Shown: piece by piece, positions 1 to 64,000 of the stretch
Layout of the letters: every line of letters starts with the position of its first letter
How positions within the stretch are numbered: the stretch's first letter is position 1
DNA from: Octopus sinensis
Lineage: Eukaryota
Length of the DNA stretch: 64,000 bases
Reading direction: 5' to 3'
Assembly (NCBI RefSeq): GCF_006345805.1
Contig: NC_043004.1
Location: 39,804,001 to 39,868,000 of the forward strand
Notes under the pieces: model-generated
Seen by the model: the letters and a program-made list of their open reading frames with translations, nothing else
Told to the model about the DNA's origin: nothing
The model's database searches: none
Position numbers and translations under genes: made by a program

Positions 1-459
1 ATAAGTGTCAGGCTTTAAAAAGTATGTCCTGGTGTCGATTTGTTCGAATAAAACCCTTCGCGGCTGAAACAAGTAAAAAGTAAAAGACGAAGGATTTCGC
101 ATCTGAGAGAAAAAGCTACATGTCAAACAATGAGATATACAATCATCAAGGGACCCACAAATAAAATAGTAAAATAAAGGGGTATCATTGGATTTGATCG
201 ACAACGATTAGGAAATAAGTCCATCGCTTGTAACAACATTTAAAAGAAAAACGCTGTATTGTTCCAGAATCCGTGACGTTGTGATTTTTGTCAATTTGAT
301 TGGCTGAAACCTTTGAAAGAGGTTCCAGAGAAGGGAAATGGACAATGAACTAATAAAGGAAAGAACATACAGATATGAATGAATATGGTTGCATAGATAT
401 ATGAATGTATGTATGTACACGCACGCACACACACACGCACACACACATATATATATATA

Positions 460-511
<52 letters not shown>

Positions 512-905
512 TTTTAATGTGTACAAATAACACGGAAAAAATAAATAGTTACCAGGGTAGCAGAAATTCTGAAAAGTGCCAAGGATGTTACAGCCTTGGC
601 ACTTGTAAAGGTAGAAGTTCCAGGGTTTAGTGAAATGTTTTTGTATTACATAGATAAATTAAAAAATGGAGCTAACGCAGGTGTTATACAAATTTGTATA
701 CTTCTGACATATGTTTCGAAGAAAACATTGGTATTATACCTGAGGGTGTAAAATGATATAAAACAATTTAATCATCTCGTCAAGGAAAAATGAGAAACAA
801 ACCATTTCAATAAGCCATTTTAACCGAATGTGATTACCGCGTATATGATGAAGGGAACGCTGGCAAGTTATTTTTTAAAACACCCTTAATAGATTTAACG
901 TCATA

Positions 906-1076
906 GGCGCAGGATTGGCTGTGTGGTAAGTAGCTTGCTTACCAACCACATGGTTCCGGGTTCTGTCCCACTGCGTGGCATTTTGGGCAAGTGTCTTCTG
1001 CTATAGCCCCGGGCCGACCAATGCATTGTGAGTGGATTTGGTAGACGGAAACTGAAAGAAGCCCGTCGTATATATG

Positions 1077-1111
<35 letters not shown>

Positions 1112-1317
1112 CTGTGTTTGTCCCCCTAGCATTGCTTGACAACCGATGCTGGTGTGTTTACGTCCCCGTAACTTAGTGGTTCGGCAAAAGAGACCGATAG
1201 AATAAGTACTGGGCTTACAAAGAATAAGTTCCGGGGTTGAGTTGCTCGATTAAAAGGCGGTGCTCCAGCATGGCCGCAGTCAAATGACTGAAACAAGTAA
1301 AAGAGTAAAAGAGTAAA
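906..1317 (+). mobile_element. tRNA-derived SINE, family A (CORE-like domain, internal microsatellite, AGTAAAAG tail)
   Basis: A-box-like TGGCTGTGTGG and B-box-like GGTTC..TCC head; GCA(T/C)(T/C)TTGGGCAAGTG CORE-like motif; many further copies in the window. Resembles octopus OR2/CORE-SINE from memory only. Confidence 0.85.
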
Positions 1318-1744
1318 GGCAATGTAAAGAAAGGCAAGGAGGAGAAAGAAAGAAATTAACAGAAAATTAAGAGTGAAGAAATATAGTACGACAGATGAGA
1401 AGAAATAAAGCTTAAAGGCGTTTCAATAGATATATGTAGCGGAAATAAAATGTAAGAAGACAGTCAAAATTTGAATTTTGTAGATTGCTAAACTACATAT
1501 AGGAACGAAGGGTAAGCTTTTACCAATGTTTGCAACGATAAACGCGTTCATCGTACACACCGGTAATCACATTCGATTAAAGTGGCTTATTCATATGGTT
1601 TGTTCCTTTTTCTTTTTTCTCCCTGGCGAGATGATTACATTGTTTTACATCATTTTATTACTCAGGAATAATAGCAATGTTTCTTCGAAACATATAGCGG
1701 AAGTATAAACATTTGAATAGCACCTGCATTTAATACCATTTCTT

Positions 1745-1869
1745 AATTATATATATATTATATATATATATATAATATATATATAATGTTATATATATAT
1801 ATATATATAATGTGTATATAATATATATAATGTTTAGTATATAATATATAATGTGTATATATATATATA

Positions 1870-1906
<37 letters not shown>

Positions 1907-2400
1907 GTATATAATATATATATATATAATGATATATATATATATATAATGTATATATATATATATATAATGTATATATATATATATAATGTGTATATAT
2001 ATTATATATAATGTGTTTATATATATATATAATGTTGTATAATATATATCTATTGTATATATATATATATATGTGTGTTATATAGATATATATATATGTG
2101 TATATATATAATATATGTATATATATATATGTATATATATGTATGTGTGTGATATATATATATGTATATATATATATGTATATATATATATGTGTGTGTA
2201 TATATATATATGTATATGTGTATATATATATGTATATATATATATATGTGTGTATATAGATATGTATATATATAGATATGTATATATATATATATATATG
2301 TGTATATATATATGTATATATAAATATATGTGTATATATATATGTATATATATATATATGTATATATATATGCATATATATATGCATATATATATGTATA
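1745..2400. repeat. Imperfect (TA)n/(TG)n compound microsatellite
   Basis: Directly visible; source of the I/Y/H-rich ORFs. Confidence 0.95.
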
Positions 2401-3016
2401 TACTTTGATACTTTGATAGCTTTCGGCCATTATTGGCCCAGGCCATGTCTAACTTAATAGCACTACTTGGTGAAGTCTTTCAAGTCAGAATTTGGGCACT
2501 ATGGCCCACTCAAGTAGAGGGTTATTGTTTACAGAGACATATCGGGTGTAGGGGGTTTATCGGGATTCTTGAAGGAATCTGTCCAAAGACTTCTTGAACC
2601 CTATAGGGTCTGTTTTGTTTTAATGGTTTTGGTGTAATGTTAAAGAGAGCGGGGCCAATTGAGATAAAATAATTGTGCCGTATTGTTGTTATGAGATGAG
2701 AGTGCGATTTTTGTTTTGGGCGGATGGCACGGGGCCCAAGCCTTGGATGTACCTAAAGGTGAAGCCACATCATTTGGGAATGCTGATGGAAATATTTTCC
2801 ACTCATGCAGATGATGTGTAGCTCACGACGACCGTTGGAGAGAATAAAGTTTAGCTTTTCTAGTCGACCCAAATAGTCGAGGCCTGTCATGCCATCTGTC
2901 TTGTTTGTGATTGCCCTTTGAGATGCTTCAACTTTTATGATACTTTGTTTGTGTGGGGGAGACCACAGTGGACAACAGTATTCAAGGTGGGGTCGGGCAA
3001 AAGTGGAGAAGAGAAG
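2400..3016 (-). mobile_element. CR1/L2-like LINE 3' end (degenerate RT C-terminus, 3' UTR, short tandem tail)
   Basis: Minus-strand translation STFARPHLEYCCPLWSP...KVEASQRAIT...LDYLGRLEKL...RRE matches the CR1/L2 'RPHLEY...W.P...QR.AT...ERL..L' motif; ends in (ATCAAAGT)x2. Confidence 0.85.
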
Positions 3017-3297
3017 GATAATATGTGTAATATATATTATATATATATATAGATATATATATATATATATATTATGCATATATATATGCATATATATATG
3101 TATATATATATACATATATAATATACATAATATATATATATGCATATATATATGTATATATATTATACATATATATATATATACATATATATGTATATAA
3201 CATATACATATATACATATATCTACATTATATACATAACTACATATAATACATATATATATATATATATATAACATACATATATATACATATATATA

Positions 3298-3328
<31 letters not shown>

Positions 3329-3415
3329 GTGTGTGTTGTGTATATATATATAATATATATTAATATGATTGACCGCCATTTACTAAAGCTTTCTTTTTTA
3401 TTCTCTCTCTGTTTA

Positions 3416-3451
3416 TTTTCTGTTGAAGAGCGTATGCTCGAAGCGTAAAAG
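3416..3451 (+). ncRNA. Degenerate minimal type I hammerhead motif (Penelope pLTR-like family)
   Basis: TTTT CTGTTGA A GAGC-GTAT-GCTC GAAG CG T A AAAG; A6 is U and GAAA is GAAG; same family as 51564-51599. Confidence 0.5.
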
Positions 3452-4021
3452 ACTTTCTCACCTTCACGAGCGTTAAACTAATACACCTGTTTGTTGTTTA
3501 CACACCTGTGTTCGTCTTTTGTTTTCTGTATATTCCTACTATATATATAAACATTTTTTTCTCTCTAGTTTCAGCTCAGAGCTGCGGCCATGCTGATGCA
3601 TCGCCGTTTATATATAGAGATATATATGTATATATATATTTATGTACAAACAACAATATATATATATATGTATGTGTGTATGTATGTATGTATGTATGTG
3701 TGTACTGTATATATATATATATATGTATATATGCTTTGTATGCATGTGTGTGAGTGTAGATGGGCATGAGTACTATGTATTCATATAATATTAATGGTTT
3801 ATTTTATATATACACGTTTGGTTCTCTATATATTATAATTTGTAAGCATGTTTATGCGGATGCCTGTACTTTCTATCTAATTAAATATCTACATATGAAT
3901 ATATGCACGAATGTACGTGGGTATATAATTAAATATTTGTATACATTATATATTCACTTGCAATACATACAAATAAATATTTAGTCATACACTGTTGTTT
4001 CGCATTCATACATACAGTGTG

Positions 4022-4077
<56 letters not shown>

Positions 4078-4763
4078 CATGTATCAATACATACATATAC
4101 ACATACCTATATTAATGTATACACAAGCACATATATGTATGTATGCATGTACGCGTGCACATGTACATCTGCATTTGTATGCTTGTCTTTCTATGCACGC
4201 ATGTATGAATGCATGCATCCATGCACATATAGTATACGCGTGTGTGGGTGTGTATATGATGTAACTAGCGCATATTCGTCTTAGGTCGATTTATACAAGT
4301 GCATTCAACCACGTTACCATGGCACTGATGACGTCTTCAACTATTCCAGCAGATTTTTCGCTTTACGTCAAACTGGAATCTTGCTTGCTTTAGCAAAGCT
4401 TTAGATTAAAGAAGTGATGTAGAGAAGTGTCTTACACACACACACACACATACACACACACACACACGCTCATGTATGTAGTATGTATGTATGCGCGTGT
4501 GTTTGTAATGTATATAGGTATTTGCATGTATCATACTCGCTTGTTAATATATTTATGTTCACATATACACAAACACACATACACACATACATAAATAGTA
4601 CTAGTTTCTACATACATGCATATAGATATATGTATGTGTGTATATATATATATATATATAATATATATATATATATTTATACACACACTCATATCCTTTT
4701 CTTTCTTTCCACCTATCTCCGTTTCTCCCTGTCACTTCCTCTCTCTCTTTCTTTATCTATCTA

Positions 4764-4825
<62 letters not shown>

Positions 4826-5074
4826 AATACTCCCATAAACACATGTTCTCTTTCTCATTTTTAACATTTCTCAAACTCCTTAATATATACAATCCTTCAC
4901 TCAGCCCTTCACACGCGCAATCACTCATCTCTAACGTTCATATTTTTTGTATTTTTTTTCATGTTTACCATTTCCCCCTTTAAATATGGTCTTCTCTTCT
5001 TTTCTCACGACTATATACACACTCTCAACACCCCTGTAACTGTTTGTGAATATGTATACACATACACAGGTATC

Positions 5075-5077
5075 TAC

Positions 5078-5122
<45 letters not shown>

Positions 5123-5802
5123 CGTACATGCACACATATATATGTACGTATGTGCAAATACATATGCACATATATATTTATATTATATATATATATATAT
5201 ATACATGTATATACATATACGTATACATATATACATTTACATGTACAAATATAGACATATATATGTGTATGTATGTATATATATATATATTTACATGTAT
5301 AAGAATATATATATATATACACATATATATATATACATATATATATACACATATATATATATACATATATATATACATATATACATATATATACATATAT
5401 ATATATACATATATACATATATATATACATATATATATACATATATACATATATATATACATATATATACATATATATATATACATATATATATATACAT
5501 TTATATATATACACATATATACATATATATATACATTTATATATATATACATATATACATATATATAATACATTTATATATATATATACATATATACATA
5601 TATATATATACATTTATATATATATTACATATATACATAGATATATATATATGTATATATATATACATATATACATATATACATTTATATATATATATAC
5701 ATGTATACATATATATATTATATATGTATATATAATACATATACATATATACATATATATATATGTATATATATATATACATATATACATATATACATAT
5801 AT

Positions 5803-5838
<36 letters not shown>

Positions 5839-5845
5839 ATATTCA
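5075..5845. repeat. (TG)n + (TA/CA)n compound microsatellite
   Basis: Directly visible. Confidence 0.95.
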
Positions 5846-6936
5846 TATATTAATTTGATGTGTATGTCTTATAAGTTCGTTATGCCTTAGATATTAAGTT
5901 TCGCCTGACAGCTTATTCACCAGACAGTTTGAGTTAGACGTGAAACGAATCTTTAAGTTCCATTCAATTCGAATTTCATAATATAATATATTTGAATTTA
6001 TTTGTAGTAGCACCATGAACGACGAACCATTACGACACGTAGTATCTCACACATAAAGCAGAGCTGAAATTTAATGCACAGTTTGCCGCAAAGGGTAGAA
6101 AATGCTGAAGTTTCCTTTAAAGCCTTTTCTCGAAAACTACCTTTTGAATTCTTTGGAGTCTGTTTTTTTTTCATATATATTATTTTACGTTTTCTTCCTC
6201 TGGTGAATGATGTCGCTCCAGTTGTCTGCACTTTCATGTACTCTCTTCTCCCAACAATATACCTTCCCAAATTTCCAAACTTCACTAGATATTTATTGCT
6301 GACACATATATCATCACTAAATTCCTTGAAAAGTCTCTCGACCACTTTGATCTGGTTTACCCCGGTCTGGTCTGGTTTGGTTTCATCTGGTCTCTTGGTG
6401 AATATTAGAGCAATTTCTACAGAATCAACTCAGGGTTTATGACTGGCACCGGAAACAAACTTTCGTTAACCACAGTAATTTCAGCTCTCCAAGACTAACT
6501 TACAAGCAAATCCTTGGGGATATAAAAACTGAGTGCCATTAGAAATCCTTTAAAATTTTCAATAGAAACTTAGCTCACTTTCTAAATTGTTTCAAATAGG
6601 TAATTGAAGAATGATGGGTTTTTGAATATCAATACTTTTTTAACATTAAACAATACTTCCTTGTAAGAATCTATGAATAAAGATTGTTACTGACTAGATA
6701 GTAACTCCCTAATCTTTTTTATGCCAAAGTTTTGGATGATCCCTCAAAAGAGCACTGTATGAGGACCATACTTATAGTTCAAATGTCTATGGGAAGCATA
6801 ATTTTTGTCACAGAGTTTTCCCAAGAGTTTGGTGCCTCTTCGGCAACTAAATAAAGCTTGGATAAGCATGCAACGACAGTCCAAAGTAGGAACATTTGCA
6901 AAGTATTGGCATTGTGACTGGATTATTGGCTATGAA

Positions 6937-7152
6937 AAGGCAGCTAGCTGGAAGAATCTTTGGCGCATAGGACAAAATGGTTAGCAGAACTTCTACCAGC
7001 TCTTTATGATCTGAGTTCAGTTTCCACCGAGTTCAACTTTGCCTTTCACCGTTTCAGAGTCGATGAAATAATTACCTGCTGAGTATTGGGGTCGGTATAA
7101 TCGACTATACCTCTTTCCTAAAATTGCCGGCATTGAACCAAAATTTGAAAGC
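6937..7152 (+). mobile_element. Old copy of SINE family B
   Basis: Diverged match to AAGGCGGCGAGCTGGCAGAA...TTCTGAGTTCAAATTCCGCCGAGGTCGACTTTGCCTTTCATCCTTTCGGGGTCGAT. Confidence 0.75.
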
Positions 7153-7450
7153 TTGAAAGAATTTTGGTTGGAACTCTTTACTCTTTAACCAGCAAGTTTT
7201 GAATGTAATTGGGGAAGGATTAATTACAGAGACAAGTATTTGATATTTTCAACTGATTTCTTGTCTGAAAACGGAAAAGTAAACCACTTCATTTAAGGTT
7301 TTTTTTATACCTAATTAGGATCAATGATTGAATATTATACTTATTACTGTATGATATTCAAGTCTATAATATTTATCATTTTTTTTTTATTGTTCGTTAG
7401 GTATTGTTTATGACTTTCGATGGTTAATTTTTAAGTTTGAATATCTGACA

Positions 7451-7744
7451 CTAGACGGAGGAAGGAAAAACTTTAGCGAGATGAGGGAATGAGTGATTGG
7501 AAATAGGAGTTAGCATGGCGGTTCGGTGGGGAGATAAGAGCCCATTAAGGTCACAAGAGGGAGGATAAATGAGTATTTTAGGACGAATGGAATAGTAGAA
7601 AAATGCAACTGGGTAGCTTTGACGAGCAGAGAACTTTGTAGTTACAAGAGAAAAGAAAGATCGAAGGGTCAGTGTGTTTACATACAAGATATATATTGTA
7701 GATCCTTTTTTATTTTGGATGCAGTCTAGGATATTTTTGTGCAT
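7451..7744 (-). pseudogene. Possible very degraded CR1/Jockey-type LINE C-terminal relic
   Basis: LDCIQNK...TLTLRSFFS...VAFFYY...SPHRT resembles 'LD.IQ..A...L.SL..RR.VA.L..FY'; weak. Confidence 0.3.
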
Positions 7745-7747
7745 ATC

Positions 7748-8051
7748 CGAGGGGAAGCTGAAAAGCTCTTGGCTTGGGGTAAAAACATACAGGTGGGTCA
7801 GTTAATTATGATTTAATTCAACATATTCCTCTCCCAGATTTACACACTGTAAAATAACATATATTTACATATAGGTGAAGGCGTGGCTGTGTGGTAAGAA
7901 GTTTATTTCCCAACCACATGGTTCCAGGTTCAGATCCATTGCGTAGCACCTTGGGCAAGGGTCTTCTATAGCCTCTGACCAACCAAATGTTGGGCCTCCA
8001 ACCAGGCCTTTTGCGATACCCTTAAGGTCAGGAACTTTTCAGTACCCCTCG
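7748..8051. mobile_element. Mariner-derived non-autonomous element with a nested SINE A fragment
   Basis: Left end CGAGGGGAAGCTGAAAAGCTCTTGGC; right end reverse complement CGAGGGGTACTGAAAAGTTCCTGAC followed by TA; SINE A head at ~7876-7985 inside. Confidence 0.6.
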
Positions 8052-8954
8052 TAACAACAGCATCATCCTAGAAGCTGAAAAAGTATTTTATATCCGGGTG
8101 TCATATGAGAGACCGTAGATATATTCATGACGTGTGGTATTTTTAAAATTGCCCTTTATGTCGTCTATTGTAGACGTGAATTTTGGTCAACAGCACGATA
8201 AAGAGCGAGAGAGATCTCTAGATGATGCCCTCTAAACATTACCTCGCTCACTGAGGGAAACGTTTCTGACTTGGCAGTGTTTGCTACTGGCGTTATATTT
8301 CAGAATTTAAAGTACTTCACGAGCCAAACTTTCAAATTGTGACATAAGAATTTCATGTCTGACTTCACTAAAGACTTTGCCTAATGCTTTGTGAAATTCA
8401 AATTACGGTTGAATACATTTATATGTATGTGTGTAGACTTATGTGCGTGTACTGTATGTTTAGAAAAACTTAAGAACATTTGCAGATGAATGCACCATTA
8501 TATACAAGCGAGTGTACATATACATACGTGTGTGTGTGTATCGTTTGTGTCCACATTGCGTCTCCCTTCAAAATGTATTTTTCTACTCCCTACCTTCTTC
8601 TTATTCTGTTTCACTCACGTTTCATTTCCGATAGTTAAAAAAAAAGAAATCGCCCAACTGAAATAACTTCAACCATTCCTTCCCAAAACCAGCGAAAACA
8701 TAGCTTTACCATTTAGCGTAAAATGCAAAACAAAAGTCACTTCAAAAACACCATAAGTTTCAAGAGGTTTAATTAACGGTTTTTGTTTGTTTTTTTTGTT
8801 TGGTTTTTTTTTTTTGCTTCTCTCTTTCTTTCCCTCTTCCTCTCTTTCTTTCTCTCTCTGAATACGTCAGTCTTCGCGATATCTTATGCCAATCATCCTG
8901 TAATTTCCAGGAACCTAATATTCAAGATGAGGGTCTCGAACAACTTTGTGTATG

Positions 8955-9340
8955 TTTTACTTGTTTCAGCCATAAGACTACGGTCATGCTGGGGCACCAC
9001 CTTGAAAAATTTTTAGCCGAAGGAATCGACACCAGTACTTTCTTTTATGAAGCCGAGCACTTATTATCGGACACTTTTGCCGAACCACAAAGTTATGGGG
9101 ACGTAAATACACCGGCCTTCAAGCGGTGGTGTGGAGAAACACAGACACAACGACAGACACACAGACACACACACACATCACACACACACACACACAGTTC
9201 CGACTACCAAATCCACTCACAAGGCTTTGGTTGGTCAGAGGCTATAGAAGACACTTGCCCAAGGTGCTACGCAATGGATCTGAACTTGGAACCTTGTGGT
9301 TGAGAAGTAAACTGCTTACCACACAACCACGCCTTCACCT
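8955..9340 (-). mobile_element. SINE family A
   Basis: Reverse-complement match to 906-1317. Confidence 0.85.
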
Positions 9341-9364
9341 ATATGTAAATATATATATATAAGC

Positions 9365-9407
<43 letters not shown>

Positions 9408-10299
9408 AATGAGTTAGGGTTGGGTGAATGTATATGTGAATGTATGGATATCTATGTGTGTGTTTCCCAATGTTGAGACCATGTAGGGGTTGCCACGTCA
9501 CATGGCTCACTAAGCATAGATAAGTTGATAAACATAAATAAATATCTGGATATCTTAATTGTTCCCATAATATTTGGATATGTAAATATTTATCTTAATA
9601 TCAATGTAAAAATATATAAAGCGTATGTTGGCGTATATTTGTGTAGAATGTTGGATATATAGATAAGCAGATTGATTGATAGTTATTTTGTTAAATAAGC
9701 GTTTTTTTTTTTCTGAGTATGTATAGGTTTATATTGAAGAGGTACACACACATCCCTACTTACCTACATACATATACACACGCGCGCGCACGTGTGCACA
9801 TGCACACACACCTACATATATATACTATATACATATACACATACACATACGCGCACGCACACACACACACACATATATATATATTGCTTATAAATTTTAG
9901 TGTATTTATTTTCCCCGGACACACACAAACACACACACATGCATATACATACATACACACATGCACATATATACACAAACACATATACACATATATATAT
10001 ATATATATATTGCATATACATTTCTGTGTACTTATTTTTACGTACATACACACACACACACACAAACTCACACGCAGTTAAGCAAGCGAAAGCAAAACAA
10101 AACATAAGGGAGAAAATAAGGATACCAAGCTGAAAAGCAACAAACTCTCGTAAAAATAGCAAAAACATTAAACTGGACCCGTAAAAGCAAACACCATTCA
10201 GGAAAAATGCCTCAGCTCTAATGACATCCCGCTTCAGGCATGAAAGCCACCACATACCATTACCAGGTAGCACCCACCATGCAACATGCACTAATTCGT

Positions 10300-10680
10300 G
10301 AACAGACCGAACACTGAAGAGCCTTGGGTCGCTCCGTCTTTTCTCTCGACCCCACAGACCCAGTGGTCCAAAAATCTCAAATCGGAAGTACAAAGCATGA
10401 TGGTGGGAGCCGCATTGTTATGTGACTCTCGAGAGTCGGGCCGAATAAATACGTCCCTCTTGTCATCACGTTTGAATTGTGCCTTATGGACCCCCTTCTC
10501 CCTTGTGCCAAACGTCTGATAGTGGACCCCCGTCACTTTATACTGTTCGGCAATAGCCTTCTTCGACTCTACTGAAGTTTTCGTTGATGATGTTCTAGAC
10601 CGGCTGAAGAATTTCAACCGTCTTCACAACATCTGACTGCTGTGAATGTTTTTTTCTTTCTTTTTTGGCCATGAATAACG
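10300..10680 (-). pseudogene. Possible pogo/Tigger-like transposase N-terminal relic
   Basis: KKRKKKTFT upstream then SKKAIAEQYKVT...REK, loosely like a CENP-B-type HTH; not confirmed. Confidence 0.25.
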
Positions 10681-11660
10681 CATTCGCACCAAAGACCTCC
10701 AATTTCCTACAGTCATTGTTGACAGCTAGAGTCACCAACATAATGAACCATTTTCATAGCTATAGTTAGATTGTAATCTGCCATTTTGATATTGTCGATG
10801 TGTCTGAAAGGGAAAATATGGCGCATTCCACGTAACATTATGCTAAATCGTCGTCTATTTATGGCCATTGATGTTTGTTCACAAACACTGGACACCCAGT
10901 TGATGTGTGTATATATGTATGCGTGTGTGAATGTGTTTGTGATTAATCAGTGTTGAGACCATCTTGAGTCACAACGTGCAGAGTTGATAAAGTGCGTAAC
11001 GTATATAATACAAAATTACCTGAGAGCTTAATGCTTCTGTAATATCTGAGTATGAAAATATATAAATTTACGTGTGTATTTGTGTGTATGTGAGTATTTA
11101 GTTTTGCTCCTTTAAATCCTGAGCTCAGTTCCTCCCATTCTACTGGTATTTATGAAGTAGCTGGATTATGGAGCAACAGAATTGTCAAAATTGGGCAAAT
11201 TATAATGCGGTATTTGAATAGTAGACATTTACGTTCAAACCCCGCTGACATCAAGTTTGACTGTCATCCTTCTATGGTCAGAATATAAAGCCCCAATTGA
11301 ACCAAGTACTGCAAGCGACTTAAACAGGAATGGAAATATAATCCTTTCTATTATAGGCAAAAGGCCTGAAGTTTGGGAGGAAGGGGCCACTCGATTACAT
11401 CGACCCCAATGCTCAACTGGTACTTGTTTCATCGGCCCCGAAAGGATGAAGGGCAAAGTCTATACCTGTCATCTTTTCGGGACCGATGAAATAAATACCA
11501 GCGGAACACTGTGGGGTCGATGTAACCGACTAGCCCCCTCCCTCAAAACTTTCAGCCCTTGTGCTAATTACAGAGAGGATTGTTGCGATTATTGTTAAGA
11601 CGTATAACTGACAGAATCGTTACTGAACCAGACAAAATCTTAGCGGTATTTCTTCCGACA

Positions 11661-11895
11661 AGGGCGGCGAGCTGGCAGAATCGTTAGCACGCCAGGCGAA
11701 ATGCGTAGCCGTATTTCGTCTGCCGTTACATTCTGAGTTCAAATTCCGCCGAGGTCGACTTTGCCTTTCATCCTTTCGGGATCGATAAATTAAGTACCAG
11801 TTACGCACTGGGGGTCGATGTAAACGACTTAATCCGTTTGTCTGTCCTTGTTTGTCCCCTCTGTGTTTAGCCCCTTGTGGGTAGTAAAGAAATAA
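11661..11895 (+). mobile_element. Young SINE family B (long tail) nested in an older family B copy, 15-bp TSD
   Basis: GTATTTCTTCCGACA at 11646-11660 and 11896-11910. Central GACTTTGCCTTTCATCCTTTCGGG.TCGATAAA.TAAGTACCAG resembles the Meta-SINE domain as recalled. Confidence 0.9.
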
Positions 11896-12304
11896 GTATT
11901 TCTTCCGACATTACGTTCTTGATTCAAATGCCATCTGGGTCGACTTTGCTTTTTCTTCCTTTCGGGGTTGGTAAAGTAAGTACCAGCTGAGCACTGGGGG
12001 CGATGTAATTGACTTATCCTCTCGCCCGAAATTGCTGGTCTTGTGCCAAAATTTGAAACCGTCGTTGATGTTGTTATTATTATTTCCGCTTGATGCATAT
12101 TTACTTATTTGTTTGTCTGTTTTTATTCATTTCTATTTAATATTTTCCAATCGAACATCATACACACTGCAACTCTACCGTTTGGAAATAAGGCCCGGTA
12201 ATGACCCCAGTTCATTGTCCGTGTGGCACGTAAAGAAATTAAAAATTACTATTTATGTTAGACGCTGGAAATCATTATTTTTTATTGTTGTATTATTGTT
12301 GTTA

Positions 12305-12689
12305 GTGGAAGCGCAATGGCCCAGTGGGTAGGGCAGCGGACTCGCGGTCATAGGATCGCGGTTTCGATTCCCAGACCGGGCGTTGTGAGTGTTTATTGAG
12401 CCAAAACATCTAAAGCTCCACGAGGCTCCGGCAGGGGATGGTGGTGATCCTTGCTGTACTCTTTCACCACAACTTTCTCTCACTCTTACTTCCTGTTTCT
12501 GTTGTACCTGTATTTCAAAGGGCCGGCCTTGTCACTCCCTGTGTCACGCTGAATATCCCCGAGAACTATGTTAAGGGTACACGTGTCTGTGGAGTGCTCA
12601 GCCACTTACACGTTAATTTCACGAGCAGGCTGTTCCGTTGATTCGGATCAACCGGAACCCTCGTCGTCGTAACCGACGGAGTGCTTCCA
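12305..12689 (+). mobile_element. tRNA-derived SINE family C (TCG at the anticodon position, Arg-like), followed by (ATT)n
   Basis: Head GCGCAATGGCCCAGTGG.TAGGGCAGCGGACTCGCGG...GGTTTCGATTCCC; near-identical reverse copy at 21813-22188; tail-only fragment at ~33206-33268. Confidence 0.9.
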
Positions 12690-12712
12690 TAAAAAAAAAA
12701 TTATTGTTGTTA

Positions 12713-12759
<47 letters not shown>

Positions 12760-12994
12760 ATTATTATTATTATTATCAAGCCGGTGAGCTGGCAGAATCA
12801 TTAGCACGCCAGCCAAAATGATTAGCCATGTTTAATCTGTCGATACATTTTGAGCCTAAAATTCTGCCAAGGTCGACTTTACATTTCATCCTTCTGGAGT
12901 CGATGAAATAAGTGCCCGTGGAATACTGGGAACGATGTAATCAGCTTACCCCAAGAATTGCTGGCTTTAAGCTGTAATGTGAAACCGTTATTAT

Positions 12995-13190
12995 TACCTT
13001 GCCATCCTCATCATCCTTTTTATTATTATTATTATTATCATTATTATTATTATCATCATCATCATTATTATTATTATTATTAATATTATTATCATTATTA
13101 TTATTATCATTATTATTATTATCATTATTATTATTATCATCATCATCATTATTATTATTATTATTAATATTATTATCATTATTATTATTA

Positions 13191-13231
<41 letters not shown>

Positions 13232-13232
13232 T
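12995..13232. repeat. (ATT/ATC)n trinucleotide microsatellite
   Basis: Directly visible. Confidence 0.95.
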
Positions 13233-13728
13233 TCATCTCCTTTCTCATTACAGATTGGATGCTGTTAACAGACGCCATTGCTAAGCAGTTATATTTTTCA
13301 AACCGATAATCATCGCCATTTCAAAAGACATATAATTTACATCAATTTTAGGGCAGGAACATTTTTGTGCTTTAGAATGAAGAACTGGTAACATGAAAAA
13401 AAAGAAGAAAAAGAAAGGAAAAAAACCAACAAGTCAAGAATGAACGAACGCTCAATAAAACCTCAAGCAGCAGATAACGTAACATAGAAAAAAAAATCTA
13501 CTTTCATTTTCAAATGTTGTCCTCACAATAACTTCTTAAACAACAAGACTGACAGAAATATGAACAAAACAATATTATCAACCACATAAAACCAACAATA
13601 ATCATTTGTACGAGCCAGTGTAGGAGCTTATATGCGGTCGATCCACCGGCTGCTAGAAATCACAGGCTAACCGTTTAACTTACACAACGCTATGTGTTGT
13701 ATGATGAATTTCTTAAAGACTTTTATTA

Positions 13729-13916
13729 CCGTACTTTCTAGCATACAAATCGGCGTAGCATATCGTGTAAACACGCAGAGTAAACATTCAAACTCGTTTT
13801 CTATATCTCCAAATACATTTCTCGTGGAATTTTTGGTCTTCCAATGTGATCTTAGGGTATAAGTCGACCTGTTAATTTTGGTCTGAAAAAGTCGGTTTGT
13901 ATGCCGGAAAATACGG
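13729..13916. mobile_element. Tc1/pogo-type MITE with TA TSD
   Basis: TA|CCGTACTTTCTAGCATACAAATCG ... CGGTTTGTATGCCGGAAAATACGG|TA imperfect TIRs. Confidence 0.7.
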
Positions 13917-15872
13917 TAATGCCTAAATAAAAACAGAGGTGAGGATGTTTAAGGTTAGATCATCTTCGATCTTTACTTGATTAAAGATGTTCTGGAACTA
14001 AATACACCAGTAGTAATTATATAATATTCACTACTAATTGAGGCGTGTATTTCTGCACAAACATTTTTACTTTACATCTGTTTCGCATCACTTACACTAT
14101 TTATAAACATTAATATATTGCCGTGTAAACATGTCCTTGTAATGTATAGTACACTCTGTTTCAGTAACTTTTATACAATGATACTAATGCTATTACTTTC
14201 AGAAATAATATGGACAATAAATAAATAAATAAAAATAAGTATAATGCAGCAATATAGGAATAGGAACAATGATAGCAACAAAGACAATCACAGCAACAAG
14301 AATAATTTGAATAATGACAACGATAAGATTCATTATAGCATGAGCAGCGTCCACGTCATTAACGAACAACAGTAACAATAATGACCTGTAGGCACGTTGT
14401 ATTTCGTTATGCAACCATTACTACACACCACTAGATATAGTAGATATTTAAGCAATGTGTTCGAGGATGTTTAATGGGTTATTTGGGTGCTGATGAAGGG
14501 GCGAAAACACACCGAAATATGGTATGTACGGCCATTGCTTGCTTTTCCATCTTCGAACACTTTGTTTGTTTATATCTGACGTCTCGATACGAAACGTCGT
14601 AGCAAAAATCAGTGCTGGCTGTAATTTCTGTAGATTATCTATGGCGATAAGCCTTAATAAATAACAGTAATAGTGGCAATGATAAGTAAAAAAAAAAATA
14701 ATGATGTTAGCAACATGATGCAACCACGAATGAATTTGCAACAACAACAACAAGCAGCAATCGCACCTACACAAACTGCAATGAAGGCATCACCAGGAAC
14801 TTATTATCACCAATAGCATCAGGAATGTCTAATTAGTAGGAGGAAATTAATAACATCAAGAACAAGAACAACAACATCAAAATTATCATCACTTGTAGGA
14901 TCGCTAAAGAACGCCAAATAAAAAGTAAAACAAAAACAAAGAAAACAATATCAAAAACAAAAGTAATGGTAGAGCCTTCCTTGGTCATTTCATCTAACAG
15001 AAATAGCAGCCAAATCTGCCTTAAAGCCTACTCTATTGGTTTAAAAACATAAAGACACAGTGGATAATAAAGTCCTAAATACACTGCCTGGAACATAAAC
15101 AAGTTAACCATGGTGATAGTCATGGTTTGAATGTCTTTGATTATATGTCTCTTCATTCAGAGCTCGCATGGTGCTAAACAACAGCAACAACAACATTCAA
15201 CTTATAACGATAAATGTATTAACGGTAATTAATGAAACAACAGTTTATATATATCAAGGAAAAAAAACAGGAGTAAATACTATGGTAAGATTCTGATACT
15301 CCTTAAAGAGCAGCAATCGTAACAAGGACCAACAAGACTCAGAAACGATGTCTTGGACTGCTGAAGATAGCGACCGAATTCATCTCGGATCACAGCCGAA
15401 TTCGAAATGGACAATTATATGCCTATTTGAGCATTCAAAGACGAATCCACATATATATAAACACACTAATAAAACGCGTACATACAAACACAAACATACA
15501 CACACGCATGGTAATCAACACAAACATAAGACTCAGTGACACACAAAGAAATTTTTAAAAATTCAATGGTCTTGCGTGTATATGTGCATGTATGTTGATT
15601 TGTGTGAACACATTTCTTAGACATATGTCTATACTAATGCGAAAAAAAAATGCCTATATTATATAGACCTATAGTAAATGGTACACAAACGTTATATACT
15701 ACGGTTTACCATTTATTATAGTGTGCATATACTATTGTATTCTTCAATACCTCATGGTGTTATGTGAGATTGCAGAGTACGCACAGGTATTGTAGACATA
15801 CGAATGGACAAAAAAATATCAATGCAAAAAAAAATTTCTCTGCTTGCAGTTGGTTTTGTGTGTGTGCGTCTG

Positions 15873-15884
<12 letters not shown>

Positions 15885-15917
<33 letters not shown>

Positions 15918-16575
15918 ATACATACATATGTGTATATATATATATACATACATATGTATATATATATATACATACATATGTATATTATATATATATATAT
16001 ACATATGTATATATATATATACATATATATATATACATACATACATATGTATATATATGTATATACATACATATATATATGTATACATATATGCAAAAAC
16101 ATATAAATATATATATGTATATACATACAAATACATATGTATATACATACATATACATATGTATATACATATATATATAGATATATATATATGTATATGC
16201 ATATATATATGTGTGTATAAACATACATGTATATGTATATACATATATATATGTATATATATATATGTAGATACATATATATATACATATATACATACAT
16301 ATGTTTATACATATATTTATGCATATATATACATATATATATATACACATATAGATATATATATATATACATACATATATATATATATATATATACATAT
16401 ATATGCATGTATATATATATATATATTCATTCATATATATATATATATATATGTATACATATATATATATATATAAATTCATATATATATGCATGTACGT
16501 GTATATATATGCATATATGTGTATATGCATACATATGAGTGTACGTATGCATTTGTATATATATATATATATACT
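15885..16575. repeat. (TA/CA/TG)n compound microsatellite
   Basis: Directly visible. Confidence 0.95.
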
Positions 16576-17046
16576 GGATAGCGAATTCAAGAGAAGAACT
16601 GCACATTACATTTCAGGGAACGACCTGCCTAAAATGTCTTTAAGAGGCCTTATGTATGCATGTATGTATGTGAGTATGTATGTATGTCTAAATGCACATC
16701 TGAACGGCTGCGTGTATGTATGAACGTATGAATGTATAACTAAAGTTATGAGTGCGTGCATTATTGAATGTATGTCCTCACCGTGTCAGTGTTTATATAA
16801 ATAATAAAAAACAACAGACACTGAATGCATGTGTATAATTGTCAGTATATATAATGATGTTTATATCAAATGCAACTTTATGTAGATGGGGTCTTTTTGC
16901 TACTCATTTTTTTTTATCATTTTATTGCTAATTCGTTTTTTTGGGTTTTTTTTTTTTTTTTGTCTTTTCTCTTTTTTTTTGTTCTGCTATAAAATATATT
17001 GACTTGTCATGCTTTGAAGTTTTAGTCCTTCATATGTACACATTTA

Positions 17047-17095
<49 letters not shown>

Positions 17096-17264
17096 ACATA
17101 AACGCAAACACACACACACACGCACTCGCTCCCCCGTGAATACGAATACACATACATCTGTTTTATATCTATATAAACGAATTGAATTTAATTGGATTAT
17201 ATATATATATATATATAAAATGCATATAAAACAGTATATATATTTAAATGCATATGAATATATA

Positions 17265-17272
17265 TATATGAA

Positions 17273-17316
<44 letters not shown>

Positions 17317-17741
17317 TGTATATATACATGTATATATATATGCATATATATATATTTTATATATAATATCTGAATATATATATTATCTGAATATATATAT
17401 ATGCATATAAATATATATATCTGAATATATATATGCATATAAATATTGTATATATATATATATATTATATATAGATATGTATATATATATATGTATATAT
17501 AATATATATATGTCTATATATATATGTATATATATATATAATATAATATATATATATATATATATAGAATATATATATATATATATATATATATTTAATA
17601 TATATATATATATCTATATATAGATATATATATATGTATATTATATATATATATATATATATGTATCTATATATATATATCTATATATATATATATATAT
17701 ATATAATAGTATATATATATATAGATATATATATTATATAG

Positions 17742-17776
<35 letters not shown>

Positions 17777-17788
17777 ATATATATATAT

Positions 17789-17825
<37 letters not shown>

Positions 17826-17882
17826 GATATATATATATATATCTATTATATGTATAAATATATATATATATATGTCTATATA

Positions 17883-17919
<37 letters not shown>

Positions 17920-17920
17920 C

Positions 17921-17962
<42 letters not shown>

Positions 17963-18137
17963 TAGAGATATGTATATGTATATATATATATTATATATAT
18001 ATATGTAATAATATATAATATATATATATGTATAGATATATATATTATATATATGTATATATATATTATATATATAGATATTATATATATATATTATATA
18101 TATATTATATAAGATGTATATGTATATATATATATAT

Positions 18138-18169
<32 letters not shown>

Positions 18170-18191
18170 CTATTATAGTATATATATTATG

Positions 18192-18227
<36 letters not shown>

Positions 18228-18388
18228 GTATATCTATATATTATATATATGTATTGTATTATATATATATATATAGATATATATATGTATATATATAATA
18301 TATAGTATTATATATGTATATGTATATATATATATTATATGTATATGTATATATATATATATAATAATTATATATATATATGTATATG

Positions 18389-18432
<44 letters not shown>

Positions 18433-18560
18433 TATATATGTATATGTATAGATATATATATATATTATATATATATATATTATATATATTATATATATAT
18501 GTGTATATGTATATATTCATACATATATGTATACACATATATATAAGCATATGTATGTAT
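17265..18560. repeat. ~1.3-kb imperfect (TA)n tract
   Basis: Directly visible. Confidence 0.95.
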
Positions 18561-18900
18561 GTGTTAATCCAAGTCCTCGAATTAATATGTACCTCTACAG
18601 AAAATTTTCGTCAGAAAATGAATGAGATAGTTGCTATAGTAACATCCGCTGATATGAAAGGATAAATATATATATATACATATATACTTAACTATGTGAC
18701 TGCCCATGAAAAATCCGCGGGGGATAAATATTCAATTATATAGTTAATTACTTTCGACATATCCTACTAAAAGGAATTTGCATAAAATACATGGAAATAA
18801 TTGTGAATAAACATATACAGTTTTTATATGGTTTTTTTAATGATTTAGGTACACTTTTATACCGTAATACAGCATCAAGTATATACATGTTCTTTTATAT

Positions 18901-19335
18901 TTTATCTTTATTTGTTTAAGTCTTTGGACTGCAGCCATGCTGGAGCACCGACTTTCAGGGTTTTAGTCGAACAAATCGAGACCAGTACTAATTTTTAAGT
19001 CTGGTACTATAATTCCAATTTGGCGAACAGCATTGCTATGAAGGTGTAAGCAAAATCAACACCGGTTATGAGGCCGTGGTGGGTGACAAACAGATACGAC
19101 ACACACACACACACACGCGCGCTCACACGCATACGCGTGCGCATACACATACACACACACCACGCTTATGTGGCAGGCTTCTACACAGTTTCCGTCTAGC
19201 GACTTCCTAACAAGATATTGGTCGACCTGCGGCTATATAGGAAAATGCTTGCCCAAATTGCCGTGCAGTGGGACTGAACCTGAAACCACGTGGTTGCAAA
19301 GAGAGTTTCTCAACAACTCAGCCATGTCTGCGCCT
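18901..19335 (-). mobile_element. SINE family A (older)
   Basis: Reverse-complement match to family A head and tail. Confidence 0.8.
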
Positions 19336-20663
19336 TTTATGTTTATAATTTATGCATCGATAGTGGATTTTATATACACTTATACTCACTAATCTTTTAA
19401 CTAAACGATCTGATATTGTTACCATGAAGTGCAGAGATAGTGAACTCATCATGGTTTAACAAACGAAACGACATGTCAGTGTTTCAGGAATATTTACAAA
19501 TAATAAACAATATCATATCAGAGGGACGGACAAACAAAGAGATGGAGAACACACTGCTAATTCTTTTAGAAGATTATCAGCTAGGTTGTGAGCGGTACAA
19601 TGTACGTAGAATATGAAGCTTTATTTGCAGTTTGATCACGTTCTATTATAATGAATGCTAATATACTTATCACACACTGGCTTGGTTAAAAGTCATGGCG
19701 TAGACAACTATATAAGACAAACATAGTCATACATACTTCACTAAAACATGCACATACTCACACACTCCTATAAATGAATGCAATTATATACATGTCACTG
19801 CCTATGTAGATGCAAATACATATGTGCATATTAACAGTTTAATTCGTATTAAAATAAGGTTGACACGGAGAATATATACATGCATACATACATAAGTATA
19901 TGTGTGTGTGCACGTATGTATTTATAAGTATATGTATTCATGTATATATGTGTGTGTGTCCTTACATATGCAAATCATTTACTTAGTCCTGTGTTTCTCA
20001 TACATAAAGAACACATAAAATGTATGTCGGTGTTATACATATATACATGCATGCAAGCATACATAAATAAATACATACATAATGTGATTGCTGCCGACTC
20101 GTATGGCATGACCATCACTGACGAAGCAATGACCGTGCAAAATTTTAGGTCCTATAAGGCTTGCCTAACATCTCGTAAGCCCTCTCCATCCTATTGGCAT
20201 GATCCAGGCAAGATATTCAGTGCCAATATGTGTCGCAGGTTCAGGAATGTGGGAGCGTCACGATCTCAATCACAAGCCAAAGATAACACCCGAAATGTCC
20301 AATGCCATTCCCAGCAAACCCGGTTTTATATCAGAGTAACCTTCTCCTAGAAACACGCATTAACAAAAGTTGAAAGGTGACTCACTTCCAGCAGTCTTCA
20401 AGCAAACCAGATACAAACCCGGAGGTTCTGAGTGCACGTGCTACTGCTGGATAGCCGCTGGACCTACCCTGGGGTTCATTTGTCCTTTTGAGAGGCCGCC
20501 TTGTTTTTAGTTCTACTGAGATTCTAGCAACTCTTTTCACCAATCTAGCTTAGTGGGTTGCCGGTCTAGTCGCGGGCGACTTTAGTATGAAACATGTTGT
20601 CATGGATTTCATGTTACCAGTAGTATTCATGGTACTTCACAAGTGACCTGACATATATATATA

Positions 20664-20920
20664 CTCAAAATAAGCAACAACAATGACTCCGGTAATTTGG
20701 TACGATCGTTTCGTACTACATCATTTTATTAAATGTTGTAATACTTACAACATTTAATAAAATGATGTAATACGAAACGATCGTACCAAATTACCGGAGT
20801 CATTCTTGTTGCTTATTTTGATTATAATCACCCCACGCATTTATATGGATAACACCATACAGATTTCTGGTGCATCTAAATTAAGTACCATATTCATTTG
20901 AATCTAAATTTTTGCTGAAC
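20664..20920. repeat. Fold-back element: 76-bp arms, 3-nt loop, plus ~100-bp tail, inside (TA)n
   Basis: 20666-20741 vs 20745-20820 pair at 74/76; deleted relative at 34287-34384. Confidence 0.9.
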
Positions 20921-21517
20921 TTATATATATATATATATACATACATACATACAGATATATTTCCTGGAGTTTTGCATACCACAACCGGAAATACGATGGT
21001 ATTGCATGTCCCCGTACTTTTGGCGGTCACTTGCACAAACCTTCACCCTCTCCCAACATCCACACACACACACGTACACAACCACACATACACACACACA
21101 TACACACGCATAGCTACTCTACGGACGTATTATTGATGAACGAGTTGGGTGTTAAAGTGTTTCGGACAACCAAGGACACGAACGGAATGGTACTAGATTC
21201 CATAAAAAATACGCACTCGCACGTAGGTACACTCGCCACTTGAATAAACAGACAGACAGACAAATACATAGATATGTGTATATTTATATACACACAAACG
21301 CATATATACTATATTGTATCATATATTATGATACTGCATTATATTGTGTACATTATATATATATATATATTTATAGTTATCGCCATATTAATATGGCAGT
21401 CTTATAGATATAAGACTAAAGCTGTCGCTGATTAGCTCCATGAGGCCATCACCTTAAGCTAGCTATTTGACACACAAACTGCGTCCATTATAACTTAGTA
21501 ATTTTAATATTTCTATT

Positions 21518-21558
<41 letters not shown>

Positions 21559-21664
21559 ATATATAAGGTTAATCCAAACATGAATACACAAGAGAAAACA
21601 CAACAACGCGAGGACGTGCAACAAAGATAGTATTATGGACGCTCAGGAAGGAAGGAAGAAGGGG

Positions 21665-21699
21665 GTTTAACGTTTCGAACGGAGCTCTTCGTCAGAAAC
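21665..21699 (-). ncRNA. Minimal type I hammerhead motif (Penelope-type, extra A after the core)
   Basis: Minus strand GTTT CTGACGA A GAGC-TCC-GTTC GAAA CG T T AAAC: 4-bp stem I, 4-bp stem II, palindromic ACGT stem III. Confidence 0.7.
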
Positions 21700-21812
21700 A
21701 TAGGAAAGGGAAAGATCCAGAGAAGGGATGACGGAGGAAACAAATCGGCCAACGGTACACACGCGGTCACATTGTGTGTGTGTGTGTGTGTGTTTGAGTG
21801 TACATACATACA

Positions 21813-22188
21813 TGGAGCACTCCGTCGGTTACGACGACGAGGGTTCCGGTTGATCCGATCAACGGAACAGCCTGCTCGTGAAATTAACGTGTAAGTGGCT
21901 GAGCACTCCACAGACACGTGTACCCTTAACGTAGTTCTCGGGGATATTCAGCGTGACACAGAGAGTGACAAGGCCGGCCCTTTGAAATACAGGTACAACA
22001 GAAACAGGAAGTAAGAGAAAGTTGTGGTGAAAGAGTACAACAGGGATCACACCATCCCTGCCGGAGCCTCGTGAAGCTTTTAGGTGTTTTCGCTCAATAA
22101 ACACTCACAACGCCCGGTTTGGGAATCGAAACCGCGATCCTACGACCGCGAGTCCGCTGCCCTAACCACTGGGCCATTGCGCCTCCAC
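21813..22188 (-). mobile_element. SINE family C
   Basis: Reverse complement of 12305-12689; flanked by (ACAT)n on both sides. Confidence 0.9.
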
Positions 22189-22677
22189 ATACATACATAC
22201 ATACATACATACATACACATTATACACACATATACCCACACAGAAACACAGACATAAGCGTGTGAAATATATATACTTCCATGTACTCAAAAAAGGAGCA
22301 CAGAGACAAAAAATAAACGTGTCACAGACACCCAAAATACTCAACCGTTCAAAAAAACACTTTCATAAGCAAATTATTCAAATTATTGCACATACAGGAA
22401 CCCATAACGAAATATATACTTATTTTCAGAGAGTTATGTTTTTTTTGTTTTTTTTTACCTCTCTTCTTTCTTTGACAAGTAAATTAACTGAAATGTAATC
22501 GGGCGAAGTAAGACAAATTATGTTCTACGTTAAGTGAATAAAACTCTTAATTTTGTCAATTTGCAGAAAAATAAGTGTTAGGTTTTCTATGTGTGTATGT
22601 TAGTAAGAATATATGTCTGTATGTATCCTTGTCGTACGTATTCACGTACGTTATTGATACATATATGTATGTGTATG

Positions 22678-22713
<36 letters not shown>

Positions 22714-23601
22714 ATTATATATGTGTGTGTGTGTGTGTATGTGTGTGTGTGTCTATGTATATTATTTATATATATATTGTATATGTATATATATATGCAC
22801 ATTTATATATATGCATATATATATATATACATATATATGCAGACATAACATATGCATGTATATATATGTATGATGTATTATGCATACATGCATCATTCAT
22901 AATATACATATATGAATCTATAATTACACACAAGCGTACACGTATATATGTACATACTTACATACATGTATACACATATACATACACATATATATATTAT
23001 ATATATATATATATACATACATATGTATATATATATATGCATATATATACATATATATATATATATATAATATATATATATATATACATATATATATAAA
23101 TATGCATATATTATATATATATATATACATATATATCTATACGATAATATATATTATTATATATATATACATACATACATACATACATATCTTTTGTGAA
23201 TTGAAAACGTGTAAAGAAACATGTATTTAGTATAAAAAGAATAAAAATATTAAAACAGTAATATGTAATTGTTTTTGTTTTCCATTTTCCCTAATATACA
23301 ATGAATGACACAATCAAACTAAACTTACAGCCAGTCGAATCTCTAACCAGCTTTCAATTCGCGATTGCAGCCATTTCATTTCACTTCAATACAGTTTATA
23401 GATGACTCTGACAGTTGTAAATGCCGCTAGACATGTTAGGTCTGACGTTACAGAGTATTTTCCTTCATCTCAGAAAGAGTTAGAATGTTGTGTGGTAACT
23501 TGAGCTGTCATCAGGTATTAATATACATGAGCATACCTCATTTTACGTCGTTTCGAATTACGTTATGTCTTTCCCGACTTTATGCTGTTTTATTTTTATT
23601 A

Positions 23602-23636
<35 letters not shown>

Positions 23637-24038
23637 TAAAAACCTGATAAAAAAATACACCTAAATTTCAGTCAAATTATCCGACTTTACGTCAGTTTCA
23701 GCGAACATATTTACTAGTATAAAGACTTTATTAGAAAAAAGAAAACCTCGTGAAAACCAATTTTGAAGTGGAAAATCAAATATAATACGTGTGAAGATAT
23801 GTACAAATCATTTATTAAGACGGATATACGGTGATAATTTTTTTCGTGTCTTTTCATGTTAGGTCGTTTTTCGAATCAATCTGTCTTGGAACCAGTTACC
23901 GACGTAAGTTTAAGTATGCTTGTATATATTTGTGAGAATATTCTTGTCTTACGCATGCTGCAACGCCGCATTCTCTCCTTAGATGATGTGCAATTGTACG
24001 AAACGTTAGATATCTTCCCTACACTCCTCCCCCATTTT

Positions 24039-24138
24039 NNNNNNNNNNNNNNNNNNNNNNNNNNNNNNNNNNNNNNNNNNNNNNNNNNNNNNNNNNNNNN
24101 NNNNNNNNNNNNNNNNNNNNNNNNNNNNNNNNNNNNNN
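24039..24138. other. Assembly gap (100 N)
   Basis: Run of N. Confidence 1.
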
Positions 24139-24515
24139 ATTATCTAATGACATCTTCATCCGCAAGATTACCATTCTTCTTCTCATTGATTTATTCTCTC
24201 CTCATTTCTACATTATGTTCCAAGACACATCCCAGTGTTAGCTTCAATTCCTCATTGTTTGTATAGCACATTTGTGTGTGTGAGTGTGTGTGTGGTGTGT
24301 GTGTGTGTGTATGTATGTGTACTTAATATGATACGTTGTATTGCAAACAGGTGTTTATCAGCGATTACATTTCTGTCGCTAAAAAATGTGTATGAATCTC
24401 ATATATATATATATAGATGTGTATGTATTTATGGATGTATATTTATGGATACATACATATGTGCGCAGAATAGATATATAAATATATACTTACATTATAT
24501 ACATGTCAAATTATA

Positions 24516-24579
<64 letters not shown>

Positions 24580-25153
24580 GAATGTATGTACATGTATACA
24601 TGTATACACACACATATGCATATGTATATATATTATGTGCTTATATATATATATATATATATATATCACAATCAAGGAACGGCCATAATAGGCCATTCAC
24701 CCACTAGAAATAACAGCCAAAAAGCTTCAACCGCAAAATAACATTAATTCTGTAAACCAGGAGAAAATTAAAAAAACATTTACCCTGAAATTCCTTATAC
24801 GATGCACCGTTTCGTCTACTGTTTAATGGTAAACTAACCTGATTAAATTAAATCAAGCCAATCTACCTATTATGGCCGTTCCTTGATTGTGATATTGAAC
24901 TTAAAAATGGTTTATGACTATTTAATTTTTTCCCACTAGGCCGCTGGGGGCAAAAGAATTCTACAAAATTTTTTTTGCCTCCCTATATTGATTAATTATG
25001 AATTTTCTGGTTAGTTCCGTAATGGAATCGGCGGCTTATATTTATTTGCTGCCGATAATTTGGCGCGAGTGCGACGATTTGAAAATTTTAGGTCAGATAT
25101 TGGCGACGCATGGACGTGAATGCCTCGTGAAAAATATCTGTTCCGATTTGGCT

Positions 25154-25259
25154 ATTCCTTACTGATGAATCTAAGGGCCTATGGTAGATTGGCTTGATTT
25201 AATTAATCAGGTTAGTTTACCATTAAACAGTAGACGAAACGGTGCATCGTATAAGGAAT
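25154..25259 (+). ncRNA. Type I hammerhead ribozyme, copy 1 (predicted cleavage after 25251)
   Basis: Stem I ATTCCTTA/TAAGGAAT; CTGATGA 25162-25168; long stem II; GAAA 25236-25239; stem III ACGG-TGCA-TCGT; GUA triplet. Confidence 0.88.
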
Positions 25260-25643
25260 TTCAGGGTAAATGTTTTTTTAATTTTCTCCTGGTTTACAGA
25301 ATTAATGTTATTTTGCGGTTGAAGCTTTTTGGCTGTTATTTCTAGTGGGTGAATGGCCTATTATGGCCGTTCTTGATTGTGATATTGAACTTAAAAATGG
25401 TTTATGACTATTTAATTTTTTCCACTAGGCCGCTGGGGGCAAAAGAATTCTACAAAATTTTTTTTGCCTCCCTATATTGATTAATTATGAATTTTCTGGT
25501 TAGTTCCGTAATGGAATCGGCGGCTTATATTTATTTGCTGCCGATAAATTTGGCGCGAGTGCGACGATTTGAAAATTTTAGGTCAGATATTGGCGAGGCA
25601 TGGACGTGAATGCCTCGTGAAAAATATCTGTTCCGATTTGGCT

Positions 25644-25750
25644 ATTCCTTACTGATGAATCTAAGGGCCTATGGTAGATTGGCTTGATTTAATTTAATCA
25701 GGTTAGTTTACCATTAAACAGTAGACGAAACGGTGCATCGTATAAGGAAT
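25644..25750 (+). ncRNA. Type I hammerhead ribozyme, copy 2 (predicted cleavage after 25742)
   Basis: Same elements as copy 1; CTGATGA 25652-25658, GAAA 25727-25730. Confidence 0.88.
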
Positions 25751-26135
25751 TTCAGGGTAAATGTTTTTTTAATTTTCTCCTGGTTTACAGAATTAATGTT
25801 ATTTTGCGGTTGAAGCTTTTTGGCTGTTATTTCTAGTGGGTGAATGGCCTATTATGGCCGTTCCTTGATTGTGATATTGAACTTAAAAATGGTTTATGAC
25901 TATTTAATTTTTTCCACTAGGCCGCTGGGGGCAAAAGAATTCTACAAAATTTTTTTTGCCTCCCTATATTGATTAATTATGAATTTTCTGGTTAGTTCCG
26001 TAATGGAATCGGCGGCTTATATTTATTTGCTGCCGATAAATTTGGCGCGAGTGCGACGATTTGAAAATTTTAGGTCAGATATTGGCGACGCATGGACGTG
26101 AATGCCTCGTGAAAAATATCTGTTCCGATTTGGCT

Positions 26136-26242
26136 ATTCCTTACTGATGAATCTAAGGGCCTATGGTAGATTGGCTTGATTTAATTTAATCAGGTTAGTT
26201 TACCATTAAACAGTAGACGAAACGGTGCATCGTATAAGGAAT
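26136..26242 (+). ncRNA. Type I hammerhead ribozyme, copy 3 (predicted cleavage after 26234)
   Basis: Same elements as copy 1; CTGATGA 26144-26150. Confidence 0.88.
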
Positions 26243-26979
26243 TTCAGGGTAAATGTTTTTTTAATTTTCTCCTGGTTTACAGAATTAATGTTATTTTGCG
26301 GTTGAAGCTTTTTGGCTGTTATTTCTAGTGGGTGAATGGCCTATTATGGCCGTTCCTTGATTGTGATATTGAACTTAAAAATGGTTTATGACTATTTAAT
26401 TTTTTCCCACTAGGCCGCTGGGGGCAAAAGAATTCTACAAAATTTTTTTTGCCTCCCTATATTGATTAATAAATATATATATATATATATATATCAGCAC
26501 ATAATATATATACATATGCACATGTGTGTATATACATGTACATACATTCATAAATATATATACATATATACACATACAATTTAAACGAAGTTGAACTGAC
26601 AGTTCGAGAATATGATTTAGTATGGTTGCCTCTGGGGAATTGAAAAATGACGATTTTGACAATTCTCCAAATAATTCCACAAATAACCATCTGGAATTGT
26701 CTGTCGACTGGATCTCTATTAGCTATTCACTTTACTCTTCATCTAGTACTGAGTTCTTTCTAATTATGCGTGTATTTACATCACTGCAATATTGTAAGGT
26801 GTACATACATACATACATACATACATACATACATACATACATACATACATACATACATGCATGCATACATGCATACATGCATACATGCATACATACATAC
26901 ATACATGCATACATACATGTATATATATAGGTGAGAAAGTTGGTGTGTGAAAGCACGTGGTTGGATGTATAAAAAATAG

Positions 26980-27215
26980 AAAAGCGTGAAAAAACTATAG
27001 AAGGCTTGTCTTATAAGGTTAAAGAATATATTTAAGTCGTTATGTTAGAAAAATGTTATAGAATTTTGTGTATAGTAACATAGTTTACACGAAACCGGTT
27101 ATTTCTCCAAAAACTGTTACTAAACACAAAATTTTATAACATTTTTCTAACATAACGACTTAAATATATTCTTTAACCTTATAAAACAAGCCTTCTGCAG
27201 TTTTTTCACTCTTTT
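26980..27215. repeat. Fold-back repeat (~105-bp arms) related to a Penelope-like 3' region
   Basis: Arms 26980-27086 / 27111-27215; right arm matches 40957-41033 downstream of the GIY-YIG relic. Confidence 0.85.
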
Positions 27216-27217
27216 CT

Positions 27218-27280
<63 letters not shown>

Positions 27281-27315
27281 TATATATATACTTTATTAAA
27301 AAGCAGCAAAAATAT

Positions 27316-27368
27316 CACAAAAACTGTTACTCAGAGTTTCACGTTCCCGTTTGTCGGACAGTTTTGTG
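27316..27368 (-). ncRNA. Degenerate type I hammerhead motif
   Basis: CACAAAACTGT CCGACAA ACG-GGAA-CGT GAAA CTC-T-GAG T A ACAGTTTTTGTG: 11-bp stem I with one bulge, core altered at U4 and G8; related copy at 42042-42093 (+). Confidence 0.55.
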
Positions 27369-27381
27369 TAGAATATATATA

Positions 27382-28672
27382 CGAGGGACGTTCAATAAGT
27401 AATGCCTCTGACCCACTTGCATTTGTTTGATCTAGCTGAAATTTTGCATGTGCAATTATTTATATATCTATAGAGTAAGTGGCAAATTACAGCTCTGAAT
27501 TAATTGTGGTTTCTGATTTACAGGTGTTTGAACCGAGTCAAGTGTGAAATGGAGCCTGTTGAGTGTCGAGCAGTGATCCGGTTTTTGTATTTGAAAGGAC
27601 GCACACCACGGCAGACTTTTGATGAAATGAAAGTAACTTATGGTGATGATGCCCCATCATATGACCTTGTAAAACGCTGGCATCGTGAATTCAAACATGG
27701 TCGGAACTCTGTGGAAACAGCTCCCAGATCTGGTCGCCCCCTTCTGCCATTGATGAGGCATCTGTCTGTCAAGTTGAGGCTGCCATTTTGGAAGATCGAT
27801 GCATAATTATTTGCCAAATAGCCCATGAGGTCAAGATTAGTACCGGGTCTGTGGAAACTATCATTCATGACCATTTGCATATGCAAAAGGTGTCTGCCAG
27901 ATGGATTCCCAGGTTGCTCACGCCTTTCCAGAAGCAAGAACGCGTCGAGTGCTCGAGAGTGAATTTGGAGATGTGCCAAGAAGATGAGTCAAAATTTTTC
28001 AAAAGACTGATTAAACAGGATGAAACCTGGGTCCATCACGATGATCCAGAGACCAAAGCCCAGTCAATGCAGTGGAAGCACCGTGACTCACCCCCTCCAA
28101 AGAAGGCAAGGATGCAGCCCTCCGCTGGCAAGGTCATGCTCACAGTCTTCTGGGACCAGGACGGAGTAGTGATGACAGATTTCCTGGCAAAGGGTACCAC
28201 AATTGCAGGAGCCTATTATGCTTCACTTTTGAGGAAATTAAGAGAAGTTATCAAAATCAAGAGGCGGGGCAAGATCAGCAAAGGCATCCTCCTCCTGCAG
28301 GACAACGCTCCGGTCCACAACTTGCTTGTCGCCAGATCAGAAGCACAGGCGTATGGCTATGAACTCCTCCCCATCCCACCTACTTTCCTGACCTTGCACC
28401 GTCTGATTTTCACCTCTTCCCAATCATGAAGTTGTTTTTGAAAGGAAAGCGTTTCCCAGATGATGCAACCTTGATTTCTGAAGTCACGTTGAGGTTGGAG
28501 GACCAAGCTGGGTTCTTCTACAAAAACGGTCTCTAGAGCCGCATCAAACGATGGGAGAAATTCGTAACTCTGGGTGGTTCCTATGTAGAAAAAGACTAAT
28601 AACTGTGCCAAGTTTCGTTGCTCTACTGCTATGGGAAGTGGGTCAGGGGCATTACTTATTGAACGCCCCTCG
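27382..28672 (+). mobile_element. Full-length mariner transposon, 1291 bp, TA TSD
   Basis: TIRs CGAGGG(A/G)CGTTCAATAAGTAATGCC(T/C)CTGACCCACTT at both ends, each flanked by TA. Confidence 0.97.
27549..28599 (+). pseudogene. Mariner transposase (DD34D), two frameshifts and a premature stop
   Basis: MEPVECRAVIRFL...PRSGRP; WIPRLL; QDETW; QDNAP + 34 residues to D in PDLAPSDFHLF; frameshifts near 27740 and 28375; TAG near 28535. Confidence 0.95.
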
Positions 28673-28935
28673 TACGGCAATAAGAAAATGGAGGAGATCA
28701 AGAGGTGGTATTCACCAACTTTTAGACATTATATTATGTCTATTTATTTATTTAAAAAAAAACAATTATAACAATATACATACATGTATAACATACTATG
28801 CTTTACATATATAAAAATACCAGTAATTATTAAACTATATAACATAGAACATAGAAAGTAGGATAGTTTCTTGCAGTATATAATATAATATAATATAATA
28901 TAATATAATATAATATAATATAATATAATATAAAA

Positions 28936-29446
28936 TCCGTTCTTCTAGGACCTCGGGCATCTTCCATCCGATTGCGCTCAATTTTGATATCTAGATACTG
29001 ATGGTATCAGGGCGTATATAAGTCTTGAAAAAATTACAAAAATCGATTCCCGGTGAGAATGCGATCGACAAAGCCGTGGGAACGTGCACTTGTACGCGCA
29101 AGTATATCAGCTGTTGCGATCGATACTACGCGTACTTGAGAAACATGGACGTGCAGTTTGCGCAAAAAAAGCCGGCTGGCTTGAAATAATGCCACAAAAT
29201 GCAGCATATTTAAGAGACCCAAAAAGTAAGATGTAAAAGAGATATTTTCTTCAAACTTGGCATGAAGGAAGGAAAAACTATTTGGTTTCTCAAGATGTTT
29301 ATTTTGCTTGAATTCGTTTAACAAAACCAAAAATTTATTGAAATAAAGGCATGCTTAATTATATTTTAATGAAAAGAAAACACTGATTGTTTTTTATTCA
29401 GTAGATATGATTCAGCACCGTCCATTGGACGGGGTGCGTTTTGCTC

Positions 29447-29447
<1 letters not shown>
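28936..29447 (+). mobile_element. Candidate non-autonomous Helitron
   Basis: A|TC start; GC-rich hairpin GCACCGTCC-ATT-GGACGGGGTGC just before CTCG|T end; no TIR or TSD; microsatellite flanks. Confidence 0.45.
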
Positions 29448-29511
<64 letters not shown>

Positions 29512-29706
29512 CATAATTTTATAATCAATAAACAATTATAATAGAGGGTACACTAAGAAACAACTTGCTAGAAATAATAGTTAAAATACTCAAACAAGCC
29601 ACTAAATCACTGAAAATCATAGCAGACCAACAGAAATCGGGCAAACGAACTAAGAAAAGTCAACATTTTAACTCAGCTGAAAGCTGTAGAATTAGGTAAT
29701 AGATAT

Positions 29707-29759
29707 ACCTGGATCATGGTTTCAAGTTCTGGATTACTCCTCAATTCTCTTCAGCAGGT
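29707..29759 (-). ncRNA. Degenerate type I hammerhead motif
   Basis: ACCTG CTGAAGA [GAATTGAGGA-GTAA-TCCAGAACTT] GAAA CCATGA TC CAGGT: 5-bp stem I, intact core, mutated stems II and III. Confidence 0.55.
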
Positions 29760-30224
29760 CGTACTAAATACCTAGTGTTTGCTGTATTTGAAACGAACTT
29801 GACTGGAGTTTGAAAAATCGCTCCTTTTTTATGGCGAAGATCTGGTTCAAATTGCCATCAGTTATGTTACAGATTGGTTCGTCGATTAGGATAATGAGGC
29901 CGTATAAAAGACATTTGCGCTTGAAGTGAAACTTGTGTTTGTTTAATGATTGGGTCACTTGACAGCAAGTATTATAAATGTGAATTACGTCCGCGTATTA
30001 GGTTACGTGATAGCATGATCGCTAATTGCGCTAAAATTTAAGGTAGTGACAAGCCAATGAATGTGATATGTGATAGTGTGAACAGGTTGCCAGAAGAACT
30101 AAAAATAGAGAAATAGATTATTTCTTTCATGCGAATGACACTAAGTATTTGTATGAATACATATATACAGTCATCTATGAGTTTACGAGTGAGAATATAC
30201 GCTGTTAATATATTCTTTTCTATT

Positions 30225-30795
30225 CTAGGTACAGGGCTCGGAATTTGGGGAAAGGGGCCGGTCACTTAGATCGACTCCAGTACGCAACTGGTACTTAATT
30301 TATCGACCCCGAAAGGATGAAAGGCAAAGTCGACCTCGGCGGAATTTGAACTCAGAACGTAAAGACAGACGAAATACCTATTTTTATACTACCAACAATG
30401 GGTTAAACATAGAGGGGACAAACAAGGACAGACAAACGGATAAAGTCGATTATATCGACCCCAGTGCGTAACTGGTACTTATTTAATCGAGCCCGAAAGA
30501 ATGAAAGGCAAAGTCAACCTCGGCGGAATTTGAACTCAGAACGTAAAGACAGACGAAATACCTGTTTCTTTATTACCCACAAGGGGCTAAGCATAGAGAG
30601 GACAAACAAGGACAGACAAACGGATTAAGTCGATTATATCGACCCCAGTGCGTAACTGGTACTTATTTAATCGAGCCCGAAAGAATGAAAGGCAAAGTAG
30701 ACCTCGGCGGAATTTGAACTCAGAACGTAACGGCAGAGGAATTACCACTACGCATTTCGCTCGGCGTGCTAACGTTTCTGCCAGCTCGCCGCCTT
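30225..30795 (-). repeat. Head-to-tail multimer of SINE family B (184-bp period)
   Basis: GAACTCAGAACG at 30348, 30532, 30716. Confidence 0.9.
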
Positions 30796-31904
30796 AAGTT
30801 GTTAACATATTAATATAAGGTCTGTGTCCAATGCTGTTATAACTGATTCAGATGTGCTTCAATAATTTTAATAAATATATTTATTGCTCTGTATTTGATC
30901 TGTGTTTTGACAAAAAAAATATATTGGGAAAACTAAAAATTTTGATGATTCTTTGGTTGCACAAAGATTAAATATTAACGTAGTGAAATCTGTCAAGTGA
31001 CGGGACGTCGTATTTAGTACCTAAGAATAGTGAGATTTTCTTCGGCGGATAAGTTTTGTTTCTTCTATGTAATCTTCGTTACATTCATTGCATTAAAAAG
31101 CGTAAATAAATTTTTTGACGAACTGGTGAAGTGAATTTATTTTCATTGACTATATGGCCTTATTTAAATTTATCTAATATAAAGACAGATAACATATATA
31201 CATACATATACATGTATACTTATATACATGCACATATAATCATATATGTAATCACAGACATGTGTGTACATATATGCTTGTTTATGAGACATATTTCATT
31301 ATATGTGTGTGGTGTGTGTATGTATGTATGTATGTATGTATGTATGTATGTATGTATGTATGTATGTATGTATGTCATTATTCAGTTTTATTTCAAGATT
31401 TTTGCCAGTAGGGAAAGAACCGGTTTCTACCCTAGATCCAAGGCTCCTTCCTTGGGATTTCAACATTAACAACTGGGTATTTTTGTTTGTCTGAATGTAT
31501 GTATGAATGTATGTATTTACATTTGTGTGTGTGTATATATATATATATATATTATATATATATATATATACATATACATATACAATACGTAAGATTAAAT
31601 GGTTATTAAATACACGTCCGCACAACGGAGTATGTATTTAAAAAATCACTCCACCGCTCAGCATACAAATAAGTCTCCACATTGAAGATAAATTCTAATT
31701 TGGGTTTGATTTAAATAATGATAAATTCTCTTCTTTCGCAGAGCAATGAGTGAGCCATTGTTCTTTGATAAGTAGTCAACCATCCAAGAAACACCTCACA
31801 ACAATCTCTTTTATATTTCTGTAAGAAAAAAGTATTAAGACATATTCTTCTTATTCACTTTTTGTCGTAGTTTAACTATGTTTTAACTGCAACCAGACGC
31901 ATGC

Positions 31905-32290
31905 GTGGGTGGCTGTGTGGCAAGAGCTTTACCCTAGAAGGCGACGAGTTGGCAGAAACGTTAGCACGCCGGGCGAAATGCTTAGCGGTATTTCGTCTGC
32001 CGTTACGTTCTGAGTTCAAATTCCGCCGAGGTCGACTTTGCCTTTCGTCCTTTCGGGGTCGATAAATTAAGTACCAGTTACGTACTGGGGTCGACGTAAT
32101 CGACTTAATCCCTTCGTCTGTCCTTGTTTGTCCCCTCTATGTTTAGCCCCTTGTGGGCAATTAAGACATAAGACGTTTCCCCTACAGCCACCCCGTTCGT
32201 GGTTCAGTTCTACTACGTGGTGCTAAGGGCAAAGCCTGGAGAGTGGATTTAATAGACGGAAACTGAAAGAAGATCGTTGTGTGTGTGTGT
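31905..32290 (+). mobile_element. SINE A interrupted by a SINE B insertion (~31938-32170)
   Basis: Family A head, then a complete family B copy, then family A body resumes. Confidence 0.7.
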
Positions 32291-32414
32291 GTGTGTGTGT
32301 AAATATATACATATAAGGATAACATAGTATAACAACATTTTAGTTTTTTTTTTGTCTTTGGTCAGTAAGTGTTATTTCCAATTTGCTTCTATTTAGAAAT
32401 CCAAAGAAATGACA

Positions 32415-32832
32415 GATCTTTTCGGTTTGAACGGCAGTTTTTTCTAGCGGTGTCATATGAAATTGTCACCCATAAATATGACCCTAGTATCGATCTATTG
32501 CATTTCAATCTGTTTTAGGGTTAGGGTTAGTTAGGGGTGAGGTGGGGGAAGGGTATCTTTTTTTTCTTCACAAATGTAAATAAACCCAATTTGTTTCTTA
32601 AACGAGGGACATACGGCACAGAATGCTTTTTAACTCAATAGACATCAGTGATTGGTTGAAATTGCAGAAATTGACGAAAAGAAACAACAAATATCTTACA
32701 AACTATAGAATTTTCTCAATAAAGCCAAGAGAAAAAGCTGTTTTATAAACACATTCTACCAGTATACGAAGTTTAAAATTTTTTTGTTACCTAGAAATTA
32801 TGTTAAAAACTGCCGTTCAAACCGAAAAGATC
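32415..32832. mobile_element. Non-autonomous TIR element, 28-bp TIR with GATC ends, internal TTAGGG repeats
   Basis: GATCTTTTCGGTTTGAACGGCAGTTTTT / AAAAACTGCCGTTCAAACCGAAAAGATC; second copy at 45659-46056. Confidence 0.9.
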
Positions 32833-33296
32833 CGAAATAATTATTATTTCCTTCAAACTTTGCTTTTGAACCTAACTTATTTTCCATTACATTTCAGACA
32901 GATTCAGCACTGAGTTACTGAAGCAGAAATATCGTTAAAGCAAATATTCTGCTCAATACCACAGATCTAGTAGTCAGACCATTATCACACGAATATGTCC
33001 CTTAGTGGGTGACAAGATGTTCTTCTTTGATCATGAGCAGGGGTAGTGGGAGAGGTATCATAGCCATGTATTAAGAGAAATTCTTTGAAGTTTGAGTAAA
33101 TGTAATAAAAACAAAAATTTGAAGGAAATATTAGCCCCTTTTCATACTTATTAGGGGTAAGCAAATAGGAAGTAACAGCTGTTCAGCCACATGCATATTA
33201 ACTTCAAGCGCAGGCTGTTCCGTTGATCGGATCAACTGGAACATTCGTCGTCGTAACCGACGGAGTGCCAGTAATCAGACAGATATTCTTACATAT

Positions 33297-33529
33297 TAAG
33301 GCGGCGAGCTGGCAGAACCGTTAGTACGCCGGACGAAATGCTTTGCGGTATTTCGTCCGCCGCTACGTTCTGAGTTCAAATTCCGCCGAGGTCGACTTTG
33401 CCTTTCATCCTTTCGGGGTCGATTAAATAAGTACCAGTTACGCACTGGGGTCGATATAATCGACTTAATTCATTTGTCTGTCCTTGTTTGTCCTCTCTGT
33501 GTTTAGCCCCTTGTGGGTAGAAAAGAAAT
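33297..33529 (+). mobile_element. Young SINE family B with 16-bp TSD
   Basis: AGATATTCTTACATAT at 33281-33296 and 33530-33545. Confidence 0.92.
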
Positions 33530-34203
33530 AGATATTCTTACATATATGCGTGTGTATATTTTCGTGCGGTGGTGGTGATGGAATTCTAATTGCGTTCTGT
33601 TTACCTTTATTTCATTCTCCAACTTTTCTACCTGTATACCCACATCCCTCTCTCAGAAGACCTCTTCCACAGTTTATTTTCATATATATTTAATTTTGAT
33701 ATGATTTAGTTTTTTTTGTTTTTTTGTTTTCTTTCAGGGACTTTCGTAATCATTAGATTTTTGCTATTTAATTTCAGATGTGGTGGGAATGTACATTTGC
33801 TGTTTTTGCTTTCTTTTTCCTTTGTTTTTCTGAACCCTTTTTTTTGGGTGGGGGGTTAACTATTTGTTCTTTTGTAGAGAGGAGGGGAGGGTGACCTCTT
33901 CCCGAATCACTATTTTATCATATTTATATGATTTTATTTGTATATGAATGGGTTTTTTTTTTTTGTTGTTTATGTGGATTAGATATCTTATGGGCTGGGG
34001 TTAAAGAAAGTGGGGCCTAATCCTTGAAGAATTAATGCCTTTACACTGCTCAACCTTCCGTCAAACTTTCAGAAATAATTTCTTGCGGGGAGTTTTTTAT
34101 CACTAAAATTTCCAATGTCTAGCACATACACACACACAAACACACACACACACACATACGCTTATACATATCCACACAGGATGTATCTAAATATGCATGT
34201 GCG

Positions 34204-34244
<41 letters not shown>

Positions 34245-34245
34245 G

Positions 34246-34286
<41 letters not shown>

Positions 34287-34287
<1 letters not shown>

Positions 34288-34381
34288 TCAAATAAGCAAC
34301 AAGAATGACGTCGGTAATTTGGTACGATCGTTTCATGCTACATCATTTAAGTACCATATTCATTTGAATCTAATTTTGCTG

Positions 34382-34384
<3 letters not shown>
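34287..34384. repeat. Internally deleted copy of the 20.66-kb fold-back element
   Basis: First arm start joined directly to the AAGTACCATATTCATTTGAATCT tail; flanked by (TA)n. Confidence 0.85.
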
Positions 34385-34426
<42 letters not shown>

Positions 34427-34910
34427 TATGCACACACATACACACACACACACCCCAAAACCACACACATAGATACATATATATAATAATATTATAATAA
34501 TAAGAAGAAGAAGAAGAAGAAGAAGGAGGAGGAGGAGGAGGAGGAGAAGAAGAAGAAGAAGAAGAAGAAAAGAAGAAGAAGAAGAAGAAAAAGACATATA
34601 TATACACAAACACACACATGCATATATGGGTGTGTATATTTTGTTGTCGACGCCGTCGTCCCGCGCACGAATACACAAGCAAAAGTGAACACACGAAAGT
34701 ACACATAGCTGATCAAGCGTGTAAACATACACTTCGGTGCCTCTATACATGTCTGTATACATATATAAATGTGAATATACATATTATACATACATACATA
34801 TATATATATATATGTACATATATATACATATATATGTATATGTATATGTATGTATGCATATGTATATATATATATGTCTGTGTATGGGTACTATATATAT
34901 ATATATATAT

Positions 34911-35140
34911 ACATACATACATAGGTACTATTTAAAAAGAGTGGTCCCGGTGAGCGCACTCGCGTACTCGCGCATCCGCGCTAGCTAGTCGTGACTAGTC
35001 GATCCTACAACGGCTAGCTAGCAAAGTAAATAAAACACAAAAACACAAAGGATCGACTAGTCACGACTAGCTAGCGTGGATGCGCGAGTACGCGAGTGCG
35101 CGCACCGGGTCCACCCTTCTTAAATAGTACCTATGTATGT
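34911..35140. mobile_element. GC-rich MITE/fold-back, ~95-bp arms
   Basis: 34911-35006 is the near-exact reverse complement of 35049-35140; 42-nt A-rich spacer. Confidence 0.85.
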
Positions 35141-35215
35141 ATATATATATACATATACACACACATACATACACACGCATATATAATGTATATATATGTA
35201 TGTGTGTGCATGTAA

Positions 35216-35286
<71 letters not shown>

Positions 35287-35551
35287 TAGATAGATAGATA
35301 GATATGAGTGCGTGTGAGAATATATATATGTGAAAGGGGAATAGATGAGAGGGTGAGAGAGAGGTAGAGAGAAAGGACAAGAAAGAGAGAGAGAGGGGAG
35401 AGGAGTAATATAGTGTATTGTAAACAGTACCATACCTATACACATGGTAGAAGTATCTTATTATAAAACCAATTAATTGCACCACATCTGTTTTGATATG
35501 TTCAGTTCGTTTCCCCCGTGGTTTTGCCTCACACACCATATGGACACTATC

Positions 35552-35582
<31 letters not shown>

Positions 35583-35679
35583 TGAAAAGCAACTCTTTCA
35601 CTACAGCTTCCACCACTACTACTACTACCATTTTCGCCACCATCACCACCACCGTGAACAGTAACAACAGTGAAAATCC

Positions 35680-36383
35680 TTTCTATTCAACTAGTACTTG
35701 GTTTATCGACCCCGAAAGGATAAAAAGTAAAACTGATCTTGGTGGAATTTGAACTCAGAACGTAAAGACAGACGAAATTCCTTATTTCTTTACTACCCAC
35801 AAGGGGCTAAACACAGAGAGGACAAACAAGGACAGACAAACGGATTAAGTCGATTACATCGACCCCAGTGCGTAACTGGTACTTATTTAGTCGACCCCGA
35901 AAGGATGACAGGCAAAGTCGACCTCGGCAGAATTTGAACTCAGAACGTAACGGCAGACGAAATACCTATTTCTTTATTACCCACAAGGGGCTACACACAG
36001 AGGGGACAAACAAGGACAGACATAGGTATTAAGTCGATTACATCGACCCCAGTGCGTAACTGGTACTTATTTAGTCGACCCCGAAAGGATGAAAGGCAAA
36101 GTCGACCTCGGCAGAATTTGAACTCAGAACGTAACGGCAGACGAAATACCTATTTCTTTATTACCCACAAGGGGCTACACACAGAGGGGACAAACAAGGA
36201 CAGACATAGGTATTAAGTCGATTACATCGACCCCAGTGCGTAACTGGTACTTATTTAATCGACCCCGAAAGGATGAAAGGCAAAGTCGACCTCGGCGGAA
36301 TTTGAACTCAGAACGTAACGGCAGACAAAATACGGCTACGCATTTCGCCCGGCGTGCTAACGTTTCTGCCAGCTTGTCGCCTT
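35680..36383 (-). repeat. Head-to-tail multimer of SINE family B (184-185-bp period)
   Basis: GAACTCAGAACG at 35751, 35936, 36120, 36304; full head only at the 36304-36383 end. Confidence 0.92.
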
Positions 36384-36404
36384 AATTATAGTAATATAAC
36401 AATT

Positions 36405-38080
36405 CTTTCTACTCTCGGCACAAGGGCTGAAATTTAGAAGGAGTGGGCAAGTTGATTACATCGGCTCCAGCGCTCAACTGGTATTTATTTATGAAGCCTG
36501 AAAGAATGAAGGATAAAATCGACCTCGGCGGAATTTGAACTCAGAACGAAAAGTCAGAAGAGATGCAGAAGAATGTCGGGTATGCTAAGAGTTCTGTCAA
36601 CTCGCCGCCTTAATAACACAACAATATCGATTTCAAATTTTGGCACAAGGCCAGCAATTTCAGGGCAGAATATAAGTCGTTTACATGGACCCCAGTGTTC
36701 AACTGGTACATATTTCATCGACCATCGACCCGAAAGAATGAAAGGGCATCGGTGGTATTTGAACTCAGGGACGATATTGAAAGGTATAATTTTAAGGCAG
36801 CGAGCTGGCAGAAACGTTAGCACGCCGGGCGAAATGCGTAGCCGTATTTCGTCTGCCGTTATGTTCTGAGTTCAAATTCCTCCGAGGTCGACTTTGCCTT
36901 TCATCCTTTCGGGGCCGATAAATTAAGTACCAGTTCCGCACTGGGGTCGATATAATCGACTTTATCCGTTTGTCTGTCCTTGTTTGTCCCCTCTGTGTTT
37001 AGCCCCTTGTGGGTAGTAAAGAAATAGGTATTCGAACTCTAGACGTAAGTCGGAATAAATGACTTTAAGCATTTCGCCCAGAGTGCCAACGATTCTGCTA
37101 GCTCGCTGTCTTGATAACAACATTAATATGCTTTCTGCTATAGGCACAAGGTCTGAAATTTATGGGGAGGGGATTAATATAATAGCTTACTTATTCATGA
37201 CCAAGATAAGTTCATATGGCTTGTTTATAAGATCAAATATTCATGTTCTACATTATTCTTGCCAGTAATAGATGCCAAGATCTTTGCCAAAAAACGTATA
37301 GTACAGTACATCTATATACTTCAATGTTACTCAGCAGCAACTTTTCACCATCGATATACAGTATTCTAATCTACACAACAACAACAACAACAACAGCAAG
37401 AATAATAACAATATTAATAAAATATACAATAGTGTTAACACTCTTCATATTCTCATAACGGTTTTGTTTTTCTTTCCAAAAGAACAAGCAGCTGTGTTGC
37501 ACAATAATATTACTCTGTTATGGCTGCTCTAGGTGTCTAGTAGTCGCTCGGTAGTTATTTGTTACTTAGTCAATATCAATGATGATAACGATGATGATAA
37601 CGATGATGATGATGATGATGATGATGATGATAATAGCCCTTTGTATCATAGACGCAAAGCCTGAGGTTGCGGGTGGGAGCGTTACTCTATTACATCGACA
37701 CCAGTACTTGATTGGTGCTTATTTTATTGACCTCGAAAGGATGAAAGGCAAAGTCGACCTGCGCGGAATTTGAACTCAGAACGTAAAGACGGACGAAATG
37801 CTGCTAAGCATTTAGCCCGACGTGCTAATAATTCTGCTAGCTCACCGCCTTATTATTAATAATTAATAATAATAATCCTTTCTACTCTTGGCATAAAGCC
37901 TGAAATTCGGCGGGAGGAGATTAGTCAATTACATCGATCCTGGTGCTTCACTGGTACTTAATTTATCGACCCCGAAAGGATGAAAGGCAAAGTCAACCTC
38001 GGTGGAATTTGAACTCAGAGCGTAGCAGCAGACGAAATACCGCTAAGCTTTTCGCCCGGCGTGCTAACGATTCAGTAAGC
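36405..38080. mobile_element. Cluster of old and young SINE B copies in both orientations
   Basis: Copies at ~36405-36610(-), 36630-36770(-), 36795-37030(+), 37640-37850(-), 37875-38080(-). Confidence 0.8.
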
Positions 38081-38141
38081 TAGCCGTCTTCATAACAACA
38101 CCAATATCAACATCTCTAGCGTGCCAATGTAAAAAAAAGAA

Positions 38142-38185
<44 letters not shown>

Positions 38186-38524
38186 TTACGATGAAAGTAA
38201 ACAAAGTTTTGCTTTAGAAGTGTTGAGATGTATTGAAAGATACAGGCATAATTTATTTTCAAACGCATGATAATGCTAATACAATAGCATGAGCAACATA
38301 AAACTATCCGTATATTGCAGAAAAATTCGTTACTGGCCAGTCATGAGACTCGATTTCATATCCCTGTGATTACGCGTCAAATGCTTTACTTTTATGCTAA
38401 ACTGCCTAGTAACGAATTGTTCTGCAATTTCAGGATTTATAAATCTAGCTGGAAGTAAACAACGTTTGCTTTAGAAGCGTTGTGATAATACATCTCAACG
38501 CTTCTAAAGCAAACTGGATATCTT

Positions 38525-40010
38525 TCCTTCGGGCTTTATTTTTTCTATGCCCGACTTGTTCGGTAATTTCTTGGTGGATGTCTACCGCAACTGGCAGTTG
38601 AACGAGAGAATTCCTGGTACTATGGCATGGTGGTGCTGGTGAGAAAGGACCCGAACAAGGAGGACCAAATAGATAGTTTTAGGCCCATAACTCTGCCGAA
38701 TTGAGATTATATGACTTTGGCTACGGTGTTAGCCAAGAGGTTGGTGCTTGTCGTTAAGCTGGTCGGTGATGCGCAGATTTCGATACCTTCACTTCGTATG
38801 TTACATAATAATGAGGGTGGGTAAGGAACCTGACATGGGTGGCGCCTTGATCAATTTGGATATAGTCGATCACCAATATTTATAAGCTGTTCTCGCGGCG
38901 GTCTGTTTCGGTCCCGTTTATAGAGGCGGGATCGCTGCAACGTACAGCAACATTTTTTCGGTGGTCTAAATAAATGGTCACTTGTCTGAATCGTTCAGCA
39001 TCGCATGTTCGGTCCGTCAAAGATGTCCGCTCTAATCCATTCTGCACGTGCTGACTCTCGAGCCATTGTAACGAAAGGTGGGTGTTTCGAGGGACATCCC
39101 ACGTGAACTGAGATGCGGAAGATTCGCGTTAGCTTATGTGGACCACGTCATCGTAATAGTGTCGGACATCTCAGATATCGGCATTACCTTAAAGGAGAAC
39201 GAATCGGTTACAGGAGAAAAGATTAGAGAGACAGGTCATTGCCTAATGACAGCGTCGTAGGGCACTGAACGGAAGGACTGCTTAAATTGTACGGGATCTG
39301 GATTAGTCCGAACCTCCAGGTGGACAAAAACTGAAGAGGTGGCTAGTCTCACCCGGAAATGGGCAGAGAGGAAGCTGTTCCTGAAGAGCTGTTCCTGAAC
39401 ATCATTTCCGCCATCCACTACCATCTGTGCGTCATCCCTTGCCCTGCTTCATGGCTGATCAAGCTGGAACGTTTGCTCTTCCGCTTTCTGTAGAAGGGAC
39501 GTGTTCCGCTTGCCAGAAGGTCCATCTGCTGTCAGCAGCCACTGAGTGAAGAACTGAACATGCCGTGGCTAATGATGCGCAGACATGCGTTGAGGCTGCG
39601 ACATCTCCAGCGTTTCCTTGTCGGTCAGCAGATGTGGCCGTCGTTTGTCCGACAGGATTTTCGCAGCTCATCTCATTGAAGGAGCCACAGTCTAGTAGCA
39701 AGAGTACACCGAGAAATGGTGCTTAGCACCTGGAGTGTTGGCAAACGCTCACAGCCCTCTGCCAATTGGGCAATGCAGTCGGTAGAAGTTCCACATTGGA
39801 GTTTTATGGGGAATTAGTGGCAGGTAAGCGCCTGGGAAAAACTCTGGAAGAGATCAATTAGCTGGTCTTTTCTGAAAGATTTTAGGACAAGGCATATAGT
39901 TCTGCCAGGTCGAAACAAGCTCTACAGGCACGGAAGTCAGAGATGTGCGCAGGGCGATAAACCAATTCTGCATGCACTTATCCAGTGTCTGGGCATTGCT
40001 GACTTGTGGA
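38525..40010 (+). pseudogene. Tx1/L1-clade LINE reverse transcriptase relic
   Basis: Broken frames give SFRPITLPN*DY..LATVLAKRL, GALINLD, INGHLSESFSI..SVRQRCPL, LAYVDHV (YADD equivalent), KWAERKLFLK. Confidence 0.85.
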
Positions 40011-40495
40011 ACGTTTCTGAACTCCTTTTGGAGTTGATTAAATAAAACCCAGTTTAGCGCTAGGCTGTACTGCTGGTCTTGTGCTAAATATAAAATTAGC
40101 TGTTTATTATTCAGTTGAAAAACAAAACAAAAATTTTCATTCGAATGGAAATTTATATTTTCTGTTTTTAAGATTGAAGATATTTCTCCACCACTCTTCA
40201 CTTCATTTCACTTTCAAATACAAATTCTAATTATTCTTTTCCAGAAAAAATATTTTTCTAAACGATTCCAATTAGAATTTTTAAAATTATTAGCTTTGGG
40301 ATGTTTCTTGATTTAGTGTTATTTTGTGTTCGTCTTGTGTTCGGTGGGGACCAGTAATTCTAGGTCATGGGGTAGTAGTGACTGATATGTGGTGTGTTTC
40401 TTATCCTAGTGTTGTTTTGTGCTGTTATGGGGTGGTTATGCATGGTATTGGACGTTGTTGGTGTGTTCTGTTCTTGGTATAATCTATTTCATAAA

Positions 40496-41033
40496 TGCGT
40501 TGTCTGTCAAAACTACGTAGGTTCAACGGGATTATCGCTCAGGCGCAGATACACTCTGCATCGACAACAGATTGCATTCCCAGAATACAGAATGATGCCC
40601 TTTAGTGAACATATTGAGAAATACGCAAAGCAACTACTACCAAAATTTTTAATCTTTCCATTCTATCAATGTGCTATTGGAACACCAGCACAAATTAGAT
40701 TAAACAGGGAAGCATTCTTCATTGAAAAATATAAACCAAAACTTAACCATTCTAACATTTTTATACAAGGAAACTCATGTCATTGAAAGAAGAAAAGAAA
40801 TATAAAGCGATTATCTCCCTTATACCGGAAGAAATCCCTGATTACCTTCCCCTGTCTGGAACTCTTCACTTCATAACGAAGACATGACACGGTGTAGGCA
40901 AAGTAATTTGAGAAATTTGAAAAGAATAAACGAAACCGGTTACACAACATTTTCTAACATTTTTCTAACATAACGACTTAAATATATTCTTTATCCTTAT
41001 AACACAAGCCTTCTGTAGTTTTTTCACTCTTTT
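40496..41033 (+). pseudogene. Penelope-like element 3' end: GIY-YIG endonuclease relic plus downstream region
   Basis: CVVCQNYVGSTGLSLRRRYTLH...RLNREAFFIEKYKPKLN matches the PLE 'C..C...YVG.T...L..R...H ... RE..FI.......LN' pattern. Confidence 0.8.
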
Positions 41034-41181
41034 TATTTTGTATACATCCAAACACGTGCATCCACACACCAACTCTCTCATTATATATATATATATTATA
41101 TATATATATATAGTATATAATATTATGTGTGGTGTGTGTGTGTGTTGTAATATATGTATATATATATGTATATATATATAT

Positions 41182-41581
41182 ATACTCTTTTACTTTCAGT
41201 CAGTTGACTGTGGCCATGCTGGAGCACCACCTTTAGTCGAGCAAATCGACCCCAGGACTTATTCTTTGTAAGCCTAGTACTTATTCTATCGGTGTCTTTT
41301 GCCGAACCACTAAGTTACGGGGATGTAAACACACCAGCATCGGTTGTCAAGCGATGTTGGGAGGATAAACACAGACACACAAACACATACACACACATAC
41401 ATATATATACATATATACGACGGGCTTCTTTCAGTTTCCGTCTACCAAATCCACTCACAAGGCTTTGGTCGGCCCGAGGCTATGGTAGAAGACACTTGCC
41501 TAAGGAGCCACGTAGTGGGACTGAACCCTGAACCATGTGGTCGGTATGCAAGCTACTTACCACACAGCCACTCCTACGCCT
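41182..41581 (-). mobile_element. SINE family A (young)
   Basis: Reverse-complement match to 906-1317. Confidence 0.9.
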
Positions 41582-41617
41582 GTATATATATATATATATA
41601 TATCGTAACATATAATT

Positions 41618-41836
41618 GCGAGATGTAAACAGCAATACAGATGTAAACAACAATGCAGAGTCGTAACATATAATTGCCAACCAAGTGTGTCGTCCTATAC
41701 GGGACAGTGCTACTGAAGTTTATAGCTCAAGGAAGACGCAGGGCTATAAAATTCAATAGTGCCGTCCCGTATAGGACGCCACACTTGGTTGGCAATTATA
41801 TGTTACGATTCCGTATTGCTCCTGTTTACATCTCGC
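41618..41836. repeat. Fold-back element (66-bp core arms, 16-nt loop, extended imperfect arms)
   Basis: 41661-41726 vs 41743-41808. Confidence 0.85.
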
Positions 41837-41911
41837 TCAAAGATTTAATATAGTATGTCCATATATACATACATACATATATTACATACATACTATATAT
41901 ACATATATATC

Positions 41912-41979
<68 letters not shown>

Positions 41980-42186
41980 CTATATATATATACCAGAGTA
42001 GGCACATAAATTTGAAACAAGGTGGAAAATAAATTCTTGATCACAGCTTCCTAACGTGCGGGGACGTGAAACTCTAAGTAGCAGTATTTTGTGATAGTTT
42101 TGTGATGTTTTTTGAGCTTTAATAATAGTTCTGTGTGTGTGTGGTGTGTGTGGTGTGTGTGTGTGTGTCTATTATTCATTTACATA

Positions 42187-42778
<592 letters not shown>

Positions 42779-43272
42779 TATAACAGCATTTATGTATGTG
42801 TCTTTGTGTTTGACGACCGGTGTTGGTTTATTTACGTGCCCGTAACAGCGGTTCGGCTGAAAAAAAAATCGCAATGGAATAGGTAGGAAGGTTTCATAAA
42901 GTACTACGGTCAATTCACCAAAAATGAACCTCCGATGTCTGAAACGATAAAGAAAGAGTAAAGAGAAAAATTTTCAAGTAAAAAAAGTTATGCTAGGAAA
43001 ATTTAGTCAGTAAGGAGTACAGAGTTATCTCCCTTACAATAACTAACATTCTGTCTGTTTCAGCTAATTTAATTTTAAAGCAAAATAGTTTAGAGAACAA
43101 AGGGTGAATACAGTTCGATCATCCCCCAGTATACAGCTGGTGATCATTTCTATGACTTGAGCGGAAGTATTTAAATTAGTAGTATTTACGGTATTATAAT
43201 TAAATTTAATTTAATTTAGTTTAGCATTTCAGTTCTAAGGCACTATATTGTGATTTTTCACTGACTTGGGTC

Positions 43273-43885
43273 AGCGACGATGGCGTCAGCGGCGGTGCGG
43301 CGTCGGCGTCAGCGGCGGTGCGGCGTCGGCGTCAGCGGTGGTGCAGCGGCATCAGCGGCATCAGCGGCGACGACGGCGGCGGCGTCAGCGGTGGTGCAGC
43401 GGTGGCGTCAGCGGTGGCGTCAGCGGTGGTGCAGCGGCGGCGTCAACGGTGGAGTCAGCGGCGGCGTCAGCGGTGGTGCAGCGGCGTCAGCGGCGTCAGC
43501 GGCGTCAGCGGCGACGACGGCGGCGGCGTCAGCGGCGGTGCGGGGGCGGCGTCAGCGGTCGTGCAGCGGCGGTGCAGCGGTCGTGCAGCGGTCGTGCAGC
43601 GCGGTGCAGCGGCGGTGCAGCGGTCGTGCAGCGGTCGTGCAGCGGCGGTGCAGCGGCGGTGCAGCGGCGGTGCAGCGGCGTCAGCGGTGATGACATCAGC
43701 GGTGATGATATCGGCGGCGGCAGGGGCGACAGCAGCTGTGGCAACGGTAGTACCAGCGGCAGGGGCGGCGGCGGGGCGGCGGCGGAAGCAGCGGTGGCGG
43801 CAGTGGCGGCGGTGGTAGCTGCACTAGCCGCGGTAGCCGCGGCAGCTGCAGCAGCTGGGGCGGTGACCGTGTTGTCATCGTCATG
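43273..43885. repeat. GC-rich degenerate GCGGCG/GCGTCA/GTGCA low-complexity repeat
   Basis: Recurrent GCGGCGTCA, GCGGTGGTGCA and GCGGTCGTGCA units. Confidence 0.9.
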
Positions 43886-44186
43886 TTAATCCCTGTAGAA
43901 GTTCAACGTTGCAACTCATGTTGAAATTGCAGAACAGCTTTAAGTCAAATTTTCTTGAGAGTTGAAATGTCTAAAAAGAATTTATTTAACCACCGACAAG
44001 TTTACTAAAACCATTTGTATTCTATTCGATTAATAGTTCCACATCAACAATGCCACCATATTGTAACCACGTAGATAACCAACCAAACGAAATTCTTTTC
44101 TTGGCCTATAAAAAAACCTTGAACTTATTAACAAACATCCATTAATTATAACTTTTTTCATTTTCTTTTTTTTTTTGGCCTTACAA

Positions 44187-44386
44187 GTGGATGTGCATGG
44201 CTTAGTGGTTAGGGGTGTTGGGCTCATGATCATAAGATTGCGGTTTCGATTCTTGAGTAAAACACTTTATTTTACGGTGCTCCAAACCACTGAGCTGGCA
44301 AAAGTGAGTAACCCTGCGATGGACCAGTGTGCAGTCCAGGTGAGAAATTCATATGACATGGAAACCGGGAAACCGGGCTTATGAAT
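44187..44386 (+). mobile_element. tRNA-derived SINE, family D
   Basis: Head TGGCTTAGTGGTTAGGG...GGTTTCGATTC; body CCCTGCGATGGACC..TG..GTCCAGG. Confidence 0.6.
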
Positions 44387-44531
44387 CGATATCACTCGGA
44401 AAGGATCTTACTCCATTTGCTTTACAACAGTGAACTAAAACCTATATGGAACATATTTACAGCTATTTGCACTGGATTATTTTAGAATTAAATGTCTTCA
44501 CTGTTCAGAAATATATTCATGTTGACCATTT

Positions 44532-44930
44532 CTGCTGCTGCTGCTGCTGTTGCTGTTGAGCGAACAGTCTTCGTCCCAGAGCTCGCAAGATGGGAGAAGT
44601 CCGAAACGTGGTCCTTTGCTATTCGTAAGACCCGCAGAAGAGAAAGCAGGTCAACCCCCGACACCGAGAGCATCGACGGATGGATGAATGCGCATCCAGG
44701 CTCAGCGGTTGTGTAGGAAGTCGGGGACAAGAGAATAGGAAGGAAGAGTGAGAGAAAGTTGGGGTGAAAGTGTACAACCAACAGGGGTCGCCAGCACCCA
44801 CTGCCGGAGCCTCGTGGAGCTTTAGGTGTTTTCGCTCAATAAACACAGACAACGCCCGGTCTGGGAATCGAAACCGCGATCGTCCGACCGCGAGTCCGCT
44901 GCCTTCACCACTGGGCCATTGCGCCTCCAC
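44532..44930 (-). mobile_element. SINE family C variant with a different 3' tail, inside (CTG)n
   Basis: 44730-44930 matches the family C head/body; 44559-44730 is unrelated to the family C tail. Confidence 0.8.
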
Positions 44931-45658
44931 TGCTGCTGCTGCTGGTGATGATGATGATGATGATGATTAGCCTCGAGGTCAACCCAACAAACAGACCCAA
45001 GATCAAAAGCTTTCTCGCTGCAACCATATTCTTTTCTACTCTAGGCCCGAAATTTTGGGGGAGGGGGTCCAGTCGATTAGATCGACCTCAGTACGCAACT
45101 GGTACTTAATTTATCGATATTTTGTGTATTGCTGAAGTATAACCAATTTATTGCACTTGAATTTTGACAACAAAAGGGTCATATGAACCCTGTAAGGGTC
45201 ATGTGGATTCCGGTTGAGAGCCACTGCCTTAAATAATGTCTTTGCTGATCCACAGCACAGTCTTCAAAAGACGCCGCTCTACTCATTCGCCTGAATTGCT
45301 AGAAATTGCAATCAGCTGTCTTCAAATCACTCTTTACAGACTTAAAAATGTGGCAGATCGATATCCTGGACAATGTAGCCTTAAATGTAATGGGGGGGGG
45401 GGTCACAACTGGAGTGTCTTTTATCATAGGCATAGTTGGTCAGGTCTCACGTGATGATAAAAAATAAAAAACAACACCATAGCACAATGTGTGCCGTTGT
45501 AAGCAGCGAGAGGTGTGTGCGATATTTTGTTAGCTTTCAAAGCTTGCAAAATACTAAGTTATACAGATGTGATTTTCCCTTCGTAGATAAATAACGCAAA
45601 TTTTTATTGTGGTGTTCACGTATTTCTTTTCATGTAAGCCAGGAGTATTAAAGCAGAT

Positions 45659-46056
45659 GATCTTTTCTGTTTGAACGGCAGTATTTAACATACTTTCTAG
45701 GTAACTAAAAAATTTTAAACTTCGTATACTGGTAGAATGTGTTTATAAAACGTCTTATTCTCTTGGCTTTATTAAGAAAATTCCATAGTTTGTAAGATAT
45801 TTGTTGTTGTTTTTCAATTTCTGCAATTTCAACCAATCAATGACGTCTATTGAGATAAAAAGCATTCTGTACCGTATGAATATGTCCCTCGTTTAAGAAA
45901 CAGATTGAGTTTATTTACATTTGTGAACAAAAAAATATACCCTTCTCTAACCCTAAAACAGATTGAAATGCAATAGATCGATACTAGGGTCATAATTATG
46001 GGTGACAATTTCATATGACACCGCTAGAAAAAACTGCCATTCAAACCGAAAAGATC
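45659..46056. mobile_element. Second copy (opposite orientation) of the GATC-ended TIR element
   Basis: Reverse-complement match to 32415-32832. Confidence 0.9.
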
Positions 46057-47004
46057 CAAGCGGATTAACAATACTGCGAATAACAATGAGTCAACAAAAT
46101 ATTGACAACGAATTAACAAGGGAAGTAACTTCGTTAGCATCACATTAGCAATTCAGAGTTAGGTAACTTGGATAGACTACTATTTGTATATCCACCGACT
46201 AATATTTGTTTCTCCGTCTTATCCTCCCTTAGTTTTCCCAATTTTTTTTTGGTTTTCTCACTTTCACCATTTCCAGTCTATATATCTAGCACAGCGAATA
46301 AGAATCCTATTAAGAATTCTGTCCAGAATGATTAACATTCTTTTCTCTCTGTAAAAAATTGTCTTCCGTGCGTTTGCAGGTCTATGCCGATATACCGTTG
46401 TGAATCGGGATAACCTGAGAGTTATCTTACCGTTCCATAGAGTTGTATAAAACGGTTTTTAAAAAAAAACCCAGAAAAATAACGAAAGTGTGTGTGAGAG
46501 AGAGATAAGCACACTCAAGAATACACTATTTATACTTTTATATGCATATATGTACATGCATACGTAGTTATGTATGCATGTATCATGTATGTATGTATGT
46601 ATGTATGTATGTATGTATGTATGTATGCATGTATGTATGATGTATGTATGTATGTATGTATGCATGTATGTATGATGTATGTATGTATGCATATATGTAT
46701 GTATGCATTATGTATGTATGTATGCATGCATGCATGTATCATGTATGTATGTATGTATGTATGTATGTATGTATGTATGTATGTATGTATGTATGTATGC
46801 ATATATGTATGTATGTATGTATGCATGTATGTATTATGTATGTATGTATGTATGTGCCTCTCCTTGTCCTTGGTCTTCAACTCCTGAAGGGGACGATGAG
46901 CACCTTCGTGACACACGGAGTATATGAGATAATTTGGGATGTGATGCAATCTCTCTCCAGCTGTGACCCCAGTAATTTCTTTCAAGGAGGGGGAGAGAGG
47001 GGAA

Positions 47005-47090
<86 letters not shown>

Positions 47091-47092
47091 TT

Positions 47093-47277
47093 CTTTTCTA
47101 CTCTAGGCACAAAGCCCGAAAGTTTTGGGGGAGGCGGCCAGTCGATTAGATCGACTCCAGTACGTAACTGGTACTTAATTTATCGACCCCGAAAGGATGA
47201 AAGGCAAAGTCAACAACGGCGGAATTTGAACTCAAACAGACGAAATACCGCTGAGCATTTCGCCCGACGTGCTAAAG
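47093..47277 (-). mobile_element. SINE family B (short tail)
   Basis: Reverse-complement match to the family B body. Confidence 0.8.
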
Positions 47278-47925
47278 ATAGATTTCTTAGCAAAAACCTA
47301 AATGAACACATGGAAAAAACTGCGGTTTTCAAAGAAAGAAATTAACCAGATAATTAGCGCATTACAATTACAATTTGAAAATGGAACGGTAAAAAGGAGC
47401 AAAACCTTTTTCTCAAGTACAAAATGTAACCTTTTTTTTTTTTTTTCATTCCGATGAAGGAACTTTCTTTGTTAGACACCAGCTCCTTCCTTATAGGAAG
47501 ACTCCAGATAATTAGAAATAGAATAGAATATGCATTAAACATATATACTTACATATGTGTATGTATATACGCGTGTGTGTGTGTTTACTTTGTAGTATGC
47601 CGTTAAAGCCCGGCGTCAACATGTGCCTCGTTGCGACAAATTAACCTTTAAATTAACCAAGCTATCTTTGGCCACTTCTGAGGTTCCGCTCGCTATGAAA
47701 CATATCTAGCCCGGATCTTACTTACTCCATTCCGTAACTCTTGTATTCTTATTTGCACACAACGTTTTTCAGTTAATCGTACTTCGATACACAAAAGAAA
47801 AAATCCACAACCACTTTTTTTCTTTATAATTACTACGGATTGCTTCAAGCTAACTTTCTTTATTCACCTCGATCTGCAGAGCTTATACATACATACATAC
47901 ATACATACATACATACATACATACA

Positions 47926-47957
<32 letters not shown>

Positions 47958-48739
47958 AATATATATATACATATAAATATATATATATATACATATAAAT
48001 ATATATATATACATATAAATATATATATACATATAAATATATATACACATATATATATATATATATATATACATACACACACACATATATATACATGAAT
48101 GCACATATAAGTGTGTGTGTGTGTGTGTATGTGTGTGTGTGTGGCAAGTGAAAGACGGAAGATAGAATATACGAGTATTTATTATTAATCACGACAATTG
48201 TTTCGACACATCTAGCATCGATACCTCGTGTGTGGGTCACTCAACAGCTGGTTCAGGCGCATCCGGTGGTGCAGGTGTATGTTGTCGGGTGATAAATAAA
48301 TACAACTCGTTAAAATAACTGTTCCGCAATGTAACTTCCCGTTTTGTAGAAAGAAAAGCAGACAGACGGAGGAAATATCTTCATTGATATAGGAGATCAA
48401 AATAAAATCACAGATAGCAAAACGAGAATCGAACACGCAATCCGGCGAGAAAAGTATTAAAAATAACAAATATGGATGTATAAACTCGAGCAAGCTGCAT
48501 AGCGCGAGTACACTCGCTCATATAAGCATCCGCAAAAAAGTGAGCATACGCACACGTGAGGTTTGGTGCACTCATGATCACAAAGCGAGTTACCTATTTA
48601 CTTGTAAGAACGGGGAGGTTAAAAGTAAACTTCTATACCTTAAAAGTCATCTATATCTTAAAGTAAATTGAATAATGCTAACAGTTACTCAAAATTCGTT
48701 CTCACTGGATTGTGCGAAAGTGCATTTATATGCGTGTAG

Positions 48740-49780
48740 GTATCTCGAGAGCAGTTCAAAAATTCTATTAATGATCTACTCGTTAGTCCACAGAATAGAC
48801 AGGGATTCCTCGAAGCAGAGACGGCATCTCCTGGAAATTATATTGTATGGTTTCGTGTACCTTACTATGGACCAATTTATGCTGTACTTCATTTTATCCT
48901 TCTTCAGTCGCCATACAAAATCTGCGAACGATGTTGAATGTCTGTTATTGATTGTCTTAAAGCTGGCAACATGGTTATGATAACAATTCTTAAATGAATC
49001 AGCCGTCTGCCCAATGTAAACATACAGCCCTCCCCTTGTGTGTACAGTACATTTATACACAAGATTTGTATTCATACAGAGATTCATCAAAGGACATTTT
49101 TATTTTTCTCTGCATGAGCATTTATCGTATTCATTTGTATATAAGACTGTCCTGACTCTATTTACCAGCGTTGTTTCCGTGTTAGCTGTATCATAAGTAT
49201 TTCTACTACTACAAATTGGTCATAATTGGTGTTTATCATTGCGGTTTACATCTCCTTAGTTGGTATTTAGATGCAAATATTCGCTAGATCCAGTAGGTGG
49301 GCTAGTGAACCTTTGCCACATTTTGCTATTGTTTATACTATGCATACGCTGCTCTAAATTATCAGAGTTGGTGTAGGATACCTTCACGGTGTGTCGATTA
49401 AAAATAGCATGATACCGATTAGATTTAAGAAAACACTTGTCCAAAGTAGCAAAAAATTTCCCAGCGATCTTGGTTGAAACATGCGAACCGAAAATCGGGT
49501 TGAACCAGAGGGCATCCTGATTCCTATATCTGTTGTTAGGCTTATTTGATCGAGTGTGTTGTACAGGATTGGAACAAGCAGTTGAATTATTATGTCGCAT
49601 GTGGCTACGAGTTTTCGTTGGTAGTTCATTGATATGACCAATTCTTCCTGGCCTGTGTAATTTTTCTGGGTGAGTTCTCAAACCGTTGAGGTGATATACA
49701 ATGTGTATCACAGCTGGAGGAATTACCAGTGTTGTGTGTGCCTGCTTCTTGTATATATTGAATTGTTTCACGATACCAAG
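48740..49780 (-). pseudogene. Penelope-like element ORF C-terminus (RT thumb/linker + GIY-YIG), degenerate
   Basis: RNQDALWFNPIFGSHVSTKIAGKFF..LDKCF...IFNRHTVKVSY and LVYKCTV...YIGQTADSFKNCYHNHVASF...ST.FADFVWRLK...WSI...Y...CRLC.EE, typical of Neptune/Naiad-type PLEs. Confidence 0.9.
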
Positions 49781-50220
49781 TTAGTCACACGGTGACAACT
49801 CGTGAGTTGAGAGAGAGCTGACATCAGTTAGAGAAACCGACCTCTAGAATCATGGCCACAAACGGCCAGAGCGAAAAAGCGACTATACGAGACCCAACTT
49901 CCCACACTCTCCCACTTTCACTAACTCACTTTCTCTTCTCTGTACATTTCTATATCTCTCTCTATGGTTGACTACTACAATAAGAACATACAGGCCGAAA
50001 TTAACTTTTTTTACTTCGCATGCTCTAGGATTTTATTACCTGCCCGTCGAACCAAGGTATATACAAATGTAACAGTAAATAAATATTTTCTTCACGACTT
50101 CAATCACTGTACTTTCATCTTTACATAATGGCAATCAACGAAGAACCAATCCTTACAAACTGATAACGACTCCGACATTTCATATTACTGTTTACTAATT
50201 AATTTCATCCGTTTTATATA

Positions 50221-50263
<43 letters not shown>

Positions 50264-50326
50264 GGGAGTAAATCTAAACTTACAGGGAAAAATTAGATCT
50301 AGGATAAAATCTAATTTTACAGTATA

Positions 50327-50599
50327 AATATAAATTAAATTAGAGATAAAACAACTATAAGGCAAAGCAAACAATGAAAAACATAAACCAAAACATAAAA
50401 ATAAAATTAATTAATATAATATACAAAATATACAAAATATAAAATTCAAAATTTAAATTATTTAAAATTTTTTAATAATTGAAATTTTGAATTTCATATT
50501 TTATATATTTTGTATATTATATTAATTAATTTTATTTCTATGTTTTGGTTTATGTTTTTCACTGTTTGATTTGCCTAATAGTGGTTTATCTCTAATTTA

Positions 50600-50610
<11 letters not shown>
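50327..50610. repeat. AT-rich palindrome, ~140-bp arms, essentially no spacer
   Basis: Arms meet near 50467; a few mismatches and one small indel. Confidence 0.85.
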
Positions 50611-50640
<30 letters not shown>

Positions 50641-51563
50641 AACAAAAACAACAAACGGAAAAATTCGTAGCTATTTCCTCATCAGTCAACGTCCAAAAGA
50701 TCCTTACAATTTTGCACCTTCAACATTGATTTTTGGTGGTGCCGGTGGCGAAACGCCACTGGGAATAGCTAACAACGTTGTACAGGACAATGACGAAAAC
50801 AAACGCGACAAAATAAAATAAATATAGTAATTATACATATACAACAACATAAAAGGCCGGGCGGCCGCAAGACAGACGAATATGGGTAGATATACATCCT
50901 TGCTCCCATACACACCGTCGCCTACAACAGGTTCGTTCGTTTGTTTGATCAAGAGCATCATCAAGCTCCTTCCGTTAGCCTGCCGTTGTCACAGTTGTTG
51001 TGGCTTCCCGCCGCACCCGGCACCGTCTTGAAAGGGATTTATGGTCGAACAAACGAACCCCAGTACTCTTTTGTAAGCCTGGTACTTATTCTATCAATCT
51101 ATTAACAAATGGATTGCCCAACGATTGTGCGTAGAGGAAAACACAAGCAGAAACAAACATGAACAGACGCATATATATAATGGGCTTCCATACAGTTTTC
51201 GTCTACCGAATTCATTTACAAGACATTAATCAATCTGGGGCTGTAGTAGAAGATATTTATCCAAGGAGCTGCACAAAGCGTCCTTCTTAACAATGCAGCC
51301 ATGCCTGCGCCTATACATACATACATACATACATACATACATACATACATACATACATACATACATACATACATACGTACGTACGTACGTACGTACATAC
51401 GTACATGTATGCATATATTTTTGTATGTTTGTGTGTACACACATATATATACACAATACATACATACATATAGGGGGAGTTTACGAAAAGAAACAAAAGA
51501 CGAAGACAGATGGTGTACAAAACAAACAGATGTATTAGTATAACGCTCAGGAATAGAAAAAGT

Positions 51564-51599
51564 CTTTTACATTTCGAGCGTACACTCTTCTACAGAAAG
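51564..51599 (-). ncRNA. Variant minimal type I hammerhead motif (same family as 3416-3451)
   Basis: CTTT CTGTAGA A GAGT-GTAC-GCTC GAAA TG T A AAAG; downstream sequence matches 3452-3530. Confidence 0.55.
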
Positions 51600-51734
51600 G
51601 GACACAGAAAAAAAAAGGAGAGAAAAAGAATGTGTGTAGTGGCTAACGATCTATCATGGCGACTAGTGCCGGACAGAAGAGTCAAACACGAGAGGAAAGT
51701 AGGGGAGATAACAAGGTAAAGATGACCCCATATA

Positions 51735-51774
<40 letters not shown>

Positions 51775-51857
51775 TATATAGATATATATATATATACATA
51801 CATACATACATACATACATACATACATACATAAGTACGTACGAACGTACATACATAC

Positions 51858-52146
51858 ATCCTAAGACCCCTTTGGTCATGACTCGCCATGGGTTTGCACC
51901 TAGAAAGTTACCCTCCCAGGCACAAGTCCGGGCAATGTTGTTTATGGAAGCCAGCAGTCGCCCATGCATACCAGCCTCCCCCTCTCCACGACACTAGTGT
52001 TAACCAAGAGAAAGGCAAAGGCTGATACAGCTTGGCACCAGTGACGTCGCAACTCATTTCTACAGCTGAGTGAACTGGAGCAACGTGAAATAAAGTGTCT
52101 TGTTCAAGAACCTAACACACAGCCCGGTCCGGGATTCAAGCTCACA
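51858..52146 (-). mobile_element. tRNA-derived SINE, family E (CORE-like body, distinct tail)
   Basis: Minus strand GTGAGCTTGAATCCCGGACCGGG...TTGAACAAGACACTTTATTTCACGTTGCTCCAGTTCACTCAGCTG. Confidence 0.65.
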
Positions 52147-52208
52147 ACCTCACAATCAATTTAAGTTCACCCATGTGTGTGTGTATGTGTGTGTGTGTGT
52201 GTGTGTGT

Positions 52209-52243
<35 letters not shown>

Positions 52244-55200
52244 GGGACGGGTGGGAAATAGACCTAATTTTAACTAGAACGTGTATTTTACGAGCAAAAA
52301 TGATCTTAGCTGATTTCTAATTGTGTCGAGGTCGATTTTACCATTCTTCCTTTTGGAGTCGCTGAAATAAGTACCAGTTGAACAATGGAGTGGATGAAAG
52401 CGAGTAGCCCCTTCACTCCAAATTTCAGGGATCGTACCTTTAGTAGAAAGGATTATCTGATGGAATCGTTTAGTGTGCCGGGCAAAATACTTACCGACAT
52501 TTCAACCGTCTTTATGTTCTGAGTTCAAATTCCGCCGACGTCAACTTCACCTTTCATCCTTGAAGTTAAATCTGAATGATCATATGAAAATGTCTCAAGA
52601 AGATATTATTGGCAGCAATAAAAGAAACATGCAGAAGCTCTGTTTCAAAGGCCGACTCTGCCTTTCATCTTTTCGGGTTGGATAAAATAAGTACCAGTCG
52701 ACTTACCCACTACCACAAAATCTGAGGCCGTGTGCCCTATCTTTTACTTGTTTCACTCATTGGACTGCGGCCATGCTGGGGCACCGCCTTGAAGACTTAG
52801 TGGAACGAACCCACCCCAGTAGTTAGTTTTGTTTTGTTTTGTTTTGTTTTGTTTTATGACTGGTACTTATTCTATCGGTCTCTTTTGCCCGACCACGGCG
52901 TAAACACACCAACACACGTTGTCAAGCGATGGCGGGACACACAGACTTGCCCAAGTGCCACGCAGTGGAACTGAACCCGGAACCATGCTTCTTACCTCAG
53001 TTTGTTTTAGTTTCCGTTCACCAAATCCACTCACAAGGCTTTGGTTGGGTTGGGGCTAAAGTAGAAGACAGTTACCCAAGGTGCTGTGTGTGTGTGTGTG
53101 TGTGTGTTGTGTGTGTGTGTGTTGTGTGTGTGTGTGTGCGGTGTGTGTGTGTGTGTGTGTGTGTATTCCTCCCGCCACTTGACAATCAGTGTCACTTCAT
53201 TTACGTGCCATTACTTAATGGTTCAGCAAAAGAGCATTAGTGCCAAACTCAGGGGTAGGCGATTTGTTCGACTAAACCAAGGGTTCCCAAATATTTATTA
53301 CCTATGGACCCCTTTGATTGCTATTTTATTCTACTGGATACTCCCCTCCACACACACACACACACACTAGCCATTCGCTCTTTAAAAACTAGTTTTATAA
53401 ATGCTTCTTTTAAAATTCCTATTTCGTTTTTATATATTCCATCGTGTAAGTTGAACTATGAAAGAAACCAAGCCATTTCTTGCAATACATACCAATACAT
53501 GCATCTAAAGATCTCACTAAACTCTTCAAGGCATTACCCCAGCATGGCCGCAGTCCAATGACTGAAACAAGGAAAAGATAGAAAAGAAAGACCAAGGAGT
53601 AAATGACCTGAAGCCGACTGAAGGTTACAACGATCGGAATGTAGCCTCGAAAATGTAAATATTGTAAAATGTTCTGAATGAGGTTATTAATCGAACAAAC
53701 GATAATCAAATTTGCAATTATACATTTCAGACATTTCAGACATTTGGTGTTCAATTAACAATTATTATGTCTAATTGTGAAATCATTTATAATGCCGGCG
53801 ACATCCTCCTGGTTTGTGGTTTGTTTTCAAACATATGATTTATATGTCTCTGTTTAATTTCTGACGTCGTACTTTATAGATGTCTGTACACAGTTCATTA
53901 TATAGAACTGCACATTTCATTATGTTAGTTACTAAACTTTGTTACTAAACTTTCTTGCTGAACTTTCTTACTTAGAAGTGCTAAGTTTAGTGCTCTTTTT
54001 TCTTGTGTTGTGTTGTTGCTATTTTAATTAAAGGCCGCAAAATAGCAAGAATCGTTTGCCCGTCAGTTAAAATGCCCTAAATCGCATCTTCCTTCCCTTT
54101 ACTTTCTGAGTTCAAACAGCACCGAGGTGGACTTTGTTTTCCAACTGTAGCGGCACAAGCAGCCAGCGCCACATTGGGTGAGATCCGAGACTGGAGCGAG
54201 ACCTCACCTGCATCCTTTTGCCATGTGCAAGATCACAACGAGGCTCGCGATGGAAACTATATAAACAGGAAACCGATTCAAATCTGCCCCTTTCAGTGCC
54301 ATCATCCACAGCAACACTGGCTGAGATTTTCTGCCTGTGTATCTCCAGAGGCAATGCACCCACACTATCAGAGCTTAAGATGGTAGCTGAGAGCTGCACA
54401 CTTCACCTTTCCTGTAAATGAACCAGTTGTAAATAGCAGTTGTACCTGAAGTCTTTTATCTTCGTCTGCCGAAAGCCTGAACTACTTGAAAAACAAAAGA
54501 AGATGATGAAAGGAAACGATATTCCCCCGATATCGTAAACCTTGCCTTCCATTATCAAACATCTTTTTGATGCTGATAAAATAAGAACCAATTTCACACT
54601 GGAGATCGATTTAATTTACTAGCCCTGTCCTCTAAAAGTTTAGGCATTGTGCCTATAGTAGACAGCTTGAAAAGGCCGGTGAGCTGTTGGAATCATTAAC
54701 AAAGCGAGACAAATTGCTTAGCAACATTTCTTCCAGCATTACTTTCTGAATTCAAATTCTGCCTGGGCCAACTTTACCTTTCGCCTGTTGGAATCGGCAA
54801 AATAAGAAGCAGTTGTTACACATTCATATCTATGTGTATACGTAGGTATACGTGTGTAGAATACATCCCCACTTTTGGCACTATTTTGTTAGTAAACAGT
54901 ACGAACTATGTCTAAAGTATATATGTATTACTACGCTGAATGTTGACAGTTCGTGTAACAAATAAAGTAAATAAACACGTAAAGCAATAACAATGCCTTC
55001 ATTTGAGTTGTCTATCATCCATCGAGAACGAAACTACACATAACAGCAGTTAAATACTGGGATCAGTGTAATTGATTAGCCTCCCTCTCCAAAAATTTCC
55101 GCCTTTATGTTTATAGAGTAGAAAGGACTACAAAAGGCGACAAGCAGGCAAAAGTGTTTGAGCGTCGGAAAAGTACCTTAGAGCAGTGCTTCTCAATCTA

Positions 55201-56619
55201 TCTGATGTGGCATAAGGCGGTTTTTCTTGCGCAATGTGCCAGGGACAGGTAATATTTCTTAGTAATATTAATTTATACCGGAAACAATATATATCGTCTC
55301 AAAAGAGACCGATAGAATAAGTACTAGGCTTACAAAGAATAAGTCCTGGGGTCAATTTGCTCGACTAAAGGCGGTGCTCCAGCATGGCCGCAGTCAAAAT
55401 GACTGAAACAAATAAAAGAGTAAAAGAATAAAGAGTATACGAAGTTGGCGACCTCAGCGAAACCGTTTATAATATCTTCTTGAGACATTTTCGTGTGATC
55501 ATTCGGACTTAACTTCATTAAAAAGACGAAAGGATGAACGGTGAAGTTGACGTCGGCTGAATTTGAACTCAGAATGTAAAGACGGTTGAAATGTCGGTAA
55601 GTATTTTGCCCGGCAAAATTCCATGAGATAATCCTTTCTACTAAAGGTATGATGCCTGAAATTTGGAGTCAAGGGTCTACTCGCTTTCATCCACTCCAGC
55701 GTTCAACTGGTACTTATTTCAGCGATTCCAAAAGGAAGAATGGTAAAATCGACCTCGACACAATTAGAAATCAGAATGTAATAAGCTAGAAGAAATGCCG
55801 CTAAATCGTCTTTAAATCACACACTATCTTTCAAATAAAGGAGGTTACTTCGGAGAGTTTATTCCCTTGTAACGGTTTGTTGTTAAGGTGTTGGCTGCCA
55901 GTATGCAAGATGAAAGAAGAACAGTGATTAAAATTGTAAAGAGGCTTTTATTTACCTTTACTTCGTATATATCCAAAACTACGACGGGTTGGTATGTATA
56001 ATTAGTAAATAGAAAAGCATGCGAGACAAAAAGAGTTAATTTCGGCTGGGGTGTGTACACAATCTCATAGTAGTATACAGAGAGAGAGAGAGAGAGAGAT
56101 GGTAATGTTACAGAGAAAAGGAAGTAAGTTAGTGACAGTGTGAGTGGTGGGACGAAACAACTGCTTCGTTGGTGAGTTACCGTAGTTGTTCCTTTGTGCT
56201 TTTTCCTTTTGAGACGGCGTTTAGTTCATCCGATCAGCCAAACTCCGTTCTCACTAATCTTCTGTATATATGATTATCGCAAGATCGCGAGAAAGTGAGA
56301 CATACCGTTATCCAAACAATGGGTATTTTGAGAGGTCTATTGTTCTGTCAATTTAACTCTCCATCACATGCAAAAAGGTTAGCTGAGGTCAAGCGGCAAA
56401 GTCATAAATCAGCTTAGGGAAGACATCTGTTGAATGTCACTCTTGTCAAATTAATGTTTCTCTATGGGAAAAATCCGTTGTACTGTTAAGTGAAATTTGG
56501 CGATTGAGGATCGAATCCACGCTATGCCTGCAAGAAGTTCACTACACCCTGGTATAAAAAGAAAAGAAGATCCAGGATGTTCATGGCTGGAAATCTTTCG
56601 GTTATAGGTTTGTTGATTC

Positions 56620-57010
56620 AGGTTAACCAGGGGCTAAACAAAAGCAGCAGCAACTTGGAAAGAGAAACAGAGATGTGGAATATTAGAACAAGAATTAACC
56701 GTTTGTTGTAAGAAAAGACATGATATGGAGATCTTGTATAATTATTGATGTGGCTTACCCAGCAGACAATAACATCTCGGTAAATGAGGTTGCAAAATGA
56801 AAACAATTTCTATAAATACAAAGAGCTGGAAATAGAAATATTGAAAAATCTGAAATATGGACGTACATATGAACATTTCCAGTAGTCATGGGAGCATTTG
56901 AAGCAGTGAAGCGTGATACAAAGCTGAAAATCGAAGAACTGTCTGGTAAACGTTTTGTCTGTGATTTTTAGAAGCAGTTCTCTTAGGAAGCATACATATT
57001 TCATTAAAAA
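56620..57010 (+). pseudogene. Restriction-like endonuclease relic of an R4/Dong-type non-LTR retrotransposon
   Basis: Broken frames give PFVVRKD..RSCIIIDVAYPADNNISVNE..K, KYKELEIEI, FPVVMGAF..VK, LLGS. Confidence 0.75.
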
Positions 57011-57559
57011 AATATATTATCAATAATTGGTAAAAATAAAAAAACTGGCCTATAATCATAAATCTACCCAGAGTTACCTAATAGATTTGATCGGGTGTAG
57101 AGTGTGTGTACTCTAAATATAGTAAGATGATAACAACAACGAGGAGAAAGAGGAGGAAGAGGGCGGGAGAGAGGACCCTTTCTGCATTTGCCACAAGAGT
57201 GACGTATGAAAAGGGCATTACAAGAACAAATTACAAGAAAAAATGTCGAAATGGAGACGATTTACATAAAAGCGATGAGATCTCCATGAGGACAAATCTT
57301 TCTATTTTTATAGTAATGAAACACATCAATATATAAAGAAATAAAGGATCCGAATAGATAAATGCCTACCCAAAGTAAATCAGGGAATTCCACTTATCCT
57401 AATTACCGTCAAGATGTCATTTTCTGGTCCAAATACTCCCTAATTCCAGCTATCTTTCAACCTTACAACAAATTTGCAGTAAAGCAGCATCTCTCCCTAC
57501 CAACCGACATCTTCTTCTGCAAGTACAACTCCAAAAAGGCAATAAGCATTTAGTCGAAG

Positions 57560-58130
57560 GTTAAAGAGTGACCATCACCACAAAAAAAAAAATTTTCTTC
57601 TGTCATAGCCACCAGACAATGGAAAACTTCATGACCTCTTTGGCCAGGAAGGCATTGATGTGACTCACACAACACATATGACTGATAGTGAAATCCGTGC
57701 TTTGTACTACATCTATTCAACATAACTGCGTATAAGTCAGCAATGCTCAGGTTCCAAACGAGTGGATTCAGAATAGTTCCATTGCTGTCTACACAGCAGG
57801 TTCAGCTGACAACACTTCTGTGCTTGCAATGTTCTACATATAACACTGTCAGGCCAGGGATTTCTGGAAGTTGCCCATTGTTTCTGGGTTGAAAGTCCTC
57901 TAGAATAGCCTGAAGAGTTGATCTTCGCCATTGCCTTTATATTGCAAAATATGCACCACCAATGAAATGTCTTGTTTTGTAAGTCAGGATCGGGTCCAAT
58001 TCAAAGACTTATAACCCTCTAGATTTCTATCCAGGTAACATAGCCTGTAGATTAAAATGACACCAGAGTGGACTCCACATATTTAGTGTCAGGGATTGAT
58101 ATAAACCACAGGGAACATCACGGCTAGAAA
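57560..58130 (-). pseudogene. Possible degraded CR1/Crack-type LINE 3' relic
   Basis: Weak similarity (TLQ..KCC.LNLL; SH..V.HINAF..W). Confidence 0.3.
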
Positions 58131-58531
58131 ACTCTTTCCTTCGTATACCAGGAGACTACCGTTTATAAGTGTGGCCAGCTCCTATCATGCAAAGTTAACG
58201 AAGGCACACAAGGGAAATAACTATCTGCCAATGAAGAACTGAAGCAGGATGCGAACTCATGGCGGATTTCAAGTGACAATATGGAAGCGGCTTGATCATG
58301 TGTTCAGCCGAGTTATTGTCCGATCAAAAACCCAGACATCTCAGAAAAAAATTATTCTGGAAGACCCTGAAACCTTTCCCTCCAACGGTTATCAATAGAG
58401 TTAATCTAGGCACCAATTCGTAGAGTGTTACAGACATAAGGCCTGATGACTGTCTCTACTTAAGCCAAGTCGTTTTAACGACTGCATGATTAAACTGATA
58501 TGAAATTTTGATGACATACATGAAGCGGCGC

Positions 58532-58587
<56 letters not shown>

Positions 58588-58605
58588 GTATATATATATT
58601 ATATA

Positions 58606-58648
<43 letters not shown>

Positions 58649-58719
58649 TATATATATACATATATATACATATATATACATTCATGTATATATATATATA
58701 TATAATATATATATATATA

Positions 58720-58818
<99 letters not shown>

Positions 58819-59042
58819 TCCTGGCGTTTTTTCCAGTCCCAATGGGGAATTCTGACATCCAGCTATTTTGCATGTTATATTATATTTCTTTCATCTTGCT
58901 GAACTCTGTGTATATTTGCAATGCACGACCAACTTCATATGATTTGTGCAACGATAATAAATTATATTTAAATGTTTGCTTAGTGTTATTAAATTATCAT
59001 GCACAGCCATCTGGAAACTAACCAATAACTCATTCCAGCAAC

Positions 59043-59609
59043 GTTGGTACGATACACACACACGCATACACAAGCAACGGAACCACAGAACAAGCCAGAA
59101 TGTCACCGACAAATGCGCTGCACTATGGTCAAAATCTTAAGCGTTTCATTTAGTAGTGTTAAAAACCAGATATTATTATGTATGATGTTCACTTCGTTTT
59201 TCAGCATGACCACCACTCCCTAGCTAACACCACTGAGAATATTCCGAAATAAGCTTTTAGTTGTGATAGATGCTTGCTAAGAGTGGAGCAAATAGGCTTG
59301 ATATGTAGCTCTAAAACTCCTAGGGCAGACCATCGAAATCAGGTGATTTGACTTTCACAACATCACTCATCACCAACTGTATCTCAGCTGCCATTATCGT
59401 TTTTTATTCTTTCTCTTTCACGCTTCTTTTTTTTTTTTTTCGCAATACTTCGCCTTTTGCCTCAAGAAGAATCAACACTACTAAATGAAACGCTTAAGAT
59501 TTTGGCCATAGTGCAGTGCATTTGGCGGTGACATTCTGGCTTGTTCTGTGGTTCCGTTGCTCGTGTATGTGTATCGTACCAACTTCGCCTTTTGCCTCAA
59601 GAAGAATCA
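59043..59609. repeat. ~110-bp inverted duplication whose second copy is flanked by a 28-bp direct repeat
   Basis: 59043-59160 vs 59475-59583; ACTTCGCCTTTTGCCTCAAGAAGAATCA at 59447-59474 and 59582-59609. Confidence 0.9.
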
Positions 59610-60354
59610 GCAGAAGAGCGTTACAGAAGAGTAAGTTCTTTAATCCTCTACCAGCAGTCGCACACAACTTCTAACCAGAAAGGTAAAATTCTGTTGGGAA
59701 ACTGCACACATCTGCCGGGAAGAGAATAGCCTGCACCCGTAATGATCCAACGAACGGCGTTTGCTTCCTTGTGTTCAAGAGCACTCTAATTTTAGTATAC
59801 CCTGTCTCTTCTCCTTATTCATACTAATGGGTTCGCATGCACACACATATACATACATGGAATCCTCTTACAAATGTATACATATCTATATATGTCCAAA
59901 ATTCCATTCATAACTCATTGGTCAAGTCTGAAGATATAATCAAAGACACTTGGTCATGTTGACATATAGTGGAATCGAAACCCAAAACCATATAATTGCA
60001 AAGCAACTTTCTTAACCACGCAGCCTAGCCTGCAGACAGATCGATCCCCTGGATATCGATTGTTTGTGCTTTGTGCTTTTAACTTTTCAAATTTAGCAAT
60101 AACTGTCTCAATCAAATCTCAGTTTTGTTGTACTTACTTTCACATGCATCAATACCTTCAGTTGGTACTTGAAACAAATCATTGCAAACTTATCGATCAG
60201 GAGACATTTTAGTTATGCTTGGGTATTCTTAGGTATTCTTGGGCACTCTCGATTGACGGTCTGGCTCTGAGGGATGAATTATCGATGCACAATACTGCGG
60301 ATGTCAGAAAAAACGATGAATATGCTCTCATGCTTGAGCTGCGACTCTGTCGTA

Positions 60355-60699
60355 CTTTTTGAAGCACCAATGCCACTCGAAACATTGAGTACAACCCATT
60401 GACTCATCACTGCAAGCTTACCGGAGCATGCTCAATGTCTCTGTAGCAGACTTCCCAAGTTTAACACAAAATTTCACATTGGCCCTTTGTTCCAAACTTC
60501 CTGTCCATAACAAAAATCGTAGACTACAGCATACATGTGATCACAAAAACACAAATTCCACAACTTGTGAAGTAAACACAGTGATGTCTACACTGCCTCA
60601 TGAAGGTCACTACTAGCTTTCACTGTGCACGCAACCGTGTGCTGCCATCTGTTGGCACGCTACAGAACTAGTCCAGGAAAGTTTTGATACCACTTCTTA
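60355..60699 (-). pseudogene. Mariner 5' fragment (TIR + transposase N-terminus)
   Basis: TIR-like TAAGAAGTGGTATCAAAACTTTCCTGGACT; after an early frameshift EQRANVKFCVKLGKSATETLSMLR...QCFEWH. Confidence 0.8.
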
Positions 60700-61264
60700 T
60701 CTTACTCTAAAACAATCTAGTACGCACATCAGTGAAATCAGGAACAGCACTATAAAATTGACTGGTGTTTTGTAAACTTGCAGTTCTTGGTTCAACTTCT
60801 CAAGTGGATGTAGTTGGGAACAGATGGATCAAAATAAGTAGACTTGATTAATATACACAACATGAACATGAAACCTACAAAGGTTTGTGAAGAGATGCTA
60901 AAGAAGCCCAAGTTTGGGTTTGTGCCAGAATGTGGGTTCACCACGTCTTTCCCCAGTAGTTCCACCTCTTAAAGACAACAGCAAACCCATCTACCTGGTT
61001 TTGTTGATACAAACAAAGTTTTTGACAGAGTACCATTCTTAATAAATAAGTAGTCCCCAGCAAACAAGAGTTAGTGGCATGGCTGGTGATAGTCGTGCAA
61101 GTCAATAAAGTGAGCCAGCAACGAAATTAACAAGGCCGCTGGAAATTCTACATGTCGACGATCTAGCTCTCAAAATTAAATCAGTTGAAGAGGAAAGAGA
61201 AAACATCCTGTGCAATGAGGTCTAAAATGCATCTCCATCTTTCCTTTAACTTGAAAATACCCTC

Positions 61265-61465
61265 TTACAAGAAATGAGGTGGTTTCATGGCAAAGAATTG
61301 ATCAAGGTATCTTTTTATGTCATCCAAGGAATTGAAATTTTTACCATTAAAACTATTCTGCAGAGACCTGAATGAGTGGAAATCTGAAGGAGCAACATCT
61401 GGTGAATATGGAGGGTGGGGTAACACATCCCAGCCGAGCAGCAGCAATTTTTGTCTGGTTCCCAA
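61265..61465 (-). pseudogene. Mariner transposase C-terminal fragment
   Basis: LGWDVLPHPPYSPDVAPSDFHSFRSLQN contains the YSPDLAPSD motif. Confidence 0.9.
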
Positions 61466-61651
61466 AGCGTCAAGTACCGAAAATGAACTTTCTTATCTTC
61501 CATTTTAAAGGGTTATAGAATTAACACAGGTTATAGGACCATAAACCTTCTTCCACAAAAAGACAGCTTAAACTGTGCTCTAAATGGAGGTGTAGTCAAA
61601 TCCTATTTTATGGACTTAACCATGTTCTAAAAGAAGTCGAAAGGTAAGCTA

Positions 61652-62010
61652 CTATAAATCGGCACAAACTTTCCGGACAACCCAATAGTTAGCAGTAAGA
61701 TAATCCGAAGAAACGAATTCATTCAACGGCTCAGAAGGTTCATTCGAAGTATTTGGACAGTCTACGTGTGAGTTCTGACATTCTTTACAATCCACTATGA
61801 AAATGAATTGCTTTCTGTGAGTGGCGTCCCCATGTATTCTAAAAAATTTGAACCGTTTGTGAACAGATGCCACTGATAATCCCAGTAGGTTGCTCATGTC
61901 CAAATTTTGCATGTCAACCGCTTTCACTTGATAGTTCGCCTCTGAGAGTCTGTGAACGATTCTGTCTTATCAGTTGGGACATTTTGTCGAGGGTTTGTCA
62001 TTTTAAATGG
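61652..62010 (-). pseudogene. Possible Tc1/IS630-like HTH relic
   Basis: MSNLLGLSVASVHKRFKFFRIHGD resembles Tc1 N-terminal HTH; weak. Confidence 0.3.
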
Positions 62011-62655
62011 AGTCACAGTAACTGCCAGTGTTTTTATATAATGGAAACTGCCTTCTTAGAAGGACTGCGATTCAGATACAAAACGATGTCTCTGTATCAA
62101 TGCCACAACCACCACCACCACCACCACACGAAACGGAACAATGCGGATGTTTTGTAGGTTACAAGCTCTGTTGCCTCCTCATCAACCAGCATAATACGAT
62201 CGATCATACTGTGGACTCATCTGAAATCATTTCCATAATTTTTTGCTTGTGATTCTAAACTTATTGAGTTGTGGAATTCAAGACAGAAGACTTTTGAGAA
62301 AATATTCTAAATATAGGTATTATTATCAGGCAAATCTTTAAAACCTTCTAAGTTTGCTCCTTTATATTATTGTAAGTATTGATTATCAATTTTGTTTGTA
62401 AACTTTAAAAAGTCTACTCAAATTCTAAACTTATGGCAGTGATACACACACACACACATATCTATATCATCATCATCATTTAAAGTCCGCCTTCTATGCT
62501 GGCATGGGTTGCACAGTTTGACAAGATCCTGCACCAGACTTCTGTGTCTGTATTGGTAGGGTTTTACAGCTGGATGGCCTTCCTAGCACCAACCTCTCAG
62601 CAGAGTGAACAGAGTGCCTTTTACATGGCACAAACATAGGCAAGGCCATATATAT

Positions 62656-62805
62656 ATATATAAGAATTTTTTGCGTAATAAGATAAAAAAACAGGGCTGT
62701 ATAGATAGAGCATTTATAGATAGAAGCTGTAAGACCTTTTATCTATAAATGCTCTATCTATACAGTCTTGGTTTTTTATCTTATTACACAAAAAATTCTT
62801 ATATA
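62656..62805. mobile_element. TA-flanked hairpin MITE (~70-bp arms, 9-nt loop)
   Basis: 62656-62726 vs 62736-62805. Confidence 0.8.
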
Positions 62806-63004
62806 CACACACTGATATAGAACCAACATTGAACCCTTTATTTGCAATATTACCGAATCTGGAACTTAACTATGGTCTGTCTATAGCACTTATTCAGCAT
62901 TATCTGACACCTTTGGGTCTCAATGACACCATCATCTCTTATAACCTCAACTTCTCGCTATTATATATATATATATATATATACATATATATATTTGATG
63001 AGGA

Positions 63005-63333
63005 GGCAACACGTGCCACCGTGTCGGTAGCACGTAAAAAGCACCATCCGAATCGTGGCCGAAGCCAGTGCCGCCTCGACTGGCTTCCGTGCAGGTGGCA
63101 CGTAAAATGCACCAATCCGACCGTGGCCGATGCCAGCCTCGCCTGGCTCCAGTGCAGGTGGCACGTAAAAAGCACCCACTACACTCACGGAGTGATTGGC
63201 GTTAGGAAGGGCATCCAGCTGTAGAAACATTGCCAGATAAGACCGGAGCCTGGTGCAGCCTTCTGGCTTCCCAGATCCCCGGTCGAACCGTCCAGCCCAT
63301 GCTAGCATGGAGAACGGACGTTAAACGATGATG
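63005..63333 (+). mobile_element. Retroposon 3' end with (GAT)n tail and three GGCACGTAAAA sub-repeats (RTE-like)
   Basis: AGGAAGGGCATCCAGCTGTAGAAAC...GGACGTTAAACGATGATGAT; older reverse copy at ~62468-62640. Confidence 0.7.
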
Positions 63334-64000
63334 ATATATATATATTATATATATATATATATGTGAGTGTGTGTGTGTGAAAATTCATTTAAGCATACAC
63401 ATACATACAAACACATGCACGCACACACACACACTGTCTTGCTGTATATTTTTAGCCCTTGCCATAATCTGAAGAGCTCTGGCCTGCCTTCGGTGAAAAA
63501 AGCTAATTTCTTTTTTATTCTAAAATAGTGCTAGGTTTCTTATTCAATTCAACCCTATCGTTGTTTCTGCCAACTGACCCCTATTCAGATCCCTATTAAC
63601 ATTTATCAGAATATGCTTTTATAAACATCAAAACACAACAAGACAATTAATACGTAAAACAGATTTTTTTCTATGTAGATCTTTTGTTAACTTTTGTTTT
63701 ATTTAGTTCCTTTTTCTGATTTTTTTTGTTTTAATTGTGAAACATTTTGTTTTTACAGATTTCAAAATCCAAAGCAGCATTACATAATGATGAATAAGAA
63801 TAAATGAAAAGATGATGATAATTAGAGTAGTACTAATTACATTATTATTATAATCAGCGTAAAAGATTAAGAAACTTTCTCTATTGATATAGATATATGG
63901 ATATGTGAATACATACATATTAATATATGTATATATGAATGTATGTATATGTGTATGTATGTGTACACAGATGTATACATAGTTACATGCACATATGTAT

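What the first reader, a model, noticed from the sequence alone, without database searches (positions are those of the whole stretch)
24866..26470. Retrozyme-like tandem array: 491-bp units each with a type I hammerhead, predicted to release circularisable monomers
Seen: ~3.3 near-identical units. Each has stem I AUUCCUUA/UAAGGAAU (8 bp), CUGAUGA, a 67-68-nt stem II, GAAA, stem III ACGG-UGCA-UCGU with a palindromic tetraloop, and a GUA triplet. Cleavage would release 25252-25742 (491 nt) and 25743-26234 (492 nt). No ORF of 60 aa or more. Known: non-LTR retrozymes in metazoans are tandem type I hammerhead repeats a few hundred nt long that yield circular RNAs and are thought to be mobilised by Penelope-like elements. 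Inference: a large-monomer cephalopod retrozyme; the long stem II could hide it from minimal-hammerhead searches. I cannot confirm from here that it is undescribed.
Basis: partly seen in the sequence, partly recalled or inferred. Interest (0 to 1): 0.95.

Follow-up and report, generated by a model that had tools for sequence, protein, structure and literature searches.

The report
Octopus hammerhead-ribozyme tandem repeat (retrozyme-type)
A short tandem repeat in an octopus genome carries a complete but unusual self-cleaving hammerhead ribozyme in every unit and looks like a freshly inserted retrozyme, a known kind of small non-coding mobile element, here in a form that standard ribozyme searches miss.

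Summary
A 491/492-bp unit is repeated 3.3 times at 24866-26470 with 99% identity. Three complete type I hammerheads would cut after 25251, 25742 and 26234. There is no ORF of 60 aa or more. The motif is not chance: a relaxed descriptor finds only these three sites in the window, none in 200 shuffles, and none in 76 kb of Octopus bimaculoides DNA.

It meets every structural criterion of animal non-LTR retrozymes. Shared interspersed repeats place the window in an octopus.

- A 205-nt inverted, 5'-truncated copy (24663-24867) lies head-to-head with the array.
- The element sits in the (TA)n centre of an older palindrome. Both features are the published insertion signature of Penelope-like elements.
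- The single hammerhead fold is not the predicted minimum. Two copies are predicted to form a double hammerhead with a 12-bp helix III.
- Rfam 15 finds no hammerhead here at any threshold.

A 491-nt monomer is not exceptional; published consensus lengths run from 51 to 972 bp. Cleavage, circular RNA, other genomic copies and covariation could not be tested, because no eukaryotic DNA collection was available. The A10.1·C11.1 mismatch leaves activity uncertain.

Verdict: a new member of a known kind with an unusual ribozyme. Interest is moderate.

The parts
24553..24662 (.). Left arm of an older flanking palindrome, ending in a (TA)n tract. This is the presumed target site.
   Evidence: A local alignment of 24553-24662 with the reverse complement of 26475-26576 gives about 90% identity with 8 nt of indels. 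The repeat finder pair I5 gives 83% without gaps.
24663..24867 (-). Inverted, 5'-truncated partial copy covering unit positions 422-491 plus 1-134. It carries the 3' two-thirds of a hammerhead but no CUGAUGA box, so this ribozyme is incomplete. It lies head-to-head with the array and shares a 2-nt CC overlap with it.
   Evidence: The segment is 205 nt long and 100% complementary to 25673-25877 and 26165-26369. BLAST and alignment confirm this. Its 5' end lies at unit position 422, at the base of the long helix II hairpin, which spans unit 421-462.
24866..25251 (+). Unit 0, 5'-truncated. It starts at unit position 106, is 386 nt long, and ends at cleavage site 1.
25154..25259 (+). Hammerhead 1. 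Stem I 5' strand 25154-25161; CUGAUGA 25162-25168; helix II 25169-25235 (67 nt); GAA 25236-25238; helix III 25239-25250; A17 at 25251; stem I 3' strand 25252-25259.
25252..25742 (+). Unit 1, a full monomer of 491 nt between cleavage sites.
25644..25750 (+). Hammerhead 2. Helix II spans 25659-25726 (68 nt), the long hairpin spans 25672-25713, and A17 is at 25742.
25743..26234 (+). Unit 2, a full monomer of 492 nt.
26136..26242 (+). Hammerhead 3. Helix II spans 26151-26218 and A17 is at 26234.
26235..26470 (+). Unit 3, 3'-partial (unit positions 1-236). It ends in GATTAAT against the (TA)n tract.
   Evidence: The first 131 nt of the array (24866-24996) are 100% identical to its last 131 nt (26340-26470) (family D5).
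26475..26576 (.). Right arm of the flanking palindrome, starting with a (TA)n tract.

Best explanation
This is a young insertion of a non-autonomous, non-coding retroelement of the animal non-LTR retrozyme kind in an octopus genome.

Shown by the sequence:
- There are 3.3 almost identical 491/492-bp units.
- Each full unit carries a complete type I hammerhead on the + strand.
- A 205-nt inverted, 5'-truncated copy lies head-to-head with the array.
- The whole structure sits in the (TA)n centre of an older 110-bp-arm palindrome.

Inferred life cycle:
1. The array is transcribed as a multimer.
2. Helix III is short (4 bp) and has a palindromic UGCA loop. Two ribozymes therefore pair into a double hammerhead with a 12-bp helix III and cut after GUA.
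3. [quoted passage not shown]
4. A host tRNA ligase of the RtcB type circularises these RNAs.
5. The circle, or a multimer, is copied by the reverse transcriptase of an autonomous element. A Penelope-like element is the most likely source.
6. Copying is primed on a nick in a (TA)n tract, and going round the circle gives tandem cDNA units.
7. Priming from the second target strand gives the inverted truncated copy.

The ribozyme departs from the canonical type I form in two ways. Helix II has 4 bp, an internal loop and a 19-bp G·U-rich hairpin. The base of helix II has an A10.1·C11.1 mismatch instead of G-C.
For: Repeat and ribozyme anatomy are confirmed.

The motif is not chance: it gives 0 hits in 200 shuffles and 0 hits in 76 kb of octopus DNA.

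The structure is specific to the + strand:
- The long helix II hairpin folds at -21 kcal/mol (z -7.7) on the + strand and -5.6 kcal/mol (z -2.1) on the - strand. It has 5 G·U pairs among its 19 pairs.
- The whole hammerhead domain has z -5.1 on + and z -2.4 on -.

The double hammerhead is predicted:
- Two ribozyme domains cofold at -82.7 kcal/mol, against 2 x -35.7 kcal/mol when folded apart. The cofold has a 12-bp helix III and unpaired cores.
- The same pairing appears in the minimum-energy fold of a 1121-nt three-ribozyme transcript.

The circular monomer folds at -139 kcal/mol (z -4.7), and G+C is 36%.

There is no ORF of 60 aa or more. Pfam finds no RT or endonuclease domain in ORFs of 75 aa or more across roughly 21-29 kb.

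The flanking palindrome arms are about 90% identical, while the element copies are 99-100% identical. The element is therefore younger than its target.

Literature:
- Non-LTR retrozymes are defined as tandem repeats with type I hammerheads, low G+C and no LTR, PBS or PPT. They are expressed as circles and occur in molluscs (PMC7229834).
- Consensus lengths run from 51 to 972 bp, and the elements derive from pseudo-LTRs of Penelope-like elements (bioRxiv 10.64898/2026.07.22.740005).
- The axolotl retrozyme ribozyme HHR_Amex2 has a U·U mismatch at the base of helix II and still cleaves, better as a dimer.
Against: - Only this one locus could be examined. There are no other copies in the 64-kb window or in 76 kb of O. 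bimaculoides DNA.
- No collection of eukaryotic DNA or transcripts was available. Mobility, family size, expression and covariation are therefore untested.
- Searches by ORF and by pattern in the protein, viral and metagenome collections found nothing related.
- No Rfam hammerhead model matches.
- G10.1-C11.1 is replaced by A·C in all three copies. From established hammerhead biochemistry this is expected to lower activity.
- The minimum-energy fold of a single ribozyme pairs the core UGAUG with CAUCG of helix III, which is an inactive form.
- The inverted-copy architecture could also arise from twin priming by a LINE-type enzyme. It therefore does not single out Penelope-like elements.
- An assembly gap lies 525 bp to the left. 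Four of the five differences between units are homopolymer lengths, so copy number and small details may carry assembly error.
Confidence: 0.65

Rival explanations
1. The array is a dead relic. It descends from a retrozyme or from the terminal repeat of a Penelope-like element, but this ribozyme no longer cleaves. The cause would be the A·C mismatch at 10.1/11.1, the 47-nt expansion of helix II, and a competing inactive fold. The locus would then behave as an ordinary minisatellite and make no circles.
For: - All three copies have A10.1·C11.1.
- The minimum-energy fold is inactive.
- No Rfam hammerhead model matches, even on the isolated motif.
- A GUAGA direct repeat 47 nt apart inside helix II (25674 and 25721) suggests a secondary insertion into a once shorter helix.
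Against: - The units are 99-100% identical, so the array is young.
- All other core positions are intact: C3-A9, G12-A14, A15.1-U16.1 and H17.
- The helix II extension is a perfect 19-bp helix specific to the + strand with G·U pairs, not decayed sequence.
- The predicted double hammerhead removes the competing fold.
- A validated axolotl retrozyme ribozyme tolerates a mismatch at the same place.
Confidence: 0.2
2. The array was built purely at the DNA level. A hammerhead-bearing sequence was amplified locally by replication slippage or unequal crossing-over. The inverted segment came from a fold-back rearrangement at a fragile (TA)n palindrome, with no reverse transcription at this locus.
For: - AT-rich palindromes are known fragile sites.
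- The flanks form a 110-bp-arm palindrome.
- The outer 131 nt at the two ends of the array are identical to each other and differ from the inner units at one site. That pattern is compatible with unequal exchange.
- The Li et al. preprint itself proposes local amplification of units derived from Penelope-like elements.
Against: - The inverted copy and the array end at different unit positions (134 and 236). The junction is not a simple fold-back of neighbouring sequence.
- The flank arms are about 10% diverged while the element copies are identical, so the element did not arise together with the palindrome.
- Head-to-head 5' truncation with 2-nt microhomology, and 3' ends abutting (TA)n, is the pattern described for Penelope-like element insertions.
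Confidence: 0.1
3. Part of the architecture is an assembly artefact. Copy number, the inverted segment or the single-base differences would come from mis-assembly of near-identical repeats next to a gap.
For: - A run of 100 N lies at 24039-24138, 525 bp from the element.
- Four of the five differences between units are homopolymer lengths.
- PMC8557442 notes that such tandem/inverted insertions often cause assembly problems.
Against: - The left side is not the reverse complement of the adjacent right side.
- The left flank differs from the right flank by about 10% with indels. A chimeric fold-back read is therefore unlikely.
- The ribozyme-bearing unit exists whatever the copy number.
Confidence: 0.05
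4. The hammerhead-like motif occurs by chance in an ordinary satellite.
For: Rfam gives no support.
Against: - The descriptor gives 0 hits in 200 dinucleotide shuffles of 64 kb on both strands.
- It gives 0 hits in 76 kb plus 20 kb of real eukaryotic DNA, even when relaxed.
- All 11 invariant core bases are present, together with three helices in the right register.
- A self-complementary helix III fits the known dimeric mode.
Confidence: 0.01

Closest known systems
Non-LTR retrozymes of invertebrates, for example Mytilus galloprovincialis (350-390 bp repeats) and Acropora millepora (220-240 bp), described by Cervera & de la Pena 2020 (PMC7229834)
   Same: - Tandem few-hundred-bp units, each with a type I hammerhead.
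- Low G+C (36% here).
- No ORF, LTR, PBS or PPT.
- The monomer is predicted to fold into a stable, branched, self-paired circle.
- The host is a mollusc.
   Different: - The monomer is somewhat longer, at 491 nt.
- Helix II is 67-68 nt with an internal loop, instead of a short capped helix.
- The base of helix II has an A·C mismatch.
- Helix III is short, so a dimeric mode is predicted, whereas invertebrate retrozyme ribozymes are described as efficient single motifs.
- Expression and cleavage are not shown here.
Amphibian retrozymes and newt satellite 2 (axolotl Rtz_331 with HHR_Amex1 and Rtz_353 with HHR_Amex2)
   Same: - Helix III is very short and capped by a palindromic tetraloop.
- Single-motif activity is poor and dimers cleave efficiently.
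- HHR_Amex2 also has a mismatch (U·U) at the base of helix II.
   Different: - These are vertebrate families with 330-350 bp units, up to about 120,000 copies, and canonical short helix II with loop 1-loop 2 contacts.
- There is no sequence similarity to the present unit that I could test.
Minimal type I hammerheads in the pseudo-LTRs of Penelope-like elements (Cervera & de la Pena 2014; Craig et al. 2021, PMC8557442)
   Same: - Type I topology.
- Tandem/inverted insertion architecture: partial tandem plus an adjacent inverted 5'-truncated copy.
- Preference for a microsatellite target.
   Different: - Penelope-like elements are 3-4 kb and encode RT plus a GIY-YIG endonuclease. The 491-bp period here leaves no room for an ORF, and no RT or endonuclease domain was found nearby.
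- The pseudo-LTR ribozymes are minimal, whereas this one has an expanded helix II.
Rfam Hammerhead_1 (RF00163) and the other Rfam hammerhead families
   Same: The catalytic core is the same (CUGAUGA ... GAAA ... UH) and so is the three-helix junction.
   Different: The sequence does not score against any Rfam 15 hammerhead model, even at E<=10 on the isolated 136 nt. By comparison, 235 Hammerhead_1 matches were reported in the giant squid genome (PMC6962438).

Membership tests
Hammerhead ribozyme, type I | Conserved core: C3 U4 G5 A6 N7 G8 A9, G12 A13 A14, the A15.1-U16.1 pair, and H17 (not G) at the cleavage site | tested here: met
   All three copies have CUGAUGA, GAA, A15.1/U16.1 and A17 in the right order and spacing.
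Hammerhead ribozyme, type I | Three helices around the core, with helix I open (closed only by the rest of the molecule) | tested here: met
   Helix I has 8 bp. Helix II has 4 bp, an internal loop and 19 bp. Helix III has 4 bp plus a UGCA loop. The order is I-5', core, II, GAAA, III, site, I-3'.
Hammerhead ribozyme, type I | G10.1-C11.1 pair at the base of helix II (quasi-conserved) | tested here: not met
   All copies have A10.1·C11.1. There is a precedent for a mismatch at the base of helix II: the axolotl HHR_Amex2 ribozyme has U·U there and is active.
Hammerhead ribozyme, type I | Match to a curated covariance model (Rfam Hammerhead_1 or a relative) | tested here: not met
   No hammerhead family was reported at gathering score or at E<=10.
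Hammerhead ribozyme, type I | Site-specific self-cleavage | not testable with these tools
   This needs in vitro transcription of monomeric and dimeric constructs.
Animal non-LTR retrozyme | Tandem repeat whose consecutive units each hold a complete type I hammerhead (at least two in a row) | tested here: met
   The array has 3.3 units and three consecutive complete motifs. The criterion is taken from the Li et al. preprint.
Animal non-LTR retrozyme | Non-coding, without LTR, PBS or PPT, and with low G+C (<45-50%) | tested here: met
   The longest ORF is 55 aa. The unit has no terminal repeats. G+C is 36.4%. The criteria come from PMC7229834.
Animal non-LTR retrozyme | Monomer size within the described range | tested here: met
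   The units are 491/492 bp. The described ranges are 150-450 bp, 51-972 bp, and circles from 150 to over 1000 nt.
Animal non-LTR retrozyme | Multi-copy, dispersed family in the genome (evidence of mobility) | not testable with these tools
   There is no other copy in the window or in 76 kb of O. bimaculoides DNA. No eukaryotic genome collection was available. The protein, viral and metagenome routes were negative.
Animal non-LTR retrozyme | Expressed as linear and circular monomer RNAs | not testable with these tools
   No transcriptome access was available.
Animal non-LTR retrozyme | Co-occurrence with Penelope-like elements in the host lineage | not tested
   This rests on literature only. 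Penelope elements are reported in the giant squid genome, and Naiad-type remnants in Architeuthis, Euprymna and Octopus. No RT or GIY-YIG domain was detected by Pfam in the parts of the window that were scanned.
Autonomous Penelope-like element | ORF encoding a reverse transcriptase, usually with a GIY-YIG endonuclease | tested here: not met
   The 491-bp period has no ORF of 60 aa or more. Pfam finds only a mariner transposase nearby.
Autonomous Penelope-like element | Insertion architecture: partial tandem, adjacent inverted 5'-truncated copy, microsatellite target | tested here: met
   against the description in PMC8557442. This feature concerns how the element was inserted, not what it is.

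The most novel reading that the evidence does not exclude
The locus may represent an unrecognised variant class of type I hammerhead. Its features would be helix II expanded by an internal loop and a long G·U-rich hairpin, a non-canonical 10.1/11.1 pair, and obligate dimer action. Such a class would be invisible to Rfam and probably to standard descriptors. Retrozyme families in cephalopods, and perhaps elsewhere, would then be under-counted.

The locus may also preserve an intact integration scar: 3' ends in (TA)n on both sides, head-to-head 5' truncations, and different start points on the unit. If so, it would directly tie rolling-circle reverse transcription of a circular retrozyme RNA to target-primed, twin-primed integration by a Penelope-like enzyme.
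Probability: 0.25. Interest if true: 0.6.

Novelty: new member of a known kind. Interest (0 to 1): 0.4.

Why it matters
Retrozymes are the main natural source of ribozyme-made circular RNAs in animals. How they are mobilised is still inferred mainly from co-occurrence with Penelope-like elements.

If confirmed, this locus would matter in three ways:
- It adds a cephalopod example. No paper in the searched library describes one.
- It shows that a fully formed core can sit in a scaffold that current covariance models miss, so ribozyme censuses are incomplete.
- It offers a single, young insertion whose junctions look like those of Penelope-like elements. That makes the proposed mobilisation route testable, by collecting more junctions of this family from the genome.

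The kind of element is known, so none of this overturns current understanding.

Tried and rejected
- **Rfam.** I ran three searches: the whole window at gathering score, 2.3 kb at E<=10, and 136 nt at E<=10. No hammerhead family appeared. The only hits were sub-threshold microRNA-like matches in the low-complexity flanks, which I treat as chance.
- **Exact look-up of a unit ORF.** The 54-aa ORF that spans the ribozyme is not on record in the assembly collection.
- **Protein search with the whole unit.** I used all six frames of the circularised unit, 986 aa with X at stops. 8000 word candidates were collected and none was significant.
- **Exact DNA pattern scans.** Both viral-contig scans found nothing. 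The metagenome-contig scan gave one match in a G+C-rich bacterial coding contig. I read it and rejected it as chance.
- **Full-text search for stretches of the ribozyme sequence.** No papers matched.
- **Search for a nearby autonomous partner.** Pfam scans of ORFs of 75 aa or more around the array and over most of the window found only mariner domains.
- **The GIY-YIG-looking ORF pair at 48779-49780.** No Pfam or PDB sequence support was found, so I do not claim it.
- **tRNA-like or SINE origin of the unit.** There is no tRNA and no similarity to the window's SINEs.
- **Host identification through the mariner.** This was uninformative. The best named hit is a mantis shrimp protein, and the closest DNA matches are unnamed Logan and ENA contigs. 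The lineage-specific SINE gave the answer instead.
- **Fold-back sequencing artefact.** I rejected this because the flank arms are about 10% diverged and the arms are not mirror images.
Full report
**What is in the sequence**

Tandem Repeats Finder reports one array at 24866-26470 with period 492, 3.3 copies and 99% matches. When the units are aligned in the register of the predicted cleavage site, they differ at only five positions. Four are single-base differences in homopolymer runs and one is a C/G substitution.

BLAST of one unit against the window finds no other copy in 64 kb except a reverse-strand segment directly upstream. This is a 205-nt stretch at 24663-24867. It is 100% complementary to units 2 and 3 and covers unit positions 422-491 and 1-134. 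It meets the array head-to-head, and the two share the bases CC at 24866-24867.

The real extent of the element is therefore 24663-26470.

**The ribozyme**

Three complete motifs lie at 25154-25259, 25644-25750 and 26136-26242. Each reads as follows:
- Stem I 5' strand: AUUCCUUA.
- Core: CUGAUGA.
- Helix II: 67 or 68 nt.
- GAA, then A15.1.
- Helix III: CGG-UGCA-UCG, closed by U16.1.
- A17, followed by the stem I 3' strand UAAGGAAU.

All invariant core bases are present. Cleavage after A17 falls at 25251, 25742 and 26234.

Helix II consists of an A10.1·C11.1 mismatch, four pairs (UCUA/UAGA), an internal loop, and a perfect 19-bp hairpin with five G·U pairs. The one length difference among the three ribozymes is a single U in the terminal loop of that hairpin.

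**Is it chance?**

I wrote a descriptor for type I hammerheads. It allows a mismatch at 10.1/11.1, helix II up to 120 nt, helix I of at least 5 bp and helix III of at least 3 bp. Results were as follows:
- It hits only the three sites on either strand of the window.
- It hits nothing in 200 dinucleotide-preserving shuffles of the whole window.
- A looser version hits nothing in 76 kb of Octopus bimaculoides DNA or in a 20-kb unrelated contig.

The motif is real.

**Strand specificity**

The long helix II hairpin folds at -21 kcal/mol (z -7.7) as + strand RNA. It folds at only -5.6 kcal/mol (z -2.1) as - strand RNA, because its G·U pairs become A·C there. The whole ribozyme domain has z -5.1 on the + strand and -2.4 on the - strand. 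This is what an RNA-level structure on the ribozyme strand would give. With one family member it remains suggestive only.

**How it would cleave**

The minimum-energy fold of one 107-nt domain does not form helix III. It pairs UGAUG of the core with CAUCG at -35.7 kcal/mol, while the catalytically competent fold is at -32.7 kcal/mol.

The helix III segment ACGGUGCAUCGU is self-complementary, giving 12 bp with two G·U pairs at -17.5 kcal/mol. Two domains cofold at -82.7 kcal/mol, against -71.4 kcal/mol for two separate domains. The cofold has both cores free and the stem I strands swapped, which is the classical double hammerhead. The same pairing appears in the minimum-energy fold of a 1121-nt transcript that holds all three ribozymes.

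A short helix III capped by a palindromic tetraloop is how newt and axolotl retrozyme ribozymes are built, and those work as dimers (PMC7229834). I therefore expect multimeric transcripts to be processed through ribozyme pairs, not by each ribozyme alone. This is a prediction, not a result.

**Doubts about activity**

G10.1-C11.1 is replaced by A·C in every copy. From established hammerhead biochemistry this pair is nearly invariant and lies next to a metal site, so lower activity is likely. The axolotl HHR_Amex2 ribozyme has a U·U mismatch at the base of helix II and still cleaves: 22% in an hour as a monomer, and much better as a dimer. A mismatch there is therefore not disqualifying.

A GUAGA direct repeat 47 nt apart inside helix II (25674 and 25721) suggests that the long hairpin arose by an insertion into a shorter helix. 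This is speculation.

**Why databases miss it**

Rfam 15 reports no hammerhead family for the window at gathering score, for 2.3 kb at E<=10, or for the isolated 136 nt at E<=10 with the laxest filters.

**The monomer as RNA**

Folded as a circle, the 492-nt + strand has a minimum free energy of -139 kcal/mol (z -4.7, 61% of bases paired) and 36.4% G+C. There is no ORF of 60 aa or more. The longest with a start codon is 55 aa, and the longest open stretch in any frame of the circular unit is 47 aa. No tRNA-like part was found.

**The insertion site**

The element is bracketed by an inverted repeat, 24553-24662 against 26475-26576. The arms are about 90% identical with 8 nt of indels, and their inner ends are (TA)n tracts. 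The arms are clearly more diverged than the element copies, which are 99-100% identical. The palindrome was therefore there first, and the element landed in its (TA)n centre.

The 3' end of the inverted copy (unit position 134, ...GUGAUAU) and the 3' end of the array (unit position 236, ...GAUUAAU) both abut (TA)n. At the left junction 4 nt (ATAT) are shared between unit and flank. The two 5' ends meet in the middle with 2 nt of overlap.

Two different start points on the unit fit a template without a fixed 3' end, meaning a circle or a multimer. Cervera and de la Pena proposed that a target-primed circular RNA yields tandem cDNA copies. The architecture here fits that model, with priming from both target strands. 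Twin priming by a LINE enzyme could give a similar picture, so the identity of the mobilising enzyme remains an inference.

**Artefact check**

A run of 100 N lies at 24039-24138, 525 bp to the left. Four of the five unit differences are homopolymer lengths. Copy number and these details may therefore carry assembly error.

A fold-back chimera is unlikely. The left side is not the mirror image of the adjacent right side, the two element ends differ (134 and 236), and the flank arms differ by about 10%.

**Surroundings**

Pfam finds only a mariner/Mos1-type transposase remnant (HTH_48 and Transposase_1) at about 27.5-28.4 kb. No reverse transcriptase or endonuclease appears in ORFs of 75 aa or more around the array or in most of the rest of the window. 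The element is non-autonomous, and no partner is visible nearby.

**Host**

The mariner was uninformative. The best named relative is from a mantis shrimp, and the closest DNA matches are in unnamed Logan and ENA contigs.

A SINE that litters the window gave the answer:
- An ORF read from it has a single database hit, an Octopus bimaculoides protein (78% identity, E 1e-18).
- The 76 kb of O. bimaculoides chromosome around that gene shares 185 repeat matches with the window (median identity 83%, up to 95%).

The window is from an octopus or a close relative. 'Cephalopod' is supported.

**Relatives of the element**

None could be reached:
- The exact ORF look-up failed.
- The six-frame protein search found nothing.
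- The viral and metagenome pattern scans found only one chance match.
- The full-text sequence search found nothing.

No eukaryotic genome or transcriptome collection was on hand. Family size, mobility, expression and covariation are therefore untested.

**Comparison with what is known**

Animal non-LTR retrozymes are defined as follows: tandem few-hundred-bp repeats with a type I hammerhead per unit, low G+C, no LTR, PBS or PPT, and abundant linear and circular RNAs. They are probably mobilised by Penelope-like elements and occur from cnidarians to molluscs and amphibians (PMC7229834).

[quoted passage not shown] It reports consensus lengths of 51-972 bp and shows that retrozymes are related to the terminal repeats of Penelope-like elements.

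The present locus meets every structural criterion. It fails only the quasi-conserved G10.1-C11.1 pair and the Rfam model match. Its size is unremarkable.

The giant squid genome paper lists 235 Rfam Hammerhead_1 hits. Hammerheads in cephalopods are therefore known, but no paper in the searched library describes a cephalopod retrozyme.

**Verdict**

This is a real element of the retrozyme type, recently formed, in an octopus. It is a new member of a known kind. Its ribozyme scaffold is unusual and escapes standard models, and its insertion scar looks like that of a Penelope-like element. Activity and mobility remain to be shown. Interest is 0.4.

Noticed in passing
window 24039-24138: A run of 100 N (an assembly gap) lies 525 bp upstream of the element. 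The neighbourhood is very rich in (TA)n, (TACA)n and (CA)n microsatellites.
   Followed up: partly
window 27504-28426 (+): This is a mariner/Mos1-type transposase remnant (Pfam HTH_48 and Transposase_1). It is about 95% identical in DNA to a Logan contig (SRR9105617_4105) and about 94% identical to part of an ENA contig (ERZ25073763). It is 84% identical in protein to a 'GVQW3-like' protein of the mantis shrimp Oratosquilla oratoria. This may be a mariner shared across phyla.
   Followed up: partly
window 26965-27080 / 27115-27230, and 40941-41047: A 116-bp-arm palindrome (91% complementary, 34 nt spacer) lies 500 bp downstream of the array. A related arm (about 91%) lies at 40941-41047. It looks like a MITE or fold-back repeat family.
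   Followed up: no
window 30266-30746 and many dispersed sites (e.g. 31879-32136, 12256-12531, 21982-22220): A SINE-like repeat containing ...GGCGGAATTTGAACTCAGAACG... occurs many times in the window and once as a 184-bp x 2.6 tandem. An ORF read from it has a single database hit, Octopus bimaculoides LOC106868243. This is what places the window in an octopus.
   Followed up: yes
window 48779-49099 (-) and 49259-49780 (-): Two adjacent ORFs on the minus strand look by eye like a GIY-YIG-type nuclease (..LVYKCTV...YVYIGQT..) preceded by a conserved ..FNP.F...V.T.. region. Pfam gives no hit even at E<=10, and the PDB sequence search gives nothing meaningful, so the resemblance is unconfirmed. 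There is no reverse transcriptase next to it.
   Followed up: partly
window 25674 and 25721 (and the same positions in the other units): A GUAGA direct repeat 47 nt apart lies inside helix II. Removing one repeat and the intervening sequence would leave a 21-nt helix II of ordinary size, which suggests that the long hairpin is a secondary insertion. The 5' end of the inverted partial copy (unit position 422) falls at the base of this hairpin (unit 421-462).
   Followed up: no
window 24560-24633 and 26509-26578: Rfam gives sub-threshold matches to mir-297, mir-466 and mir-3149 (about 49 bits at most, against gathering scores of 85-100). They fall in the TA/TG-rich palindrome arms that flank the element. 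I judge them to be low-complexity hairpin matches, not microRNA genes.
   Followed up: no
window 24866-24996 vs 26340-26470: The first and last 131 nt of the array (unit positions 106-236) are 100% identical to each other. They share a CCC variant that the two inner units lack. I have no explanation; unequal exchange, the way the array was made, or assembly could each be the cause.
   Followed up: no
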